A stretch of 42,617 nucleotides of DNA. It comes from a virus. Below are positions 1 through 42,617 of the stretch, one piece after another; within the stretch, counting starts at the first letter, position 1; each line of letters begins with the position of its first letter. The stretch is taken from the IMG/VR virus record IMGVR_UViG_3300035400_000018. One strand, given 5' to 3'. Both the position numbers and the translations under genes were made by a program. Under the pieces are notes generated by a model. The model saw only the letters and a list, made by a program, of their open reading frames with translations, searched no databases and was not told where the DNA came from.

Positions 1-48
1 TGCATGGGGTGCAAGGGGTCGAAGGTTCGAATCCTTCCGTCCCGACCA
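1..48 (+). tRNA. 3' half of tRNA-Pro (anticodon GGG); the 5' half lies left of the window
   Basis: nt 1-3 TGC is the end of the anticodon-stem 5' strand. Loop ATGGGGT (4-10) has U33, anticodon GGG (6-8) and G37. Stem 3' strand GCAAG (11-15), variable loop GGGTC (16-20), T arm GAAGG-TTCGAAT-CCTTC (21-37), acceptor 3' strand CGTCCCG (38-44), discriminator A45, CCA 46-48. An implied C1:G72 pair plus A73 is the bacterial tRNA-Pro signature. Confidence 0.75.
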
Positions 49-61
49 AATAAAACGAAGA

Positions 62-93
62 GGGTCAGTGGCTTACGAGCACTGGCCCTTTTT
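62..93 (+). terminator. Intrinsic terminator of the tRNA-Pro gene (duplicated at 42552-42583)
   Basis: Stem GGGTCAGTG (62-70) / CACTGGCCC (80-88) with one G-U pair, 9-nt loop, then TTTTT (89-93). Confidence 0.7.
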
Positions 94-137
94 CGTTTCT
101 GGGCCGAATCAAAACAAAATCAAAATGGAATCAAAAC

Positions 138-1229
138 TCAGCCGGTAATCTCGCTCAAATCCAGGTCGGCCACGGCCTCGGTCCACACCACTTCTTCGTG
201 ATCCGCCTCGTAATTCTTCGTCATCTTCCGCGTGCTGTGCCCGGCCAGCTTTTGCCCATCCTTGCCCGCTTTCTTGTACAGGTGCAGGCTCAGGGCGCGC
301 AGCTCATGGAAGCCTGGTTGCTGTTCCGGTGACCAGTCTGGATACGGGTTGGCGGTGTCCCGTGCTGCCTTGAATGCCCGGGTGAGGTATCGGTTGTCCA
401 CCTGGGTCCAGTGGCGCGCCGTAGCCACCCGCCGGTCCGGCTTCCGGTGCACCAGAAAGGGGGAGGGCACATCATCCCGGCACCGGGCCACTACTGCCTT
501 CAGCTGAGGCGTCATCGGCAACCGAATCCAGGCGGCATCACTCGCGCGCCGCGTCTTGTGCTGGGCCACATGCAGCGCACCGTCGCGGATGTCATCGAAT
601 CGCATCGCCAGGATGTCCTCGCGGCGCTGGGCGGTGAGCAGGGCCAGGTCCATGGCGTTGCGCAACCAGGGTTCGGCGGCGGCATAGATCGCCTGGACGC
701 CGGCCACGGTATGCCGGCGCCGCGTCTTCTTCTCGGGCCTGGGTATCGTTGCCTCGGCGGGGTTGTCGGCCACCAGACCTTTTGCGGCCGCATGGTTGAA
801 CACATCCACTAGGATCGCTCGCGCCTGATTCGACGCCCGGGGCGTCAGCCCATCAAGAAACGCCGCGACCATGCCGATGGTGATCTGCCCGATGTCACGC
901 TCGCCCAGCGCTGCCCGAATCTGACGGAAGCGAACGGCGTAAAGATCCATCGTGGCCCGGGCCAGTTCCCGGGGCGGCAACACCTCGGCCTCGTAGTAGT
1001 CGAGGAACGCATTCAGGCCCATAGAGTCGCCCATTACGCCCGCCACCAGGTCGCCGCCGGCCATCAGTAGCCCGTTGAGCTGGCTTGCCGCCGCGATGGC
1101 CCTGGCCTTGTCGGTGCCCATGCCGTGCCATGTCCCCGTGTCCGGCCGGCGGTATTTGAACGCCCGCCCGTTCGCATAGAGGTTCGGCGGCAATCCGCTG
1201 TTTCGCTTCTTCCTGGGCCTTGGCGCCAT
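138..1229 (-). CDS. int: Tyrosine recombinase, lambda Int-like phage integrase (363 aa from ATG 1229)
   Basis: N-terminus MAPRPRKKRNSGLPPNLYANGRAFKYRRPDTG resembles the lambda Int arm-binding start (RRDLPPNLYIRNNGYYCYRDPRTGK). Catalytic-domain motifs TAQRREDIL, FHELRALS and LAGHSTRKMTKNYEAD (R, HxxR, H, Y). Located at the att site. The longer ORF start at 1304 was rejected in favour of the ATG overlapping the xis stop. Confidence 0.95.
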   Translation of the reverse strand: MAPRPRKKRNSGLPPNLYANGRAFKYRRPDTGTWHGMGTDKARAIAAASQLNGLLMAGGDLVAGVMGDSMGLNAFLDYYEAEVLPPRELARATMDLYAVRFRQIRAALGERDIGQITIGMVAAFLDGLTPRASNQARAILVDVFNHAAAKGLVADNPAEATIPRPEKKTRRRHTVAGVQAIYAAAEPWLRNAMDLALLTAQRREDILAMRFDDIRDGALHVAQHKTRRASDAAWIRLPMTPQLKAVVARCRDDVPSPFLVHRKPDRRVATARHWTQVDNRYLTRAFKAARDTANPYPDWSPEQQPGFHELRALSLHLYKKAGKDGQKLAGHSTRKMTKNYEADHEEVVWTEAVADLDLSEITG

Positions 1230-1441
1230 TATCCTGCCCTCAGTACCGCATCGACCAATTCGTCGCCAGTCTGGCGCTGGTACGCCGTCCAGTCCACAAA
1301 CCATAGCTTTCCCACCTGCTGCCCGGGCAGGTCGCCGCGCTTGAGCTGGTTCCGGATCGCCTGGGCGGTGAGCGGGGTGCCGTTCTCACCCCAGACCCGC
1401 CGCTGGAACTCGCCAATGTTGATCAGTTCTCGCTGGAGCAT
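1229..1441 (-). CDS. xis: Excisionase-like small DNA-binding protein (70 aa)
   Basis: Immediately upstream of int. Its stop and the int start overlap as TAATG (1231-1227). ATG 1441 is preceded by GGAGGAAGGAGG. Small basic protein MLQRELINIGEFQRRVWG... of typical Xis size. Confidence 0.65.
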   Translation of the reverse strand: MLQRELINIGEFQRRVWGENGTPLTAQAIRNQLKRGDLPGQQVGKLWFVDWTAYQRQTGDELVDAVLRAG

Positions 1442-1442
1442 T

Positions 1443-1703
1443 TCAGCCTCCTTCCTCCTGGGTGAGCAGGGCACGGGCCTCCGTCAGTGCCTCCGGCATT
1501 TCGCCATCGGCATAAAGCTGGCCGGCATCCCGGCAATCGCCCCATTCGCCATCCACCTTGACGGCGTAGATTTCGAGCATGTCGGCGGCTTTGGCGAGCG
1601 CTGTTTCCAGAGCTGCCATGCGCTCCCGCATCTCCGCCAGTTCCCTTTCGGCCACCGGGTTGCCGGCGGCTGCGTCGTCCAGGTCCAGATATTTGCCCAT
1701 CAT
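1443..1703 (-). CDS. Hypothetical small early protein (about 86 aa)
   Basis: ORF 1443..1751. ATGATG at 1703/1700 overlaps the upstream stop (ATGA) and follows GGGAGGG. Acidic, coiled-coil-like sequence. Confidence 0.5.
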   Translation of the reverse strand: MMGKYLDLDDAAAGNPVAERELAEMRERMAALETALAKAADMLEIYAVKVDGEWGDCRDAGQLYADGEMPEALTEARALLTQEEGG

Positions 1704-1936
1704 CCCTCCCTGCCGCGCTGGGCGGCGAACTGTTTGAGCGATTCCGCCCACGCTCGACGCTCGTCCCGTTGCCCCGCCTCGTAAGCCGCGTCGATCAGCC
1801 GTGCCAGCTCAGCGCCCACCCGGTCATCATCTAGCGCAACTGCCGCCGGACCAGCGCCCGGCACGTGGAAGCAGGCGGTGCCGGACCGATCCTCGGGCGC
1901 CGTGGAGTTTGCGTACCATTCGTATCTGAGTTTCAC
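1700..1936 (-). CDS. Hypothetical small early protein (78 aa, GTG start)
   Basis: In-frame GTG at 1936 overlaps the TGA of the upstream DUF551-like gene (GTGA). The longer ORF start at 2035 would overlap that gene by 100 nt. Confidence 0.4.
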   Translation of the reverse strand: MKLRYEWYANSTAPEDRSGTACFHVPGAGPAAVALDDDRVGAELARLIDAAYEAGQRDERRAWAESLKQFAAQRGREG

Positions 1937-2226
1937 TCGCCACCCCCACGCCCCTGGTGGGGCTCCGGCGGAGCGGGTAGCGGCATCCAGTGGGTGTATG
2001 GCGCCTTTTCGCTCGGACCTACGACGCTGCCGCAATCTGGCGGAGCGACAGCCAGGAAGTGCTCATAGCTCTCGCAGTGGGCAAACCAGTCTTCGTGGTC
2101 CTCGCTGATGAAATCGAAGTCGTAGCGCCCATTATCATCGTGGTCGCCCGGCTGGGGAGGCGTGTACACGACAACCAGGGCGCCCACTTCAGGCAGGGCA
2201 TCCTCAATGCTGATCCACTCACCCAT
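1933..2226 (-). CDS. DUF551-like phage protein (97 aa)
   Basis: MGEWISIEDALPEVGALVVVY...THWMPLPAPPE matches the remembered DUF551 pattern (WISVED-LPE ... W-PLP-PP). GGAGG lies upstream of ATG 2226. Confidence 0.65.
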   Translation of the reverse strand: MGEWISIEDALPEVGALVVVYTPPQPGDHDDNGRYDFDFISEDHEDWFAHCESYEHFLAVAPPDCGSVVGPSEKAPYTHWMPLPAPPEPHQGRGGGE

Positions 2227-2500
2227 GCTCCCCTCCCTCTGCCATGGCGGCAGCGGCGCGGACGATGGCGCGACGGGTTTTATATAGCTCGTCCTGCATC
2301 GCTAATTCTGCATAGCCATCAAACTCCGGGCGGATGCCTAGCGCCACCATTAGCCGGAATGCGTCGCCGTCGTCTTCCAGGGGGTTCCAGCGAGACAGCA
2401 CACCGGTAAAGTAGGCTTCGCTGTCATGCCAGGATTCCGGCCATTCTCCGGCCGCCTTCGCGGCCAGCTCCAGCAGCTCGCGGTCTGTGCGCTCAGTCAT
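2219..2500 (-). CDS. Hypothetical small phage protein (93 aa)
   Basis: ATG 2500 lies 7 nt after AGGAG. Sequence MTERTDRELLELAAKAAGEWPE.... The long ORF start at 2773 was rejected because it overlaps the next gene in another frame. Confidence 0.55.
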   Translation of the reverse strand: MTERTDRELLELAAKAAGEWPESWHDSEAYFTGVLSRWNPLEDDGDAFRLMVALGIRPEFDGYAELAMQDELYKTRRAIVRAAAAMAEGGEHG

Positions 2501-2789
2501 TGGGGTGCTCCTTGGGATGGCCCGGCTGTTCGCAAAGGCTTTTCTTGCCCACAATCTCCATCCCCTTGTCCGTGAATATCCGGCGCTCGAAGTCGCGAAC
2601 CTGAGGATGGTTGCCGTGAGTGCCCTGCTCGCTACGCCTGAGCCGCATAAATACCCTGGATGTGCCGCTATCCCCGGCCACAATTTCGTAGCTGTCGGCT
2701 GAGAGGACATCCATGTGATCCAGCTTAACTGCCCACCCCAGTCGGATCGCCCCAACGACCGCGTTATATGCAAGCCTCGCTGAGATCAT
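2493..2789 (-). CDS. Hypothetical protein (98 aa)
   Basis: The ATG overlaps the upstream stop (ATGA at 2789-2786). The 8-nt overlap with the downstream start is typical of the coupled chain. Confidence 0.45.
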   Translation of the reverse strand: MISARLAYNAVVGAIRLGWAVKLDHMDVLSADSYEIVAGDSGTSRVFMRLRRSEQGTHGNHPQVRDFERRIFTDKGMEIVGKKSLCEQPGHPKEHPND

Positions 2790-3382
2790 GACTCACCCTC
2801 CTTCCCGGCGCGGAGGCGGGCGGCGGCGAGCTGAGATTCAATGCGCTTACAGACTTCGCACTGGTGCTCCCAGTAACCGTCGGGGTCTGCCGTCTTCGAT
2901 AGCGTCTTGACGGCGTCATGGAAGTCACGGAAGTGCGTGAGCATATCTTCCGGCACCAGGGCGTACCCCTCCGGCACCGCCACCTGGGGCGCCTGATCTT
3001 TCAGCAGCCCCAGCAAGTGCTCTTTCTCACGATGCAGGGCGCGATATGCCGGGCTGGACTTGATGGCCGTCTCGGTCAGGCCCGCCACCTGGGGCGCGGG
3101 GTGGGTGTAGACTTCATAGGTGCCCGGCTCCAAATCCATGGCAGGCAACAGAGCGCGGAATTCATCGCTACCGTAGTTGTCAATAGTAAGGGTGCCCACC
3201 GGTTCCCCCTCGGCATGGGAGAGGGGCCGAGCCGCCCACGCCGCCTTGAAGCCCGCTTCAAACGTGGTTTCCTTGTCGCGGGTGCGCATGATCTGGGGCC
3301 GCGCCTCAAAATACTGGTCGGTATCGTGCGCCATCTGCGCTTCCATTTCAGCGATGTCTCGCTCTCTCTGCTGCTCAGCCAT
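2786..3382 (-). CDS. Hypothetical protein (198 aa)
   Basis: ATG 3382 lies 6 nt after AGGAG. No recognisable motif. Confidence 0.6.
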   Translation of the reverse strand: MAEQQRERDIAEMEAQMAHDTDQYFEARPQIMRTRDKETTFEAGFKAAWAARPLSHAEGEPVGTLTIDNYGSDEFRALLPAMDLEPGTYEVYTHPAPQVAGLTETAIKSSPAYRALHREKEHLLGLLKDQAPQVAVPEGYALVPEDMLTHFRDFHDAVKTLSKTADPDGYWEHQCEVCKRIESQLAAARLRAGKEGES

Positions 3383-3391
3383 TGCGATCTC

Positions 3392-3685
3392 CTAAAACTC
3401 GAATTCCCACCGGTAACCGGCGCTGATGACGTTGAATCCGTGGTCCTGGCCCGTCTCCACACTGCTGACGTGCTGGCCCTGGATGAACCAGTTGCGGTAG
3501 CTGATGCCGGCCTCCACCGAGCCCACCAGGGGCGGCAGATCCATCGTGTATTCCCCGGAGTAGCGTTCGCTCTCGTAGGTCCAGCGTTCGGTCATCCCGA
3601 TCTGGTAGCCCATGCCGCCCTGGACGTAGATCGTCGGGTCGGCCAGGGCGCAGCAGGGGAGCAGTAGCAGTGCGTAGCGGATCAT
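3392..3685 (-). CDS. Small secreted, outer-membrane beta-strand-like protein (97 aa)
   Basis: Signal-peptide-like MIRYALLLLPCCALA, alternating hydrophobic/polar segments, and a C-terminal YRWEFEF (aromatic terminal residue as in OMP beta-signals). ATG 3685 follows GAGGAG. Confidence 0.5.
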   Translation of the reverse strand: MIRYALLLLPCCALADPTIYVQGGMGYQIGMTERWTYESERYSGEYTMDLPPLVGSVEAGISYRNWFIQGQHVSSVETGQDHGFNVISAGYRWEFEF

Positions 3686-3695
3686 GGGCGGCTCC

Positions 3696-4103
3696 TCAGA
3701 ACGGCAGATCATCGGGGTCGTCTAAATCATCCGCCGGGGCGGATTGCTGGCCGCTGCCGGTATTGGCCGGCTCGTACCCCTGGGGGCTGCCGGCCTGGCG
3801 CGGCTCGCCCTGCAGCTCGATCTCGCGCACCAGCACTTCCAGCGACATGCGCGTCTCGCCGTTGGATTCGTACTCCCGCGCCTTGAACTCGCCGCTGATG
3901 GTGGCCTTGCCCGCTTTCAGGATATGAGGCGCCAGTTTCTCGCCCCTTTCCCCGAAGATGACGGCTGTCACCCATGAGGTGTGCCTGTTCTCGCCCCAGC
4001 CGGCTTCCACCGGACAGCGAACCGTGGTGATGGCCTTGCCGTTGGGCGTGTAGCGAACAGAGGCGTCTTGGCCGAAGCGGGTGGTGAAGGTCAGAATGTT
4101 CAT
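3696..4103 (-). CDS. ssb: Single-stranded DNA-binding protein
   Basis: OB-fold-like N-terminus (MNILTFTTRFGQDASVRYTPNGKA...WVTAVIFGERGE), a Gly/Pro/Gln-rich linker and the acidic tail DDLDDPDDLPF. Confidence 0.95.
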   Translation of the reverse strand: MNILTFTTRFGQDASVRYTPNGKAITTVRCPVEAGWGENRHTSWVTAVIFGERGEKLAPHILKAGKATISGEFKAREYESNGETRMSLEVLVREIELQGEPRQAGSPQGYEPANTGSGQQSAPADDLDDPDDLPF

Positions 4104-4510
4104 TCGTCATCCTCGAAAAATTCATCAACGGAAGGGTTCTGGGGCCAGTTGGTGATAACCCCGTCCTCATTGATGCACAGCTCCACGTAGTCCCCAAAAG
4201 AGCCAGGAACAAGGCCATGCGGAACGTATCCATTGAGCACAGCAACAAGCCGGCCAGATGCATCGAACAGGGTATAAATGCCGGCATCGCAAACCTTTAC
4301 GTGCATCTGTCGGGCTTCACCCTTCGGCCACCCCTCGATGATCCCGCTATCCACATCAACCTTGGCGGACCAGAAACTCTTTGTGTCGTCGAGCAAAGGA
4401 AAGTCGGTCGGCATGTCGTCGTCATCGCTGTCGCCGATATGGCGCGGCGCGATTTCAATCAGGACTGCTTTAATCTCGATTTCCTTCTCTATCTTTACCT
4501 TGGCTTTCAT
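4100..4510 (-). CDS. Hypothetical acidic protein (136 aa)
   Basis: ATG 4510 follows GGAGAGAG. Coupled to ssb (overlap 4100-4103). C-terminal acidic tail FFEDDE. The N-terminal extension to GTG 4669 was rejected (see rejected list). Confidence 0.6.
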   Translation of the reverse strand: MKAKVKIEKEIEIKAVLIEIAPRHIGDSDDDDMPTDFPLLDDTKSFWSAKVDVDSGIIEGWPKGEARQMHVKVCDAGIYTLFDASGRLVAVLNGYVPHGLVPGSFGDYVELCINEDGVITNWPQNPSVDEFFEDDE

Positions 4511-4919
4511 ATCTCTCTCCGTTGTCAGTTCCCCCGAAGGGGATGCGGTGGCCGGTGCTGATCTCCGGCTTCGGTGGTCACGTAACCGCGTCGAATTGGT
4601 CATGCGTGAACCAGGGCGTGAACCCGGGCGCTTGGCAACTCGATACAGCGCATCAGCCTGCGCATTCACCGCATCGGAGGTGTGATCTGGCGGCGGTGTT
4701 CTCGGGAGCCCGTGGCCAGCGCCCCGCCGCGCGTCCCTCAGCTTTTCAGATCACACCCCGATAAGGTGGGCCGGTTACGCCGGCCAGACGCCGGGGCTTT
4801 CTCCCGGGCGGTGCATGACTGCCAATCCTCCGTTCTGCTGCCGCCGATTCAGGGCTGGCGGCTGTGGCCTCGCGAAAATGTCAGCGGGTAAGGCCCGCCA
4901 CTCCCCGGTGAGCGCCGGA
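4511..4919 (-). other. 409-nt ORF-free, GC-rich, hairpin-dense spacer inside the early-left operon (candidate structured RNA or gene remnant)
   Basis: No credible minus-strand ORF. Perfect 11-bp inverted repeat 4679-4689/4747-4757 enclosing a 7-bp stem 4690-4696/4724-4730. Hairpin 4769-4785. Tandem 12-nt repeat 4604-4627. Confidence 0.4.
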
Positions 4920-5969
4920 TTAAGCTGCTTGCTCCATGGCCTGGATGTACTCGACGGCGTCGGCGGACAGGTGCTTGAGCACGAACGCGCGTTCGTCGGC
5001 GTCCAGCTCGCCCAGCACTTCCTCGACGGCGCCACGGTCATCGCTGGCCACCGCGTCGTGGATCGCGTCTTTGATGTCGTTGAGCTGCGCGATGCCCTGG
5101 TGTTCCAGCTCCGCCGCCTGCTTCTTGCCTTCGACCTTGTGGCCCTTGTCGAAGCTGTTGTAGAGCGCAATCCAGACGTGGTCGGGCAGGGATAGCCGCA
5201 TCATGTAGAACTTCAGCGCATCGCACTTGCGTAGCAGCTCCATAAACTCGGTGTGCTGCTCAATGGTGTAGGCGGTGCCCTCGGATTGGTGCAGGGCCTC
5301 GACGGCCAGATCCACCCGGCGCCGGTTCGGCGTTTGTGGCCACGACTTGTAGGCCCGCTTGAGGATGGTTTTCTTCGCCATTTCCTCGTACCACTGTTTC
5401 CACGGGCCGCCGCCTTTCTGGTACGCCTTGCTGGTGTCCCGAATCTTGTTGATTTCCTCCACCGGCATGACTTCCGTGAGGATTTCGCCGTCAGGCAGCT
5501 TGGCGATGCAGTAGCCGCCCTTGAGGGCGCCCCGGTCGCTGAACGGGTCCGCTTCATGCATCGGCGCCTCAGCCGGGCCGCGCCATGAGAATTTGTCGTG
5601 CTCGTAGACCAGCTCGACCTTTGCCCACTTGATGGCGCCGGCATCGGTGGCGATCTTGGAAAGGCCGCGATAGCTAATGTCCAGGCAGATCGCGCCATCA
5701 CGCGGCACCAGGTAGGCATGGGCGCTGGCCGGGTTCAGGCTGATACCGATGGCCGCCACGTTCAGCACTGCGGCTTGCAAGCTGCCCGGATTATTCGCTG
5801 CCGTCTTCAGCGTGAACTCGTTCTTGAGCAGCTGCTGGCGGGCAAACAGGCACTCCTGCGCGAAATCCACCAGGGAGCCGTTCGCGGCGTCCAGCTCCAT
5901 GAACTTCGATTCCTGCCGCTTCACGATGTCGATGGCGGCCAGGGCCATGTCTTTGGTGTTGTTACCCAT
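4920..5969 (-). CDS. recT: RecT-family single-strand annealing recombinase (349 aa)
   Basis: Motifs recalled for RecT: AAIGISLNPASAHAYLVPRDG, ISYRGL, GGGPWKQWYEEMAKKTILKRAYKSWP. AGGAG lies 6 nt before ATG 5969. There is an extra C-terminal segment of about 100 aa. Confidence 0.9.
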   Translation of the reverse strand: MGNNTKDMALAAIDIVKRQESKFMELDAANGSLVDFAQECLFARQQLLKNEFTLKTAANNPGSLQAAVLNVAAIGISLNPASAHAYLVPRDGAICLDISYRGLSKIATDAGAIKWAKVELVYEHDKFSWRGPAEAPMHEADPFSDRGALKGGYCIAKLPDGEILTEVMPVEEINKIRDTSKAYQKGGGPWKQWYEEMAKKTILKRAYKSWPQTPNRRRVDLAVEALHQSEGTAYTIEQHTEFMELLRKCDALKFYMMRLSLPDHVWIALYNSFDKGHKVEGKKQAAELEHQGIAQLNDIKDAIHDAVASDDRGAVEEVLGELDADERAFVLKHLSADAVEYIQAMEQAA

Positions 5970-5978
5970 GTCGTGCTC

Positions 5979-6359
5979 CTAAAACGATGTCCGTGAATAC
6001 TGCTCAATAAGGCGGGCGTTCTCGGCCTCCAGGGCGGCGATCTTCTTATCCTTGGGGCAGGCCGGCATGGCCTTAATCAGAGAATCCCGCAAAAGATCCC
6101 ACTGCTCGTTGGTCACAGAGAGGCGCACGGACATACCGTTAGATGCGCTGATGACTACCTGCTCACCGTCTCTTTCAAGCCGACCGATCAGGAGGTTTTT
6201 TGCCGCCTCGTTGAGCTGGATCTGTACGTTTTGGAAGGTGTCAAATTCTGCGTGCGGCAGAATGTCGCAGTAGGCAGACTCCAGAACATCCTCCGCAGCA
6301 TCGCGCATCTTCTTTTTGAACTGCTCAATTAGCTGGTTCGTTTTCTCTTCAATGTTCAT
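5979..6359 (-). CDS. Hypothetical protein (126 aa), AT-richer cassette
   Basis: ATG 6359 with the same 15-nt RBS/start context as recT (CATGTCGTGCTCCTA on the plus strand). Visibly lower G+C than its neighbours. Confidence 0.6.
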   Translation of the reverse strand: MNIEEKTNQLIEQFKKKMRDAAEDVLESAYCDILPHAEFDTFQNVQIQLNEAAKNLLIGRLERDGEQVVISASNGMSVRLSVTNEQWDLLRDSLIKAMPACPKDKKIAALEAENARLIEQYSRTSF

Positions 6360-6374
6360 GTCGTGCTCCTATCG

Positions 6375-6398
6375 AATAAAAGGCGGGGCGGACCCCGC
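6375..6398 (-). terminator. Intrinsic terminator inside the early-left operon
   Basis: Minus strand reads GCGGGG-TCCG-CCCCGC followed by CTTTTATT. Lies between genes 6411..6605 and 5979..6359. Confidence 0.5.
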
Positions 6399-6410
6399 AA
6401 AACAACCGAA

Positions 6411-6605
6411 TCAGCGCTCGGTTTGTGCAATTCGTTTTGGGCAGTCGTAGCCCTCTGCTGTCTCTGCCGGCCAGTGACCCGCCGCGACCATGGCGCAAGC
6501 CTCGCGCTCTTCAGCCAGGGCAGTGCGGTAGTCTTCGTTGCCGATCTGTCCGAGAAGGAGGATCAGGCCAGCGGCCGCTACGGTTGCTGCGAGGAAATTG
6601 CTCAT
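6411..6605 (-). CDS. Small membrane protein (64 aa)
   Basis: N-terminal hydrophobic helix FLAATVAAAGLILLLGQIG. The start overlaps the upstream stop (ATGA). Confidence 0.45.
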   Translation of the reverse strand: MSNFLAATVAAAGLILLLGQIGNEDYRTALAEEREACAMVAAGHWPAETAEGYDCPKRIAQTER

Positions 6606-6922
6606 GCCGGCACCCCGCTTTTCAGGTGGTCCATCAGCGAATCAAAGGTGAAGTCGCTGGGCTGGTGGTCGGTGCGGTCGTCGAGGCGGCGGACATCAGC
6701 ACAGGTCACGTGCAGAGAATCGCCTCCCTCAATCATTACCACCGGCTCGCACGCCAGTTCTCGCGCCCAATCCTCTCCCGGTCCGATAACCCTGAGCGGA
6801 ACTCCGAGACACCAAGCCAGTCGTGGCGCCACGTGGGAGGTGTCGGTGGGGCCGACATAAACCACCCGATCCCCAGCCCGCAGCGGGCGCCCGTTTACGT
6901 CGTGTCCAAGGATCTCGCTCAT
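6602..6922 (-). CDS. Hypothetical protein (106 aa)
   Basis: ATGA start/stop overlap at 6922-6919. No recognised motif. Confidence 0.55.
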   Translation of the reverse strand: MSEILGHDVNGRPLRAGDRVVYVGPTDTSHVAPRLAWCLGVPLRVIGPGEDWARELACEPVVMIEGGDSLHVTCADVRRLDDRTDHQPSDFTFDSLMDHLKSGVPA

Positions 6923-7452
6923 GACTGTTCCTCCGGCAGGCGGAAAAGGCCGGCGTCGTAGAGGTTTGCCGCAAACTCTTTTTGGAGCCTGAGCGCCAAC
7001 GCCCCGCCCTCGGCGGCAGGGCGGGCCCAGTTTTCCATGGCCGCATCCACCGCCCGCTCCTTGTCGGATTTGAGGGGGCGCAGGTCGTTAACATGAGTGC
7101 CGATATAGCTCCTGCGATCCGTTCCGTTCCGCCACACCACGGTGTCAACATCAACGGCCAAGACGGTAACTTTTGCCCATACTTTTCTGTTCTCAATCCA
7201 TGCCTCAACCTCGGCCCCCACAGGCGGCAGGCCATCCTCGGGGCCGCGCCATGCGGTGGGGCGGGAGGTGAAGCCGGGACGGTCTCTTTCCGGAGTCTGA
7301 GAACAATCTTTCGTCCACGCTTTAGGTCCGACAAAGGCCGGGAAGAAAAGCCAGCAGCCCGCCTCTTTCCGGTACCATCCGGGCACATTGCTGTCGCCAA
7401 AAGCGGCGTGCGTCGCGCCCTCCGGCGCCTTGCTCCAATCAATCTCGCTCAT
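6919..7452 (-). CDS. Hypothetical protein (177 aa)
   Basis: ATG 7452 (MSEIDWSKAPEGATH...) follows GGAGGGGG and overlaps the upstream stop (ATGA). Confidence 0.55.
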   Translation of the reverse strand: MSEIDWSKAPEGATHAAFGDSNVPGWYRKEAGCWLFFPAFVGPKAWTKDCSQTPERDRPGFTSRPTAWRGPEDGLPPVGAEVEAWIENRKVWAKVTVLAVDVDTVVWRNGTDRRSYIGTHVNDLRPLKSDKERAVDAAMENWARPAAEGGALALRLQKEFAANLYDAGLFRLPEEQS

Positions 7453-7715
7453 GACTGCCCCCTCCACATCAGGTTGGCACCGTTGACGGTTACCGCGTAT
7501 GGCTGACCATCAGCCAGACTCCTGGCCGCCCGAACCCAGGATTCGGCCCGGTACGCTGCGCAAGCGAGATCCATGTCGCCTGCGCTGAGGGCGCACTCCC
7601 ACCAGCCATCCAGGCGGCACTGGTAGAACATGGCCAGATCGTGGTTCGAGGAAATCGCGGCCCGGTATCCCTGGTGGGCCAGCACCGTCAGGCTGTGCAG
7701 TTGATCGCTGTTCAC
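7449..7715 (-). CDS. Hypothetical protein (88 aa)
   Basis: Coupled to its neighbours by 4-nt overlaps. No recognised motif. Confidence 0.5.
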   Translation of the reverse strand: MNSDQLHSLTVLAHQGYRAAISSNHDLAMFYQCRLDGWWECALSAGDMDLACAAYRAESWVRAARSLADGQPYAVTVNGANLMWRGQS

Positions 7716-8032
7716 GGCTCGTTCCTCCGTTCTGCGTCCGCCTCAATCAGCCGGCGGGCTTCCTGTTTGTAGCTGTCGGTCTTCATCAGCTCGTTGATCA
7801 CGTCGTCACGGATCGCCCGGAACTCACGGCGGCGGTTCAGCGCCTTCCAAAGCTGCTCCGGCTCAATCGCCCGACCGGCCCCGGTGAGCATCAGCGCCTC
7901 TTCTTCTTCGCGCTCGAAATCCTCACCCTCGGGGGTATCGAGGAAATCCAGGTCGTCTTCCGGCAGTTGGTCGTCGTAGGCGCGCTGGGCGCTGCTGAAC
8001 GCTGCGTTGGCTTGAAGGGCTGTCTGGCTCAT
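7712..8032 (-). CDS. Hypothetical acidic protein (106 aa), first gene of the early-left operon
   Basis: ATG 8032 lies about 30 nt downstream of the predicted PL start. Very acidic central segment. Confidence 0.55.
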   Translation of the reverse strand: MSQTALQANAAFSSAQRAYDDQLPEDDLDFLDTPEGEDFEREEEEALMLTGAGRAIEPEQLWKALNRRREFRAIRDDVINELMKTDSYKQEARRLIEADAERRNEP

Positions 8033-8068
8033 TTCGTTCCCCTGCGGGTTGTCCGTGTTGATGGGGTA

Positions 8069-8097
8069 ATTATGGGAAACCCCATATTAGGGGTCAA
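8069..8097 (-). promoter_or_regulatory. PL-like early-left promoter
   Basis: Minus strand reads TTGACC (8097-8092), a 17-nt spacer, then CATAAT (8074-8069). An operator occupies the spacer/-10 and a second overlaps the -35. Confidence 0.55.
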
Positions 8098-8111
8098 TGG
8101 GCAAACCCATA
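8071..8111. promoter_or_regulatory. OL operators: two 16-bp palindromes of the TATGGG-N4-CCCATA family
   Basis: TATGGGAAACCCCATA (8071-8086) and AATGGGCAAACCCATA (8096-8111), centres 25 bp apart, plus an extra CCCATA half-site at 8116-8121. Same consensus as the three sites at 9533-9596. Confidence 0.6.
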
Positions 8112-8171
8112 ATTTCCCATATTATTTGTGACCGGACAGTCACGGCAGGATGAATCAGGGAGTCGCAGGCA

Positions 8172-8196
8172 CAAAAAAGCCCGCGCTGGGCGGGCT
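8172..8196 (-). terminator. Intrinsic terminator ending the repressor operon
   Basis: Minus strand reads AGCCCGC-CCAGC-GCGGGCT followed by TTTTTTG. Lies 24 nt after the stop of gene 8220..8534. Confidence 0.65.
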
Positions 8197-8219
8197 CTTG
8201 GTGGGCTATGGCTGGCGGT

Positions 8220-8534
8220 TTACTGGCCGCCCACGCCTTGAAGGATAGGGGAGAGGTACTGCTGAACTATCCACCATCCGCCGCCGAGCACGGCGAGCAC
8301 CGCAACAAGGGCCGCAATCGCGGCCTGGGCGCGGGTCAGCATGTTCTTTTCGATGTTGTCGAGCCGAGACTCCACGCGGACCATGCCCATGCGCAGATCG
8401 TCGGTAATGCTTTCCAGGCGCTCAACTCTACGTTCCATATCGTCAGGCCCTCCGGGGCCGCCGCCTCTCTTTCGTGGTCTATTGTGCGCGGGCAGGCGTG
8501 CCGTGGCAATATCGATGACTTCCGGCTTGGTCAT
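8220..8534 (-). CDS. Membrane-anchored coiled-coil protein (104 aa), XhlA-like architecture
   Basis: Heptad-like segment MERRVERLESITDDLRMGMVRVESRLDNIEKNM followed by one TM helix AAIAALVAVLAVLGGGWWIV. Last gene of the repressor transcription unit. Confidence 0.55.
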   Translation of the reverse strand: MTKPEVIDIATARLPAHNRPRKRGGGPGGPDDMERRVERLESITDDLRMGMVRVESRLDNIEKNMLTRAQAAIAALVAVLAVLGGGWWIVQQYLSPILQGVGGQ

Positions 8535-8815
8535 GGCTGGCCTCCGGCAAGAACGCTGTAGGCAATGCCTAAGGCATTAAAGAAACGGGTGTTCATGCAG
8601 GTCCCACACGTCACCGGCAGGTAGACCATTGTCTTGTTTTCCAAGAAAACCACGTCCTGGTAGAGGTACAGAATGTGCCCGCCCGAAATCCTGGTTATCT
8701 CCCAATCCTGAGACCCGCAGGCTTCGCATTTTGAGAACCCGCCGTTGTCGCTTAGAAACTCGGATAGCTGCTCGTAGGTGACACCCTCAAGCTCTTCGAT
8801 GGTGGATATTTCCAC
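8531..8815 (-). CDS. Small zinc-ribbon-like protein (94 aa, GTG start)
   Basis: Two CxxC pairs (CEACGS, CGTCMN). GTG 8815 lies 4 nt after AGGAGGGG. The ATG 8863 alternative would overlap the repressor end. AT-richer than the flanks. Confidence 0.5.
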   Translation of the reverse strand: MEISTIEELEGVTYEQLSEFLSDNGGFSKCEACGSQDWEITRISGGHILYLYQDVVFLENKTMVYLPVTCGTCMNTRFFNALGIAYSVLAGGQP

Positions 8816-8834
8816 ATCCCCTCCTGGGTTGTTG

Positions 8835-9521
8835 TTATAGTCCGCCACCGCGCCAGGCCACACGCCCGATGATCGGTATGTCGTGCAGCACTTCCGCGCT
8901 GGCGTCTTCGTCTGGGTACCGGCGTTTGTCCGGGTTGTCGCTGGCGACCGTCCAGGTGCCGGTGACGGATTTCTGGATTAGGCGCTTGACGCTGACACCG
9001 CCGTCTGGCCGCAGGATCGCGTAGATCTTCCCGCTGCGCGGCTCCCGGTCAACGCAGTCCACCAGCATCACCTCGCCGTCCATGATGGTGTCGGCCATGC
9101 TGTCGCCCTCGGCGTAGATCACCTGCAAATTCTCAGGCTTCAGGCCCAGCTTGCGCAGCCAGTCGCGTTTGAAGGCCAGTCCACCCTTTACCTCCACATG
9201 ATCGTTCAGGCACCCATCGCCGGCGGCGGCCCGGGCGTCGTACTGGGGGATCAGGGCGTATTCATCCTCAGAGGGGGCGCCGTACTCGGCGGGGTCTTCG
9301 GCCTCGCCGGTGGCGCTGAGCATGTCGCCCACACCCATCACCAGCCAGCGAGGGTTTACACCACACACCGAGGCAATCTGGTATGAAAACGAAGACGAAA
9401 CACTCTTTCCGCGTTCCAGGTCCGAAATCGATGTTTGGTTGAGGCCGATTCGCTCGGCCAGTTGCGCCTGAGTTATCCCGGCGTGCTTCCGAGCGGCCTT
9501 AAGCCTGTCTTTGTATTCCAT
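8835..9521 (-). CDS. CI/LexA-type prophage repressor (HTH_XRE plus S24 autopeptidase, 228 aa)
   Basis: [28 protein letters not shown]-terminal S24 motifs [10 protein letters not shown] (Ser) and VSVKRLI (Lys). Divergent from the cro-like gene. ATG 9521 was chosen because it matches the predicted near-leaderless PRM start. Confidence 0.9.
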
Positions 9522-9528
9522 GAGCGCT

Positions 9529-9557
9529 GTTATATGGGATCGCCCATACCCTTGCAA
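9529..9557 (-). promoter_or_regulatory. PRM-like repressor maintenance promoter
   Basis: Minus strand reads TTGCAA (9557-9552), a 17-nt spacer, then TATAAC (9534-9529). The -10 ends 7 nt before ATG 9521, implying a leaderless or near-leaderless mRNA as for lambda cI. Confidence 0.5.
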
Positions 9558-9596
9558 AAGGGAATCCCCATATTTATAGTTATGGGAAATCCCATA
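9533..9596. promoter_or_regulatory. OR operators: three 16-bp palindromes spaced 24 bp centre to centre
   Basis: TATGGGATCGCCCATA (9533-9548), AAAGGGAATCCCCATA (9557-9572), TATGGGAAATCCCATA (9581-9596). Confidence 0.65.
9552..9580 (+). promoter_or_regulatory. PR-like early-right promoter
   Basis: TTGCAA (9552-9557), a 17-nt spacer, then TATAGT (9575-9580). About 30 nt upstream of cro-like ATG 9610. Confidence 0.55.
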
Positions 9597-9609
9597 TCTG
9601 GAAGTCGCA

Positions 9610-9825
9610 ATGGACAACATCTACCAAGCCCTCGTGAGTCATTTTGGCGGGCAGCTCAAGACTGCGGAAGCCCTGTCTGTGGACCAGTCAACCGTTTCCG
9701 GGTGGGTCCGCGGCATCCACGGGATGTCACCCGGCGTCGCCGTTAAGGCAGAGCGAGCAACGGGCGGCGAGTTTTCCCGCCGCGACCTTTGCCCATCGTT
9801 CCCGTGGGAAGAAACCGCCGCCTAA
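9610..9825 (+). CDS. Cro-like / YdaS-family small HTH regulator (71 aa)
   Basis: Sequence [24 protein letters not shown]. Its position is divergent from the repressor. Confidence 0.7.
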
Positions 9826-9864
9826 TCAGACGGTTTCCATTTGGCTTGGAGTGAGAGAGCGAAC

Positions 9865-10284
9865 ATGAGCGAAACGCAGCGAACAATGCCCTTGATGGGC
9901 GCCATCGACACCGAGACGCGGGACGTTGATCCGGTCGCCATAGCGGGCTGCTCGCACTGGTCCCAGGCCCTCCGGCTGTGCCTTCAGCAATCCCGTGTGA
10001 AGCGCGACCAGCGCTCATGGGCTGATCTGCTGGGCATGTCAGTAGGAACCCTGAACACGCTCATGAACGCCGACCATCACGCCAAGCGGGGCGCCCGGGT
10101 GCGGCATCTGGATATGGACATGGTGGCGGAGATCGAGGCCCTGGCCGGCAACAACGCAATCAGCCAGTACCAAGTCATGCGCAAGGCGCGGCAGTTGTAT
10201 TGCCAGCGCGGGCAGGTGAGCCCGGAACAGGAAATGGCAGAGCTTCGGGCGCGGCTGGCCCAGCTTGAGGCGCAATCAGCTTAA
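9865..10284 (+). CDS. Putative CII-like (CP76-type) regulator (139 aa)
   Basis: Position right after cro. Sequence LLGMSVGTLNTLMNADHH resembles the phage 186 CII HTH region (AGMNVQTLRNKLNPEQPH) as I recall it. ATG 9865 follows GGAGTGAGAGAG. Confidence 0.4.
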   Translation: MSETQRTMPLMGAIDTETRDVDPVAIAGCSHWSQALRLCLQQSRVKRDQRSWADLLGMSVGTLNTLMNADHHAKRGARVRHLDMDMVAEIEALAGNNAISQYQVMRKARQLYCQRGQVSPEQEMAELRARLAQLEAQSA

Positions 10285-10290
10285 ACAAGA

Positions 10291-10323
10291 AAGCCCCGGC
10301 GCTTGCAGGCGGAACCGGGGCTT
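10291..10323 (+). terminator. Possible tR1-like hairpin
   Basis: AAGCCCCGG (10291-10299) / CCGGGGCTT (10315-10323) with a 15-nt loop. The T tract after it is poor, so function is uncertain. Confidence 0.3.
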
Positions 10324-10347
10324 TGAGTACGACAACTGGAGATCATT

Positions 10348-11400
10348 ATGAAAGCACGACCGATTTTGTTCAAGCCCGACATGGTGCGCGCCATCCTGGA
10401 TGGTCGGAAGACGCAGACGCGGCGGATTGTTAAGCCGCTGGCCGGCGCTGGGTGGCGGCCTGAAACCGCACACGGCGACGCGCTACGCCTGGGAAAGATC
10501 ACCAGCCCGCACCCGAAGAAGGGCAGATTCGGCCTCTTCATGCGCCGCGAAATCCACCCCGGCAGCGGCAAGTACGAGCACGACCTGGTGCCGTGCCCCT
10601 ACGGCGCCCCCGGTGACGTGTTGGTCCCTGCGGTCGAGATTCCCTTGTTGGGGCGGGCCTATTGCGCTGACATCAGCGGCAACATCTGGTCCCGTGCAAA
10701 GGGTGAGTGGCGGCGACTCAAGGGCAGCCCGAACAGCCGTGGCTACCTAACCGTCACCCCAGCAGTTGACGGCAAGTACAAGACTAGAGCTGTTCATCGC
10801 CTTGTGTGCGAAGCCTTTTATGGGGCAGCGCCAACAGGTATGTCGCAAGTACGCCACCTCGATGGCGACCGGCTCAGCAATCCTCCGCACAACCTGGACT
10901 GGGGAACTCAGGAACAAAACTGGCTTGATCGTGCAGCGCATGGCGGCGGCATGGGGGAGGCCCATCACGCCAGCAAGCTCACTGCGGGTGCGGCAGCGGA
11001 GATTCGCGCATCCTCAGCTTCTCAGCGGGCCCTGGCTGCTCGGTACGGCGTCTCGCAGAGTCAGATCTACTCGGTCAAATCCGGCAAGACGTGGGCGGAG
11101 GATCGGCGGCCGGCACCCTCGAACCTAGAGCGATGGACCAACCATCTCACCCTGGAAATCACCGACGTGCGCGTGGAGCGGTTGCAGGACATCAGCGAGG
11201 ACGATGCCGAGTGCGAAGGCGTCACCCCCGCCACGCCGCCGGAGCAAACCGGCGCCCGCCACAAGCCTGCTTTCCGCCACCTCTGGGAAGACATCAACGG
11301 CGAAGAATCCTGGGCCGCGAACCCCTGGGTCTGGGTCGTGGAGTTTCAGCCCCACCACACGAACGTCGATGCGTTCCTGCGGGGCAGGGAGGTGGCCTGA
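10348..11400 (+). CDS. Chimeric ORF (350 aa): ASCH-like early-protein ends with a complete HNH homing endonuclease in the middle
   Basis: N-terminus MKARPILFKPDMVRAILDGRKTQTRR...PYGAPGDVL and C-terminus LEITDVRVERLQDISEDDAECEGV...NPWVWVVEF. The central part has YCADISGNIWS, GYLTV, AVHRLVCEAFYG and VRHLDGDRLSNPPHNLDWGTQEQN. Confidence 0.75.
   Translation: MKARPILFKPDMVRAILDGRKTQTRRIVKPLAGAGWRPETAHGDALRLGKITSPHPKKGRFGLFMRREIHPGSGKYEHDLVPCPYGAPGDVLVPAVEIPLLGRAYCADISGNIWSRAKGEWRRLKGSPNSRGYLTVTPAVDGKYKTRAVHRLVCEAFYGAAPTGMSQVRHLDGDRLSNPPHNLDWGTQEQNWLDRAAHGGGMGEAHHASKLTAGAAAEIRASSASQRALAARYGVSQSQIYSVKSGKTWAEDRRPAPSNLERWTNHLTLEITDVRVERLQDISEDDAECEGVTPATPPEQTGARHKPAFRHLWEDINGEESWAANPWVWVVEFQPHHTNVDAFLRGREVA
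10624..11121 (+). mobile_element. In-frame HNH (HNH_3-type) homing-endonuclease insertion within ORF 10348..11400
   Basis: About 166 codons with an HNH core and a following HTH-like segment (SQRALAARYGVSQSQIYSV). They replace the central part of the host protein. No separating stop or start. Boundaries are approximate. Confidence 0.55.
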
Positions 11401-12299
11401 TGGCGCGCGCCAGAAACCTCAAGCCCGGCTTTTTCAGAGACGCCAAGGTGGTCTCCTGCTCGTTCCAGGCGCGGATCCTGTTTCAGGGCCTCTGGTGCAT
11501 GGCGGACTACATGGGGCGCCTCAAGTACAACCCCATGGAAGTGAAGATGGAAATCTTCCCGGCGGACGATGTGGACGTGCCGGCATGCATGGAAGAACTG
11601 AACAGCACCGGTCTGATCACGATGTATCACGACTGTTCTGGTGCTGCTCTGGTGCAAGTCACGAACTTTACCAAACACCAGAATCCGCACGTCAACGAAC
11701 GGCAGGACCGGAACAAGAATCCCATCCCGTGCCTCCCTGGTCCCGATGAGGTGGCTGGAAGCGATAATGAAGAGGGAGAGGAAAAACCAACCGTAGAACA
11801 ACGGGTTAAGGATGCTCTGGTAGTGCTCCGAGAGTACTCCGAGAGTGATCCTGCTGATTCCCTTAACCTGATTCCTGATTCCCTCTTCCCCCTTCCTGAT
11901 TCCGGATCCCCTCGAACGGATCCGCCGCCTCCGGCGGGCAGCGCTGGCAAGCAGCGCAAGCTCACATACCCCGACGAGTTCGAGCAAGCGTGGAAGGAGT
12001 ATCCCAAGCGACCAGGGAACAACAAACGCGATGCCTGCAAAGCCTGGGAGGCCCGTGTCAAAGCTGGGGCTGACCCTGATGACATCCTGGCTGGCGTTCA
12101 GCGGTACGCCGCGTTCTGCCGAATCACCGGTAAGACCGGCACCGAATTCGTGAAGCAGGGCGCCACGTTCTTCGGCCCCAGCGAGCACTACCTGGATGAC
12201 TGGACGCCGCCGCCCCCTGGTGGTGGCTCCGGACAACGCCAGGAAACCCCCCACGAGCGCGGTCAGCGCATGGCGAGAGAGCGAGGGATTATCCAATGA
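11400..12299 (+). CDS. Putative replication initiation / origin-binding protein (299 aa)
   Basis: Start MARARNLKPGFFRDAKVV...ARILFQGLWCMADYMGRL and C-terminal YPDEFEQAWKEYPKRPGNNKRDACKAWEARV are patterns I associate with phage replication proteins. TGATG overlap with the upstream gene. The 103-codon N-terminal ORF extension was rejected. Confidence 0.55.
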   Translation: MARARNLKPGFFRDAKVVSCSFQARILFQGLWCMADYMGRLKYNPMEVKMEIFPADDVDVPACMEELNSTGLITMYHDCSGAALVQVTNFTKHQNPHVNERQDRNKNPIPCLPGPDEVAGSDNEEGEEKPTVEQRVKDALVVLREYSESDPADSLNLIPDSLFPLPDSGSPRTDPPPPAGSAGKQRKLTYPDEFEQAWKEYPKRPGNNKRDACKAWEARVKAGADPDDILAGVQRYAAFCRITGKTGTEFVKQGATFFGPSEHYLDDWTPPPPGGGSGQRQETPHERGQRMARERGIIQ

Positions 12300-12946
12300 A
12301 CGCGAACGACTACCCCGAGTTTGTGACGCTGTGGACCCAGGTCTGCGAGGTGTACGGCAAGCCGCCGTCCGATGGCGCCCTGGACCTGATGTTCAACGCA
12401 CTCAAGCGGTTCGACCTGGACGCGATCAAGCAGGCGCTGACAGCCCACGTCAACGACACCCAGCACGGTGATTTCGTGCCCAAGCCTGCCGACATCGTGC
12501 GCCACATCGAAGGCGACGGCGACACCCGGGCTTTGTCCGCCTGGGCCAAGGTTGAGGACGCCATTCGCCGCGTCGGCCCCTACGAATCCGTGGTGTTCGA
12601 CGATCCGCGCACCATGGCGGCCATCGAGGAAATGGGCGGTTGGATCAAGCTCTGCGACGTGACCGACCGCGACCTGCCGTTCAAGGGCAACGAGTTCAAG
12701 AAACGCTATCAGGCGTATATCTCCCGGCCGCCGGAGCGGCACCCGTCGAAGCTGCTGGGCATGAGCGAGGCGACGAACACCGGGGAGCATGACCAGTTCG
12801 TGCCGGAACCGCGCCTGATCGGCAATCCTCAGCGGTGCCTCGCGGTTATGAAGCAGGGCGCCGAGGCACAACCCGGCATTAACCGATTGTCCGACGCGCT
12901 GGATGGCGTGGCGGGCCGACTGACCAGCAAGAGCGAGGTGGCGTAG
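12296..12946 (+). CDS. Putative replication-associated protein (216 aa)
   Basis: Coupled (ATGA) to the preceding replication gene. No firm motif. Assigned by position. Confidence 0.45.
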   Translation: MNANDYPEFVTLWTQVCEVYGKPPSDGALDLMFNALKRFDLDAIKQALTAHVNDTQHGDFVPKPADIVRHIEGDGDTRALSAWAKVEDAIRRVGPYESVVFDDPRTMAAIEEMGGWIKLCDVTDRDLPFKGNEFKKRYQAYISRPPERHPSKLLGMSEATNTGEHDQFVPEPRLIGNPQRCLAVMKQGAEAQPGINRLSDALDGVAGRLTSKSEVA

Positions 12947-13114
12947 ATGAAGACCGAAAACGGATGGGTTCTGCTCGTGGCTCTCGGGTTTGTGGTCGGC
13001 ATGTTTTTTGGCTACCTGCTGACGATTGCCACAACGCAGAAAGACTGCCGCCTCATGGGGGCTTCGCGTATCGGCAACATGACCATCAGCTGCCAAGTGG
13101 AGGACGTGCAATGA
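12947..13114 (+). CDS. Small membrane protein (55 aa), not in the supplied ORF track
   Basis: ATG 12947 directly follows the TAG of the upstream gene. Sequence MKTENGWVLLVALGFVVGMFFGYLLTIATT has one TM helix. The stop overlaps the next ATG (ATGA 13111-13114). Confidence 0.35.
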   Translation: MKTENGWVLLVALGFVVGMFFGYLLTIATTQKDCRLMGASRIGNMTISCQVEDVQ

Positions 13115-13428
13115 AAACCTCCGTCCGCGAATCCAGCCTCATAGCCTACGACACACTCAAGACCGCCGACCTGGGCCGCCAGGAGCGCCAGGTGCTCGCC
13201 GGAGTGGCCCTACTGATCCGTACCGGCCAGCACACCGACGGATGGGTCAGCCGCCGTCAGATCGCGCAGCTCACCGGCCTGGAAACGTCTACCGTGGCGG
13301 CGCGCACCAACTCGCTGATTGCGGCCCGCCGGCTGGTGGAATCCGAGGAACTGCAGCCGTGCCCGGTGACGGGGCGGAACGTGCACATGGTCGGGCTGCC
13401 GGCACCGGCAGGCAAGGAGGCGGCATGA
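13111..13428 (+). CDS. Winged-helix (MarR-like) DNA-binding protein (105 aa)
   Basis: Sequence SRRQIAQLTGLETSTVAARTNSLIAARRLVE. ATG 13111 is coupled to the upstream small ORF. Confidence 0.5.
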   Translation: MKTSVRESSLIAYDTLKTADLGRQERQVLAGVALLIRTGQHTDGWVSRRQIAQLTGLETSTVAARTNSLIAARRLVESEELQPCPVTGRNVHMVGLPAPAGKEAA

Positions 13429-14054
13429 GAAAGTTTTGGACTGACGCCGAAGACCGCTGGCTGATCGACAACTACCCGGACACGCTGGCAGAGGACATAG
13501 CAAAGCATTTGGGTCGCACTGTCCGGTCCGTTTATGCCCGCGCGAACGGCATGGGTCTCAAGAAAAGCGCCGAGTTTCTATCCAGCGAGGCGGCGGGCCG
13601 CACCAATCTGCTGAAGGCCGGAGAAAAACACAGATTTCACTCGGGGCAAACCCCGTGGAACGCCGGCAAGAAGGGTTGGCAGGCCGGAGGCCGCGCCAAG
13701 GAAACCCAGTTCAAGAAGGGGCGGAGGCCGCACACCTGGAACCCGGTCGGCCATGAGCGCTTGACCAAGGATGGATACCTGCAGCGCAAGGTCACGGACA
13801 CCGGCTGCACGCCGCGCGACTACCGGATGGTCCACCACTTGGTGTGGGAGGAAGCCGGCGGAGAGATCCCACCCGGACACGTCCTTGTGTTCCGCAACGG
13901 TAACAAGCGGGACATCCGCCCGGAAAATCTGGAACTGATCACCCGGGCCGAGAACGCCCGCCGTAACTCCATCCATCGTTATCCGCCAGAGCTTCGCGCC
14001 GCCATGAGAGCAGCGGGCAAGCTGCGCCGGAAAATCCAGGAGGCTGAATCATGA
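13425..14054 (+). CDS. HNH endonuclease with an N-terminal Myb/SANT-like domain (209 aa)
   Basis: WTDAEDRWLIDNYPD..., then DGYLQRKV...MVHHLVWEEAGGEIPPGHVLVFRNGNKRDIRPENLELITRAENARRN. AAGGAGG lies upstream of ATG 13425. Confidence 0.8.
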   Translation: MRKFWTDAEDRWLIDNYPDTLAEDIAKHLGRTVRSVYARANGMGLKKSAEFLSSEAAGRTNLLKAGEKHRFHSGQTPWNAGKKGWQAGGRAKETQFKKGRRPHTWNPVGHERLTKDGYLQRKVTDTGCTPRDYRMVHHLVWEEAGGEIPPGHVLVFRNGNKRDIRPENLELITRAENARRNSIHRYPPELRAAMRAAGKLRRKIQEAES

Positions 14055-14293
14055 AAAACCGCATCGAGGATCTGCGCAATCACCTGTTCGCCACCATCGA
14101 GGCGTTGTCCGACAAGGAAGAACCTATGGATCTGGACCGGGCCAAGGCCATTTCGGAGGTGGCCCAGACCATCATCAACAGCGCCAAGGTTGAGGTGGAG
14201 TTCCTGAAAGTCACCGACCGGGAGCGCGATAGCGGATTCCTGAGCAATGAGCGGCCGCAACTGCTGCCGATGCAAGGCGGGAAGAAATCGTGA
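14051..14293 (+). CDS. Hypothetical protein (80 aa)
   Basis: Coupled ORF (ATGA). No motif. Confidence 0.5.
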   Translation: MKNRIEDLRNHLFATIEALSDKEEPMDLDRAKAISEVAQTIINSAKVEVEFLKVTDRERDSGFLSNERPQLLPMQGGKKS

Positions 14294-14529
14294 TCCCCAT
14301 GGTTTCGGCTCAATGCCGTCCGAATAAGCCGCCCCGAGCCAAGCCTGAGCCAAGGCCGGGCCGGGCGCTGACCCCATTCACCGACCCTCAAGCCGCCCTG
14401 GAAGAGGCCCAGTTCCAGGCCGAAATGACCGGCTGGCCCCAGGCCATCGTAAACACGCCCGAGGGCATGGCGGTTGTGGCAAGGCATCGGGCCCATGGAA
14501 TGGAGATTTTGGAGGTGGTGCATGGCTGA
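14290..14529 (+). CDS. Hypothetical protein (79 aa)
   Basis: Coupled ORF. No motif. Confidence 0.45.
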   Translation: MIPMVSAQCRPNKPPRAKPEPRPGRALTPFTDPQAALEEAQFQAEMTGWPQAIVNTPEGMAVVARHRAHGMEILEVVHG

Positions 14530-14941
14530 CACGATCACCCTGTTCGCCAAAGAGCAGCTAGGCGACCTCATGAGTGAGCTGCTGCGCCGTGATTTCCCGG
14601 TGCGGGTCAAGATCACCAAGGCGAGCCGCACGCTTTCGCAGAACGCGCTGTACTGGCAGTGGCTCACCGTTATGGCGGCCCATTTCACCGAGCGCGGCCA
14701 CCGGCTCACCAAGGACGATGCCCACGACCTGATGCGGCACAAGTTCCTGGGCCACGAAACCAAGACCGTGGGCAAGACCGAAATCACCAAGCTGCGCAGC
14801 ACCGCCGAGCTGGATAAGGGCGAAATGACCGACTACATGACGCAGATCGACAACTGGTGCGTTGACCACGGGTGCCTGCTGCCCAAGCCCGAGGACAGCG
14901 AATACCAGCAGATCATGCGGGAAATGGGGGAGGTGGCATGA
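14522..14941 (+). CDS. ninB: NinB/Orf-family recombination mediator (139 aa)
   Basis: Sequence KASRTLSQNALYWQWLTVMAAHF resembles the NinB signature (R-L-QN ... W). ATG 14522 was chosen over the upstream alternative start. Confidence 0.7.
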   Translation: MADTITLFAKEQLGDLMSELLRRDFPVRVKITKASRTLSQNALYWQWLTVMAAHFTERGHRLTKDDAHDLMRHKFLGHETKTVGKTEITKLRSTAELDKGEMTDYMTQIDNWCVDHGCLLPKPEDSEYQQIMREMGEVA

Positions 14942-16392
14942 CCGCCTACTACAACGAAATCGACCCGTTCGCCGCCCAGTGGCTGCGCGAGCTGATAGCG
15001 GCCGGCCTGATTGCGCCTGGCGACGTTGACGAAAGGAGCATCGAGGATGTTCGACCAGATGACCTTGTGGGATACACCCAGTGCCATTTCTTCGCCGGAA
15101 TCGGCGTGTGGAGTTACGCCCTTCGCCGAGCCGGATGGCCCGACGACGCGCCAGTCTGGACCGGTTCCTGCCCATGCCAGCCTTTCAGCTCGGCAGGCAA
15201 AAGAGGCGGGTTTGATGACGAGCGGCACCTATGGCCCGCCTTCCACTGGCTTATCCAGCAGTGCGCGCCTCCAGCTGTCCTTGGAGAACAGGTTGCGAGC
15301 AAACCTACAGGGCCGTGGTTCGACCTTGTACAAGCTGACGTGGAAGCCCTGGGTTACGCCTTCGGGTGTGTCCCGTTCCCGTCTGCGGGCGTCGGTGCCC
15401 CGCATATCCGAGACCGTGCGTATTGGGTGGCCAACGCCGGCGGCTTGGGACTACAAGAGCGAATCGGCGAGCGACGAATTCAACGAGAAGCGGTGGGCTC
15501 ATGCGAGGGGGAAGCCGCTGTCGGCGGTGGTCACGTTGGCGGGCTGGCCAACGCCAGGGGCCAACAACTACAAGGGGCAGCCGGAGACGGCGAGAGGCCT
15601 GGAAAATCTGGATGGAAAGGCGCTGCTAGCTGGCTGGGCAACACCCAGGGCGAACGATGCGGAGAAGCGCGGGCAATTGGCGCCGGACATACGGAACGGT
15701 CTGCCAATGCAGGCTCAGCAATTGGGGCCGCTCCGTCTGACGGCTTCTGGCGAGACGCTGACTGGCTCCTCTGCCGGGATGGAAAGCTCCGGCCAGTTGA
15801 ACCCGGCCCACAGCAGATGGTTGATGGGTCTGCCGACTGCGTGGGACGAGTGTGCGCCGAAGGAGTTACCAAAGCGGAGGAAGAAATAGATGGATGGTCG
15901 AAGCGACATTCTGTCGACGCCGGAGAAGCTTTGCGAAATCTGTGGGTCAAGCTTTCAGAGGAGGCGCTTGGCGAGCGGGCGCCTGGAGGACCGTGGGGCA
16001 TATTTGAGGCGCCGATTCTGCTCGCTTTTCTGCGCCAACTCTCGGAGCAAGGGTGGCGCTTCTCGGACGCGCTCACATGTTCGCGCTCGGACGCATCTAG
16101 GGCCATGTTGCGAGCACTGCGGTTCGACCGAGAAGCTGCATGTCCATCATGCGGACGAGAATTGGCGGAACAACGATCCGATGAACCTGCAAACCCTTTG
16201 CGAGAGCTGTCACAGATCCTGGCACGCAACGCAGAGAGCTCGTGGGGTGAAACCTGCTGGACGTATGCCGGCAAAGGGTTCCCTCTAGCCAAGAACGCTT
16301 CCGCCCGAGTGGGACGACTGCGCGGTTATGGCAATGCCATCAATGCCCAAGCGGCCACGGCGTTCATCCAAGCCGTGATGGAGGTGGCCTGA
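14938..16392 (+). CDS. DNA (cytosine-5)-methyltransferase, frame 1 (484 aa if read straight through)
   Basis: Motifs FFAGIG (I-like), PCQPFS (IV), GEQV (ENV-like, VI), APHIRDR (VIII) and GYGNAI (X-like) at the C-terminus. GGGGGAGG lies before ATG 14938. The middle (about 15430-15740) is low-complexity with poor third-position G+C, and the frame also runs through an HNH gene. Confidence 0.75.
15047..15889 (+). CDS. Overprinted frame-2 ORF (280 aa) with GW[PA]TP repeats and an LMGLP..W C-terminus
   Basis: AAGGAG (15033-15038) lies 8 nt before ATG 15047. Sequences [59 protein letters not shown]. Third-position G+C is higher than frame 1 in sampled windows. Confidence 0.55.
15830..15859 (+). repeat. 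Left copy of the imperfect 30-bp direct repeat flanking the HNH cassette
   Basis: CTGCCGACTGCGTGGGACGAGTGTGCGCCG matches 16298-16327 at 21/30 positions. The offset of 468 bp is a multiple of 3. Confidence 0.6.
15890..16288 (+). CDS. HNH endonuclease (132 aa), frame 2, nested inside the methyltransferase frame-1 ORF
   Basis: GGAGG (15876-15880) lies 9 nt before ATG 15890. Sequences CEICGS and [39 protein letters not shown]. Confidence 0.7.
   Translation: MDGRSDILSTPEKLCEICGSSFQRRRLASGRLEDRGAYLRRRFCSLFCANSRSKGGASRTRSHVRARTHLGPCCEHCGSTEKLHVHHADENWRNNDPMNLQTLCESCHRSWHATQRARGVKPAGRMPAKGSL
16298..16327 (+). repeat. Right copy of the imperfect 30-bp direct repeat flanking the HNH cassette
   Basis: CTTCCGCCCGAGTGGGACGACTGCGCGGTT encodes LPPEWDDCA in frame 2 and SARVGRLRG in frame 1. 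Confidence 0.6.
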
Positions 16393-16763
16393 TGCAAGGC
16401 GGCAAAGCACCCACGGCAGCCCAGCGCCGGTGGCATCAATGGCTCCGGGACCAGGGCTGCGCCTGCTGCGGCATGCCGGCGGAGATCCATCACTGCGTCG
16501 GGTCCACGGGCAAGCACAACAAGGTGTGGATAGGCCAAGATTTCTGCCTGCCCCTGTGCCCGCGCCACCACCGGCACGAGGCGTCGATCGACAAAAACAC
16601 CGCCCAGTTCGTCACCGAGTATTACGGCTCACCCCGGGACATCGGCCGGCGGGGCATGGAGAAGACCATTTTTGCCGGGCTGGTGGCGCACTACCGCCGC
16701 ATGAAGGGCGAGCTGCCGTGTTCGGCGGAGGTGCTGGCTGCGATTGAGGACTACCACCGTTAG
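16392..16763 (+). CDS. Cys/His-rich putative nuclease (123 aa), NinG/Ref-like
   Basis: Sequences CACCGMPAEIHHCVG and LPLCPRHHRHE. TGATG overlap with the methyltransferase stop. Family assignment is tentative. Confidence 0.45.
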   Translation: MQGGKAPTAAQRRWHQWLRDQGCACCGMPAEIHHCVGSTGKHNKVWIGQDFCLPLCPRHHRHEASIDKNTAQFVTEYYGSPRDIGRRGMEKTIFAGLVAHYRRMKGELPCSAEVLAAIEDYHR

Positions 16764-16774
16764 AGGAGACCGCC

Positions 16775-17026
16775 ATGATTGGCGTCATTAAGTGCGAAGA
16801 AAGTCTGGTTTTTGAGTTTCAGCCGCGATTCGGCGGGCCGTATTTCAAATGGCTTCAGATTCCGATTCCTAATGTTTTTCGTGGCTTGAGCGAGGGGGAG
16901 TACGGAGTTTCGTTCAGTCTCGGCAAAGGATGGAAATACTGGACGTTATGGGTTCATAAGGGCTCGGGCGTCGAAGTATGGGATCTCCGTAGGATCGCCA
17001 ACAGGGTCCGTCAGCTTTGGAGCTGA
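16775..17026 (+). CDS. Hypothetical protein (83 aa), AT-richer
   Basis: AGAGGAG lies before ATG 16775. No motif. Composition differs from the neighbours. Confidence 0.45.
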   Translation: MIGVIKCEESLVFEFQPRFGGPYFKWLQIPIPNVFRGLSEGEYGVSFSLGKGWKYWTLWVHKGSGVEVWDLRRIANRVRQLWS

Positions 17027-17031
17027 AACCC

Positions 17032-17412
17032 ATGCTGCCCAGCGAGAGCCAGGAACAGATCACCGTGGTGCGCTGGTTCGACCTGAGCCACCGAGACCTG
17101 AAAGGACGGCTGATAGCGGTGCCCAACGGCGCCCACCTGGCCGGCAGCGGTAAACAGCGGGCGGCGAAGATGGCGCGGATGAAGGCGGAGGGTCTGCGCC
17201 CGGGATTCCCCGACCTGTTCCTGCCGGTGCCGGCCCACGGCTTCCACGGGCTGGCTATCGAAATGAAGCGGCAGAAGGGCAGCACGACCAGTCGGGAGCA
17301 AATCGAATGGCTGGAATGGCTAGCCGAGCAGGGCTACATGACGGCGCTGTGCAAGGGCGCCCAGGCGGCCATGGACACGATCAATTCGTATTTGGGAGAG
17401 GCAAATGGCTAA
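17032..17412 (+). CDS. VRR-NUC domain nuclease (126 aa)
   Basis: Sequences SESQEQITVVRWF, NG...AAKMARMKAEGLRPGFPDLFL, GLAIEMKRQKG..SREQIEWLEWLAEQGY (PD-ExK-type core). GGAG lies 9 nt before ATG 17032. Confidence 0.85.
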   Translation: MLPSESQEQITVVRWFDLSHRDLKGRLIAVPNGAHLAGSGKQRAAKMARMKAEGLRPGFPDLFLPVPAHGFHGLAIEMKRQKGSTTSREQIEWLEWLAEQGYMTALCKGAQAAMDTINSYLGEANG

Positions 17413-17617
17413 CGCAGCAGACTTGGCAGGCGAGCTGATCGAGGAGCGGGACGCAGCGCGTGAGCAGGTGATTGCGGCCCGGCGTCAGCAGTTCGAGAGC
17501 GAATCCGAGACGCATTGTGTGGAGTGCGACGACAAAATACCAGAGCGGCGGCGGGCCTTGGGCGGCGTAACCCGCTGCGTGGACTGTCAGGGCATTTTCG
17601 AGGCGAGAGGGCGGTGA
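17405..17617 (+). CDS. TraR/DksA-family C4 zinc-finger protein (70 aa)
   Basis: Sequence CVECDDKIPERRRALGGVTRCVDCQ. Confidence 0.85.
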   Translation: MANAADLAGELIEERDAAREQVIAARRQQFESESETHCVECDDKIPERRRALGGVTRCVDCQGIFEARGR

Positions 17618-17618
17618 T

Positions 17619-17993
17619 ATGGCACTGGTGAACGATGATGCGGCGACCTGCATGCCGCCGGCGCTGGATTTCCTTTTGTCGCAATGGGGCATCTGGAGCC
17701 GCATGGCAAGGCCTGGCCCGAAGAGCTACACGAGCAGCGCAGGAAAGACACAGGAGATGCTTGTTCAGCAGAACACAGACAACGACACCTTTCTTGCCGG
17801 GGACGATCTCGCGGAGGCTGTTGATGCTGCGGTCAATAAGCAGGCGCCTGGGGATAAGTCGATATTGGTGAGTTATTTTGTATCCAGATACCCGCTTCGG
17901 CTCATGGCTCGAATGCATGGCGTGTCCCGGGAAGGGATGCTGAATTTAATATCCCGTGCGGCGGCACGCGTTGAATCCACAATGGAGGACTGA
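17619..17993 (+). CDS. Putative late-gene antiterminator, Q-like (124 aa)
   Basis: LSQWGIWSR near the N-terminus and LVSYFVSRYPLRLMARMHGVSREGMLNLISRAAARVE resemble the Q-type (phage 82 group) pattern as recalled. Positioned upstream of the late promoter and lysis genes. Confidence 0.55.
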   Translation: MALVNDDAATCMPPALDFLLSQWGIWSRMARPGPKSYTSSAGKTQEMLVQQNTDNDTFLAGDDLAEAVDAAVNKQAPGDKSILVSYFVSRYPLRLMARMHGVSREGMLNLISRAAARVESTMED

Positions 17994-18517
17994 TGCCACT
18001 CGAGAAAGACGACATTTGTCCAGTGTACGCTCCGAGAAACCCCTATTCGTTCGAGTCTTATACCCCAATAGGCTTAAGCGAAGAATTCCTCGACAAGCTG
18101 GAGGCGCTAGAAAAGTTCGAGGAGTTGCACGAAGCGGGGCGGACGCCCAAGCTCAGCCCAAAGCAGAAGAGCGCGCTTTTGCAGGCGATGCATAATGCCA
18201 AGTACATCTATTTCGTGCTCTCCGAAGATTCTGGACTGGTGAAGATCGGCAAAACTAAAGACATAAAAAAGCGATTTGCCAGCCTTCAAACGATGTCCCC
18301 TGTGCCGCTCAGGATTATCGGATGCTTCAGGGCGCACGATGAATTGGAAGGCACCCTGCACTCGAGGTTTGCCAAGTATCGACACCATGGCGAATGGTTC
18401 AAGCTCAGCGATGAGATCGTGAAGTTGATCGAGTTGGGCGCAGAGAAGGGTGTGCGAGCCCTGGTTTGGGATTGCGCCCAATGGGTGAAAGTAAATGATC
18501 CATGCAGGCTCCGTTGA
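17993..18517 (+). CDS. T5orf172 / MUG113 (GIY-YIG-superfamily) domain protein (174 aa), AT-richer moron
   Basis: Sequence YIYFVLSEDSGLVKIGKTKDIKKRFASLQTMSPVPLRIIG...LHSRFAKYRHHGEWFKLS. Confidence 0.7.
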   Translation: MPLEKDDICPVYAPRNPYSFESYTPIGLSEEFLDKLEALEKFEELHEAGRTPKLSPKQKSALLQAMHNAKYIYFVLSEDSGLVKIGKTKDIKKRFASLQTMSPVPLRIIGCFRAHDELEGTLHSRFAKYRHHGEWFKLSDEIVKLIELGAEKGVRALVWDCAQWVKVNDPCRLR

Positions 18518-18542
18518 CATCGGCGAAAGTATCGGATAAATT
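18514..18542 (+). promoter_or_regulatory. Candidate late promoter (PR'-like)
   Basis: TTGACA (18514-18519), a 17-nt spacer, then TAAATT (18537-18542). Followed by palindrome GGTCA-TAG-TGACC and a strong terminator about 35 nt downstream. Confidence 0.45.
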
Positions 18543-18576
18543 TTCCGTGTAGAGTGGTCATAGTGACCGCTGCCGA

Positions 18577-18607
18577 AAGCCCTGGCCCTCAAAGCCGGGG
18601 CTTTTTT
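18577..18607 (+). terminator. Intrinsic terminator (tR'-like)
   Basis: AAGCCCTGGC (18577-18586) / GCCGGGGCTT (18594-18603) with one G-U pair, 7-nt loop, T run to 18607. Confidence 0.7.
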
Positions 18608-18637
18608 GTGCCGGAATCCCCCAACCGGCCATCCCCG

Positions 18638-18666
18638 AGACCCGCCCCGTGCGGGTCTTTCTATTT
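18638..18666 (+). terminator. Second hairpin / possible terminator
   Basis: AGACCCGC (18638-18645) / GCGGGTCT (18651-18658), loop CCCGT, followed by TTCTATTTC. Confidence 0.45.
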
Positions 18667-18678
18667 CTGGACCTGGAC

Positions 18679-19092
18679 ATGCCTCAATTCAGCGAACGCA
18701 GCAAGCAGCGCCTGGCGACCTGCCACGCCGACCTGCAGGTGCTGATGGCTGAGGTCGTGAAAGACTTCGACTGCACCATCATCACCGGTCACCGTGACCG
18801 CGTGACGCAGAACCGCATGGTGGAGCAGGGCAAGAGCCAGGTCCGCTGGCCGAACAGCCGGCATAACAGCGAGCCCAGCGAGGCGGTCGATGTGGCGCCG
18901 TATCCCATCGACTGGCAAGACCGCGAGCGGTTTCACTATTTCGCCGGCTTCGTAATGGGCACGGCGGCGCGCCTGCGCCAAGAGGGCAGGATCCGCTCCT
19001 ATTTGCGGTGGGGTGGGGATTGGTCAATGGACACGGAAGTAAAAGACAATAAGTTCGATGATCTTGTCCACTATGAAATAGTGGCGAATTAG
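18679..19092 (+). CDS. Endolysin, peptidase M15 family (137 aa)
   Basis: Sequences CHADLQ, TGHRDRVTQN, SRHNSEPSEAVDVAP, LRWGGDW, DLVHYE (H-x-D and H zinc-ligand pattern of M15 peptidases). Confidence 0.85.
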   Translation: MPQFSERSKQRLATCHADLQVLMAEVVKDFDCTIITGHRDRVTQNRMVEQGKSQVRWPNSRHNSEPSEAVDVAPYPIDWQDRERFHYFAGFVMGTAARLRQEGRIRSYLRWGGDWSMDTEVKDNKFDDLVHYEIVAN

Positions 19093-19583
19093 GGTTTTTC
19101 TGCTTTGCTGGCGTACTCGCCAAAATGCTCATTGGCAGCCTTCATGTAGGCTGCAACGGCTTGCTCCTCACTGGGAAAGCGTCCCAGTCTGATTCTCTTG
19201 CCGTTAATGGTTAGTTCGGCTCTCCAGCGCTGGGTGCAGTTTTCAAAATGCACACCTTTAAACCGTGATGTTTTGGACTGAACCCGCTTTCTGTTGGCGT
19301 TGTTCTGGCTTCTTTCGCAAACTCGCAGGTTGCAAAGGCGATTATCCAGGCCGTTGCCATTCTTGTGATCGACATCAAGCCCCTTGGCGGCGCCTGTAAT
19401 TATTCGATGCATGTAGAAAAGGCCGCCTTTCCTTTGTCCGGCAGGGTAGCCCCTGGCATAAACGCAATGGCTCGCACTATGAAGATGCCAGACCCAGTTT
19501 TCGGCCAAATCGGAAAATTCATCATCAAGGAGAACGGTTTGTTCTTTCAGTTTTATCTCAATCATTGGGGCAATATGCGCCAT
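19089..19583 (-). CDS. HNH endonuclease with a C-terminal AP2 domain (164 aa), antisense to the lysis cassette
   Basis: Sequences MHRIITGAAKGLDVDHKNGNGLDNRLCNLRVCERSQNNAN and SRFKGVHFENCTQRWRAELTINGKRIRLGRFPSEEQAVAAYMKAANEHFGEYA. AT-richer. Confidence 0.85.
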   Translation of the reverse strand: MAHIAPMIEIKLKEQTVLLDDEFSDLAENWVWHLHSASHCVYARGYPAGQRKGGLFYMHRIITGAAKGLDVDHKNGNGLDNRLCNLRVCERSQNNANRKRVQSKTSRFKGVHFENCTQRWRAELTINGKRIRLGRFPSEEQAVAAYMKAANEHFGEYASKAEKP

Positions 19584-19603
19584 TGGGACAGGAAGAGCAA
19601 GCA

Positions 19604-19816
19604 GTGAGCCGCATATACCAATTCATCAGCAGTAACGCCCTTGTGGTGCTGATCCTGCTGATTGAGGGCGCGGTGATGTTCGCTTGGGTGACCTACCGGG
19701 TGTTCGGAGACAACCCGCCGGACATCAGCGGCGGCACTGCCACGGCTTACGGGGCATTTCTGGCTATCCCGCCGGCCCTGATCAAGTTCTGGCAGTGGCG
19801 CCGGGAGCAGAAATGA
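19604..19816 (+). CDS. Putative holin (70 aa, GTG start; alternative TTG 19565)
   Basis: Two hydrophobic helices (ALVVLILLIEGAVMFAWV and TATAYGAFLAIPPALI). Precedes the spanins. GTG 19604 follows GGAAGAG and avoids overlap with the antisense HNH start. Confidence 0.5.
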   Translation: MSRIYQFISSNALVVLILLIEGAVMFAWVTYRVFGDNPPDISGGTATAYGAFLAIPPALIKFWQWRREQK

Positions 19817-20202
19817 CCTGGCTCTCCCTGCTGAAGAAAGGCGGCCCGTATCTGGTTGTGCTGGCCGTAGTTGCGGCAATCGCCGCCGGCGGTTGGGTGG
19901 GTCGCGGCTGGTATGAGGATAGCCAGGACCTGGCCGAAGAACGAGGCGCCCAGGCCGCCATCGAGGCCGCCATGGCCCGCGAATCCAAGATCGCCGAGAA
20001 GGTGGAGGCTCGCCTTGCTGACCTGAAGGCGAACGAACGCATCATTGATCGCGGGGTGATCCGTGAGATCCAGAATCCTGTTTATCGCAACGTGTGCCTG
20101 CCTGCTGGCGGTCTCCGGCTGCTCAACGCGGCCGCCCGAGGCGAGCCCGTACCAGGAGAATCTGATGACCCGCTGCCCCGAGACTCTCCCGACCCTGAGT
20201 AA
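19813..20202 (+). CDS. i-spanin (Rz-like, 129 aa)
   Basis: N-terminal TM helix GGPYLVVLAVVAAIAAGGWV, then a coiled-coil periplasmic domain. ATGA overlap with the holin stop. Confidence 0.7.
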   Translation: MTWLSLLKKGGPYLVVLAVVAAIAAGGWVGRGWYEDSQDLAEERGAQAAIEAAMARESKIAEKVEARLADLKANERIIDRGVIREIQNPVYRNVCLPAGGLRLLNAAARGEPVPGESDDPLPRDSPDPE

Positions 20203-20305
20203 CGGCGAGGCGGGCACGGTCCTGCGCACCATGACCGAGTGGGCCAGCCAGTATCACGACTGCGCCACCCGGCATAACGGCCTGATCGAGGCCATCCGAG
20301 AATGA
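20063..20305 (+). CDS. o-spanin lipoprotein (Rz1-like, 80 aa) overlapping the i-spanin 3' end in another frame
   Basis: Lipobox LLAVSGC, followed by a proline-rich mature N-terminus CSTRPPEASPYQ. GTG 20063. Confidence 0.75.
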   Translation: MRSRILFIATCACLLAVSGCSTRPPEASPYQENLMTRCPETLPTLSNGEAGTVLRTMTEWASQYHDCATRHNGLIEAIRE

Positions 20306-20427
20306 AGCGCTGGCTGTACACCACGGTGTACGCCCTGACGCTCACGCTCATCATCGTTTTTCTTTTCTGGCTTGTGGCTGCGTGGATTGCGCGGCAATGG
20401 TGGAGATCGTCCCGGGATGACACATGA
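20302..20427 (+). CDS. Small membrane protein (41 aa), not in the supplied ORF track
   Basis: ATGA overlap with the o-spanin stop. MKRWLYTTVYALTLTLIIVFLFWLVAAWIARQWW has one TM helix. Confidence 0.35.
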   Translation: MKRWLYTTVYALTLTLIIVFLFWLVAAWIARQWWRSSRDDT

Positions 20428-20764
20428 GGCACCCAACGACATGGACAGCATCCCCCCGAGACTCGGGGCAGTGGAGCAGGAAGTGCACACTCTCCGCCAC
20501 CGCGTAAACGCCCTGGACTCCGAGCGCCTCCCTCACCGGGTGGGCAACCTGGAGGCCAGCATTCAAGACCTGAACGTGATCCGCCAGGACACCACCCAGA
20601 TGAAGGTCGTCCTGGCCAAGATGAATTCGTTTGTGCGCGGGGCGGTGTGGATCCTGGGCGGCTTGGTGACCATAGCCACCCTGCTGATCGCCCTGGCCGG
20701 CGTCATGCCCAAGATGGACGCCATCATCATCGAGAAGAACGCGCCGGCACAGACGGACCAGTAA
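20417..20764 (+). CDS. Membrane-anchored coiled-coil protein (115 aa), XhlA-like architecture
   Basis: Heptad-like VEQEVHTLRHRVNALDSERLPHRVGNLEASIQDLN, then a TM helix AVWILGGLVTIATLLIALAGV. Last gene of the lysis block. Confidence 0.5.
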   Translation: MTHEAPNDMDSIPPRLGAVEQEVHTLRHRVNALDSERLPHRVGNLEASIQDLNVIRQDTTQMKVVLAKMNSFVRGAVWILGGLVTIATLLIALAGVMPKMDAIIIEKNAPAQTDQ

Positions 20765-20828
20765 AGCCAACCCGGGCGGTGCCCGGCAACGAGTAACTGG
20801 GCGGGGCCCAGGATAGGAGGACTCAGCG

Positions 20829-21338
20829 GTGCTGACTCCGAAACAGCAAACATTCGTAGAGGAATACCTCAAAGACCTGAATGCGACCCAGGCGGCCATA
20901 AGAGCCGGGTATAGCCCGAAGTCGGCCTATTCGACCGGCGAGCGGCTGCTGAGGAATGCTGAAGTTGAGGCGGCTGTAAAGCAGGGCAAGCGTGAGCGCT
21001 CGGAGCGCACCAAGGTAGACGCTGACTATGTGCTTACGCGCCTGCACGATATTGACCAGCTGGACGTGGCCGACATCCTCGATGACACGGGCAACTTTAA
21101 GCCAATCTCCCAATGGCCAAAGGTCTGGCGCCAGTCAATCACCGGCGTGGACATTCAGGAGATCATGTCCGGGGATGTGGAGACCGTTGTCCGGAAGATC
21201 AAATGGCCGGACAAGCTCAAAACAATCGAGCTGCTCGGTAAGCATGTCGACGTGAAGGCGTTCGAGGCCGAGAAAGAGAGCGGGACCGAAGATCTCGCCG
21301 CGTCACTTAGCAAGCTGGCCGATAAGCTGCCGGGATGA
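20829..21338 (+). CDS. terS: Terminase small subunit (Terminase_2-type, 169 aa)
   Basis: Sequence LTPKQQTFVEEYLKDLNATQAAIRAGYSPKSAYSTGERLLRNAEV. GGAGG lies 8 nt before GTG 20829. Confidence 0.9.
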   Translation: MLTPKQQTFVEEYLKDLNATQAAIRAGYSPKSAYSTGERLLRNAEVEAAVKQGKRERSERTKVDADYVLTRLHDIDQLDVADILDDTGNFKPISQWPKVWRQSITGVDIQEIMSGDVETVVRKIKWPDKLKTIELLGKHVDVKAFEAEKESGTEDLAASLSKLADKLPG

Positions 21339-22642
21339 ACCCAGCGCTGGAGCGCCAGTACAAGCGCTGGTATCCCCTGAAGGACATACCGGAGCAGACG
21401 CGCCTTATCACAGAGGACGTCCGGTTTAAGGTCGTGCCTGCCGGCCGCCGTTCAGGGAAAACAGAGCGGGCAAAGCGATATTTAGCCAAACAGGCCATGC
21501 GCAACGCCGGTGAGCTCTACTTTCTGGCTGCTCCGACGCGCGACCAAGTGAAGAAAATCTTCTGGGATGACATTAAGGCGCTCACTCTGTCCTCGACTCA
21601 TCCCAGGGCGCCTAGTGAATCGGAACTGAAGATTTTCATGCCCAACGGCACCGAAATCCACCTGATCGGCCTGGATAAGCCTCAGCGCATCGAGGGTACG
21701 CCTTGGACTGGTGGCGTGATTGACGAAATCGCAGACGTTAAAGCTAAGGCCTGGGAGGCCAACATTCTCCCAGCCCTCAATACGGTGACTCCGGAGCGTC
21801 CTGATTATCGGGCGTGGTGCTGGCTTATCGGCGTACCTGACGGTCTCAACCACTACTACGAACTATACGAATACGCCCGCACGGCCAATGACCCGGAGTG
21901 GGCTGCGTATCACTGGAAAAGCGCAGAGATTCTGCCGCCGGACGTTATTCAGTCTGCCCGGCGGGTCATGTCACGAAAGCAGTACCTGCAGGAGTTCGAG
22001 GCCAGCTTTGAGACCGCCACAGGGCGGATCTACGAAGATTACGGGGTCGAGAACACCACCGAGGCGACGATCCAGCCTCATGAGCAGCTCTGCTGGATGC
22101 ACGATCAGAACTTCACGCCGCTTTCGTCTGCGGTCGGCGCTGTTCGAGGTGAAGATTTGTACCTGCTGGATGAAATCGTCCTTACCAGCGCCATAAGCCG
22201 ACAGTCGGCGCAAGAGTTTGTGGAGAAGTTTCGCGACCACAAGAACAAGCACGTTCTGATCTACGGCGACCCAGCAGGCCGAGCCGGAGAGAAGCACGGC
22301 CACAAATCGGACTATACCGAAATCGAGGACGTGCTCCGGCAGAACGGCTGGCAATTCACCAGAAAGGTAAAGAAGGCGGCCCCGGCCATTAAGGACCGTC
22401 AGAACGCTGTTCGTGCCAGGGTTCTGACCGCTTCCGGTGAACGCCATCTTTTTGTTAACCCGAATACCGCGCCCTGGTGCCACAAGGGCATGGCCACCGT
22501 TCAGCTCAAGGACGGTTCGACGTTCCAGGAAGATCAGCGGAACGACTACCAGCACATCACCACAGCCATTGGCTACATGGTTGATGTGGAGTGGCCAACC
22601 GAAGTGCAGGCCAGCGTCGGCCCCATCAAGTTCATGAGGTAA
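21335..22642 (+). CDS. terL: Terminase large subunit (435 aa)
   Basis: Walker A-like VVPAGRRSGKTE and Walker B-like GGVIDEIAD. Size and position after terS. Confidence 0.9.
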   Translation: MNPALERQYKRWYPLKDIPEQTRLITEDVRFKVVPAGRRSGKTERAKRYLAKQAMRNAGELYFLAAPTRDQVKKIFWDDIKALTLSSTHPRAPSESELKIFMPNGTEIHLIGLDKPQRIEGTPWTGGVIDEIADVKAKAWEANILPALNTVTPERPDYRAWCWLIGVPDGLNHYYELYEYARTANDPEWAAYHWKSAEILPPDVIQSARRVMSRKQYLQEFEASFETATGRIYEDYGVENTTEATIQPHEQLCWMHDQNFTPLSSAVGAVRGEDLYLLDEIVLTSAISRQSAQEFVEKFRDHKNKHVLIYGDPAGRAGEKHGHKSDYTEIEDVLRQNGWQFTRKVKKAAPAIKDRQNAVRARVLTASGERHLFVNPNTAPWCHKGMATVQLKDGSTFQEDQRNDYQHITTAIGYMVDVEWPTEVQASVGPIKFMR

Positions 22643-22646
22643 CAGA

Positions 22647-24011
22647 ATGCCCGTTGAAACGCTCCACCCTGACTACGAGCGCCATGAGAAGAAGGCGCGA
22701 CGGGTCCGGGATGCGGTCGAGGGCTCTGACGCCATCAAGGGCCGGGGCACTGTGTACCTGCGCAACCCTGATCCAAGCGACCCGGATCGGTATGCGGGCT
22801 ACAAGATGGGGGCTCTGTGGCTGGGCGTTACCAAGCGAACCCATGACGGCATGCTGGGCGCGGTGTTCCGCAAGAAGCCGGAGGCCGAGCTGCCCTCCGT
22901 GATCGAGTACATGCGCGATGACGCCGACGGCTCAGGCATGAGCCTGACTCAGTTCGCCCGTGGGGCGGTCTCGGACACGGCGGTAAACGGCATGCACGGC
23001 GTTCTGGTGGACTACCCGGAAGCCGAAGACGGCCTGACCAGGGAGCAAACCCAGGACCTGCAGGCCACTTTGCGCGCTTACCCTTCGCCGACCATCACCA
23101 ATTGGCGCCGTGACGGGGAGCAATTGGCCCTGGTGGTTCTCCTCGAGCACTACGACGAGCCGGTGGATGAGTTCCAGGTCAACCAGGAGAAGCAATACCG
23201 CGTCCTGAGCCTGGATGATCAGGGTTACTACGTTCAGCGCGTTTTCCGGCACAACGAGGAGGTGTCCCGCTCTGAGCCCCGCATGGCGAACGGTGAGCGC
23301 TGGCCGTTCATTCCGTTCCAGTTCATCGGCGCCGGCAACAACGACGAACACCCCGACAATCCGCTGCTGCTCGACATCGCAGACGTGAATATCGGCCATT
23401 ACCGCAACAGTGCGGACCTGGAAGAGGCGTCGTTCATCGTCGGCCAGCCCATGTTTCACGTCGATGTGGGCGACACCAGCACCCAGGAATGGAGCGACCT
23501 GAACCCCAACGGGGTGACCGTGGGCGCCCGCCGGGGCATCCAGACGAAGGGCGGCAAGGTCGAGCTGGTCCAGGCCGAAGAGCGAAACCTGCCCCTGAAG
23601 CTCATGGAGCAGAAAGAAGCCCAGATGCTCGCCATTGGCGCCAAGCTCATCGAGCAGCGCGGTGGCAATGAGCGGGAAGAGGCCGTGAAAGCCCGGACGG
23701 GCGCCGAGAACGCCAACCTGTCCACCCTGGCCGACAACGTGAGCGACGGTCTCGAGAATTGCCTGGAATGGGCGGCCCTGTTCATGACCAGCGCCGATGT
23801 GTTCGATGACATCAAGTTCCGGCTCAACCAGGAATTCTACGAGCAGGACGCCGACCCGCAGATGGTCATGGCGCGCATCCAGGAAGTGGACCGGGGCCTG
23901 ATCGCCAAAGCGGATTACCGGGCCTGGCGCCGCAAGACCGGCGGCATTGACCCCGACCGCACCGATGAAGAGATCGACGCGGAGGTCCAGACCGGGGGCC
24001 TTGAGCTTTGA
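22647..24011 (+). CDS. Portal protein (454 aa)
   Basis: Position after terL, and size. The N-terminal region resembles DUF4055-type portals as recalled. Confidence 0.8.
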   Translation: MPVETLHPDYERHEKKARRVRDAVEGSDAIKGRGTVYLRNPDPSDPDRYAGYKMGALWLGVTKRTHDGMLGAVFRKKPEAELPSVIEYMRDDADGSGMSLTQFARGAVSDTAVNGMHGVLVDYPEAEDGLTREQTQDLQATLRAYPSPTITNWRRDGEQLALVVLLEHYDEPVDEFQVNQEKQYRVLSLDDQGYYVQRVFRHNEEVSRSEPRMANGERWPFIPFQFIGAGNNDEHPDNPLLLDIADVNIGHYRNSADLEEASFIVGQPMFHVDVGDTSTQEWSDLNPNGVTVGARRGIQTKGGKVELVQAEERNLPLKLMEQKEAQMLAIGAKLIEQRGGNEREEAVKARTGAENANLSTLADNVSDGLENCLEWAALFMTSADVFDDIKFRLNQEFYEQDADPQMVMARIQEVDRGLIAKADYRAWRRKTGGIDPDRTDEEIDAEVQTGGLEL

Positions 24012-25021
24012 CCTCGCACGGCAAGCTCCTTGAGGCCCTGATCCGGCACCAGATTTACATCCAGCAGTATGCCGGCGGCCAGGTTAAGCGGGCGCTGCCA
24101 ATTCTGCGACAGCTTGCCCGGGACTTGCGGGCCAGGATCGCCGCCGCTAGCGCCACAGAATTTCAGGCAGGGCGGATGGTGGCCCTGGAACGCGACCTGC
24201 GCGAGATCATCGTCCACGCCACGACCGGCATTCAGGGCGCCTTGGAGCTTGAGGATTTCGCCGAGCAGGAAGCCGGATTCGCGGCCAAGCTGCTGGCGTC
24301 TGGCGCCACGGTAGAGATTCGGCAGGGCTTCACCCCTGAGCAAATCCGGGCGATCACCACGCGCAGCAAGATGACGCTGCTGAGCGGGAAAGCCCAGAAG
24401 CGGCTCACCATCCGCCAGGCCTTTGACGACTTCGCCCAGGGCGTTGGTCGCGACAGCATGCGCGTGGTCCAGGCCGGCGTGCTGGAAGGCAAGACCACGG
24501 ATGCGATGGCCCGCGAGGTGTCGCAGCTGGTCCGCACCCGTTCCCGGCAGCAGGCCGAGGCGGTGATCCGCACGGCGACCAACCATATCGGCGCCACGGC
24601 GCGTGATGAGGTGTACCGGGCGAACGCCGACATTCTCGAGGGCGAGCGCTTCATGGCCACTCTCGACAGCCATACAACCATCACCTGCGCCGGACTGGAC
24701 CGCACCCTGCACCCGCTGGGTCAAGGGCCGCGCCCACCGCTTCACTACCGGTGCCGAAGCATACGGGTGCCGGAGGTGAAAGAGGAATACCGGCTCGGCG
24801 GCTTGGGCGAGCGCGCCAGCATGGATGGGCCGGTGGACAACCAGCTCACCTACGGCGGCTTTCTGCGGCGGCAGAGCAAGGAGTTTCAGGATGACGTGCT
24901 GGGGCCGCGCCGTGCGGCGCTGTTCCGCTCCGGCAAGGTCAAGATCAACCAATTCACCGATGACGCCGGCCGGGTGCTGACGCTCGATGAATTGGCGGCC
25001 CGAGAAGGGCTGACGCTGTAG
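24008..25021 (+). CDS. Head morphogenesis protein, Mu F / SPP1 gp7 family (337 aa)
   Basis: Sequence ATLDSHTTITCAGLDRT...PPLHYRCRS. TTG start overlaps the portal stop. Confidence 0.85.
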   Translation: MTSHGKLLEALIRHQIYIQQYAGGQVKRALPILRQLARDLRARIAAASATEFQAGRMVALERDLREIIVHATTGIQGALELEDFAEQEAGFAAKLLASGATVEIRQGFTPEQIRAITTRSKMTLLSGKAQKRLTIRQAFDDFAQGVGRDSMRVVQAGVLEGKTTDAMAREVSQLVRTRSRQQAEAVIRTATNHIGATARDEVYRANADILEGERFMATLDSHTTITCAGLDRTLHPLGQGPRPPLHYRCRSIRVPEVKEEYRLGGLGERASMDGPVDNQLTYGGFLRRQSKEFQDDVLGPRRAALFRSGKVKINQFTDDAGRVLTLDELAAREGLTL

Positions 25022-25038
25022 ATCAACACCAGATCACC

Positions 25039-25064
25039 AGGGTCGCTTCGGCGGCCCTTTTTTA
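25039..25064 (+). terminator. Intrinsic terminator
   Basis: AGGGTCGC-TTCG-GCGGCCCT followed by TTTTTT. Confidence 0.6.
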
Positions 25065-25106
25065 TGCCCGCGGGGCGGGCGAAACCAGCGAACGGGGTTC
25101 GTAGAC

Positions 25107-25808
25107 ATGGCACTGAAATTCGAGATCACCAAGGAAGAGTTTGAGGCGCTGGAAGAGGGTCAGCAGGCCCTGTACAGCGAGCACGGCGACGGTTACCGCC
25201 TCCAGGTGGAAGGCATTGACCCTGCCGACGAGCTCAAAGAGGCCCTGCGCAAGGAGCGCGAAGAGCGGGCCGAGGCGAAGCGCAAGCTTCAGGAATTCGA
25301 GAGCGAGGCGGAGAAGCGCGAGCGGGAACGCCTCGAGAAGCAGCAGGAATGGGAGCAGCTCTCCAAGACGGAGCGCGAGCGAGCCGAAAAGCTCGACAAA
25401 GAGCTGGCGGAGTTGCGCGACAAGGTCGCCAACAGCGAGCGCACCGCCACTGCTGAGGGCATTGTGGCCGGCCTCATCGACAAAGAGGCAACCGGTGGCG
25501 TGCAGCGCTACGGCCTGCTGAAGAAAGAGGCCATGCAGTTCATTGCCCACACCCCGGAAGGGGTAAAGATCAACGGCCCGGACGGCGAGGCGTGGGACGC
25601 CAAGCAGTTGGGTAAGTATCTGACCGAGCAATACCCGTTCCTTGTGGACGGCAGCAAAGCGTCAGGGGGCGGGGCTCCCGGCGGGAAAGGCGGCGGGGCC
25701 GTCACGAAGAAGTTTTCTGAGCATACAGGCGCAGAGCTGAAGGCCCTGAAAGAACAGGACCCGGAAGCTTACAAGCGCCTCCGTGACGAACACCACCAAC
25801 AGAGGTAA
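25107..25808 (+). CDS. Scaffolding protein (233 aa)
   Basis: Highly charged coiled-coil (E/K/R-rich) protein immediately upstream of the major capsid gene. Confidence 0.7.
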   Translation: MALKFEITKEEFEALEEGQQALYSEHGDGYRLQVEGIDPADELKEALRKEREERAEAKRKLQEFESEAEKRERERLEKQQEWEQLSKTERERAEKLDKELAELRDKVANSERTATAEGIVAGLIDKEATGGVQRYGLLKKEAMQFIAHTPEGVKINGPDGEAWDAKQLGKYLTEQYPFLVDGSKASGGGAPGGKGGGAVTKKFSEHTGAELKALKEQDPEAYKRLRDEHHQQR

Positions 25809-25814
25809 TCAATC

Positions 25815-26825
25815 ATGGCGACTACCCGCCTTTCCGACATCATCGACGTGGAGATCTTCCAAGACCTCCCGCAAGTGAACGGTCCCGAAAAGACCGCGTT
25901 CTTCCAGTCCGGCATCGTTACCCGTAACGCCATGCTGGACACCATGGCCTCCCAGCCGGGCAAGCTGATCGAGCTGCCGTACTGGAACGACCTGGACGGC
26001 GCTGACGAGGTCAACTACAGCTCCGATAACCCGGCCTCCGACGCCACCCCGTCCAAGATCGACCAGGGCGAACAGATCGCCCGCAAGGCGTTCGTGAACA
26101 AGGGCTGGTCAACCGCCAACCTCGCTTCCGAGCTGGCCATGGGTGGCACTGCGATGGATGCCATTCGCGCCAAGACCGACATGTACTTCCAGCGCCAGTG
26201 GCAGCGCCGGCTGATCGCTGCGGTTAAGGGCGTGATGGCCGACAACGTGGCCAACAACGACGGCGACATGGTCTACGACATCGCCGCCGAGGCCGTCGCC
26301 GACCAGGGCGCCGACACTCGCTTCAGCCGCGATGCCTTCATCGAGGCCGCCTACACCATGGGCGACCAGGTGGACGGCGTGACCGCTATCGCCGTGCATT
26401 CCATGGTGGCGAAGCAGATCACCAAGCTGAACGACGCCGAGGACGTGCGCGATTCCGAGGGCAACCTGCTGTACCGCGCGTACATGGGCCGCCGGATCAT
26501 CGTCGACGACTCCCTGCCCGCCGTGGCCGGCACCACCGATGGCGTGAAGTACACCTCGGTGCTGTTCGGCCCGGGCATCTTCGGCTACGGCGAAGGCTCC
26601 CCGCTGAACCCGGTGGCGCTGGATGAAGACGAATCCGCCGCCGATGGTGCTGGCGTGGAAGAGCTGTGGCTGCGCAAAACGTGGCTGCTGCACCCGTTCG
26701 GCTTCCAGCAGACCGGCACCCCGTCCGGCAACAGCTTCACCCAGGCCGAGTTGGCTACCGCTGCCGTTTGGAGCCGCGTGCTCGAGCGCAAGCTGGTGCC
26801 GATGGCGTTCTTAACGACCAATTAG
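25815..26825 (+). CDS. Major capsid protein (336 aa)
   Basis: Position after the scaffold, and size. The N-terminus MATTRLSDIIDVEIFQDL is typical of capsid proteins of this module as recalled. Confidence 0.8.
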   Translation: MATTRLSDIIDVEIFQDLPQVNGPEKTAFFQSGIVTRNAMLDTMASQPGKLIELPYWNDLDGADEVNYSSDNPASDATPSKIDQGEQIARKAFVNKGWSTANLASELAMGGTAMDAIRAKTDMYFQRQWQRRLIAAVKGVMADNVANNDGDMVYDIAAEAVADQGADTRFSRDAFIEAAYTMGDQVDGVTAIAVHSMVAKQITKLNDAEDVRDSEGNLLYRAYMGRRIIVDDSLPAVAGTTDGVKYTSVLFGPGIFGYGEGSPLNPVALDEDESAADGAGVEELWLRKTWLLHPFGFQQTGTPSGNSFTQAELATAAVWSRVLERKLVPMAFLTTN

Positions 26826-26893
26826 GGAACAGTTGGGAACGACAACAAGCTTTCGGTATACTGTCTCCTGAGATCACATCAACGGAGGCAGTC

Positions 26894-27688
26894 ATGCCTA
26901 AGGTTCAGGTCGGAGGTCGATTTGGGTCACTGGTGGTCATGAGCCTGTATGTGGGTGCCAGAAAGACCGGCGCTGTTCGCCGCATGGCCCTGTGTCGCTG
27001 CGATTGCGGCGGCGATGCGGATGTCGAGAAGTACAACCTATCGAGCGGCAACACAACGCAGTGCAATGCCTGCGCCACAGAGTCCCGAGCCCTAAAGCGC
27101 AGGAGGCACGGGCATTCTCACAATGCTGAAGGTCGCTCCCAAATCGAAGCCAAGTGCTATTACACATGGCAGGCCATGAAGCAGCGATGCCTGAATCCGG
27201 GTGACGCTAGATTTAAAGACTATGGCGGACGGGGTGTGCGGGTATGCGGCCGGTGGAGGGCATCGTATACAGCATTCTTGTCCGACATGGGTCTGCCGCC
27301 GTCAATGAGTCACCAGATTGATCGTAGCGACAACGACGGAAATTACGAACCGTCTAACTGCGCCTGGGTGGACCGGGAAGAAAACAACCGAAATAAACGG
27401 AACAGCCGCAACATCACTGCGCACGGCAAGACGCAGACGCTAGTGGAGTGGGCTGCGGAGGTTGGCGTCAAAAGAGAGACTATCGCCCGGCGCATGCAGA
27501 GGGGAATGTCCCCGGAAGAAGCGCTCAACCCTAAGATGCGCAAGCCGGGCAGGCCGCGACCGGTAACCTGCCCCGCTGGAACGTTCGATAGCATCTCCGG
27601 GTGCGCCCGAGCGGTTAACCTGAGCACTTCAGCAGTATTCGGGCGCATTCACTCGTCTTCATATCCAGATTGGCGATACACGGCATAG
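26894..27688 (+). CDS. HNH-like homing endonuclease family protein (264 aa) inserted after the capsid gene
   Basis: Sequence YYTWQAMKQRCLNPGDARFKDYGGRGVRVCGRWR...IDRSDNDGNYEPSNCAWVDREENNRN. GGAGG lies before ATG 26894. The upstream part of ORF 26666 was rejected. Confidence 0.6.
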   Translation: MPKVQVGGRFGSLVVMSLYVGARKTGAVRRMALCRCDCGGDADVEKYNLSSGNTTQCNACATESRALKRRRHGHSHNAEGRSQIEAKCYYTWQAMKQRCLNPGDARFKDYGGRGVRVCGRWRASYTAFLSDMGLPPSMSHQIDRSDNDGNYEPSNCAWVDREENNRNKRNSRNITAHGKTQTLVEWAAEVGVKRETIARRMQRGMSPEEALNPKMRKPGRPRPVTCPAGTFDSISGCARAVNLSTSAVFGRIHSSSYPDWRYTA

Positions 27689-27708
27689 CCGCTCGCTTCG
27701 CCAAACAC

Positions 27709-27735
27709 GACCCGCCGCTGAGCGGGTCTTTTTTT
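27709..27735 (+). terminator. Intrinsic terminator
   Basis: GACCCGC-CGCTGA-GCGGGTC followed by TTTTTTT. Confidence 0.7.
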
Positions 27736-27746
27736 AGGAGGCAATC

Positions 27747-27944
27747 ATGGCTGAGGAAAACGAAGTAAAGGCTGAGGGGAAGCCCAAAGCCGAGCCAAAA
27801 GCGAACAAAGACGGCTTGACCCCCGGCGCCCCGGTGGACATCGAGACCGCCCTGCGCCTGGAGCGCAGGCACGCTGCTGAGCGCGCCAAAACGGCGGCCA
27901 AGCCGGCGGCAAAAGCCAAAACGGCGGCCAAGCCGAAGGAATAA
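27747..27944 (+). CDS. Small Lys/Ala-rich protein (65 aa)
   Basis: TAGGAGG lies before ATG 27747. Low-complexity AKPAAKAKTAAKPKE tail. Confidence 0.5.
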   Translation: MAEENEVKAEGKPKAEPKANKDGLTPGAPVDIETALRLERRHAAERAKTAAKPAAKAKTAAKPKE

Positions 27945-27947
27945 CCG

Positions 27948-28325
27948 ATGACCGATTACATCACCATCGCGGACGTGGACCAGATTCTGGGCGTTGACTG
28001 GGCAGATGAGGCCGAGAAAGCCCCCGCCGTGCTCCAAGCCAATGCCTGGATGACGGCCCGCTCCGTGGTGGCGGGTGATCCGGTAGAGGACGCCATTAAG
28101 ACCGCCGGGGCTTACCTGGCGCAAGAGGCGGCCGCCGGCAACCTGTACGCCGACACTCAGGGCGACATCAAACGCACCCGGGTGAAGGCGGATACGGTGG
28201 AATCGGAAACGGAGTACCAAGACGGGGCCCGGGCTCGCTCGGGCAACCTGTCCTTTGTCTTTGACCTGCTCCGGCCGTATTTCCCGGTCGGTGGCGGGTC
28301 CACATTCCCGGTGCGGAGGGCCTGA
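27948..28325 (+). CDS. Putative head-tail connector (gp6-like, 125 aa)
   Basis: Position and size. Start MTDYITIADVDQILGV is typical of this class as recalled. Confidence 0.55.
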   Translation: MTDYITIADVDQILGVDWADEAEKAPAVLQANAWMTARSVVAGDPVEDAIKTAGAYLAQEAAAGNLYADTQGDIKRTRVKADTVESETEYQDGARARSGNLSFVFDLLRPYFPVGGGSTFPVRRA

Positions 28326-28678
28326 TGGGTCTTCGTGCTGACGTTCAAACAGGCATCGCCGCGGCGTTTGACGGCGCCCTGTCCGACGCCGTGGAGGAAT
28401 TCACCCTCACGCGGGTGACTGGCACCGATTACGACCCGCTGACCGGCGAGGAGACCCAGACCACCGAGACGTTCCAGGGTCGCGGCGTGTTCGGGGGCTT
28501 CAAGACCGAGCAGGTCGACAACGAGCACATCCTGGCCACCGACGAAAAGCTGACCGTGCTGCAAAGCGAGATCGGCACTGATCCAGTGATCGGCGACGAC
28601 ATCGGCGGCAAGCGGGCCATGAATACGTGGCAAGACCCTGCGTCTGTCGCCTGGATCGTCCAACTGAGGGACGCATGA
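28325..28678 (+). CDS. Putative head-closure / head-tail adaptor protein (117 aa)
   Basis: Position in the connector block. Coupled to its neighbours. Confidence 0.5.
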   Translation: MGLRADVQTGIAAAFDGALSDAVEEFTLTRVTGTDYDPLTGEETQTTETFQGRGVFGGFKTEQVDNEHILATDEKLTVLQSEIGTDPVIGDDIGGKRAMNTWQDPASVAWIVQLRDA

Positions 28679-29073
28679 GCTTCGCGGCGGATGTGCAGAA
28701 ATTCAGCCGGATGGCCAGCCAGTCCCTGGAGAAGACCGCTCGAGCGGTGGAGATCCAAGTGTTCGCGGAGGTGATCAACCTGTCGCCCCGTCGCACCGGC
28801 CGGTTCGTCGGCAACTGGCAAATCTCCCAGGGCGCCCCGACCGACGGCGAGCTGGCCCGAGAGATCGAGAAGCAGCAGGCCGTCAACGAGATGAACGAAG
28901 TCGTGGCCGCCCTCAAAGGCGGCGGCGTGACGTTCATGGCCAACAACCTGCCTTACGCGCATCGCCTGGAGTTCGAAGGCTGGTCCAGGCAGGCCCCGGA
29001 GGGCATGGTCCGCCGGACCGTGGCCCGGTTTAACCAGATCGCCGACGAAGCCGCGAAGAAGAACCGCGTATGA
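28675..29073 (+). CDS. HK97 gp10-like tail-component protein (132 aa)
   Basis: Sequences SPRRTGRFVGNW and NNLPYAHRLEFEGWSRQAPEGMV. ATGA overlap at 28675. Confidence 0.7.
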   Translation: MSFAADVQKFSRMASQSLEKTARAVEIQVFAEVINLSPRRTGRFVGNWQISQGAPTDGELAREIEKQQAVNEMNEVVAALKGGGVTFMANNLPYAHRLEFEGWSRQAPEGMVRRTVARFNQIADEAAKKNRV

Positions 29074-29534
29074 GAAACCTTGATATTCGCAATGCGCTGG
29101 TCCTGAGCTGGCTGGATGGCGATTTCGGACTGACCACGGCGCTCCCGAACAAGGATTTCACCCCCGGCACGGACCCGTGGGCGGCGCTGTTCGTGGTGCC
29201 CAGCCAGCCCGGCGTGGCCACGCTCGGGGATCAGGGTCAGGACCGGCACGACGGGTTTCTGCAGATCGACCTGAATCACCCCCTCAATAGCGGGGACATC
29301 CCGGCCATCACCCTGGCCGACCAGATCGCCAACCGCTACAAGGCCGGCACACGCTTCGACGCCCCGGCCCTGTCCGAGACCCTGATCGCCGATTTCCAGG
29401 CCCAGGAATTCCTGGTCTGGGACCCGCTCAAGGTCTTGATCCGCTCCTGCGGGTACGAGCAGCCGCGGCGAGTGGAGAACTGGTCCCGAACGACGATGAC
29501 GATTTTCTACAGCGCCTGGATCAGCCGGGCGTAA
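29070..29534 (+). CDS. Putative tail terminator / completion protein (DUF4128-like, 154 aa)
   Basis: Sequence ALPNKDFTPGTDPWAALFVVP...GFLQIDLNHP, plus position before the tail tube gene. Confidence 0.55.
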   Translation: MRNLDIRNALVLSWLDGDFGLTTALPNKDFTPGTDPWAALFVVPSQPGVATLGDQGQDRHDGFLQIDLNHPLNSGDIPAITLADQIANRYKAGTRFDAPALSETLIADFQAQEFLVWDPLKVLIRSCGYEQPRRVENWSRTTMTIFYSAWISRA

Positions 29535-29554
29535 AACCAACCCCTTTCCTATCG

Positions 29555-29578
29555 GCCCGCCTTGAGCGGGCTTTTTTT
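29555..29578 (+). terminator. Intrinsic terminator
   Basis: GCCCGC-CTTGA-GCGGGC followed by TTTTTTT. Confidence 0.7.
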
Positions 29579-29598
29579 GTATCTGACGGAGGTTCGTT

Positions 29599-30537
29599 AT
29601 GGGCTGCCCTGCAAACGGCTCACGCCACTCTATGGCCCTGGTGGCCGAAACCGTTGCCGGCACCACTCCGGCAACCCCCGACTTCACCCCGATTCGCCAG
29701 ACCGGCACCACGCTGGCCCTGACGAAAGAGGCCCTGCAAAGCAACGAGCTGCGCGCCGACCGCCAGATCGCCGACATGCGCCACGGCAACAAGCAGGTGG
29801 GCGGCGACATCTCCACCGAGCTGAGCTACGGCGGGGCCTTCGACACCATGCTGGAGGCGGTTCTGTGCGGCACCTGGGAGGAAGACTCCCCCTCCGCCGG
29901 CACCGACACGCTGAAAGCGGGCGTGGTGCGCCGGCCGTTCACCATCGAGCGGCACTTTGCGGACATCGGCCAGTACCTGCGGTATCTGGGGTGTGAGTTC
30001 AACACCTGGAACCTGACCGTCTCCACCAACGCCATCGTAACCAGTTCGTTCAGCTTGGTGGGGCGCTCCATGGACGCGCCGGCCCAGGCTCCGATCACGG
30101 GCGCCACCTATCAGGACGCGAGCACCACCAGCCCGTTCGATTCGTTCTCCGGCCAGATCAACGAGGGCGGCGCCTCGATTGCGACCGTGACCGAGCTGTC
30201 CCTCACCCTGGAGAACGGTCTGTCCCCGCTGTTCGTTGTGGGCTCGGATACGGCGGAGTGCGTGAGCATCGCCCGCTCCAACCTGACCGGCTCGATCACC
30301 ACCTTCTTCGACAGCGTGGCGCTCTACGAGAAGTTCCTGAACGAGACCGAATCCAACCTGGAATTCACCCTGAGCGACGGCACCACCGCCTACACGTTCA
30401 TTCTGCCCCGCGTGAAGTACAACTCCGGCCAGCCGGACGTGAGCGGGGAGGGCGAGGTGACCGTAAGCATGGACTTCCAGGCACTCTTTGATGCCACCGA
30501 GGAAAGCCAGATCGTGATTATGCGGGGTGCTGCGTGA
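29599..30537 (+). CDS. Major tail tube protein (312 aa)
   Basis: GGAGG lies 6 nt before ATG 29599. Position before the chaperone and tape measure genes, and size. Confidence 0.7.
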   Translation: MGCPANGSRHSMALVAETVAGTTPATPDFTPIRQTGTTLALTKEALQSNELRADRQIADMRHGNKQVGGDISTELSYGGAFDTMLEAVLCGTWEEDSPSAGTDTLKAGVVRRPFTIERHFADIGQYLRYLGCEFNTWNLTVSTNAIVTSSFSLVGRSMDAPAQAPITGATYQDASTTSPFDSFSGQINEGGASIATVTELSLTLENGLSPLFVVGSDTAECVSIARSNLTGSITTFFDSVALYEKFLNETESNLEFTLSDGTTAYTFILPRVKYNSGQPDVSGEGEVTVSMDFQALFDATEESQIVIMRGAA

Positions 30538-30929
30538 TGAAGATGGAACAGTTCTTTATTCAGGATGAGGCGAACGAGGGGGTCAAGTTCCCCCTGTCGC
30601 TGCCCGACGGTACCGAAACTGATTGGTTCCTGATGGTTCGCTCGCAGTGGTCCGACGCCTTCCAGAAAGCGCTCCAAGATGCCCACCGGGAAGACTTCCA
30701 GGCAGCGGCCAAGGGCGAAGACATCGACCCCACCGAGCGTCATGTTTGCCTGTGTGCCGCTCTGGTGGCCGGCTGGAACCTGGACGAAGAATTTACCGAA
30801 GAGAACGTCAAGCTGCTGCTGCGCAAGAACGCCAAATTGCGCAAGGGCATTGATCAGCGGGCCTCGAATGACGCTCGTTTTTTCAGGAAGCCGTCCAGCG
30901 ACTCTACGACTGGGCGGAAAAAGAAATAG
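30534..30929 (+). CDS. Tail assembly chaperone, short (G-like) product (131 aa)
   Basis: Immediately upstream of the tape measure gene. Contains the slippery heptamer near its 3' end. Confidence 0.7.
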   Translation: MMKMEQFFIQDEANEGVKFPLSLPDGTETDWFLMVRSQWSDAFQKALQDAHREDFQAAAKGEDIDPTERHVCLCAALVAGWNLDEEFTEENVKLLLRKNAKLRKGIDQRASNDARFFRKPSSDSTTGRKKK

Positions 30930-31228
30930 CGGACACGATCCCGGACCCCAAGACCGGCACCAGCCGCCGGCAGCAGCTCGAGGCGGTTTACCGCCAGACC
31001 GGCAAGAAACCCAAGAGCCTGAGAACAGACCCGCCCCCGGAAGGCACCGGCTACCTGTGGGGCTGGTTCTGTGAGCTGGGCGATTGCTCCTACACCGAGA
31101 TCCACCACTGGGCCGCACTGAAGCGCATCCACCTCCTGCCCTGGGAGGTGGACGTTCTGCGGCATCTGGATCACCTGAGATCGAAGGCATGGCATGACCG
31201 AAACAGCGCGTCTCGTACTAGCCGTTGA
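30534..31228 (+). CDS. Tail assembly chaperone, frameshifted long (GT-like) product
   Basis: After the -1 shift at 30878-30884 it reads FFQEAVQRLYDWAEKEIADT...GYLWGWFCELG...LLPWEVDVLRHLD up to TGA 31226-31228, overlapping the tape measure start. Confidence 0.55.
30878..30884 (+). promoter_or_regulatory. -1 programmed ribosomal frameshift site T_TTT_TTC
   Basis: X_XXY_YYZ heptamer in phase with the chaperone frame (codons CGT TTT TTC). The -1 frame is open from 30854 to 31228 (125 codons) and contains no ATG. Confidence 0.6.
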
Positions 31229-33392
31229 CAGCCGTGAAGTCGACCGTGGCCAGCGGTCACTGGATGGCCTGACCGATAAGTCACGCCGGGCGGAGCAGGA
31301 AACTGAGCGGCTTACCCGTGCCACGGATCAGCTGAGTGGTGCCTATCGGGGCCTGCGCAACGTCCTGGCCGCCGTGGGCGCCGGCCTTGCTGTGCGTGCG
31401 GTGATCCGTGCTGCGGACACCTACTCCGAGCTGCGCTCCCAGCTGCGGCTGGTGACCGACAGCCAGGAGGAGCTGAACGACACCTACGAGGCGGCCTACA
31501 AGCTGGCCCAGGAGACCCGTGGCGGCCTCGGCGAGACCATCAACCTGTACGCCCGGCTGGCCCGCTCCAGTGAAGAGCTGGGCCTGACCAACCAGCAGCT
31601 GTTGACGGTCACCCGAGCGATTAACCAGTCGTTCGTGGTCTCCGGCGCCAGCGCGCAGGAAGCGGCCTCCGCCACCCTCCAGCTTTCCCAAGGCATGGCC
31701 TCCGGCACGCTGCGCGGCGAAGAGCTGAATTCGGTGCTGGAGAATAGCCCCCGCCTGGCGCGCGCCATTGCCGACGGCCTCGACAGGGACATCGGCCAGC
31801 TGAAGGAGCTGGGCGCCCAGGGCCAGTTGACCGGCTCAGCAGTAACCCGGGCACTCCTGTCCAGCGCGGACAGCATCAACCGCGAATTCCAGGACATGCC
31901 CCGCACCGTGGGCCAGTCACTCCAGCAGCTCCGCAATGATCTGATCGACACCTTCGGTGAGACCGACGTTTCCGGCTTCAATGACGCCATTGACGACCTG
32001 CGCGAGCTGGTCACCGACCCGAACTTTAAAGACAGCGTGGTCACCCTTGGCACAGCCTTCGCCACACTGATCGGCACCATGGCCTCTGGCGCCAGCGAAG
32101 TGGTGAACTTCACCGAATACCTTGGTGCCGAGCTGGCCTCCAAGATCAACGGTGTGGCCGCCGACGACATCCCGCGGCTTGAGCGCGAGCTCGCCGGTCT
32201 GGAGAAGCAGCTGGATGCCTCCTTCCTGGAGAAAGACATCGGGCTGGTGTTTACCAGCGACGAAGAGATCAAGCGCAAGATTGAAGAGGTGCGGGAGCGG
32301 CTTCAGGTTGCCTACGACTTGCAGCAGAGCTTTAACCAGGGGTTCGGCAACACCAATCCAGACCAGGACAGTGGCGATCCGCCCGAGCCCCTGGGCGGTG
32401 GGGGCGGTAACGACAAGGCCACCGACTCCATCCAGAAGCGCGTCGCAGCACTCCAGCTCGAAGCCGAAACCCTGGGCATGACCGCCCGCCAGGAGGAGCT
32501 TTACAAGGCGCGCAAGGAAGGCGCCACCGCCGCGCAGCTCGCCGCCATCGACGGCTCCTACCGGCAGATTGAGGCGTATGAGGCTGAGCAGAAGGCGCTG
32601 GAGGAGAAGGCGGAGTTTGAGCGAGCACTGGAGCGCGACCTCGGCGAGATTCAGGACCGCTATGCCTCTGAGCGGGAACTGTTAGCGGAAGACCTGATGC
32701 TTCGCCGGGAGACCATCCTGGAATCCTACGAGCTCGGCAAGATCGACCGCCAAGAAGCCAATGCGTTGCTCCAGGAGTCCAACCGCGAGTATTACGACGA
32801 GCTGGATTCGCTCAGAAATACGGACATTGAGCGCGAGCAGCGGGCCAGCAGAATGATTATGTCGGCAAAGATGGCGGCTGCCCAGCAGGGGGTTGCCCTC
32901 CTTCAGGTGATTGCCGGAGAAAACCAAGCCGCAGCGAACATAGTGCTGGCCATTCAAACAGGCCTGTCAGCCGCTATGGCATGGCAAAATACAGTGGTTG
33001 CCGCAACGCGGGCACAGGCAGAGCTCGGCATCCTGGGCGGCGGCCCCGCTGCCGCTGCCGCTATTATGGCTTGGGGGAAAGCGCAGGTCGGCCTGATTAT
33101 CGCAACTGGGGCGGCCAAGGGGTTTATGGGTGGCGGCGGTGGTGGTGGCAGCAGCGGGTCTCTCGGTTCATTTGGGGGCAGCCCCGAAGCCGCGCCGCCT
33201 AGCCCATTGCCGCCCGAGGATCGAAATTCCGGCGGCAGCCTCACTATTGTATTCCAGGGCGATGTCACGGGCTTCGACCAAGACGAACTTGCTGATACCC
33301 TCATGAACAAGATGGGGGACGAGATCAACAATCTCGACAGGGTGGTGATCGACCCCAAATCCAGAAACGGAAGACTGTTAAGGGGTAGATAG
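31194..33392 (+). CDS. Tape measure protein (732 aa)
   Basis: Size, long alpha-helical/coiled-coil sequence, a Gly-rich C-terminal segment, and position after the chaperone pair. Confidence 0.9.
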   Translation: MTETARLVLAVDSREVDRGQRSLDGLTDKSRRAEQETERLTRATDQLSGAYRGLRNVLAAVGAGLAVRAVIRAADTYSELRSQLRLVTDSQEELNDTYEAAYKLAQETRGGLGETINLYARLARSSEELGLTNQQLLTVTRAINQSFVVSGASAQEAASATLQLSQGMASGTLRGEELNSVLENSPRLARAIADGLDRDIGQLKELGAQGQLTGSAVTRALLSSADSINREFQDMPRTVGQSLQQLRNDLIDTFGETDVSGFNDAIDDLRELVTDPNFKDSVVTLGTAFATLIGTMASGASEVVNFTEYLGAELASKINGVAADDIPRLERELAGLEKQLDASFLEKDIGLVFTSDEEIKRKIEEVRERLQVAYDLQQSFNQGFGNTNPDQDSGDPPEPLGGGGGNDKATDSIQKRVAALQLEAETLGMTARQEELYKARKEGATAAQLAAIDGSYRQIEAYEAEQKALEEKAEFERALERDLGEIQDRYASERELLAEDLMLRRETILESYELGKIDRQEANALLQESNREYYDELDSLRNTDIEREQRASRMIMSAKMAAAQQGVALLQVIAGENQAAANIVLAIQTGLSAAMAWQNTVVAATRAQAELGILGGGPAAAAAIMAWGKAQVGLIIATGAAKGFMGGGGGGGSSGSLGSFGGSPEAAPPSPLPPEDRNSGGSLTIVFQGDVTGFDQDELADTLMNKMGDEINNLDRVVIDPKSRNGRLLRGR

Positions 33393-33812
33393 ATGCGATC
33401 GTTGGTAATAGCGACTGCGGCGGCCTTTGGGCTGGTTGGATGCGTCAATCCCGTCGATGACATGCTCAGCGGGCAATACTCAGAAACGACGGTTGTTTCT
33501 CCTGATCCGGCATTGGTCGGCACCTGGACCGGCAGCATGTCCGCGTCCCTGCTCACATTAAAGGTCAACGGGGATGGCACAGGCCTTTACTGCTATTCCT
33601 TGAATGAAAATAACGCGCTTGGGCGGCTCAAGTATGATGGGCAAAGGCTGGTATTCCAGAGCAGCACGACTGCCTCTGTCCGTGATGTCAGGCCGGACGC
33701 CATAGTGATCCGCTCAGATTACACGTTCTCAAAGGATGCGATCCTGCGCCGCGATAGCGGCCTGCTGGAGGCGTCACCCTACTGCACCAAAGCCATGCAG
33801 GAGGCTCAATGA
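33393..33812 (+). CDS. Lipoprotein (139 aa), AT-richer moron in the tail module
   Basis: Signal peptide with lipobox MRSLVIATAAAFGLVGC. Starts directly after the tape measure stop. Confidence 0.7.
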   Translation: MRSLVIATAAAFGLVGCVNPVDDMLSGQYSETTVVSPDPALVGTWTGSMSASLLTLKVNGDGTGLYCYSLNENNALGRLKYDGQRLVFQSSTTASVRDVRPDAIVIRSDYTFSKDAILRRDSGLLEASPYCTKAMQEAQ

Positions 33813-34102
33813 GCATTCATGACGACTTTCCTGGCCGCGCCGACGGCTCCGCTGGTGACAATAATTCGGCGCTGATTCTGGCCAACATGCATTTCATGCA
33901 GGCGGTTGTGGTAGAGCTGATACAAAGTGGTGTATTGGACGGAAAAATAGCTGCCAGCAATCTCGCTGATTTTGCATTGAAGGCGGAATTCTCATACAGC
34001 GGGCCGAACTGGGACTATTACCATCAGCTTGTAAGGGTGTTCGCGGGGGTCTTGAAAGAAAGCGACCGGAGCGACAACCCTCCGACCGGCCCCACCCACT
34101 AA
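33809..34102 (+). CDS. Hypothetical protein (97 aa)
   Basis: Coupled (ATGA) to the lipoprotein gene. No motif. Confidence 0.5.
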   Translation: MSIHDDFPGRADGSAGDNNSALILANMHFMQAVVVELIQSGVLDGKIAASNLADFALKAEFSYSGPNWDYYHQLVRVFAGVLKESDRSDNPPTGPTH

Positions 34103-34106
34103 CCAA

Positions 34107-34129
34107 GCCCCGCTCCGGCGGGGTTTTTT
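34107..34129 (+). terminator. Intrinsic terminator
   Basis: GCCCCGC-TCCG-GCGGGG followed by TTTTTT. Confidence 0.7.
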
Positions 34130-34306
34130 ATGGGTGCCTGACAGCCGCATCGGCTGCTGCCCCTGAGACACGCTACATTGGCCTTTCGGAGGCCCAGACA
34201 AACGAAACCCCGGCAGGGCAGCCACCCTCCGGGGTTTCTTCGTTCTACCCCTTGACCAGACCAAGGAGCGACGCATTTGGATTATAGCAAATTGCTGGAG
34301 GTTTGC

Positions 34307-34426
34307 ATGCAGATCGCCGAGAACCGGCATGCCCGGCGACTGGCCTGGGCCGTCATCGGTGTCGCCGGCCTTTGGGCATCGGCCCAGATCATCTATTCCG
34401 TGGCCGCACTGATCGCCGCCCTGTAA
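34307..34426 (+). CDS. Small membrane protein (39 aa), not in the supplied ORF track
   Basis: GGAGG lies 6 nt before ATG 34307. MQIAENRHARRLAWAVIGVAGLWASAQIIYSVAALIAAL. Followed by a weak terminator. Confidence 0.35.
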   Translation: MQIAENRHARRLAWAVIGVAGLWASAQIIYSVAALIAAL

Positions 34427-34448
34427 CAGCCGACCGCCTTGTTATTGA

Positions 34449-34469
34449 CCGCCCATGAGGCGGCTTTTT
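34449..34469 (+). terminator. Weak intrinsic terminator
   Basis: CCGCC-CATGA-GGCGG (5-bp stem) followed by CTTTTT. Confidence 0.35.
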
Positions 34470-34486
34470 CGTTTCTGGAGCCCTGA

Positions 34487-34870
34487 ATGGCAACGATCAC
34501 CTACACCGCCAAGCGCAGCGTGGCGGGCGGCCGGACTGTGGGCGAGGAATACACCTTCGAGGTGCTCATTTCCGATTGGACCCCGCGCCCCCGGCGTCAG
34601 GCGGCTAGCTCTACGTCGCTTTCCGGTCGGCGCTTCGACCGGTTGACCCGCATTGACCGGGAGTGGCGCGTTTCCACTGTCGCCGAGGACGACGAATCGA
34701 AGCTGGCCCAGCTCCAGGAATTCCTGGATTCCGTGGCCGGCGGGGAGACGTTCGAGATCGATCCGTTCGGCACGCTCTATACCTGCCAGATCGACGGTGA
34801 CCCCAGCTGGTCGCTGGTGAATAGCGTCGGCTTCTACTCGGTCAACTTCAACGTGCGTGAGTTCGTATGA
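34487..34870 (+). CDS. Putative minor tail protein (127 aa)
   Basis: Position between the tape measure region and the large host-specificity gene. ATGA coupling to the latter. Confidence 0.5.
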   Translation: MATITYTAKRSVAGGRTVGEEYTFEVLISDWTPRPRRQAASSTSLSGRRFDRLTRIDREWRVSTVAEDDESKLAQLQEFLDSVAGGETFEIDPFGTLYTCQIDGDPSWSLVNSVGFYSVNFNVREFV

Positions 34871-37800
34871 GAATCGATAACAGCGCCTTCGCCGAAGTCA
34901 ACGACAGCCAGTGGCAGGCGCCCCAGTTCGTCGTGTCCATCGACTTCGGCGACGATGACCTGTTCTACCTGACCTCCCACCCTGTCACCGGCCTGGCCGG
35001 CGAGAACGTCATCGAGGGCGTTCTGGAGAGCATCTCAGGCACCTCCCAGAAGCTGAACCCGGACAAGGCCAACTCCGAGATCGGCAGCCTGAATTTTGAG
35101 GTGCTGGACGACGGCCTGACCGCGCTGCAGGCGGACCGGCTGAGCCAGGGCAAAGGCCTGCGGGGCAAGACCGTGCGGTTCTATGTCGGCGATGAGACCC
35201 TGCCGTGGTCCAGCTACATCCTCGCCACCACCCAGATCGTGGATGAGGCCGGCTATAAGGATCTGTCCTACAGCTTCAAGTGCGCCGACGTTCAGCGGAT
35301 GCTCCGGGAGGACATCTTCAAGCCGAAAGAAACGCGGCTGAACGGCGACCTGGGCGCCGAGGATGACGAAATACAGGTCCTGAGCACCAACGGCTTTGAG
35401 CCCTATCAGTTCCCGGACATTCAGGGTGCGGTGGTGGCGGGTGAGAAGGTCGGGCTTCTGCGCATCGAGGGCGATGACGACGATTTCGAGATTGCCTCCT
35501 TCAGCAGCAAGGAGCCCGGCAAGTTCACGGGCGTGAAGCGCGGGTTGCTTGGCACTACCGCCCTGTCCCTGGAGCGCGGGCAGGGGGATCAGGAGTCCGG
35601 CCCCAAAATTACCGAGTTCGTGTTCCTGGAAATGCCGGGGCCGATGCTGGCCTATGCCGTCCTCACGGGCGCTATCTACGGGTATCCGGGCGAATACCTG
35701 CCGGATCACTGGCACCTGGGCGTGCCCGCCGAGTTCATCCGAACCAGCGATTTCGAGAACATCGGTGAGGATCTGTGGGTTCCTGCTGATCCGAACCAGG
35801 GCGTGAAAATCCGACTCGCCGGCCTGGAGGAAGAGGACGGCAAGAAGTTCCTGGAGGAGGAAGTGTTCGCGCTGATGGGCTGCTATCCGCCCATCTACTC
35901 CGACGGCCAGCTCGGGATGCGCCGGATGACCGGCGTCCACTCCACCGGCGGTTACGTCCGCCGGCTCGACGCCGACAACGTCGTGGACTACGGCGACCTC
36001 ACCCACGACATGGGCGCGGTGATCAATGAGATTTTCGTGTCCTGGAACTGGGACATTTTCGAGGAGGAATTCACCCGGCTCCACTACCTGCCGGACCTGG
36101 AATCCATCGAGATTCACGGCAAGGCTGAGCAGAAAGACCTTGAGTTCCGGGGCCTGTTCAGCGGGTGGCACAGCACCCAGACCATCGATCGGTTGGTTGC
36201 GAGTCTGCGCGACCGGTATGCGGGGCCGCCGCTGCTGCTGAATCTGACGCTGACCCCTGACCAAAACGACCTGGAGGTCGGCGACATTGTGCGGGTGGAC
36301 CTCTTCGAGGTGCAGGATTACACCGGCACCACGGACGATGGCCACCTGAACCGCAATTTCGAGATCCAGCAGATCAGCACGGATTGGCGTACCGGCAAGG
36401 TGAAGGTCAAGCTGTTCGGGTCCAGCCAGAGGGCCGGCGCCCTGCCTCCGCAGGAAACCGGCACCGCGATCCCCAATAGCTGGTACGAGCGCGGCACCGA
36501 GATCAGCCCCGAGAACTTCCCGGGCGTGGTGAGTGTGACCGGCGGCGTAACCCGCGTGGATGGGGTGCTGGACTTGGCCGGCGGCGAATCGCTGGACGAT
36601 GAGGCGACCTATTTCTGGTGTGCCGGCGACCTGAACTGCGACGACGAAGCCGAAATCCGCATTTCCGACAACGTGGCGCTGCTGGTGCGCGGCTTCCTCA
36701 CGCTCAACAACGCCAAGATCAACGGCAAGGGGCGCGGCTTTCCGGGTGGGACCGGCACCACGAGCATGGTCTCCAGCGGCGGCTATTTCTTCAACTACGG
36801 CAGCCGGTGGGATGCGGTCAACAAGGGCACGCCGGGCTTCCTCGACATCCAATCAACCCCCCAGGGTGGCCGTGGGTACCAGTATCGCGGCTTCAACGAG
36901 CCGATCATGCGCGACGTGGACGGCGTTAAGACCATGCGCAACATGGGCGCGGTCATCGGCGGCCGGGTCCAGCCTGGGCAGACCCCGCCGCCCATCTATG
37001 AGCAGGACGCCGATGGGGTGACTCTGTTCCCCGTCGATCTGCGCGGTTCCAGCGGCAGCGGCGGCGGCTCCACGCTCGCGGAATGGGATGGCGGCGGCAT
37101 CGAATACAAAAAGCCGGGCGGCGATGGCGGTGCCGGCGGCGCGGGCTTGGTGATTGTCGCACGCGGCATGAGCATCGGCGCCAACGGTTACATCGACGTG
37201 AGCGGCGCTGCTGGCAGCATCCCGCCGGGCACCTACTACAGCCCCACAACCTCGCCCCAGTTGCGGATTTGGGCGGGTTCCGGCGGCCCCGGCGGCCCCG
37301 GAGCCTGTTACATCCTGATCGACGGCAACGCCAACGCGCCGAACATCAACGAGCGCACCGCAAAGGCGAACGGCGGGGATTTGGTCTGGGCGGCGCGGCG
37401 GCTGAAGCCCTACGTCGTCTATCACTCCAGCGTCGCGACCTTCTCCAGTGACAAAGGCCCGGCGCCGCAGCAGGGCACGGCAACCACCTCGCCGGCCCCC
37501 GGCGCCATGGTGTGGGAGTCCGCGTTTTCGGTGCAGCGCCTCACGAGCTACATCGAGCCGGTGGAGGATGAGCCGGTGGTGACCCTGAACCCGCCGGTTG
37601 TGACCCTGGCCGAGGCCACTAACACCCCGCGCAGCGCCAACGCGAACCTGTCCACCATTGAGGTGGGCGTCCAGCCGCCGAGTGTGAGCAACTACGCCTA
37701 CGGCCTGGTGGAGTACCGCGAGAAGGGGCAGGCGGGCTGGTTTGAGGTCGGCCCGGCCTCGCCCGAAGCCACGTTCGTGGTGCCGAGCGACGGCCGAACC

Positions 37801-39897
37801 TATGAGGTCCAGGTCCGGGGCGTCTCCCTGCGCGGCAAGGTGAACCAGGACGGCACCGTGGCGGAGATCGCCACCACCTATGTGCGCTCGCCCGGCGACG
37901 TGAGCGAGGAGCCGGAGGACGACCCGAACGAGGTGGTTCCGGCCCCGCCGGTAAACGGCCTGGAGCTGTTCGAGCAGGGCAACGACACCGTGTTCGGTGG
38001 CCGCGACGCCAAGTTCGTCTGGCGCAAGACCAGCGTCACCGAATGGTTCGAGATGGGCCAGGAGGGCGAGCAGGGCGCCGGTAGTGGCGGTCTGGACCTG
38101 TACTTCCGGGATTATCAGGTCGAGGTGTGGGCGGATGTGGACGGCACCCTGTCCCTGGTGCGCACCGAATGGGTGAATGACCCCCAGTTCGTCTACACCT
38201 ACGAGAAGAACGCCGAGGACCACGCTCGCGAGACCGCCTCATCAGGCGCGTGGCGTGCGTTCGAGGCTCGGGTGTACTGCCGGGGCCGTCAGAACCAGAT
38301 CAGCGCCCAGGCGGCGCGGCTCAGCGTGGAGAACGTGGCACCGCCCCTGCCGGAGGCTCTGACCATTTCCGCTGGCTTCCGCAGCGCCCAGATTGATTTC
38401 GAGCCCCCGGAGGACCTGGATTACCGCGATTCCCGGGTGTGGATGAGCCAGACAACCGGATTCACCCCCGGCCCCGAGAATCTGGTGGCCCAGCAGTACG
38501 GCGGGCCGGTGGTGCTTTCCGGCCTCACCGACAACAGCACCTACTACCTGCGGTTTGCCACCTACGACGCCTTTGGCCAGGGCACGATCAGCAGCCAGTT
38601 CACGGTCACCACGCCGTCGCTGTCCGCTGGTGAGGTGGAGGGCCTGAGCCCCTGGGCCACGGTCATCGACGCCGACCGGGCGTTCATCGACGCCAATCTG
38701 GCCAATGACGCGATCGACAGCACCAAGATCGTCAAGCTCACCGCCTCCAAGATCGTCACCGGCACCCTGGCCGCCACCGAGAAAATCAGCGTGGAGGGGC
38801 AGGTGGAAAGCGTGGTGGGCGATGCGGTGGCGACGCTGGGGCCGAAAACCATCGGGAACCGCACGGGACTGATCAGCTACGAGTATAGCGGTGTGCCGCT
38901 GTTCTCGGTTTTCTCAGACGGCTCAGTGGAGATGATCGGCTCGCTGACGATCCCTGGGGCCGGTGGCGCCACGGCCAACCTTTCTGGCGATCCGGTTGCG
39001 GGCCTGAATGTGACACCGACCCATTTGGGGTATTACGACGGCACCCAGTGGACAGCCGTGATTGACGATAACGGCGATTTCTATTTCGGAGACGAAGAAG
39101 AGCAGTTTTTCAAAAAAGAGGGTGGAGAGCTCTCTATAGGGCGGGATACCGTCCTTACGGGGGTGGATACTTTTAACGGGAAGAAATTGGCGGTCCATTA
39201 TTATTTCAACTCGGTTTACATTCCTCCAAGTCGCTATAGCGTGACAGGCACGGGGGTTATTGAGTGGGCGCCGAGAGGCCTACTTTTAGAGGCCGATGAC
39301 TCGCCGGGTACGTTTGACCTCGATTTCGCGACACCAGACATTGAGACCCTAGGGAAAAATCTATTCGACATTAAAAAGGGACGAATCAAAGTTGGCATTG
39401 GGTACGGGTCAACGATAAGCCCGGCGTCCTATAACGCCTCCTCAACGCACACAAATACGACAAAAATATCGTTCTTTGGCGGTGAGTCAGGCGTAATCAG
39501 AATAACCATTCAGGACGTCTGGACATTCCTGGATGAAGATCAGTTCCGCATCCGGGTTCAGAGGGATAGAACGGTAACGGCTGTGTGTTCAGAAAATCTG
39601 AGTGATGTCCGGACTCTCGAGACGGACACCGAGATATTTAGTTCTACGGTCCTAAAAGTATACACCCTGACTCCAGTCCGAATAGAGCTTGCGGTAGACC
39701 TTGAGGTCACAGGCACGATCAGGCTTACCAGTGATTCCGGATGGGATGAGACATTCAGTGTCCCCTTCCAGAGCTTTCCTTTCGATCAGTCCAGCAACGC
39801 CAGCGACCTCTACGTCGGAGGGGAAATAACCGGTAATCAGACCCAGGGCCCGAAGTTTGGGGCGCAGATTAACGACCTGTTTTTCATCGAGGATTAA
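34867..39897 (+). CDS. Large tail tip / host-specificity protein (1676 aa)
   Basis: Size and position. Gly-rich central segment (GSSGSGGGST...GGDGGAGGAG), repeated beta-rich domains, and an AT-richer C-terminal 280 aa. Confidence 0.85.
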   Translation: MRIDNSAFAEVNDSQWQAPQFVVSIDFGDDDLFYLTSHPVTGLAGENVIEGVLESISGTSQKLNPDKANSEIGSLNFEVLDDGLTALQADRLSQGKGLRGKTVRFYVGDETLPWSSYILATTQIVDEAGYKDLSYSFKCADVQRMLREDIFKPKETRLNGDLGAEDDEIQVLSTNGFEPYQFPDIQGAVVAGEKVGLLRIEGDDDDFEIASFSSKEPGKFTGVKRGLLGTTALSLERGQGDQESGPKITEFVFLEMPGPMLAYAVLTGAIYGYPGEYLPDHWHLGVPAEFIRTSDFENIGEDLWVPADPNQGVKIRLAGLEEEDGKKFLEEEVFALMGCYPPIYSDGQLGMRRMTGVHSTGGYVRRLDADNVVDYGDLTHDMGAVINEIFVSWNWDIFEEEFTRLHYLPDLESIEIHGKAEQKDLEFRGLFSGWHSTQTIDRLVASLRDRYAGPPLLLNLTLTPDQNDLEVGDIVRVDLFEVQDYTGTTDDGHLNRNFEIQQISTDWRTGKVKVKLFGSSQRAGALPPQETGTAIPNSWYERGTEISPENFPGVVSVTGGVTRVDGVLDLAGGESLDDEATYFWCAGDLNCDDEAEIRISDNVALLVRGFLTLNNAKINGKGRGFPGGTGTTSMVSSGGYFFNYGSRWDAVNKGTPGFLDIQSTPQGGRGYQYRGFNEPIMRDVDGVKTMRNMGAVIGGRVQPGQTPPPIYEQDADGVTLFPVDLRGSSGSGGGSTLAEWDGGGIEYKKPGGDGGAGGAGLVIVARGMSIGANGYIDVSGAAGSIPPGTYYSPTTSPQLRIWAGSGGPGGPGACYILIDGNANAPNINERTAKANGGDLVWAARRLKPYVVYHSSVATFSSDKGPAPQQGTATTSPAPGAMVWESAFSVQRLTSYIEPVEDEPVVTLNPPVVTLAEATNTPRSANANLSTIEVGVQPPSVSNYAYGLVEYREKGQAGWFEVGPASPEATFVVPSDGRTYEVQVRGVSLRGKVNQDGTVAEIATTYVRSPGDVSEEPEDDPNEVVPAPPVNGLELFEQGNDTVFGGRDAKFVWRKTSVTEWFEMGQEGEQGAGSGGLDLYFRDYQVEVWADVDGTLSLVRTEWVNDPQFVYTYEKNAEDHARETASSGAWRAFEARVYCRGRQNQISAQAARLSVENVAPPLPEALTISAGFRSAQIDFEPPEDLDYRDSRVWMSQTTGFTPGPENLVAQQYGGPVVLSGLTDNSTYYLRFATYDAFGQGTISSQFTVTTPSLSAGEVEGLSPWATVIDADRAFIDANLANDAIDSTKIVKLTASKIVTGTLAATEKISVEGQVESVVGDAVATLGPKTIGNRTGLISYEYSGVPLFSVFSDGSVEMIGSLTIPGAGGATANLSGDPVAGLNVTPTHLGYYDGTQWTAVIDDNGDFYFGDEEEQFFKKEGGELSIGRDTVLTGVDTFNGKKLAVHYYFNSVYIPPSRYSVTGTGVIEWAPRGLLLEADDSPGTFDLDFATPDIETLGKNLFDIKKGRIKVGIGYGSTISPASYNASSTHTNTTKISFFGGESGVIRITIQDVWTFLDEDQFRIRVQRDRTVTAVCSENLSDVRTLETDTEIFSSTVLKVYTLTPVRIELAVDLEVTGTIRLTSDSGWDETFSVPFQSFPFDQSSNASDLYVGGEITGNQTQGPKFGAQINDLFFIED

Positions 39898-39910
39898 CCC
39901 GGAGAACCCC

Positions 39911-40543
39911 ATGTCACAGTACAAAACCGGCACCGCCTCGGTGGTGCAGGATAGCGCCGTTGTGTCCGGCGTCGGCACGGCCTGGCTGGCCAACGTCAGC
40001 GCCGGGGACAGCTTCGTCATGGCCGGCACGGGCGTCGTTTATGACATCGCCAGTGTGGACAGCGACACGCAGCTGACCCTCACCGTCCCGTACAAGGGCG
40101 CGACTCGCTCAGGCGCCTACGCCGTCCAGCGCAATTTCACTGCCGACGGCATCCCCGAGATGGCCCAGGGCGACATCGAGACGGCCACGATATTCACCCG
40201 GGCGATGCGGAAGATTCAGAGCCGGTTCAACTTGATCACCGGTGTCGCGGCCAATGGCGCGCCCACCTACGGCGACACGGCGGCCGGCATCGCGGGTACT
40301 TCAGACACCGAGTTCTTCTGGGTGCCGGATGCGGGCGGCCTGACCCTGTACCAGAACGATAACGACACCGCCGTGGCCCAGGGCGACTACCCGAACAGCC
40401 AGACCCTGGCCGGCGCGGTGGACGCGCTCAATAGCCAGGAAAGCCGGATCCTTGCCCTGATCGGAAGCCTGCACCCGTCATTCGGCGAGACCAGCCTGTA
40501 CGCCGACTTTAAAGCCCAATCGTTCGTTCTGGAGGTGGCGTGA
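39911..40543 (+). CDS. Tail fibre protein (210 aa)
   Basis: Start MSQYKTGTASVVQDSAVVSGVGTAWLANVSAGDSF...YDIASVDSDTQLTLTVPY is a recurrent phage fibre N-terminal pattern as recalled. GGAG lies before ATG 39911. Confidence 0.65.
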   Translation: MSQYKTGTASVVQDSAVVSGVGTAWLANVSAGDSFVMAGTGVVYDIASVDSDTQLTLTVPYKGATRSGAYAVQRNFTADGIPEMAQGDIETATIFTRAMRKIQSRFNLITGVAANGAPTYGDTAAGIAGTSDTEFFWVPDAGGLTLYQNDNDTAVAQGDYPNSQTLAGAVDALNSQESRILALIGSLHPSFGETSLYADFKAQSFVLEVA

Positions 40544-41694
40544 TGCGGAACCTTAAAACCGTCAACTATGACGAAATGTTCACCCTGTCCGCGCCGTCTC
40601 CGAAGTGGGTGTGGAATGCGCAGGGGCAGCTTGTCGAGATTCCGGCGGGGCAGCCTGCTTGGGATCACGATCCGGTAACCGGCGAGCCCCTGGGCCAGCG
40701 CCTGGAAGGCGAGGCGACTAACTATGTGGGCCATAGTGAAGATTTCAGCCAGTGGGCAGGGGCCGGTGATTTTTATTCTATCACCAACAATATTGGTGGC
40801 GCGCCTGACGGCGGGGACTACCAGACAATAACGAAACCCGGCGCCGCCGGCGTTCTTACTTATGAATTTGTACCCCCGGCGGGCCCGGGAATTATAAAAC
40901 TGAGATACAAAAATCCTCAAAACTTCAGTGGCACGTGGTCTTTTCTTTTACGAAACCGAGACACGGCCACCAGCCTAAGCTTTTTCCTTAATATTCACCC
41001 GAATGGCGACACATCCGGTCCCGCCTACGTGGAAAAAATAGGTGAGTGGAACGTGGCCACTTTTTTCTATGACGGATCAGGGCATTCAGCAGGGGATAGG
41101 TTGATTGTCTACGCTAATTCCGGAGCTGGTTCAGGCGAGGGCGCCAGCTTAGACCTTTGGGGTTATGAATATAAGCCCGGAGCCACGGATAGCAGCTATA
41201 TTCGAACCACCGATGGTAGCGCAGTCACTAGAGCCGCAGACGTTGCGACCATTGAGAACGTGGATGCGGCGAAGTGGTTCGGTAAAGAAGCGGGTTGGTT
41301 TGGGCTTCGGGTTACCCCTTATCAAAACGAAACCCAGGACGGCTACTTGTATGCTAGTAGCAATCAGCGCTTACTTTACAATTCAAATGGTCGACTCCGA
41401 ATGTGGGATGGTGAAAATGCCACTCCGGGAGGGCCAGTACCAACACCCAATGTAGAGCTTATTATTTGTGGAACATGGAGTTCTGGCGCGTCCACAATGA
41501 AATTGGCGTCTTCGGACACCGTGGTAATACAAAAATCCTCTTATAACGGGATTTTTTCATCTATTCAAAGCATCCCTTTAATGAGGAATGAACCATCGAG
41601 GACAACAGGGTCAGTGGTTTATGATTTAAGATTCGGGAAAAGATTCTTATCAGACGCCGAAATGCAATCCAAAATTCAAGAGTTGACCTCATGA
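40540..41694 (+). CDS. Tail fibre / receptor-binding protein (384 aa), largely AT-richer
   Basis: Sequences LEGEATNYVGHSEDFSQW and SSYIRTTDGSAVTRAADV are typical of fibre and lectin-fold proteins as recalled. Coupled to the preceding fibre gene. Confidence 0.55.
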   Translation: MMRNLKTVNYDEMFTLSAPSPKWVWNAQGQLVEIPAGQPAWDHDPVTGEPLGQRLEGEATNYVGHSEDFSQWAGAGDFYSITNNIGGAPDGGDYQTITKPGAAGVLTYEFVPPAGPGIIKLRYKNPQNFSGTWSFLLRNRDTATSLSFFLNIHPNGDTSGPAYVEKIGEWNVATFFYDGSGHSAGDRLIVYANSGAGSGEGASLDLWGYEYKPGATDSSYIRTTDGSAVTRAADVATIENVDAAKWFGKEAGWFGLRVTPYQNETQDGYLYASSNQRLLYNSNGRLRMWDGENATPGGPVPTPNVELIICGTWSSGASTMKLASSDTVVIQKSSYNGIFSSIQSIPLMRNEPSRTTGSVVYDLRFGKRFLSDAEMQSKIQELTS

Positions 41695-42032
41695 CACCAA
41701 TCTACCTACGAGCCACTGGCGAAGCCGCAATGATGCAGGCGCTAGACGCTGCCGGGCTTATCGGCTCTGACCCAGAGACAGGGGATCAGACCATCGGCGG
41801 AGACCCGTTCGTTATTCGCGTGACCGTGCTGCCCAAGCTCTACGAGCCCACTGGCGAAATGATCGACGATGGCGACGGCTTCGAGTACCCCGAGATGGCG
41901 CCAGTGCCGGGCTATCACGTCAACGTCCTGGTGCATCCAGACCATGAGGCGGCGTACCGTGCCGCGCTGGCGGACGTGCTGATCAACCCGTCGCCGGAGA
42001 CGCCACACGTCAAATACGCGGGGTGTGCATGA
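41691..42032 (+). CDS. Hypothetical protein (113 aa)
   Basis: Coupled ORF (ATGA). No motif. Confidence 0.5.
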   Translation: MTPIYLRATGEAAMMQALDAAGLIGSDPETGDQTIGGDPFVIRVTVLPKLYEPTGEMIDDGDGFEYPEMAPVPGYHVNVLVHPDHEAAYRAALADVLINPSPETPHVKYAGCA

Positions 42033-42226
42033 TCGAGCTATACGGAAGCCGCGAGCAGATCACGGCCGCCATCGAGGCGGCGGGCGGGGAGATCGACGCC
42101 GGGCAGATCACGGTCCTGGGCTCGGCGGCGCGCCACGGCATCGAGTTCACGGCGGTGGGGGCGAACCTGTATTCCACCGATGATGAGTTCGTGGCGCTGG
42201 TGAGGGATCAGTTGCCCGCCGAGTAA
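42029..42226 (+). CDS. Hypothetical protein (65 aa)
   Basis: ATG 42029 overlaps the upstream stop (ATGA). Last ORF before attR. Confidence 0.4.
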   Translation: MIELYGSREQITAAIEAAGGEIDAGQITVLGSAARHGIEFTAVGANLYSTDDEFVALVRDQLPAE

Positions 42227-42490
42227 CGCTGACCTCTGGTCGCTGGCCTCCCTGCCGACGGCGGACAATGCCAGGGTAGGGCGGCCGCTCCGGGCTGTCT
42301 GTAGGCTGGTGGCGACAGGTCGCGTCAGCCTGGGAGTACAGAACGGGCGGGCAGTGGTTTGGCGATGCAAAACTCCACCGCAAGCCATTGATTTGCAAGC
42401 TTTGCGAAACGCCACAAAACACTGTCTTTTTGGTCAGTCTGAGAATTCCCAAACCCAATAAAATCAACAACATAGGCCGATTACGCCGCC

Positions 42491-42617
42491 TGCATGGGGT
42501 GCAAGGGGTCGAAGGTTCGAATCCTTCCGTCCCGACCAAATAAAACGAAGAGGGTCAGTGGCTTACGAGCACTGGCCCTTTTTCGTTTCTGGGCCGAATC
42601 AAAACAAAATCAAAATG
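42491..42617 (+). repeat. attR: right copy of the 127-bp direct repeat (displaced tRNA-Pro 3' fragment plus terminator)
   Basis: Identical to 1-127. The 90 nt upstream (42400-42490) contain neither a D arm nor the CGGGACG acceptor 5' strand, so this copy is a 3' fragment, not a whole tRNA. Confidence 0.9.

Follow-up and report, generated by a model that had tools for sequence, protein, structure and literature searches.

The locus at 14938-16392 of the window (the whole 42,617-nucleotide stretch analysed, virus record IMGVR_UViG_3300035400_000018) most likely encodes a two-chain phage C5-cytosine methyltransferase, with the chains read from two overlapping frames of the same strand; the probability of this sequence-based reading is put at roughly three in four. 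It is drawn from the conservation of the two frames, the selection acting on them and their profile alignment to gp71 of WillSterrel, a single-frame mycobacteriophage enzyme. Purifying selection acts in both frames at once, both frames are kept open, and each is homologous to consecutive parts of the canonical enzyme; the two chains would presumably be translated independently, form a heterodimer and be active. A sequence-only reading of this DNA had listed a two-polypeptide methyltransferase with its target-recognition part in frame 2 as the second of three possibilities, and it is this possibility that the selection tests, the shuffling and the hhalign comparisons support.

The features of the locus are as follows.

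14938-16392, + strand: frame-1 ORF, putative alpha-like chain of the C5-cytosine methyltransferase (ORF call, Pfam, AF2, Foldseek)
14938-15433, + strand: frame-1 catalytic core (selection test, hhalign to gp71)
15033-15038, + strand: AAGGAG, Shine-Dalgarno-like, 8 nt ahead of the frame-2 ATG at 15047
15047-15889, + strand: frame-2 ORF, putative beta-like chain with the small domain (target-recognition repeats and motif IX) and a novel N-terminal module (ORF call, homologues, selection, hhalign)
15047-15178, + strand: frame-2 leader, aa 1-44, open but without amino-acid constraint
15179-15433, + strand: first doubly constrained stretch, with motifs IV-VIII in frame 1 and the N-terminal module (helix and hairpin) in frame 2
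15434-15730, + strand: target-recognition region with three G-W-[PA]-T-P repeats, in frame 2 only; frame 1 is a stop-free unconstrained linker
15731-15858, + strand: second doubly constrained stretch, with a segment and motif IX (15797-15847) in frame 2 and a hairpin (15742-15807) in frame 1
15818-15889, + strand: recoded, cassette-borne copy of the shared 3' end, with the frame-2 reading kept and frame 1 degraded and without motif X
15890-16288, + strand: HNH endonuclease ORF, 132 aa, in the same frame as frame 2 and starting directly after the frame-2 stop (ATAGATG)
16296-16390, + strand: native 3' end downstream of the HNH gene, with the frame-1 reading kept, including motif X (GYGNAI, 16324-16341)

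The two frames and their products

Frame 1 runs from an ATG at 14938 to a stop at 16390-16392 and encodes 484 aa. Frame 2, nested in it at a +1 offset on the same strand, is open from 15011 to 15889 and encodes 280 aa from the ATG at 15047. These coordinates, as first read from the sequence, all hold on recomputation, as do the accompanying hand counts of third-position G+C (frame 1 vs frame 2), which now stand at 37/60 vs 45/59 for 15241-15420, 11/20 vs 17/19 for 15481-15540 and 27/40 vs 26/39 for 15121-15240; the G+C of the window is 61.5%. The motifs reported at that time were also located, in the order given for them. In frame 1 these are FFAGIG (15088-15105), PCQPFS (15172-15189), GEQV (15283-15294), APHIRDR (15397-15417) and GYGNAI, so placed that motifs I, IV, VI and VIII are followed by an unconstrained linker, a conserved hairpin, a read-through of the HNH gene and finally motif X. 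The frame-2 repeats are GWPTPAAWD (15425-15451), GWPTPGANN (15542-15568) and GWATPRAND (15632-15658).

The frame-1 product has the attributes of a C5-methyltransferase, namely the catalytic Pro-Cys of motif IV (PCQPFS), a match to PF00145 above the cut-off (47.2 bits against 22, aa 73-172, covering only profile positions 64-167 of 324) and a predicted large-domain fold. The AF2 model has a pLDDT of 85-96 over aa 1-170, 78-93 in the C-terminal motif X helix and less than 50 in the linker (aa 183-268). Foldseek aligned some 170-185 columns of this model, which correspond to the large domain only, to M.HhaI, DNMT2 and M.HaeIII (E about 1E-5). A target-recognition domain and motif IX, expected between motifs VIII and X, are lacking in the frame-1 chain, the middle of which is unconstrained and predicted to be disordered.

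In gp71, the order of elements is PCQPFS..ENV..APHQRDR, three LLPTPxxxDG repeats, LNPAFPEWMMGWPTGW and GNGVVP. A profile of frame 1 aligned by hhalign to gp71 aa 66-161, comprising motifs IV-VIII, with a probability of 98.4% (E 5.8E-15), and a profile of frame 2 aligned to residues 166-359, comprising the repeats and motif IX, with a probability of 94.6% (E 6.7E-8). The three frame-2 repeats align to the three repeats of gp71, and the frame-2 element at 15797-15847, which had been thought to resemble the motif IX region, aligns to RLNPAFPEWMMGWPTGW and is assigned as motif IX on this basis. Profile searches with both products had been suggested as a check, and their outcome is mixed: frame 1 matches PF00145 and both frames match gp71, but a Pfam and NCBIfam scan of frame 2 matched nothing. 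Neither the frame-2 sequence nor a 120-sequence profile of it matched any PDB sequence at E<=10, and the AF2 model of frame 2 alone has a mean pLDDT of 61 and a pTM of 0.28, with Foldseek returning only noise for it. When a spliced frame 1/frame 2/frame 1 composite was compared to Pfam, the PF00145 score was not raised by motifs IX and X, so the link between frame 2 and motif IX rests on the hhalign comparison to gp71.

Conservation and selection

Of 106 related loci, with GC contents of 0.48-0.68, about 100 have both frames open; the offset is +1 in every case, and the two frames end at nearly the same point. These loci were collected with frame-2 peptides as queries, which is a caveat on the count. 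They include phages N15, epsilon15, K1ind1 and BcepC6B, and in some of them the frame-2 stop lies a few nucleotides past the frame-1 stop. Translation of both frames in homologous loci had been proposed as a check, with a broken frame 2 beside a conserved frame 1 as the refuting pattern, and that pattern is not what the loci display. A search from frame 1 returned 245 phage records, against 226 that have a tblastn match to frame 2; in one checked record lacking such a match, that of CarlMeissner (Vequintavirus), a 196-codon +1 ORF is still present. The frame-2 protein is assigned to PHROG phrog_1008 and falls into 10,869 clusters (50% identity, E<=1E-3), and about 8000 called proteins were scored as its homologues.

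Synonymous shuffling and diversity analyses were carried out on 81 non-redundant loci, and OLGenie-type tests, with dNN/dSN as the statistic, on 126 pairs. When codons were shuffled synonymously, frame 2 was expected to remain stop-free over 15181-15432 in 15.6 of the 81 loci, and frame 1 over 15434-15730 in 11.1 of them; both are stop-free in all 81. The earlier suggestion that an open frame 1 is the passive shadow of a GC3-rich frame 2 fails on this count, as passive openness would account for about 11 loci, and frame 1 is open through its middle also in loci of 48-53% GC. The conclusion is that this part of frame 1 is an unconstrained linker whose openness is maintained. Judged from these comparisons, frame 2 is a real, widely conserved gene and no shadow ORF.

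Purifying selection changes from stretch to stretch. It acts on frame 1 only at 14938-15178, on both frames at 15179-15433, on frame 2 only at 15434-15730 and on both again at 15731-15858, after which frame 1 carries motif X alone. The frame-1 catalytic core (14938-15433) has dNN/dSN values of 0.08-0.20, and the control region gives a non-significant frame-2 value of 1.34. In the first doubly constrained stretch, the values are 0.33 [0.19-0.56] for frame 2 and 0.20 [0.12-0.33] for frame 1; in the recognition region, 0.40 [0.33-0.48] and 1.09 [0.94-1.28]; and in the second doubly constrained stretch, 0.29 [0.15-0.54] and 0.56 [0.32-0.95]. The codon-position-specific substitution analysis that had been called for thus places frame 2 under purifying selection over 15179-15858 and, together with the shuffling and the conserved openness, agrees with the initial proposal that a genuine ORF in the +1 frame overprints the methyltransferase gene. 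Dual constraint had been expected over 15047-15430; it is found from near 15180 to 15433 but not over the leader at 15047-15178, where the frame-2 value of 0.75 [0.29-1.95] is not significant. The stretch at 15731-15858 had gone unmentioned.

Wobble positions behave in the same way. Those of frame 1 are free at 14938-15175, with a diversity of about 0.6 at four-fold sites within the leader, and largely frozen at 15180-15433 and 15730-15860; those of frame 2 are free at 15434-15730 (diversity 0.5-0.74). Invariant frame-1 four-fold third positions in the first doubly constrained stretch include 15270, 15294, 15327, 15387 and 15393, and in the second the four-fold sites of both frames are nearly invariant. 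AF2 models the frame-2 N-terminal module as a helix (residues 71-90) and a hairpin (96-116) with pLDDT 74-85; it has no clear counterpart in the canonical gp71, the alignment to which begins at frame-2 residue 101 (PWVTPSG).

The putative Shine-Dalgarno sequence AAGGAG, 8 nt before the ATG at 15047, is present as originally described. It is made of the frame-1 codons GAA-AGG-AGC in a conserved DERS, and 27 of 81 loci (33%) use AGG for the Arg at 15034-15036, a codon that makes up 3.3% of the other frame-1 Arg codons. Neither this site nor the position of the frame-2 start is universal, and both vary between loci: 58 of 81 loci have an ATG equivalent to that at 15047 inside the open frame, most of the others have one at the equivalent of 15059, 15029 or 15023, and in N15 the first frame-2 start occurs only at the equivalent of 15215.

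The HNH endonuclease gene at the shared 3' end

The sequence-only reading had overlooked the ORF at 15890-16288. Its product matches the Pfam HNH family PF01844 with 25.7 bits (cut-off 21.4), contains the motif ...N...CESCH and matches PHROG HNH families at E values down to 2E-12. The ORF is missing from the close relatives L027 and L028 (96% and 95% protein identity by tblastn with the frame-1 N-terminal 166 aa), and at least 12 other loci carry it at this position, L060 and L109-L121 being among the carriers, the HNH-bearing relatives having been found by a search from a two-sequence alignment. Judging by its sequence, it is probably a mobile gene of the homing type.

Because this gene has been inserted, frame 2 ends at 15889 and frame 1 contains 155 extra codons. 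The inserted region is flanked by two versions of the shared 3' end. The upstream version is 79% identical over 15818-15856 to the native end of L027. The downstream version is 95% identical over 95 nt to the L027 3' end; the peptide of its retained frame-1 reading starts at 16279, and its frame-2 motif IX reading is destroyed (L*PRTL). This partitioning, in which the upstream copy serves frame 2 only and the downstream copy frame 1, is found in the window and in at least 12 other loci. The recoding of the duplicated target (79% identity) would be consistent with self-protection, though it does not prove it. An intron or intein was considered as an explanation for the insert; however, the HNH ORF is located in frame 2, outside the host frame-1 ORF, and frame 1 is simply open through the insert in all insertion-bearing loci that span the gene. 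It would appear that a homing-type HNH gene entered a dual-coded site with a recoded duplicate to serve one frame, while the original serves the other.

The proposed two-chain enzyme, its alternatives and known systems

In the proposed mechanism, frame 1 would provide the large catalytic domain with the AdoMet-binding and catalytic motifs I, IV (PCQ), VI and VIII. A disordered linker would follow, whose sequence would be irrelevant as long as it stays open; after it would come a hairpin that is short and conserved, and lastly the helix of motif X. Frame 2 would be translated from its own start, here the ATG at 15047 behind AAGGAG, to give the small domain: an unconstrained leader, the family-specific helix-plus-hairpin module, three WPTP repeats for target recognition, and motif IX. 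The two chains may then associate and rebuild the two-lobed enzyme, in which DNA is clamped and the target cytosine is flipped out and methylated. The family-specific modules, each written over the ancient motifs of the other chain, are likely docking surfaces. At the shared 3' end, the HNH insertion would have carried in the final 24 or so codons of frame 2 in recoded form, so that frame 2 ends before the HNH gene, and frame 1 would traverse that gene in the other frame to reach the native motif X. The chances are about even that this extends to the phage family of more than 10,000 clusters as an obligate two-chain enzyme whose whole small domain has moved to the +1 frame, with the chains held together by reciprocal overprinted modules (in frame 2 a helix and hairpin written across motifs IV-VIII, in frame 1 a hairpin that starts shortly ahead of motif IX and reaches into it), and with a sub-lineage whose large chain also passes through a mobile HNH gene while keeping its own frame. 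If true, this would be a natural alternate-frame insertion, unlike M.EcoHK31I in what is nested.

Other explanations would fit parts of these data. A single canonical polypeptide could be produced by two programmed frameshifts, +1 near 15430 and -1 near 15855, with the off-relay regions left untranslated. The composite of frame 1 (motifs I-VIII), frame 2 (repeats and motif IX) and frame 1 (motif X) is exactly collinear with single-chain gp71, GWPTP begins at the codon that ends motif VIII, and the motif X block begins where motif IX ends. However, amino-acid selection extends about 85 codons upstream of the first junction in frame 2 and about 40 upstream of the second in frame 1, and in 79-81 of 81 loci, where 11-16 would be expected, no stop closes frame 1 anywhere in the middle or frame 2 downstream of about 15060. 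In the window, there is no slippery heptamer and no in-frame stop at 15415-15445 or 15840-15870; four-fold sites near the first junction vary freely (15411, 15417, 15427-15445), so no conserved stimulator is visible, and in HNH-bearing loci a 400-nt gene lies between the second junction and motif X. Frameshifting is accordingly improbable. It is unlikely, too, that frame 2 encodes a real protein with a job other than completing the methyltransferase, such as a regulator, an anti-defence factor or another DNA-binding protein. Its lack of a Pfam or PDB sequence match, its low-confidence model and its family-specific N-terminal module would suit such a role, and overprinted viral genes are often accessory (general knowledge; PMC8227390), but in the profile comparison frame 2 matches the target-recognition repeats and motif IX of gp71, a canonical C5-methyltransferase, frame 1 has no constrained sequence where the recognition elements belong, and both ORFs co-occur in essentially every family member examined.

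There is very little chance that frame 2 is a non-functional shadow ORF, or the locus a frameshifted pseudogene or assembly error. Long alternate-frame ORFs are common at the G+C of this window, and frames are broken in 3 of the 106 loci (L003, L022 and L024). Against this stand the persistence of the arrangement at 48-53% GC and in Vequintavirus, the shuffling tests, the selection tests with their clean negative control, and the size of the frame-2 protein family, at more than 10,000 sequence clusters. On the comparative data, a shadow ORF, a pseudogene and a sequencing error were all rejected.

Among known systems, the two-chain enzyme proposed here is most readily compared to M.EcoHK31I. 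Split C5-methyltransferases had been invoked as the precedent, which is apt, but M.AquI, the example then named, is not the closest; M.EcoHK31I, with beta inside the alpha gene in another frame (PMC2836561), is closer. As described in PMC2836561 and PMC3404938, M.EcoHK31I is a YGGCCR-specific C5-methyltransferase of E. coli HK31 (Lee, Kam and Shaw, Nucleic Acids Res 1995) that needs both alpha and beta chains; beta, which carries motif IX, is encoded within the alpha gene but wholly in a different frame, and its N-terminus is required for association with alpha. By these accounts, the present locus is alike in having a small-chain ORF on the same strand, in another frame and inside the large-chain gene (15047-15889 in 14938-16392), and in dividing motifs I-VIII and X from motif IX in the same way. 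The role of the beta N-terminus would parallel that of the family-specific N-terminal module of frame 2. Compared by description, the target-recognition domain of M.EcoHK31I is placed in alpha and beta has motif IX only, whereas here frame 2 encodes the repeats as well as motif IX, and the variable region of frame 1 is an unconstrained linker. M.EcoHK31I is part of a restriction-modification system, whereas these loci lie in phage early and recombination regions. If M.EcoHK31I belongs to this family, the present locus is another member of the same family.

M.AquI is described as a two-polypeptide C5-methyltransferase with motifs I-VIII in alpha and IX and X in beta (Karreman and de Waard 1990, via PMC3404938). 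By that description it is likewise a natural enzyme of two polypeptides split in the variable region, but as a simple N/C split; here, the large chain has motif X, and about 840 nt of its gene also encode the small chain in the other frame. Single-chain LPTP-repeat phage enzymes such as gp71 share the elements PCQPFS..DERH.WP, ENV/EQV, APH.RDR, three [LW]PTPxxxD, LNPxxxxW[LM]MGxPxxW and GN[AG][IV], in the same order, but a single frame encodes all the gp71 motifs in a single chain, and the frame-2 segment of roughly aa 45-100 has no counterpart there. No frame-1 match to gp71 extends past motifs IV-VIII, so the frame-1 hairpin also appears to be without a counterpart. An engineered "overlapping alternate-frame insertion" places an inner gene in another frame within a tolerant region of a stop-free outer gene (bioRxiv 10.1101/2024.11.07.622342). 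Frame 1 similarly stays stop-free across the frame-2 recognition region and the HNH gene, but the engineered form is synthetic and made for gene stabilisation, whereas this one is natural and ancient, and its products would both be parts of one enzyme. In the literature searched, dual coding of this methyltransferase family is nowhere described, and such a layout was met for M.EcoHK31I only; a search with "Mte8", a name used in K1-phage annotation, gave no lead.

In RefSeq and in most phage records, only one ORF of the pair is annotated. E. coli genomes have "DNA cytosine methyltransferase" alone, PMG1 has the frame-2 ORF alone under the match, and both are listed only in K1 phages; on the present contig, a gene caller kept frame 2 and reduced frame 1 to 95 aa. 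The annotation of a very common phage gene should therefore change. A recoded or codon-optimised frame-1 construct would lose the recognition subunit and would probably yield an inactive or unspecific enzyme. Long same-strand dual coding has few known examples in double-stranded DNA phages, and these are often disputed; the present one is clear and statistically strong, with an overlap of about 840 nt and purifying selection on both frames in about 380 nt of it. It offers a testable model of how an enzyme may be split into two chains without separating its genes, and of how new interaction modules may arise via overprinting.

Layout of the methyltransferase region

The methyltransferase region of the window contains the following features:

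14938-16392: frame 1, ATG at 14938, stop at 16390-16392, 484 aa
15033-15038: AAGGAG, eight bases ahead of the frame-2 ATG
15047-15889: frame 2, in the +1 frame, open from 15011, ATG at 15047, stop at 15887-15889, 280 aa
15890-16288: HNH endonuclease ORF in the frame-2 phase, abutting the frame-2 stop (ATAGATG, TAG-ATG)

Both methyltransferase ORFs, the ATG at 15047 and the AAGGAG are as described in the sequence-only reading; the motifs it named were located, and its GC3 counts were obtained again on recount. That reading overlooked the HNH ORF, which has a Pfam HNH match above cut-off and also matches PHROG HNH families. The TAG-ATG junction suggests translational coupling between frame 2 and this ORF. 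In a Pfam search, the PF00145 match of frame 1 is limited to motifs IV-VIII; frame 2 has no match in Pfam, NCBIfam or PDB sequences. The frame-1 match begins only at profile position 64, and the N-terminal motif order may therefore differ from that of textbook C5-methyltransferases. A conserved 50-residue segment (frame-1 aa 1-50, 14938-15087) lies ahead of the FFAGIG glycine loop. The original gene calling on this contig retained frame 2, and frame 1 as a 95-aa piece only.

The neighboring genes (HNH_3, NinB, DUF968/Ref, VRR-NUC and a DksA/TraR zinc finger) belong to the phage early and recombination class. The window, an entire metagenomic contig of 42,617 nt, has Alcanivorax MAG proteins as its nearest named relatives. 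The region is unusually nuclease-rich: another HNH-type endonuclease (HNH_3, E 3e-17) lies two genes upstream at 13242-14054, and a DUF968/Ref-like nuclease gene (16392-16763) follows, its ATG overlapping the frame-1 stop (TGATG, 16390-16394).

Distribution of the two frames and selection on each

Conservation of frame 2 far exceeds chance. About 8000 scored homologues of its protein are found among called proteins, with 10,869 clusters at 50% identity (E<=1e-3), and 226 phage records have a tblastn match, including N15 gene 58, epsilon15, K1 phages, BcepC6B, PMG1, and Vibrio and Rhodobacter phages. The K1ind1 record annotates both ORFs, and the PMG1 match falls on an ORF named 'DNA methyltransferase', which is the frame-2 ORF. 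Both frames are open in about 100 of 106 fetched loci (GC 0.48-0.68), a count biased by retrieval with frame-2 peptides; the offset is +1 in all dual-open loci, and the two frame ends lie no more than a few tens of bases apart. An independent frame-1 search yielded 245 phage records, and the frame-1-based counts agree with the frame-2-retrieved set. Vequintavirus CarlMeissner, which has no frame-2 tblastn match, contains a 196-codon +1 ORF ending ...LNPAFPCWLMGYPPQWD.

Several individual loci vary in form. In PMG1 (NC_016765), frame 2 is intact while frame 1 opens only at the codon-30 equivalent; the frame-1 N-terminus is lost or frameshifted, which could reflect a sequencing error or a decaying gene. 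EBPR siphovirus 2 gp44 (135-2630 of its locus) is an 831-aa fusion 'methylase' with a frame-2 homologue in the +1 frame, and Dunaliella viridis virus SI2 has a 134-aa remnant, labeled cytosine methylase in its annotation, that overlaps a +1 frame-2-like stretch. Among 5,426 complete E. coli genomes, 63 have a DNA-level relative of the N15 gene. RefSeq shows one 'DNA cytosine methyltransferase' feature at each of the matches listed (H206-H230), leaving the second ORF without annotation there.

Diversity per phase and at conserved four-fold sites was calculated over 81 non-redundant loci (<95% identity) aligned by frame-2 codons, and OLGenie-type estimates were made from 126 pairs (78-97% identity), all drawn from loci retrieved by frame-2 similarity.

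Diversity at wobble positions (segment; frame 1; frame 2)
14938-15175; unconstrained (about 0.6); for the most part under frame-1 constraint
about 15180-15433; many invariant (15270, 15294, 15327, 15387, 15393...); under frame-1 constraint
15434-15730; without a frame-1 coding signature; unconstrained (0.5-0.74)
15730-15860; almost frozen; almost frozen
after about 15860; unconstrained once more; under frame-1 constraint

OLGenie-type estimates (segment; frame-2 test, dNN/dNS; frame-1 test, dNN/dSN)
control upstream of frame-2 start; 1.34 [0.78-2.67]; 0.08
leader 15047-15178; 0.75 (not significant); 0.09
15179-15433; 0.33 [0.19-0.56]; 0.20 [0.12-0.33]
15434-15730; 0.40 [0.33-0.48]; 1.09 [0.94-1.28]
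15731-15858; 0.29 [0.15-0.54]; 0.56 [0.32-0.95]

The dual constraint proposed for 15047-15430 thus holds for 15179-15433 and fails in the leader, where the frame-2 test is not significant. With synonymous codons shuffled, 15.6 of the 81 loci should have frame 2 open over 15181-15432, and 11.1 should have frame 1 open across the middle where it is unconstrained; each frame is open there in all 81, which shows that the openness of neither frame is a by-product of the other. The frame-2 ORF, with purifying selection from 15179, was rightly considered hard to dismiss, whereas the idea that frame 1 is a passive shadow of a GC3-rich frame 2 does not survive the shuffling. Given its openness, frame 1 would be translated right through the middle, where its amino acids appear to be irrelevant. 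The AF2 model of frame 1, confident for the catalytic core and motif X helix, agrees with this, as residues 183-268 have disorder-level pLDDT (<50).

A probable two-chain enzyme divided over two frames

A weak tblastn match led to gp71 of Mycobacterium phage WillSterrel, a canonical single-chain C5-methyltransferase matched in the annotated methylase's own frame. Its motifs run PCQPFS, ENV, APHQRDR, three LLPTPxxxDG repeats, RLNPAFPEWMMGWPTGW and then IIGNGVVP, all on one chain in one frame, whereas at the window locus they are divided over two. Profile searches with both products, as proposed from sequence, match frame 1 with residues 66-161 of gp71 (probability 98.4%, E 5.8e-15) and frame 2 with residues 166-359 (94.6%, E 6.7e-8). 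The latter alignment includes motif IX, in keeping with the earlier remark on the frame-2 C-terminus. The frames therefore correspond to consecutive parts of one ordinary enzyme, with frame 1 as the large domain (motifs I-VIII plus terminal X) and frame 2, which has the target-recognition repeats and motif IX, as the small domain; the hand-over points match to the codon. In the frame-2 equivalents of 15434-15730, K1ind1 and CarlMeissner have about one [WL]-x-T-P repeat and epsilon15 and L027 have four or more; frame-1 linker length varies along with the repeat number. Such variation would be in keeping with a modular recognition domain that determines target specificity.

Two constrained segments apparently lack a gp71 counterpart: frame-2 residues ~45 to ~100, overprinted on motifs IV-VIII, and a frame-1 hairpin (15742-15807), overprinted on the frame-2 stretch just before and into motif IX. 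Folded alone, frame 2 gives a poor AF2 model, with a helix and hairpin at residues 71-116 (pLDDT 74-85).

Most likely, two chains are produced and assembled, as one of the earlier readings held in placing target recognition in frame 2; selection, openness and the gp71 alignments all favor it. A single polypeptide made by double ribosomal frameshifting is less favored, because selection on each frame reaches well upstream of the hand-over points (near 15430 and 15855), both frames stay open far past them, and neither a slippery site nor conserved synonymous constraint is found at the first junction. In the two-chain reading, both chains would be translated and then associate. Frame 2 in the window probably starts at 15047: 58 of the 81 loci have an equivalent ATG inside the open frame, most others have one 12 nt downstream or 18-24 nt upstream, and the rare AGG codon that forms the Shine-Dalgarno site shows a ten-fold enrichment at its position. 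The N15 start lies only at the 15215 equivalent, and the frame-2 leader is therefore dispensable.

The HNH insertion and known heterodimeric systems

Neither L027 nor L028, both close relatives, has the 15890-16288 ORF. An HNH gene occupies the same site in at least 12 other loci, where it invariably starts at the frame-2 stop and lies in frame 2; in all of these loci that span the full gene, frame 1 runs across it uninterrupted. A piece of the doubly coded 3' end is present twice, once on each side of the insertion. The downstream copy (16296-16390, 95% identical to the native end) keeps the frame-1 reading and has lost frame-2 motif IX; the upstream one (15818-15856, 79% identity) is degraded in frame 1 but still gives the frame-2 reading. 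Each copy has kept the reading of one frame, which independently indicates that both readings are required.

The frame-1 translation through the HNH gene is itself conserved (window 15808-16278; L060, L109, L112-L121), residues 310-340 within it have AF2 pLDDT of 71-82, and HNH wobble diversity is only ~1.3-2.4 times that of other positions. On these few sequences, dual constraint may extend to a third stretch here. In L113 and L117 (about 2001-2495) the HNH ORF runs on into the original frame-2 tail (...LM[GA]LPPEWDA.AP...), with a shorter run-on (only ...LPPEWD.CAP...) in L121, L115, L116 and L114; the HNH protein of these six loci thus bears the old frame-2 C-terminus.

Heterodimeric C5-methyltransferases with a nested alternate-frame subunit are already known as a kind of system. 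As described in the literature (PMC2836561; PMC3404938, citing Lee, Kam & Shaw 1995), M.EcoHK31I requires both its alpha and beta chains, and beta, encoded entirely in another frame within alpha, carries motif IX; deletions of the beta N-terminus weaken association. By analogy with these deletions, the two family-specific modules (frame-2 residues ~45-100 and the frame-1 hairpin) are candidate docking surfaces. No description of dual coding in this phage methyltransferase family was found in the literature searched. The window locus would share the heterodimeric plan. On the published description, the recognition domain of M.EcoHK31I is in alpha; that of the window locus is in the nested frame. 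If M.EcoHK31I is homologous, the window locus would be a further member of that same family.

Follow-up and report, generated by a model that had tools for sequence, protein, structure and literature searches.

An HNH endonuclease gene hidden out of frame within an overlapping C5 methyltransferase locus of a prophage

In 2025, an HNH endonuclease reading frame hidden out of frame within methylase genes, the 'ShiLan domain', was reported from mycobacteriophages (PMC11855218). Overlapping coding is also known within a methylase itself, the heterodimeric C5 methyltransferase M.EcoHK31I, whose beta chain is read from a different frame of the alpha gene (PMC2836561). The locus described here has likenesses to both. 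It lies in a 42,617 nt stretch of viral DNA (IMG/VR record IMGVR_UViG_3300035400_000018), the whole of which is referred to as the window; all features discussed are on the + strand.

Related arrangements are found elsewhere in phages. In lambda, Rz and Rz1 are nested, overlapping genes, one of them lying wholly within the +1 frame of the other. The gene mobE reportedly splits nrdA in Aeromonas phage Aeh1, and T4 gene 60 is said to carry mobA together with a 50-nt bypass cassette. As with mobE and mobA, a free-standing HNH-type gene lies here inside an important phage gene, the function of which would be rescued by an arrangement that the element carries, however the host gene is neither split, as nrdA is, nor bypassed, as in gene 60, but would be translated through in a different frame. 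As in Rz/Rz1, one gene is entirely embedded in the +1 frame of another; unlike in Rz/Rz1, two genes, beta and HNH, follow one another in a single +1 frame of the host ORF, and one of these is apparently mobile.

The closest likeness is to the ShiLan elements. In both systems an insertion lies within a phage methylase ORF without bringing a stop codon into the host frame, the HNH ORF is in another frame, the distribution among closely related methylases is disjunct, and the insert begins with a sequence like that just 3′ of the insertion site. Neither system shows intron or intein features, and in both a helical hairpin or loop is predicted for the host-frame read-through. When the HNH protein of the window was compared by tblastn with 50,697 phage records, no Mycobacterium phage was matched. 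The HNH lineage therefore differs, and the likeness is one of kind, not of lineage. The HNH protein here has 132 aa and a single zinc-ribbon-like part at the N-terminus, whereas that of ShiLan is 195 aa with two zinc fingers (PMC11855218). The hosts here are Proteobacteria, whereas the ShiLan elements are in mycobacteriophages. A Shine–Dalgarno-like site is present here and the gene abuts the beta stop, whereas for ShiLan no ribosome-binding site was found and leaderless initiation was proposed (PMC11855218). Unlike in ShiLan, the target is doubly coding (alpha and beta), and two genes are rescued by two differently recoded copies. Selection for an open host frame is also quantified here, over 90 homologues, unlike in the ShiLan report. 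The hidden HNH gene is of a kind already known from mycobacteriophages, here with a different methylase, a different HNH lineage, and a doubly coding target.

The methylase locus and its nested reading frames

The alpha ORF (14938–16392, frame 1, starting at ATG 14938) encodes a C5 cytosine methyltransferase of 484 aa. Frame 1 is a single open ORF from 14872 to 16392. Because the catalytic motifs and GNAI are all in this frame, alpha has motifs I–VIII and X. Motifs I–VIII at the N-terminus are followed by a linker, the read-through of the HNH cassette (residues ~291–453), and then motif X (GYGNAI) with the C-terminal helices; GYGNAI is reached only after the second of two copies of a 30-mer repeat. 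Alpha matches Pfam PF00145, phrog_363 (profile length 327), and residues 73–178 of M.HhaI in the PDB. Foldseek aligned the alpha model with M.HhaI and M.HaeIII over ~170 residues, and the AF2 model has pLDDT >90 in the N-domain and C-terminal helices. When 20 kb of the window were searched for near-identical phage records, no close phage relative emerged. Annotation pipelines label the whole read-through ORF, of 417–600 aa, as 'DNA cytosine methyltransferase', and both beta and the HNH gene are missed.

The nested beta ORF (15047–15889) encodes 280 aa in frame 2, +1 relative to alpha, from ATG 15047 in a frame that is open from TTG 15011. Its product contains three W-x-T-P repeats (GWPTP/GWATP) and ends in a motif-IX-like sequence; the last ~27 codons, from ~15808, are cassette-borne. 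As read from the sequence, the likely start region (15032–15049) comprises the ribosome-binding site AAAGGAG (15032–15038) and the ATG, both of which lie within the codons for the conserved DERSIEDV of alpha. Among 146 relatives, GGAG is present at this position in ~107, and nearly all have an ATG in the beta frame at +19, +1 or +31. Beta matches phrog_1008 (E=1.4e-34) and more than 7900 (about 8000) database proteins. By tblastn it was found in 226 phage records, and full-length relatives in 184. The overlap is preserved in phages of E. coli, Salmonella and Burkholderia, for example K1H, N15 and epsilon15, and both ORFs are included in the annotation of K1H. All HNH-free relatives (162 of 162) have beta in a different frame inside alpha. 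Based on these comparisons, both overlapping methylase frames can be taken as real genes.

The last ~20 codons of beta overlap those for FPLxxGxxxRVGRLRxYGNA in alpha, so this stretch is unusually conserved at the DNA level. Searched by sequence against Pfam, NCBIfam and the PDB, beta has no match. The sole match by hhalign places residues 250–268 on motif IX of M.HhaI, KLHPRECARVMGYPDSYKV, and is weak (E=0.56). The AF2 model of beta alone is poor (pLDDT 61, pTM 0.30). The W-P-T-P elements probably belong to the target-recognition region. A single product that frameshifts from alpha to beta and back to alpha was considered and rejected: RVGRLRxYGNA of alpha directly overlaps EWDDCAP of beta, beta has its own Shine–Dalgarno sequence and ATG, and there is a two-polypeptide precedent in M.EcoHK31I.

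By its layout, the host locus would encode a C5 DNA methyltransferase made of two polypeptides, as M.EcoHK31I is, with alpha and beta functioning as a heterodimer. [quoted passage not shown] The likeness is by layout, beta here being ~280 aa with repeated W-P-T-P elements and that of M.EcoHK31I 176 aa. M.EcoHK31I is without an HNH insertion, whereas the locus here has one.

The HNH gene (15890–16288) follows in the beta frame, its ATG directly after the beta stop (TAGATG). A first-pass annotation, made from the sequence alone, had placed a 132-codon frame-2 HNH ORF between the two repeat copies; this identification is borne out by a match to the Pfam HNH family PF01844 (E=1.3e-5) and to several PHROG HNH families. 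The 132 aa protein has an N-terminal CxxC...CSxxC zinc-ribbon-like part and a CxxC...HHxDxxxxNNxxxNLQTLCxxCH core. In the alignment of homologues, C74, C77, H86, H87, N95, N99, C104, C107, H108 and H112 are invariant. Nuclease activity, and its target, are predicted. There are 26 homologues at 48–79 % identity, and 90 distinct ones at 26–79 %. Single-protein pattern scans of genome and viral contigs with the HNH protein gave no match, an alignment-based query being required there, and the exact protein has no entry in the contig index.

A Shine–Dalgarno-like GGAGG (15876–15880), read from the sequence, lies 9 nt 5′ of the HNH start codon. The HNH start is 0–12 nt after the beta stop in 60 of 78 related loci, and a Shine–Dalgarno-like motif precedes it in 44 of the 78. 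Translation of HNH is probably by termination–reinitiation, assisted by GGAGG, which would give the hidden gene a route of expression through stop–start coupling to the nested beta.

Empty alleles and the borders of the cassette

The first-pass annotation had paired 15830–15859 with 16298–16327 as a 30-mer repeat, and the pair is as described, identical at 21 of 30 positions with an offset of 468 bp. By itself this match is only modestly significant: when the downstream region was shuffled 200 times, 21 matches were reached once (p about 0.005). It had also been proposed that removal of 468 bp would leave both frames intact and that empty-site alleles should be sought and their junctions aligned. 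Such an allele exists naturally. The metagenome contig L359, with the same NinB–methylase–nuclease context, is without exactly 468 bp, and its flanks are 95.3 % identical to 14511–15856 and 90.2 % identical to 16296–16700 of the window. A single copy of the 30-mer (bases 3891–3919 of L359) aligns to both copies in the window. The alpha protein of this allele (P0147) is 328 aa, which is 484 minus 156, and is 95 % identical. In a second pair, from one metagenome, the flanks of the filled L126 and the empty L310 are 93–94 % identical, with a net insert of ~470 nt; 468–471 nt are missing from the empty alleles L359 and L310. On sequence grounds, these two near-isogenic empty alleles settle the origin of the cassette.

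Comparison with L359 also moves one of its borders. The net gain of 468 bp stands, however the left boundary first placed at the 30-mer does not: the junction alignment shows that the specific sequence begins ~22 nt further upstream, at ~15808, and ends at ~16296. The cassette-specific DNA (15808–16296, ~489 nt) replaces 21 nt of the empty allele, giving the net +468, and the empty-site equivalent of the window is obtained when 15808–16296 is swapped for ACATTCCCGCTGGTTGATGGC.

The two copies flanking the HNH gene differ in what they preserve. The upstream copy (15808–15889), which contains the first 30-mer and runs through the end of beta to its TAG stop (15887–15889), retains the frame-2 peptide RWLMGLP..WDECAP..KK up to the stop, and the alpha-frame reading is degraded there. 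The downstream copy (16277–16327), which holds the second 30-mer (16298–16327), keeps the frame-1 peptide; its 5′ half is recoded, destroying WLMG of beta, and its 3′ half, from ~16297, is resident sequence. The recoding AGATGGTTGATGGGTCTGCC...TGGGACGAGTGTGCGCC in the upstream copy is common to the window and the unrelated HNH-bearing allele L126, therefore the upstream copy travels with the cassette. The downstream copies of the window and L126 each match their own empty allele. What had been read as a recoded duplication is thus two copies of one target, as claimed, but not a local duplication, since the upstream copy is cassette-borne. As neither copy keeps the original nucleotides, a filled allele would lose the presumed cleavage site. 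Comparison with L359 further identifies 16289–16378 as a vestigial beta-frame tail, the former C-terminus of beta, severed by the HNH stop; in relatives this tail is fused onto the end of the HNH ORF.

It is likely that a free-standing HNH cassette of the homing type has spread between alleles of an alpha/beta C5-methylase locus, leaving all three genes intact. The cassette would have replaced 21 nt of doubly coding target at the beta C-terminus. It would supply a beta-synonymous recoded copy that completes the beta C-terminus and ends it with a stop codon; the HNH gene, its ATG abutting that stop; and an alpha-synonymous recoded copy leading back to the resident motif X. Beta would terminate ahead of the HNH gene, and alpha would be translated through it in the −1 frame, gaining ~160 residues that separate the CRDGKxRPVEPG hairpin from the motif-X helix, an insert that alpha is presumed to tolerate. 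Probably, homing occurs when empty alleles in co-resident phages or prophages are cut and the element is copied in during repair.

Such a cassette would offer a mobile endonuclease gene a route into doubly coding DNA without the destruction of either protein: through two recoded copies, one for each protein, the overlap would in effect be pulled apart at the insertion point. The arrangement is also evidence, independent of the comparisons above, for selection on each of the two overlapping methylase frames.

The methylase frame through the HNH gene

That the methylase reads through the HNH gene in another frame had been claimed for the window, and the homologues support it. Zero stops are present in the −1 (alpha) frame of 82 of the 90 distinct HNH homologues, which range in GC content from 34 to 65 %, where ~1.1 would be expected from synonymous-codon shuffles of the HNH genes. 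For the HNH gene of the window, frame 1 was open in 0 of 1000 synonymous shuffles, the mean being 6.6 stops. The third frame has stops in all open-alpha homologues except one. The open stretch connects PCQxFS upstream with GNA[IV] downstream. The eight exceptions have 1–16 alpha-frame stops, and none lies within an open frame joining methylase motifs. This is strong statistical support for a host frame that is kept open, and based on these counts selection keeps the alpha frame open through the HNH gene.

These data bear on two alternatives. Had the insertion killed the methylase, frame 1 would be open by chance in GC-rich DNA and the likeness of the 30-mers would be coincidental. Long spurious ORFs do occur in GC-rich genomes, and the 21 of 30 match alone would be compatible with such a coincidence. 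However, the frame is open in homologues of as little as 34 % GC, chance openness was not seen in the shuffles of the window gene, the two 30-mers map to a single stretch in the empty alleles, and motif X and the C-terminal helices 3′ of the cassette are conserved and confidently modelled. A dead methylase is therefore scarcely credible.

The other alternative is that the segment is spliced out of the RNA or the protein, as a group I or II intron or an intein, so that the mature methylase is without the insert. HNH genes frequently ride in phage group I introns, and the insert, whose ends resemble each other, sits at a conserved place in a conserved gene. The first-pass annotation had itself raised splicing as a concern. 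Yet there is no match in Rfam to 14800–16900 on either strand at E<=1, the RNA fold of the region does not stand out from that of shuffled sequence (z=−0.84), and the cassette has just ~90 nt beyond the HNH ORF. An intein is excluded, since the HNH gene is not in the alpha frame and ends at a stop codon of its own. An intron, for its part, would need no open host frame, such as is seen in nearly all of the homologues. Removal of the segment is very unlikely.

For the in-frame cassette that is preferred here, the nature of the alpha-frame peptide has also been considered. Part of the read-through is modelled by AF2 as confident helices (pLDDT 83–95), which is odd for a pure spacer. In its own right, however, this peptide is scarcely more conserved than the HNH frame demands: 22.9 % against 21.2 % in a null model with the same HNH protein and codon usage and likewise free of stops, an excess of only 1.7 percentage points.

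Distribution and the question of partnership

The hidden-HNH arrangement is present in many proteobacterial prophages, including entries annotated in Pseudomonas aeruginosa and Burkholderia multivorans, which extends the phenomenon of hidden HNH genes in methylases beyond a few mycobacteriophages. In a tree of the alpha N-domain built by UPGMA, the 28 HNH-bearing tips require at least 18 state changes, where random placement gives 26, and for 22 of the 28 the nearest relative is empty. Similarity in HNH is weakly correlated with similarity in the alpha N-domain (Spearman 0.36). When loci were fetched by alpha similarity, HNH was present in 2 of 160. Short scar-like alleles exist, which indicate loss of the element. 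In two loci (L108 and L158), a second HNH type is at the same site. Judged from these sequences, the cassette is an old and widespread element and not a one-off.

It could be argued that the HNH protein is not selfish but a domesticated partner of the methylase, for example a nuclease that recognizes DNA through beta. Of the 82 open-alpha homologues, which span 26–79 % identity, only L143 lacks an intact HNH gene, as would suit a partner; since this sample was gathered by likeness to HNH, decayed copies are under-represented in it. The coupling of the HNH start to the beta stop in most loci also favours partnership, as do L093 and L094, in which beta and HNH are fused as one ORF, and the beta-like tail ...LPPEWDxCAPT that many HNH proteins retain. 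This tail, however, is accounted for as what remains of the displaced C-terminus of beta. Near-isogenic empty alleles, one pair of them in a single metagenome, a patchy distribution with a history largely independent of the host gene, the scarcity of HNH among close methylase relatives, and the scar-like alleles all speak against domestication, which is unlikely, although clearly less so than a spliced segment. A domesticated partner would give a compact restriction–modification-like or phage-exclusion unit.

A more speculative proposal, which is doubtful and slightly less probable than domestication, is that the HNH protein finds its target via beta, the DNA-recognition module of the methylase, and that the alpha-frame helices form a functional domain, making the segment truly dual-coding. 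In that case the catalytic subunit of a methylase, a shared specificity subunit and a nuclease would all come from one overlapping locus. Hints of HNH use of beta are seen in the translational coupling, the beta–HNH fusions in two genomes, and the beta-like HNH tail.

The two-frame methylase locus and its HNH gene

In the window, an open frame 1 stretch (14872–16392, +) encodes alpha, a protein of 484 aa from the ATG at 14938. Alpha matches PF00145 and phrog_363, the profile of which has 327 positions, that is, 484 minus the insert. It was aligned to residues 73–178 of M.HhaI, with motifs I, IV, VI and VIII in the upstream part and GNAI at the end. Nested within alpha, a frame 2 ORF (15011–15889, +) encodes beta, which is assigned to a different PHROG family (phrog_1008, E=1.4e-34); sequence searches of Pfam, NCBIfam and PDB gave no match to beta. 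By tblastn, 226 phage records contain beta, 184 of them at full length; among these are a cyanophage and phages of E. coli, Salmonella, Klebsiella, Vibrio and Rhodobacter. Database proteins matching beta number over 7900. BcepC6B, PMG1, vB_PL1, K1H, N15 and epsilon15 have both frames open, with both ORFs listed in the K1H annotation, and so do all 162 HNH-free relatives examined. In Pseudomonas phage PMG1 (L002, 1537–2405), the alpha frame is apparently interrupted and listed only as a 164 aa C-terminal ORF; beta is intact there (281 aa) and is the ORF annotated as 'DNA methyltransferase, Mte8-like'.

Alpha residues 186–268, opposite the W-P-T-P repeats of beta, are unconserved and modelled as disordered (pLDDT <50). 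The SD-like GGAG and the ATG of beta sit within the conserved DERSIEDV codons of alpha, as in most relatives. In M.EcoHK31I, the alpha gene (motifs I–VIII and X) wholly contains, in a second frame, the coding sequence of a beta chain that carries motif IX (PMC2836561); the window locus is alike in having a second chain nested in a different frame of the alpha gene. The sole hhalign match of the beta profile to M.HhaI falls on motif IX and is weak (E=0.56). Judged by its sequence, the host locus codes for two proteins in overlapping frames, putatively a two-subunit methylase.

The first-pass annotation had described two 30-mers (15830–15859 and 16298–16327), identical at 21/30 positions and offset by 468 nt, with a frame 2 HNH ORF of 132 codons between them (15890–16288, +) preceded by GGAGG (15876–15880, +), and had read frame 1 as open through the whole cassette. 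All of this is present in the sequence. In 200 shuffles of the downstream region, 21 matching positions came up only once, and the ORF has hits to Pfam HNH (PF01844, E=1.3e-5) and to several PHROG HNH families. The methylase neighbourhood is nuclease-dense, with an unrelated free-standing HNH gene at 13425–14051 (+; HNH_3, E=2e-17), ~0.5 kb upstream of NinB, a DUF968/RecA-dependent nuclease (16392–16763) and a VRR-NUC nuclease (17017–17409).

Empty and HNH-bearing alleles

Empty-site alleles, proposed as a check in the first-pass annotation, were found and their junctions aligned. Protein P0147 (328 aa) is 95% identical to the window alpha, and the NinB-methylase-nuclease order recurs on its contig, L359, which has 95.3% identity to the window over 14511–15856 and 90.2% over 16296–16700; L359 bases 3891–3919 align to each of the two window repeat copies. 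Likewise, one metagenome yielded both the HNH-bearing L126 and the HNH-free L310, whose flanks are 93–94% identical, with a net insert of ~470 nt in L126. Outside the methylase the window and L359 prophages are mosaic; for example, a PAPS-reductase-like gene between a small upstream ORF and NinB in L359 (1639–2574) is absent in the window (~14519).

Window identity with the empty allele ends at 15807 and restarts at ~16297. In the upstream copy, the beta peptide is kept by synonymous changes (AGA TGG TTG ATG GGT CTG vs CGC TGG CTC ATG GGG CTC in the empty allele), a recoding that destroys FPLxxG of alpha; in the downstream copy, FPLAxxAxxRVGRLR of alpha is preserved and WLMG of beta is destroyed. 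Neither copy retains the original nucleotide sequence. In the window and L126, the upstream copy is similar between the two loci and unlike the respective empty allele, and therefore travels with the cassette. Entry of an HNH gene into a doubly coding methylase region is supported by the empty and filled alleles and by conservation of both frames; nuclease activity is putative, and the cassette probably spreads by homing.

In a tree of 181 alpha N-domains, the 28 HNH-bearing tips require at least 18 state changes (26 for random placement), and for 22 of them the nearest relative is an empty allele. HNH and host N-domain similarities are weakly correlated (Spearman 0.36), and of the 160 loci retrieved for their resemblance to the window alpha, only 2 have the HNH gene.

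The distance from beta WLMGxP to alpha GNA falls into three classes: 15 codons in empty alleles (113 loci), 31–38 codons (15 loci), and 155–240 codons in HNH-bearing alleles. Two middle-class alleles, L225 and L347, have in the C-terminal ~220 nt of the methylase an upstream copy of the cassette type (LPVVWDECAP) and RVGRLR a second time, with only ~22 extra codons, no HNH and, in L225, an early beta stop; they look like cassette deletion scars. Salmonella phage epsilon15 (L005, 2050–2288) and the enterobacterial loci L340, L224, L352, L348, L358 and L240 have a 16-codon internal duplication at the cassette site (alpha AARLGRV-EPGVARV-ASSNRVGRLKGYGNAI; beta AWDES-SPGWQEW-QAATASA), in which the beta C-terminus is partly uncoupled from alpha motif X with no HNH gene. 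This could be a lost-cassette remnant or an independent solution. A different HNH, related to P0026 and with the core followed by a C-terminal CxxC...CxxH zinc ribbon, occupies the same site in L108 and L158. The layout is that of the window, with a beta stop, then ATG, and alpha open; in L108 the HNH lies roughly after WLMGLPPAWDLCAP in the +1 frame, and the downstream copy is still intact in both frames.

Reading of the HNH gene in two frames

This layout has a wide distribution. The database contains 26 homologues of the window HNH protein (48–79% identity), and the seven contexts fetched for four of these (four distinct sequences) all have the window architecture. An alignment-based search added HNH loci from metagenomes, viral contigs and genomes, including Ralstonia syzygii, Stenotrophomonas maltophilia, Erythrobacter and Ideonella. 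The alpha (-1) frame is stop-free across the HNH gene in 82 of 90 distinct full-length homologues, against ~1.1 expected when synonymous codons are shuffled within each gene; for the window gene, 0/1000 shuffles were open (mean 6.6 stops). The open set includes genes of just 34–45% GC, and in all but one of its members the third frame has stops. The remaining eight homologues have 1–16 alpha-frame stops, and none was seen within an uninterrupted frame that links methylase motifs. The alpha frame is held open by selection, and the methylase reads through the HNH gene in another frame, as first proposed. In L143 (1929–2267), an internal stop interrupts the HNH frame and the alpha frame is open, perhaps a case of endonuclease gene decay inside a methylase that is maintained.

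Among distant pairs, the alpha-frame peptide across the HNH gene has 22.9% identity, compared with 21.2 ± 0.14% under a null preserving the HNH protein, codon usage and absence of stops, therefore the main constraint on the read-through is staying open. AF2 models the alpha N-domain and C-terminal motif-X helices with confidence, and places four insert helices (pLDDT 83–95) at residues 301–380 and 420–447 (nt ~15838–16078 and 16195–16278), with a disordered loop at 382–416. These helices, from the frame 1 translation of the HNH gene, may be genuine structure or may arise artefactually from an alignment that the HNH frame has shaped; a comparable helical hairpin was reported for the ShiLan domain (PMC11855218).

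The HNH start is 0–12 nt past the beta stop in 60 of 78 loci, 32 of which have exact abutment (TAAATG, TAGATG or TGAATG; TAGATG in the window), which suggests translation by termination-reinitiation after beta. In the Erythrobacter MAG locus L093 (1691–3016) and the Roseicyclus MAG locus L094 (2–703), beta and HNH are one fused ORF with no stop between.

An intron or intein is very unlikely: Rfam gave nothing at E<=1, the RNA fold is unremarkable (z=-0.84), the HNH ORF takes up all but ~90 nt of the cassette, and the HNH gene runs in a frame other than that of alpha and ends at a stop codon of its own.

Relation to ShiLan domains and annotated genomes

The closest description is the ShiLan domain, an out-of-frame HNH within mycobacteriophage methylases, with an open host frame, a disjunct distribution and an insert start resembling the sequence past the insertion site (PMC11855218). 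The window element has all of these structural characteristics, with no detectable homology to ShiLan. It differs in that its target is doubly coding, its cassette carries two differently recoded copies, its HNH and beta are nested in tandem in a single frame of alpha, and it has an evident translation route. The element, a putative nuclease gene, is on these features assigned to this recently described kind of mobile element, with new features.

In NCBI, long ORFs of this kind are labelled just 'DNA cytosine methyltransferase' in Pseudomonas aeruginosa, Burkholderia multivorans and other species. Isolate genomes may often harbour hidden HNH genes. In a phage of a Gram-positive host, Staphylococcus phage CUB-EPI_14 (H95, 37800–38147), a related HNH is covered by a CDS labelled 'DNA-cytosine methyltransferase', and others are among 'hypothetical proteins' in Komagataeibacter phages phiKX1 and phiKX2 (H91 and H92; L360), where methylase and HNH are both unannotated.
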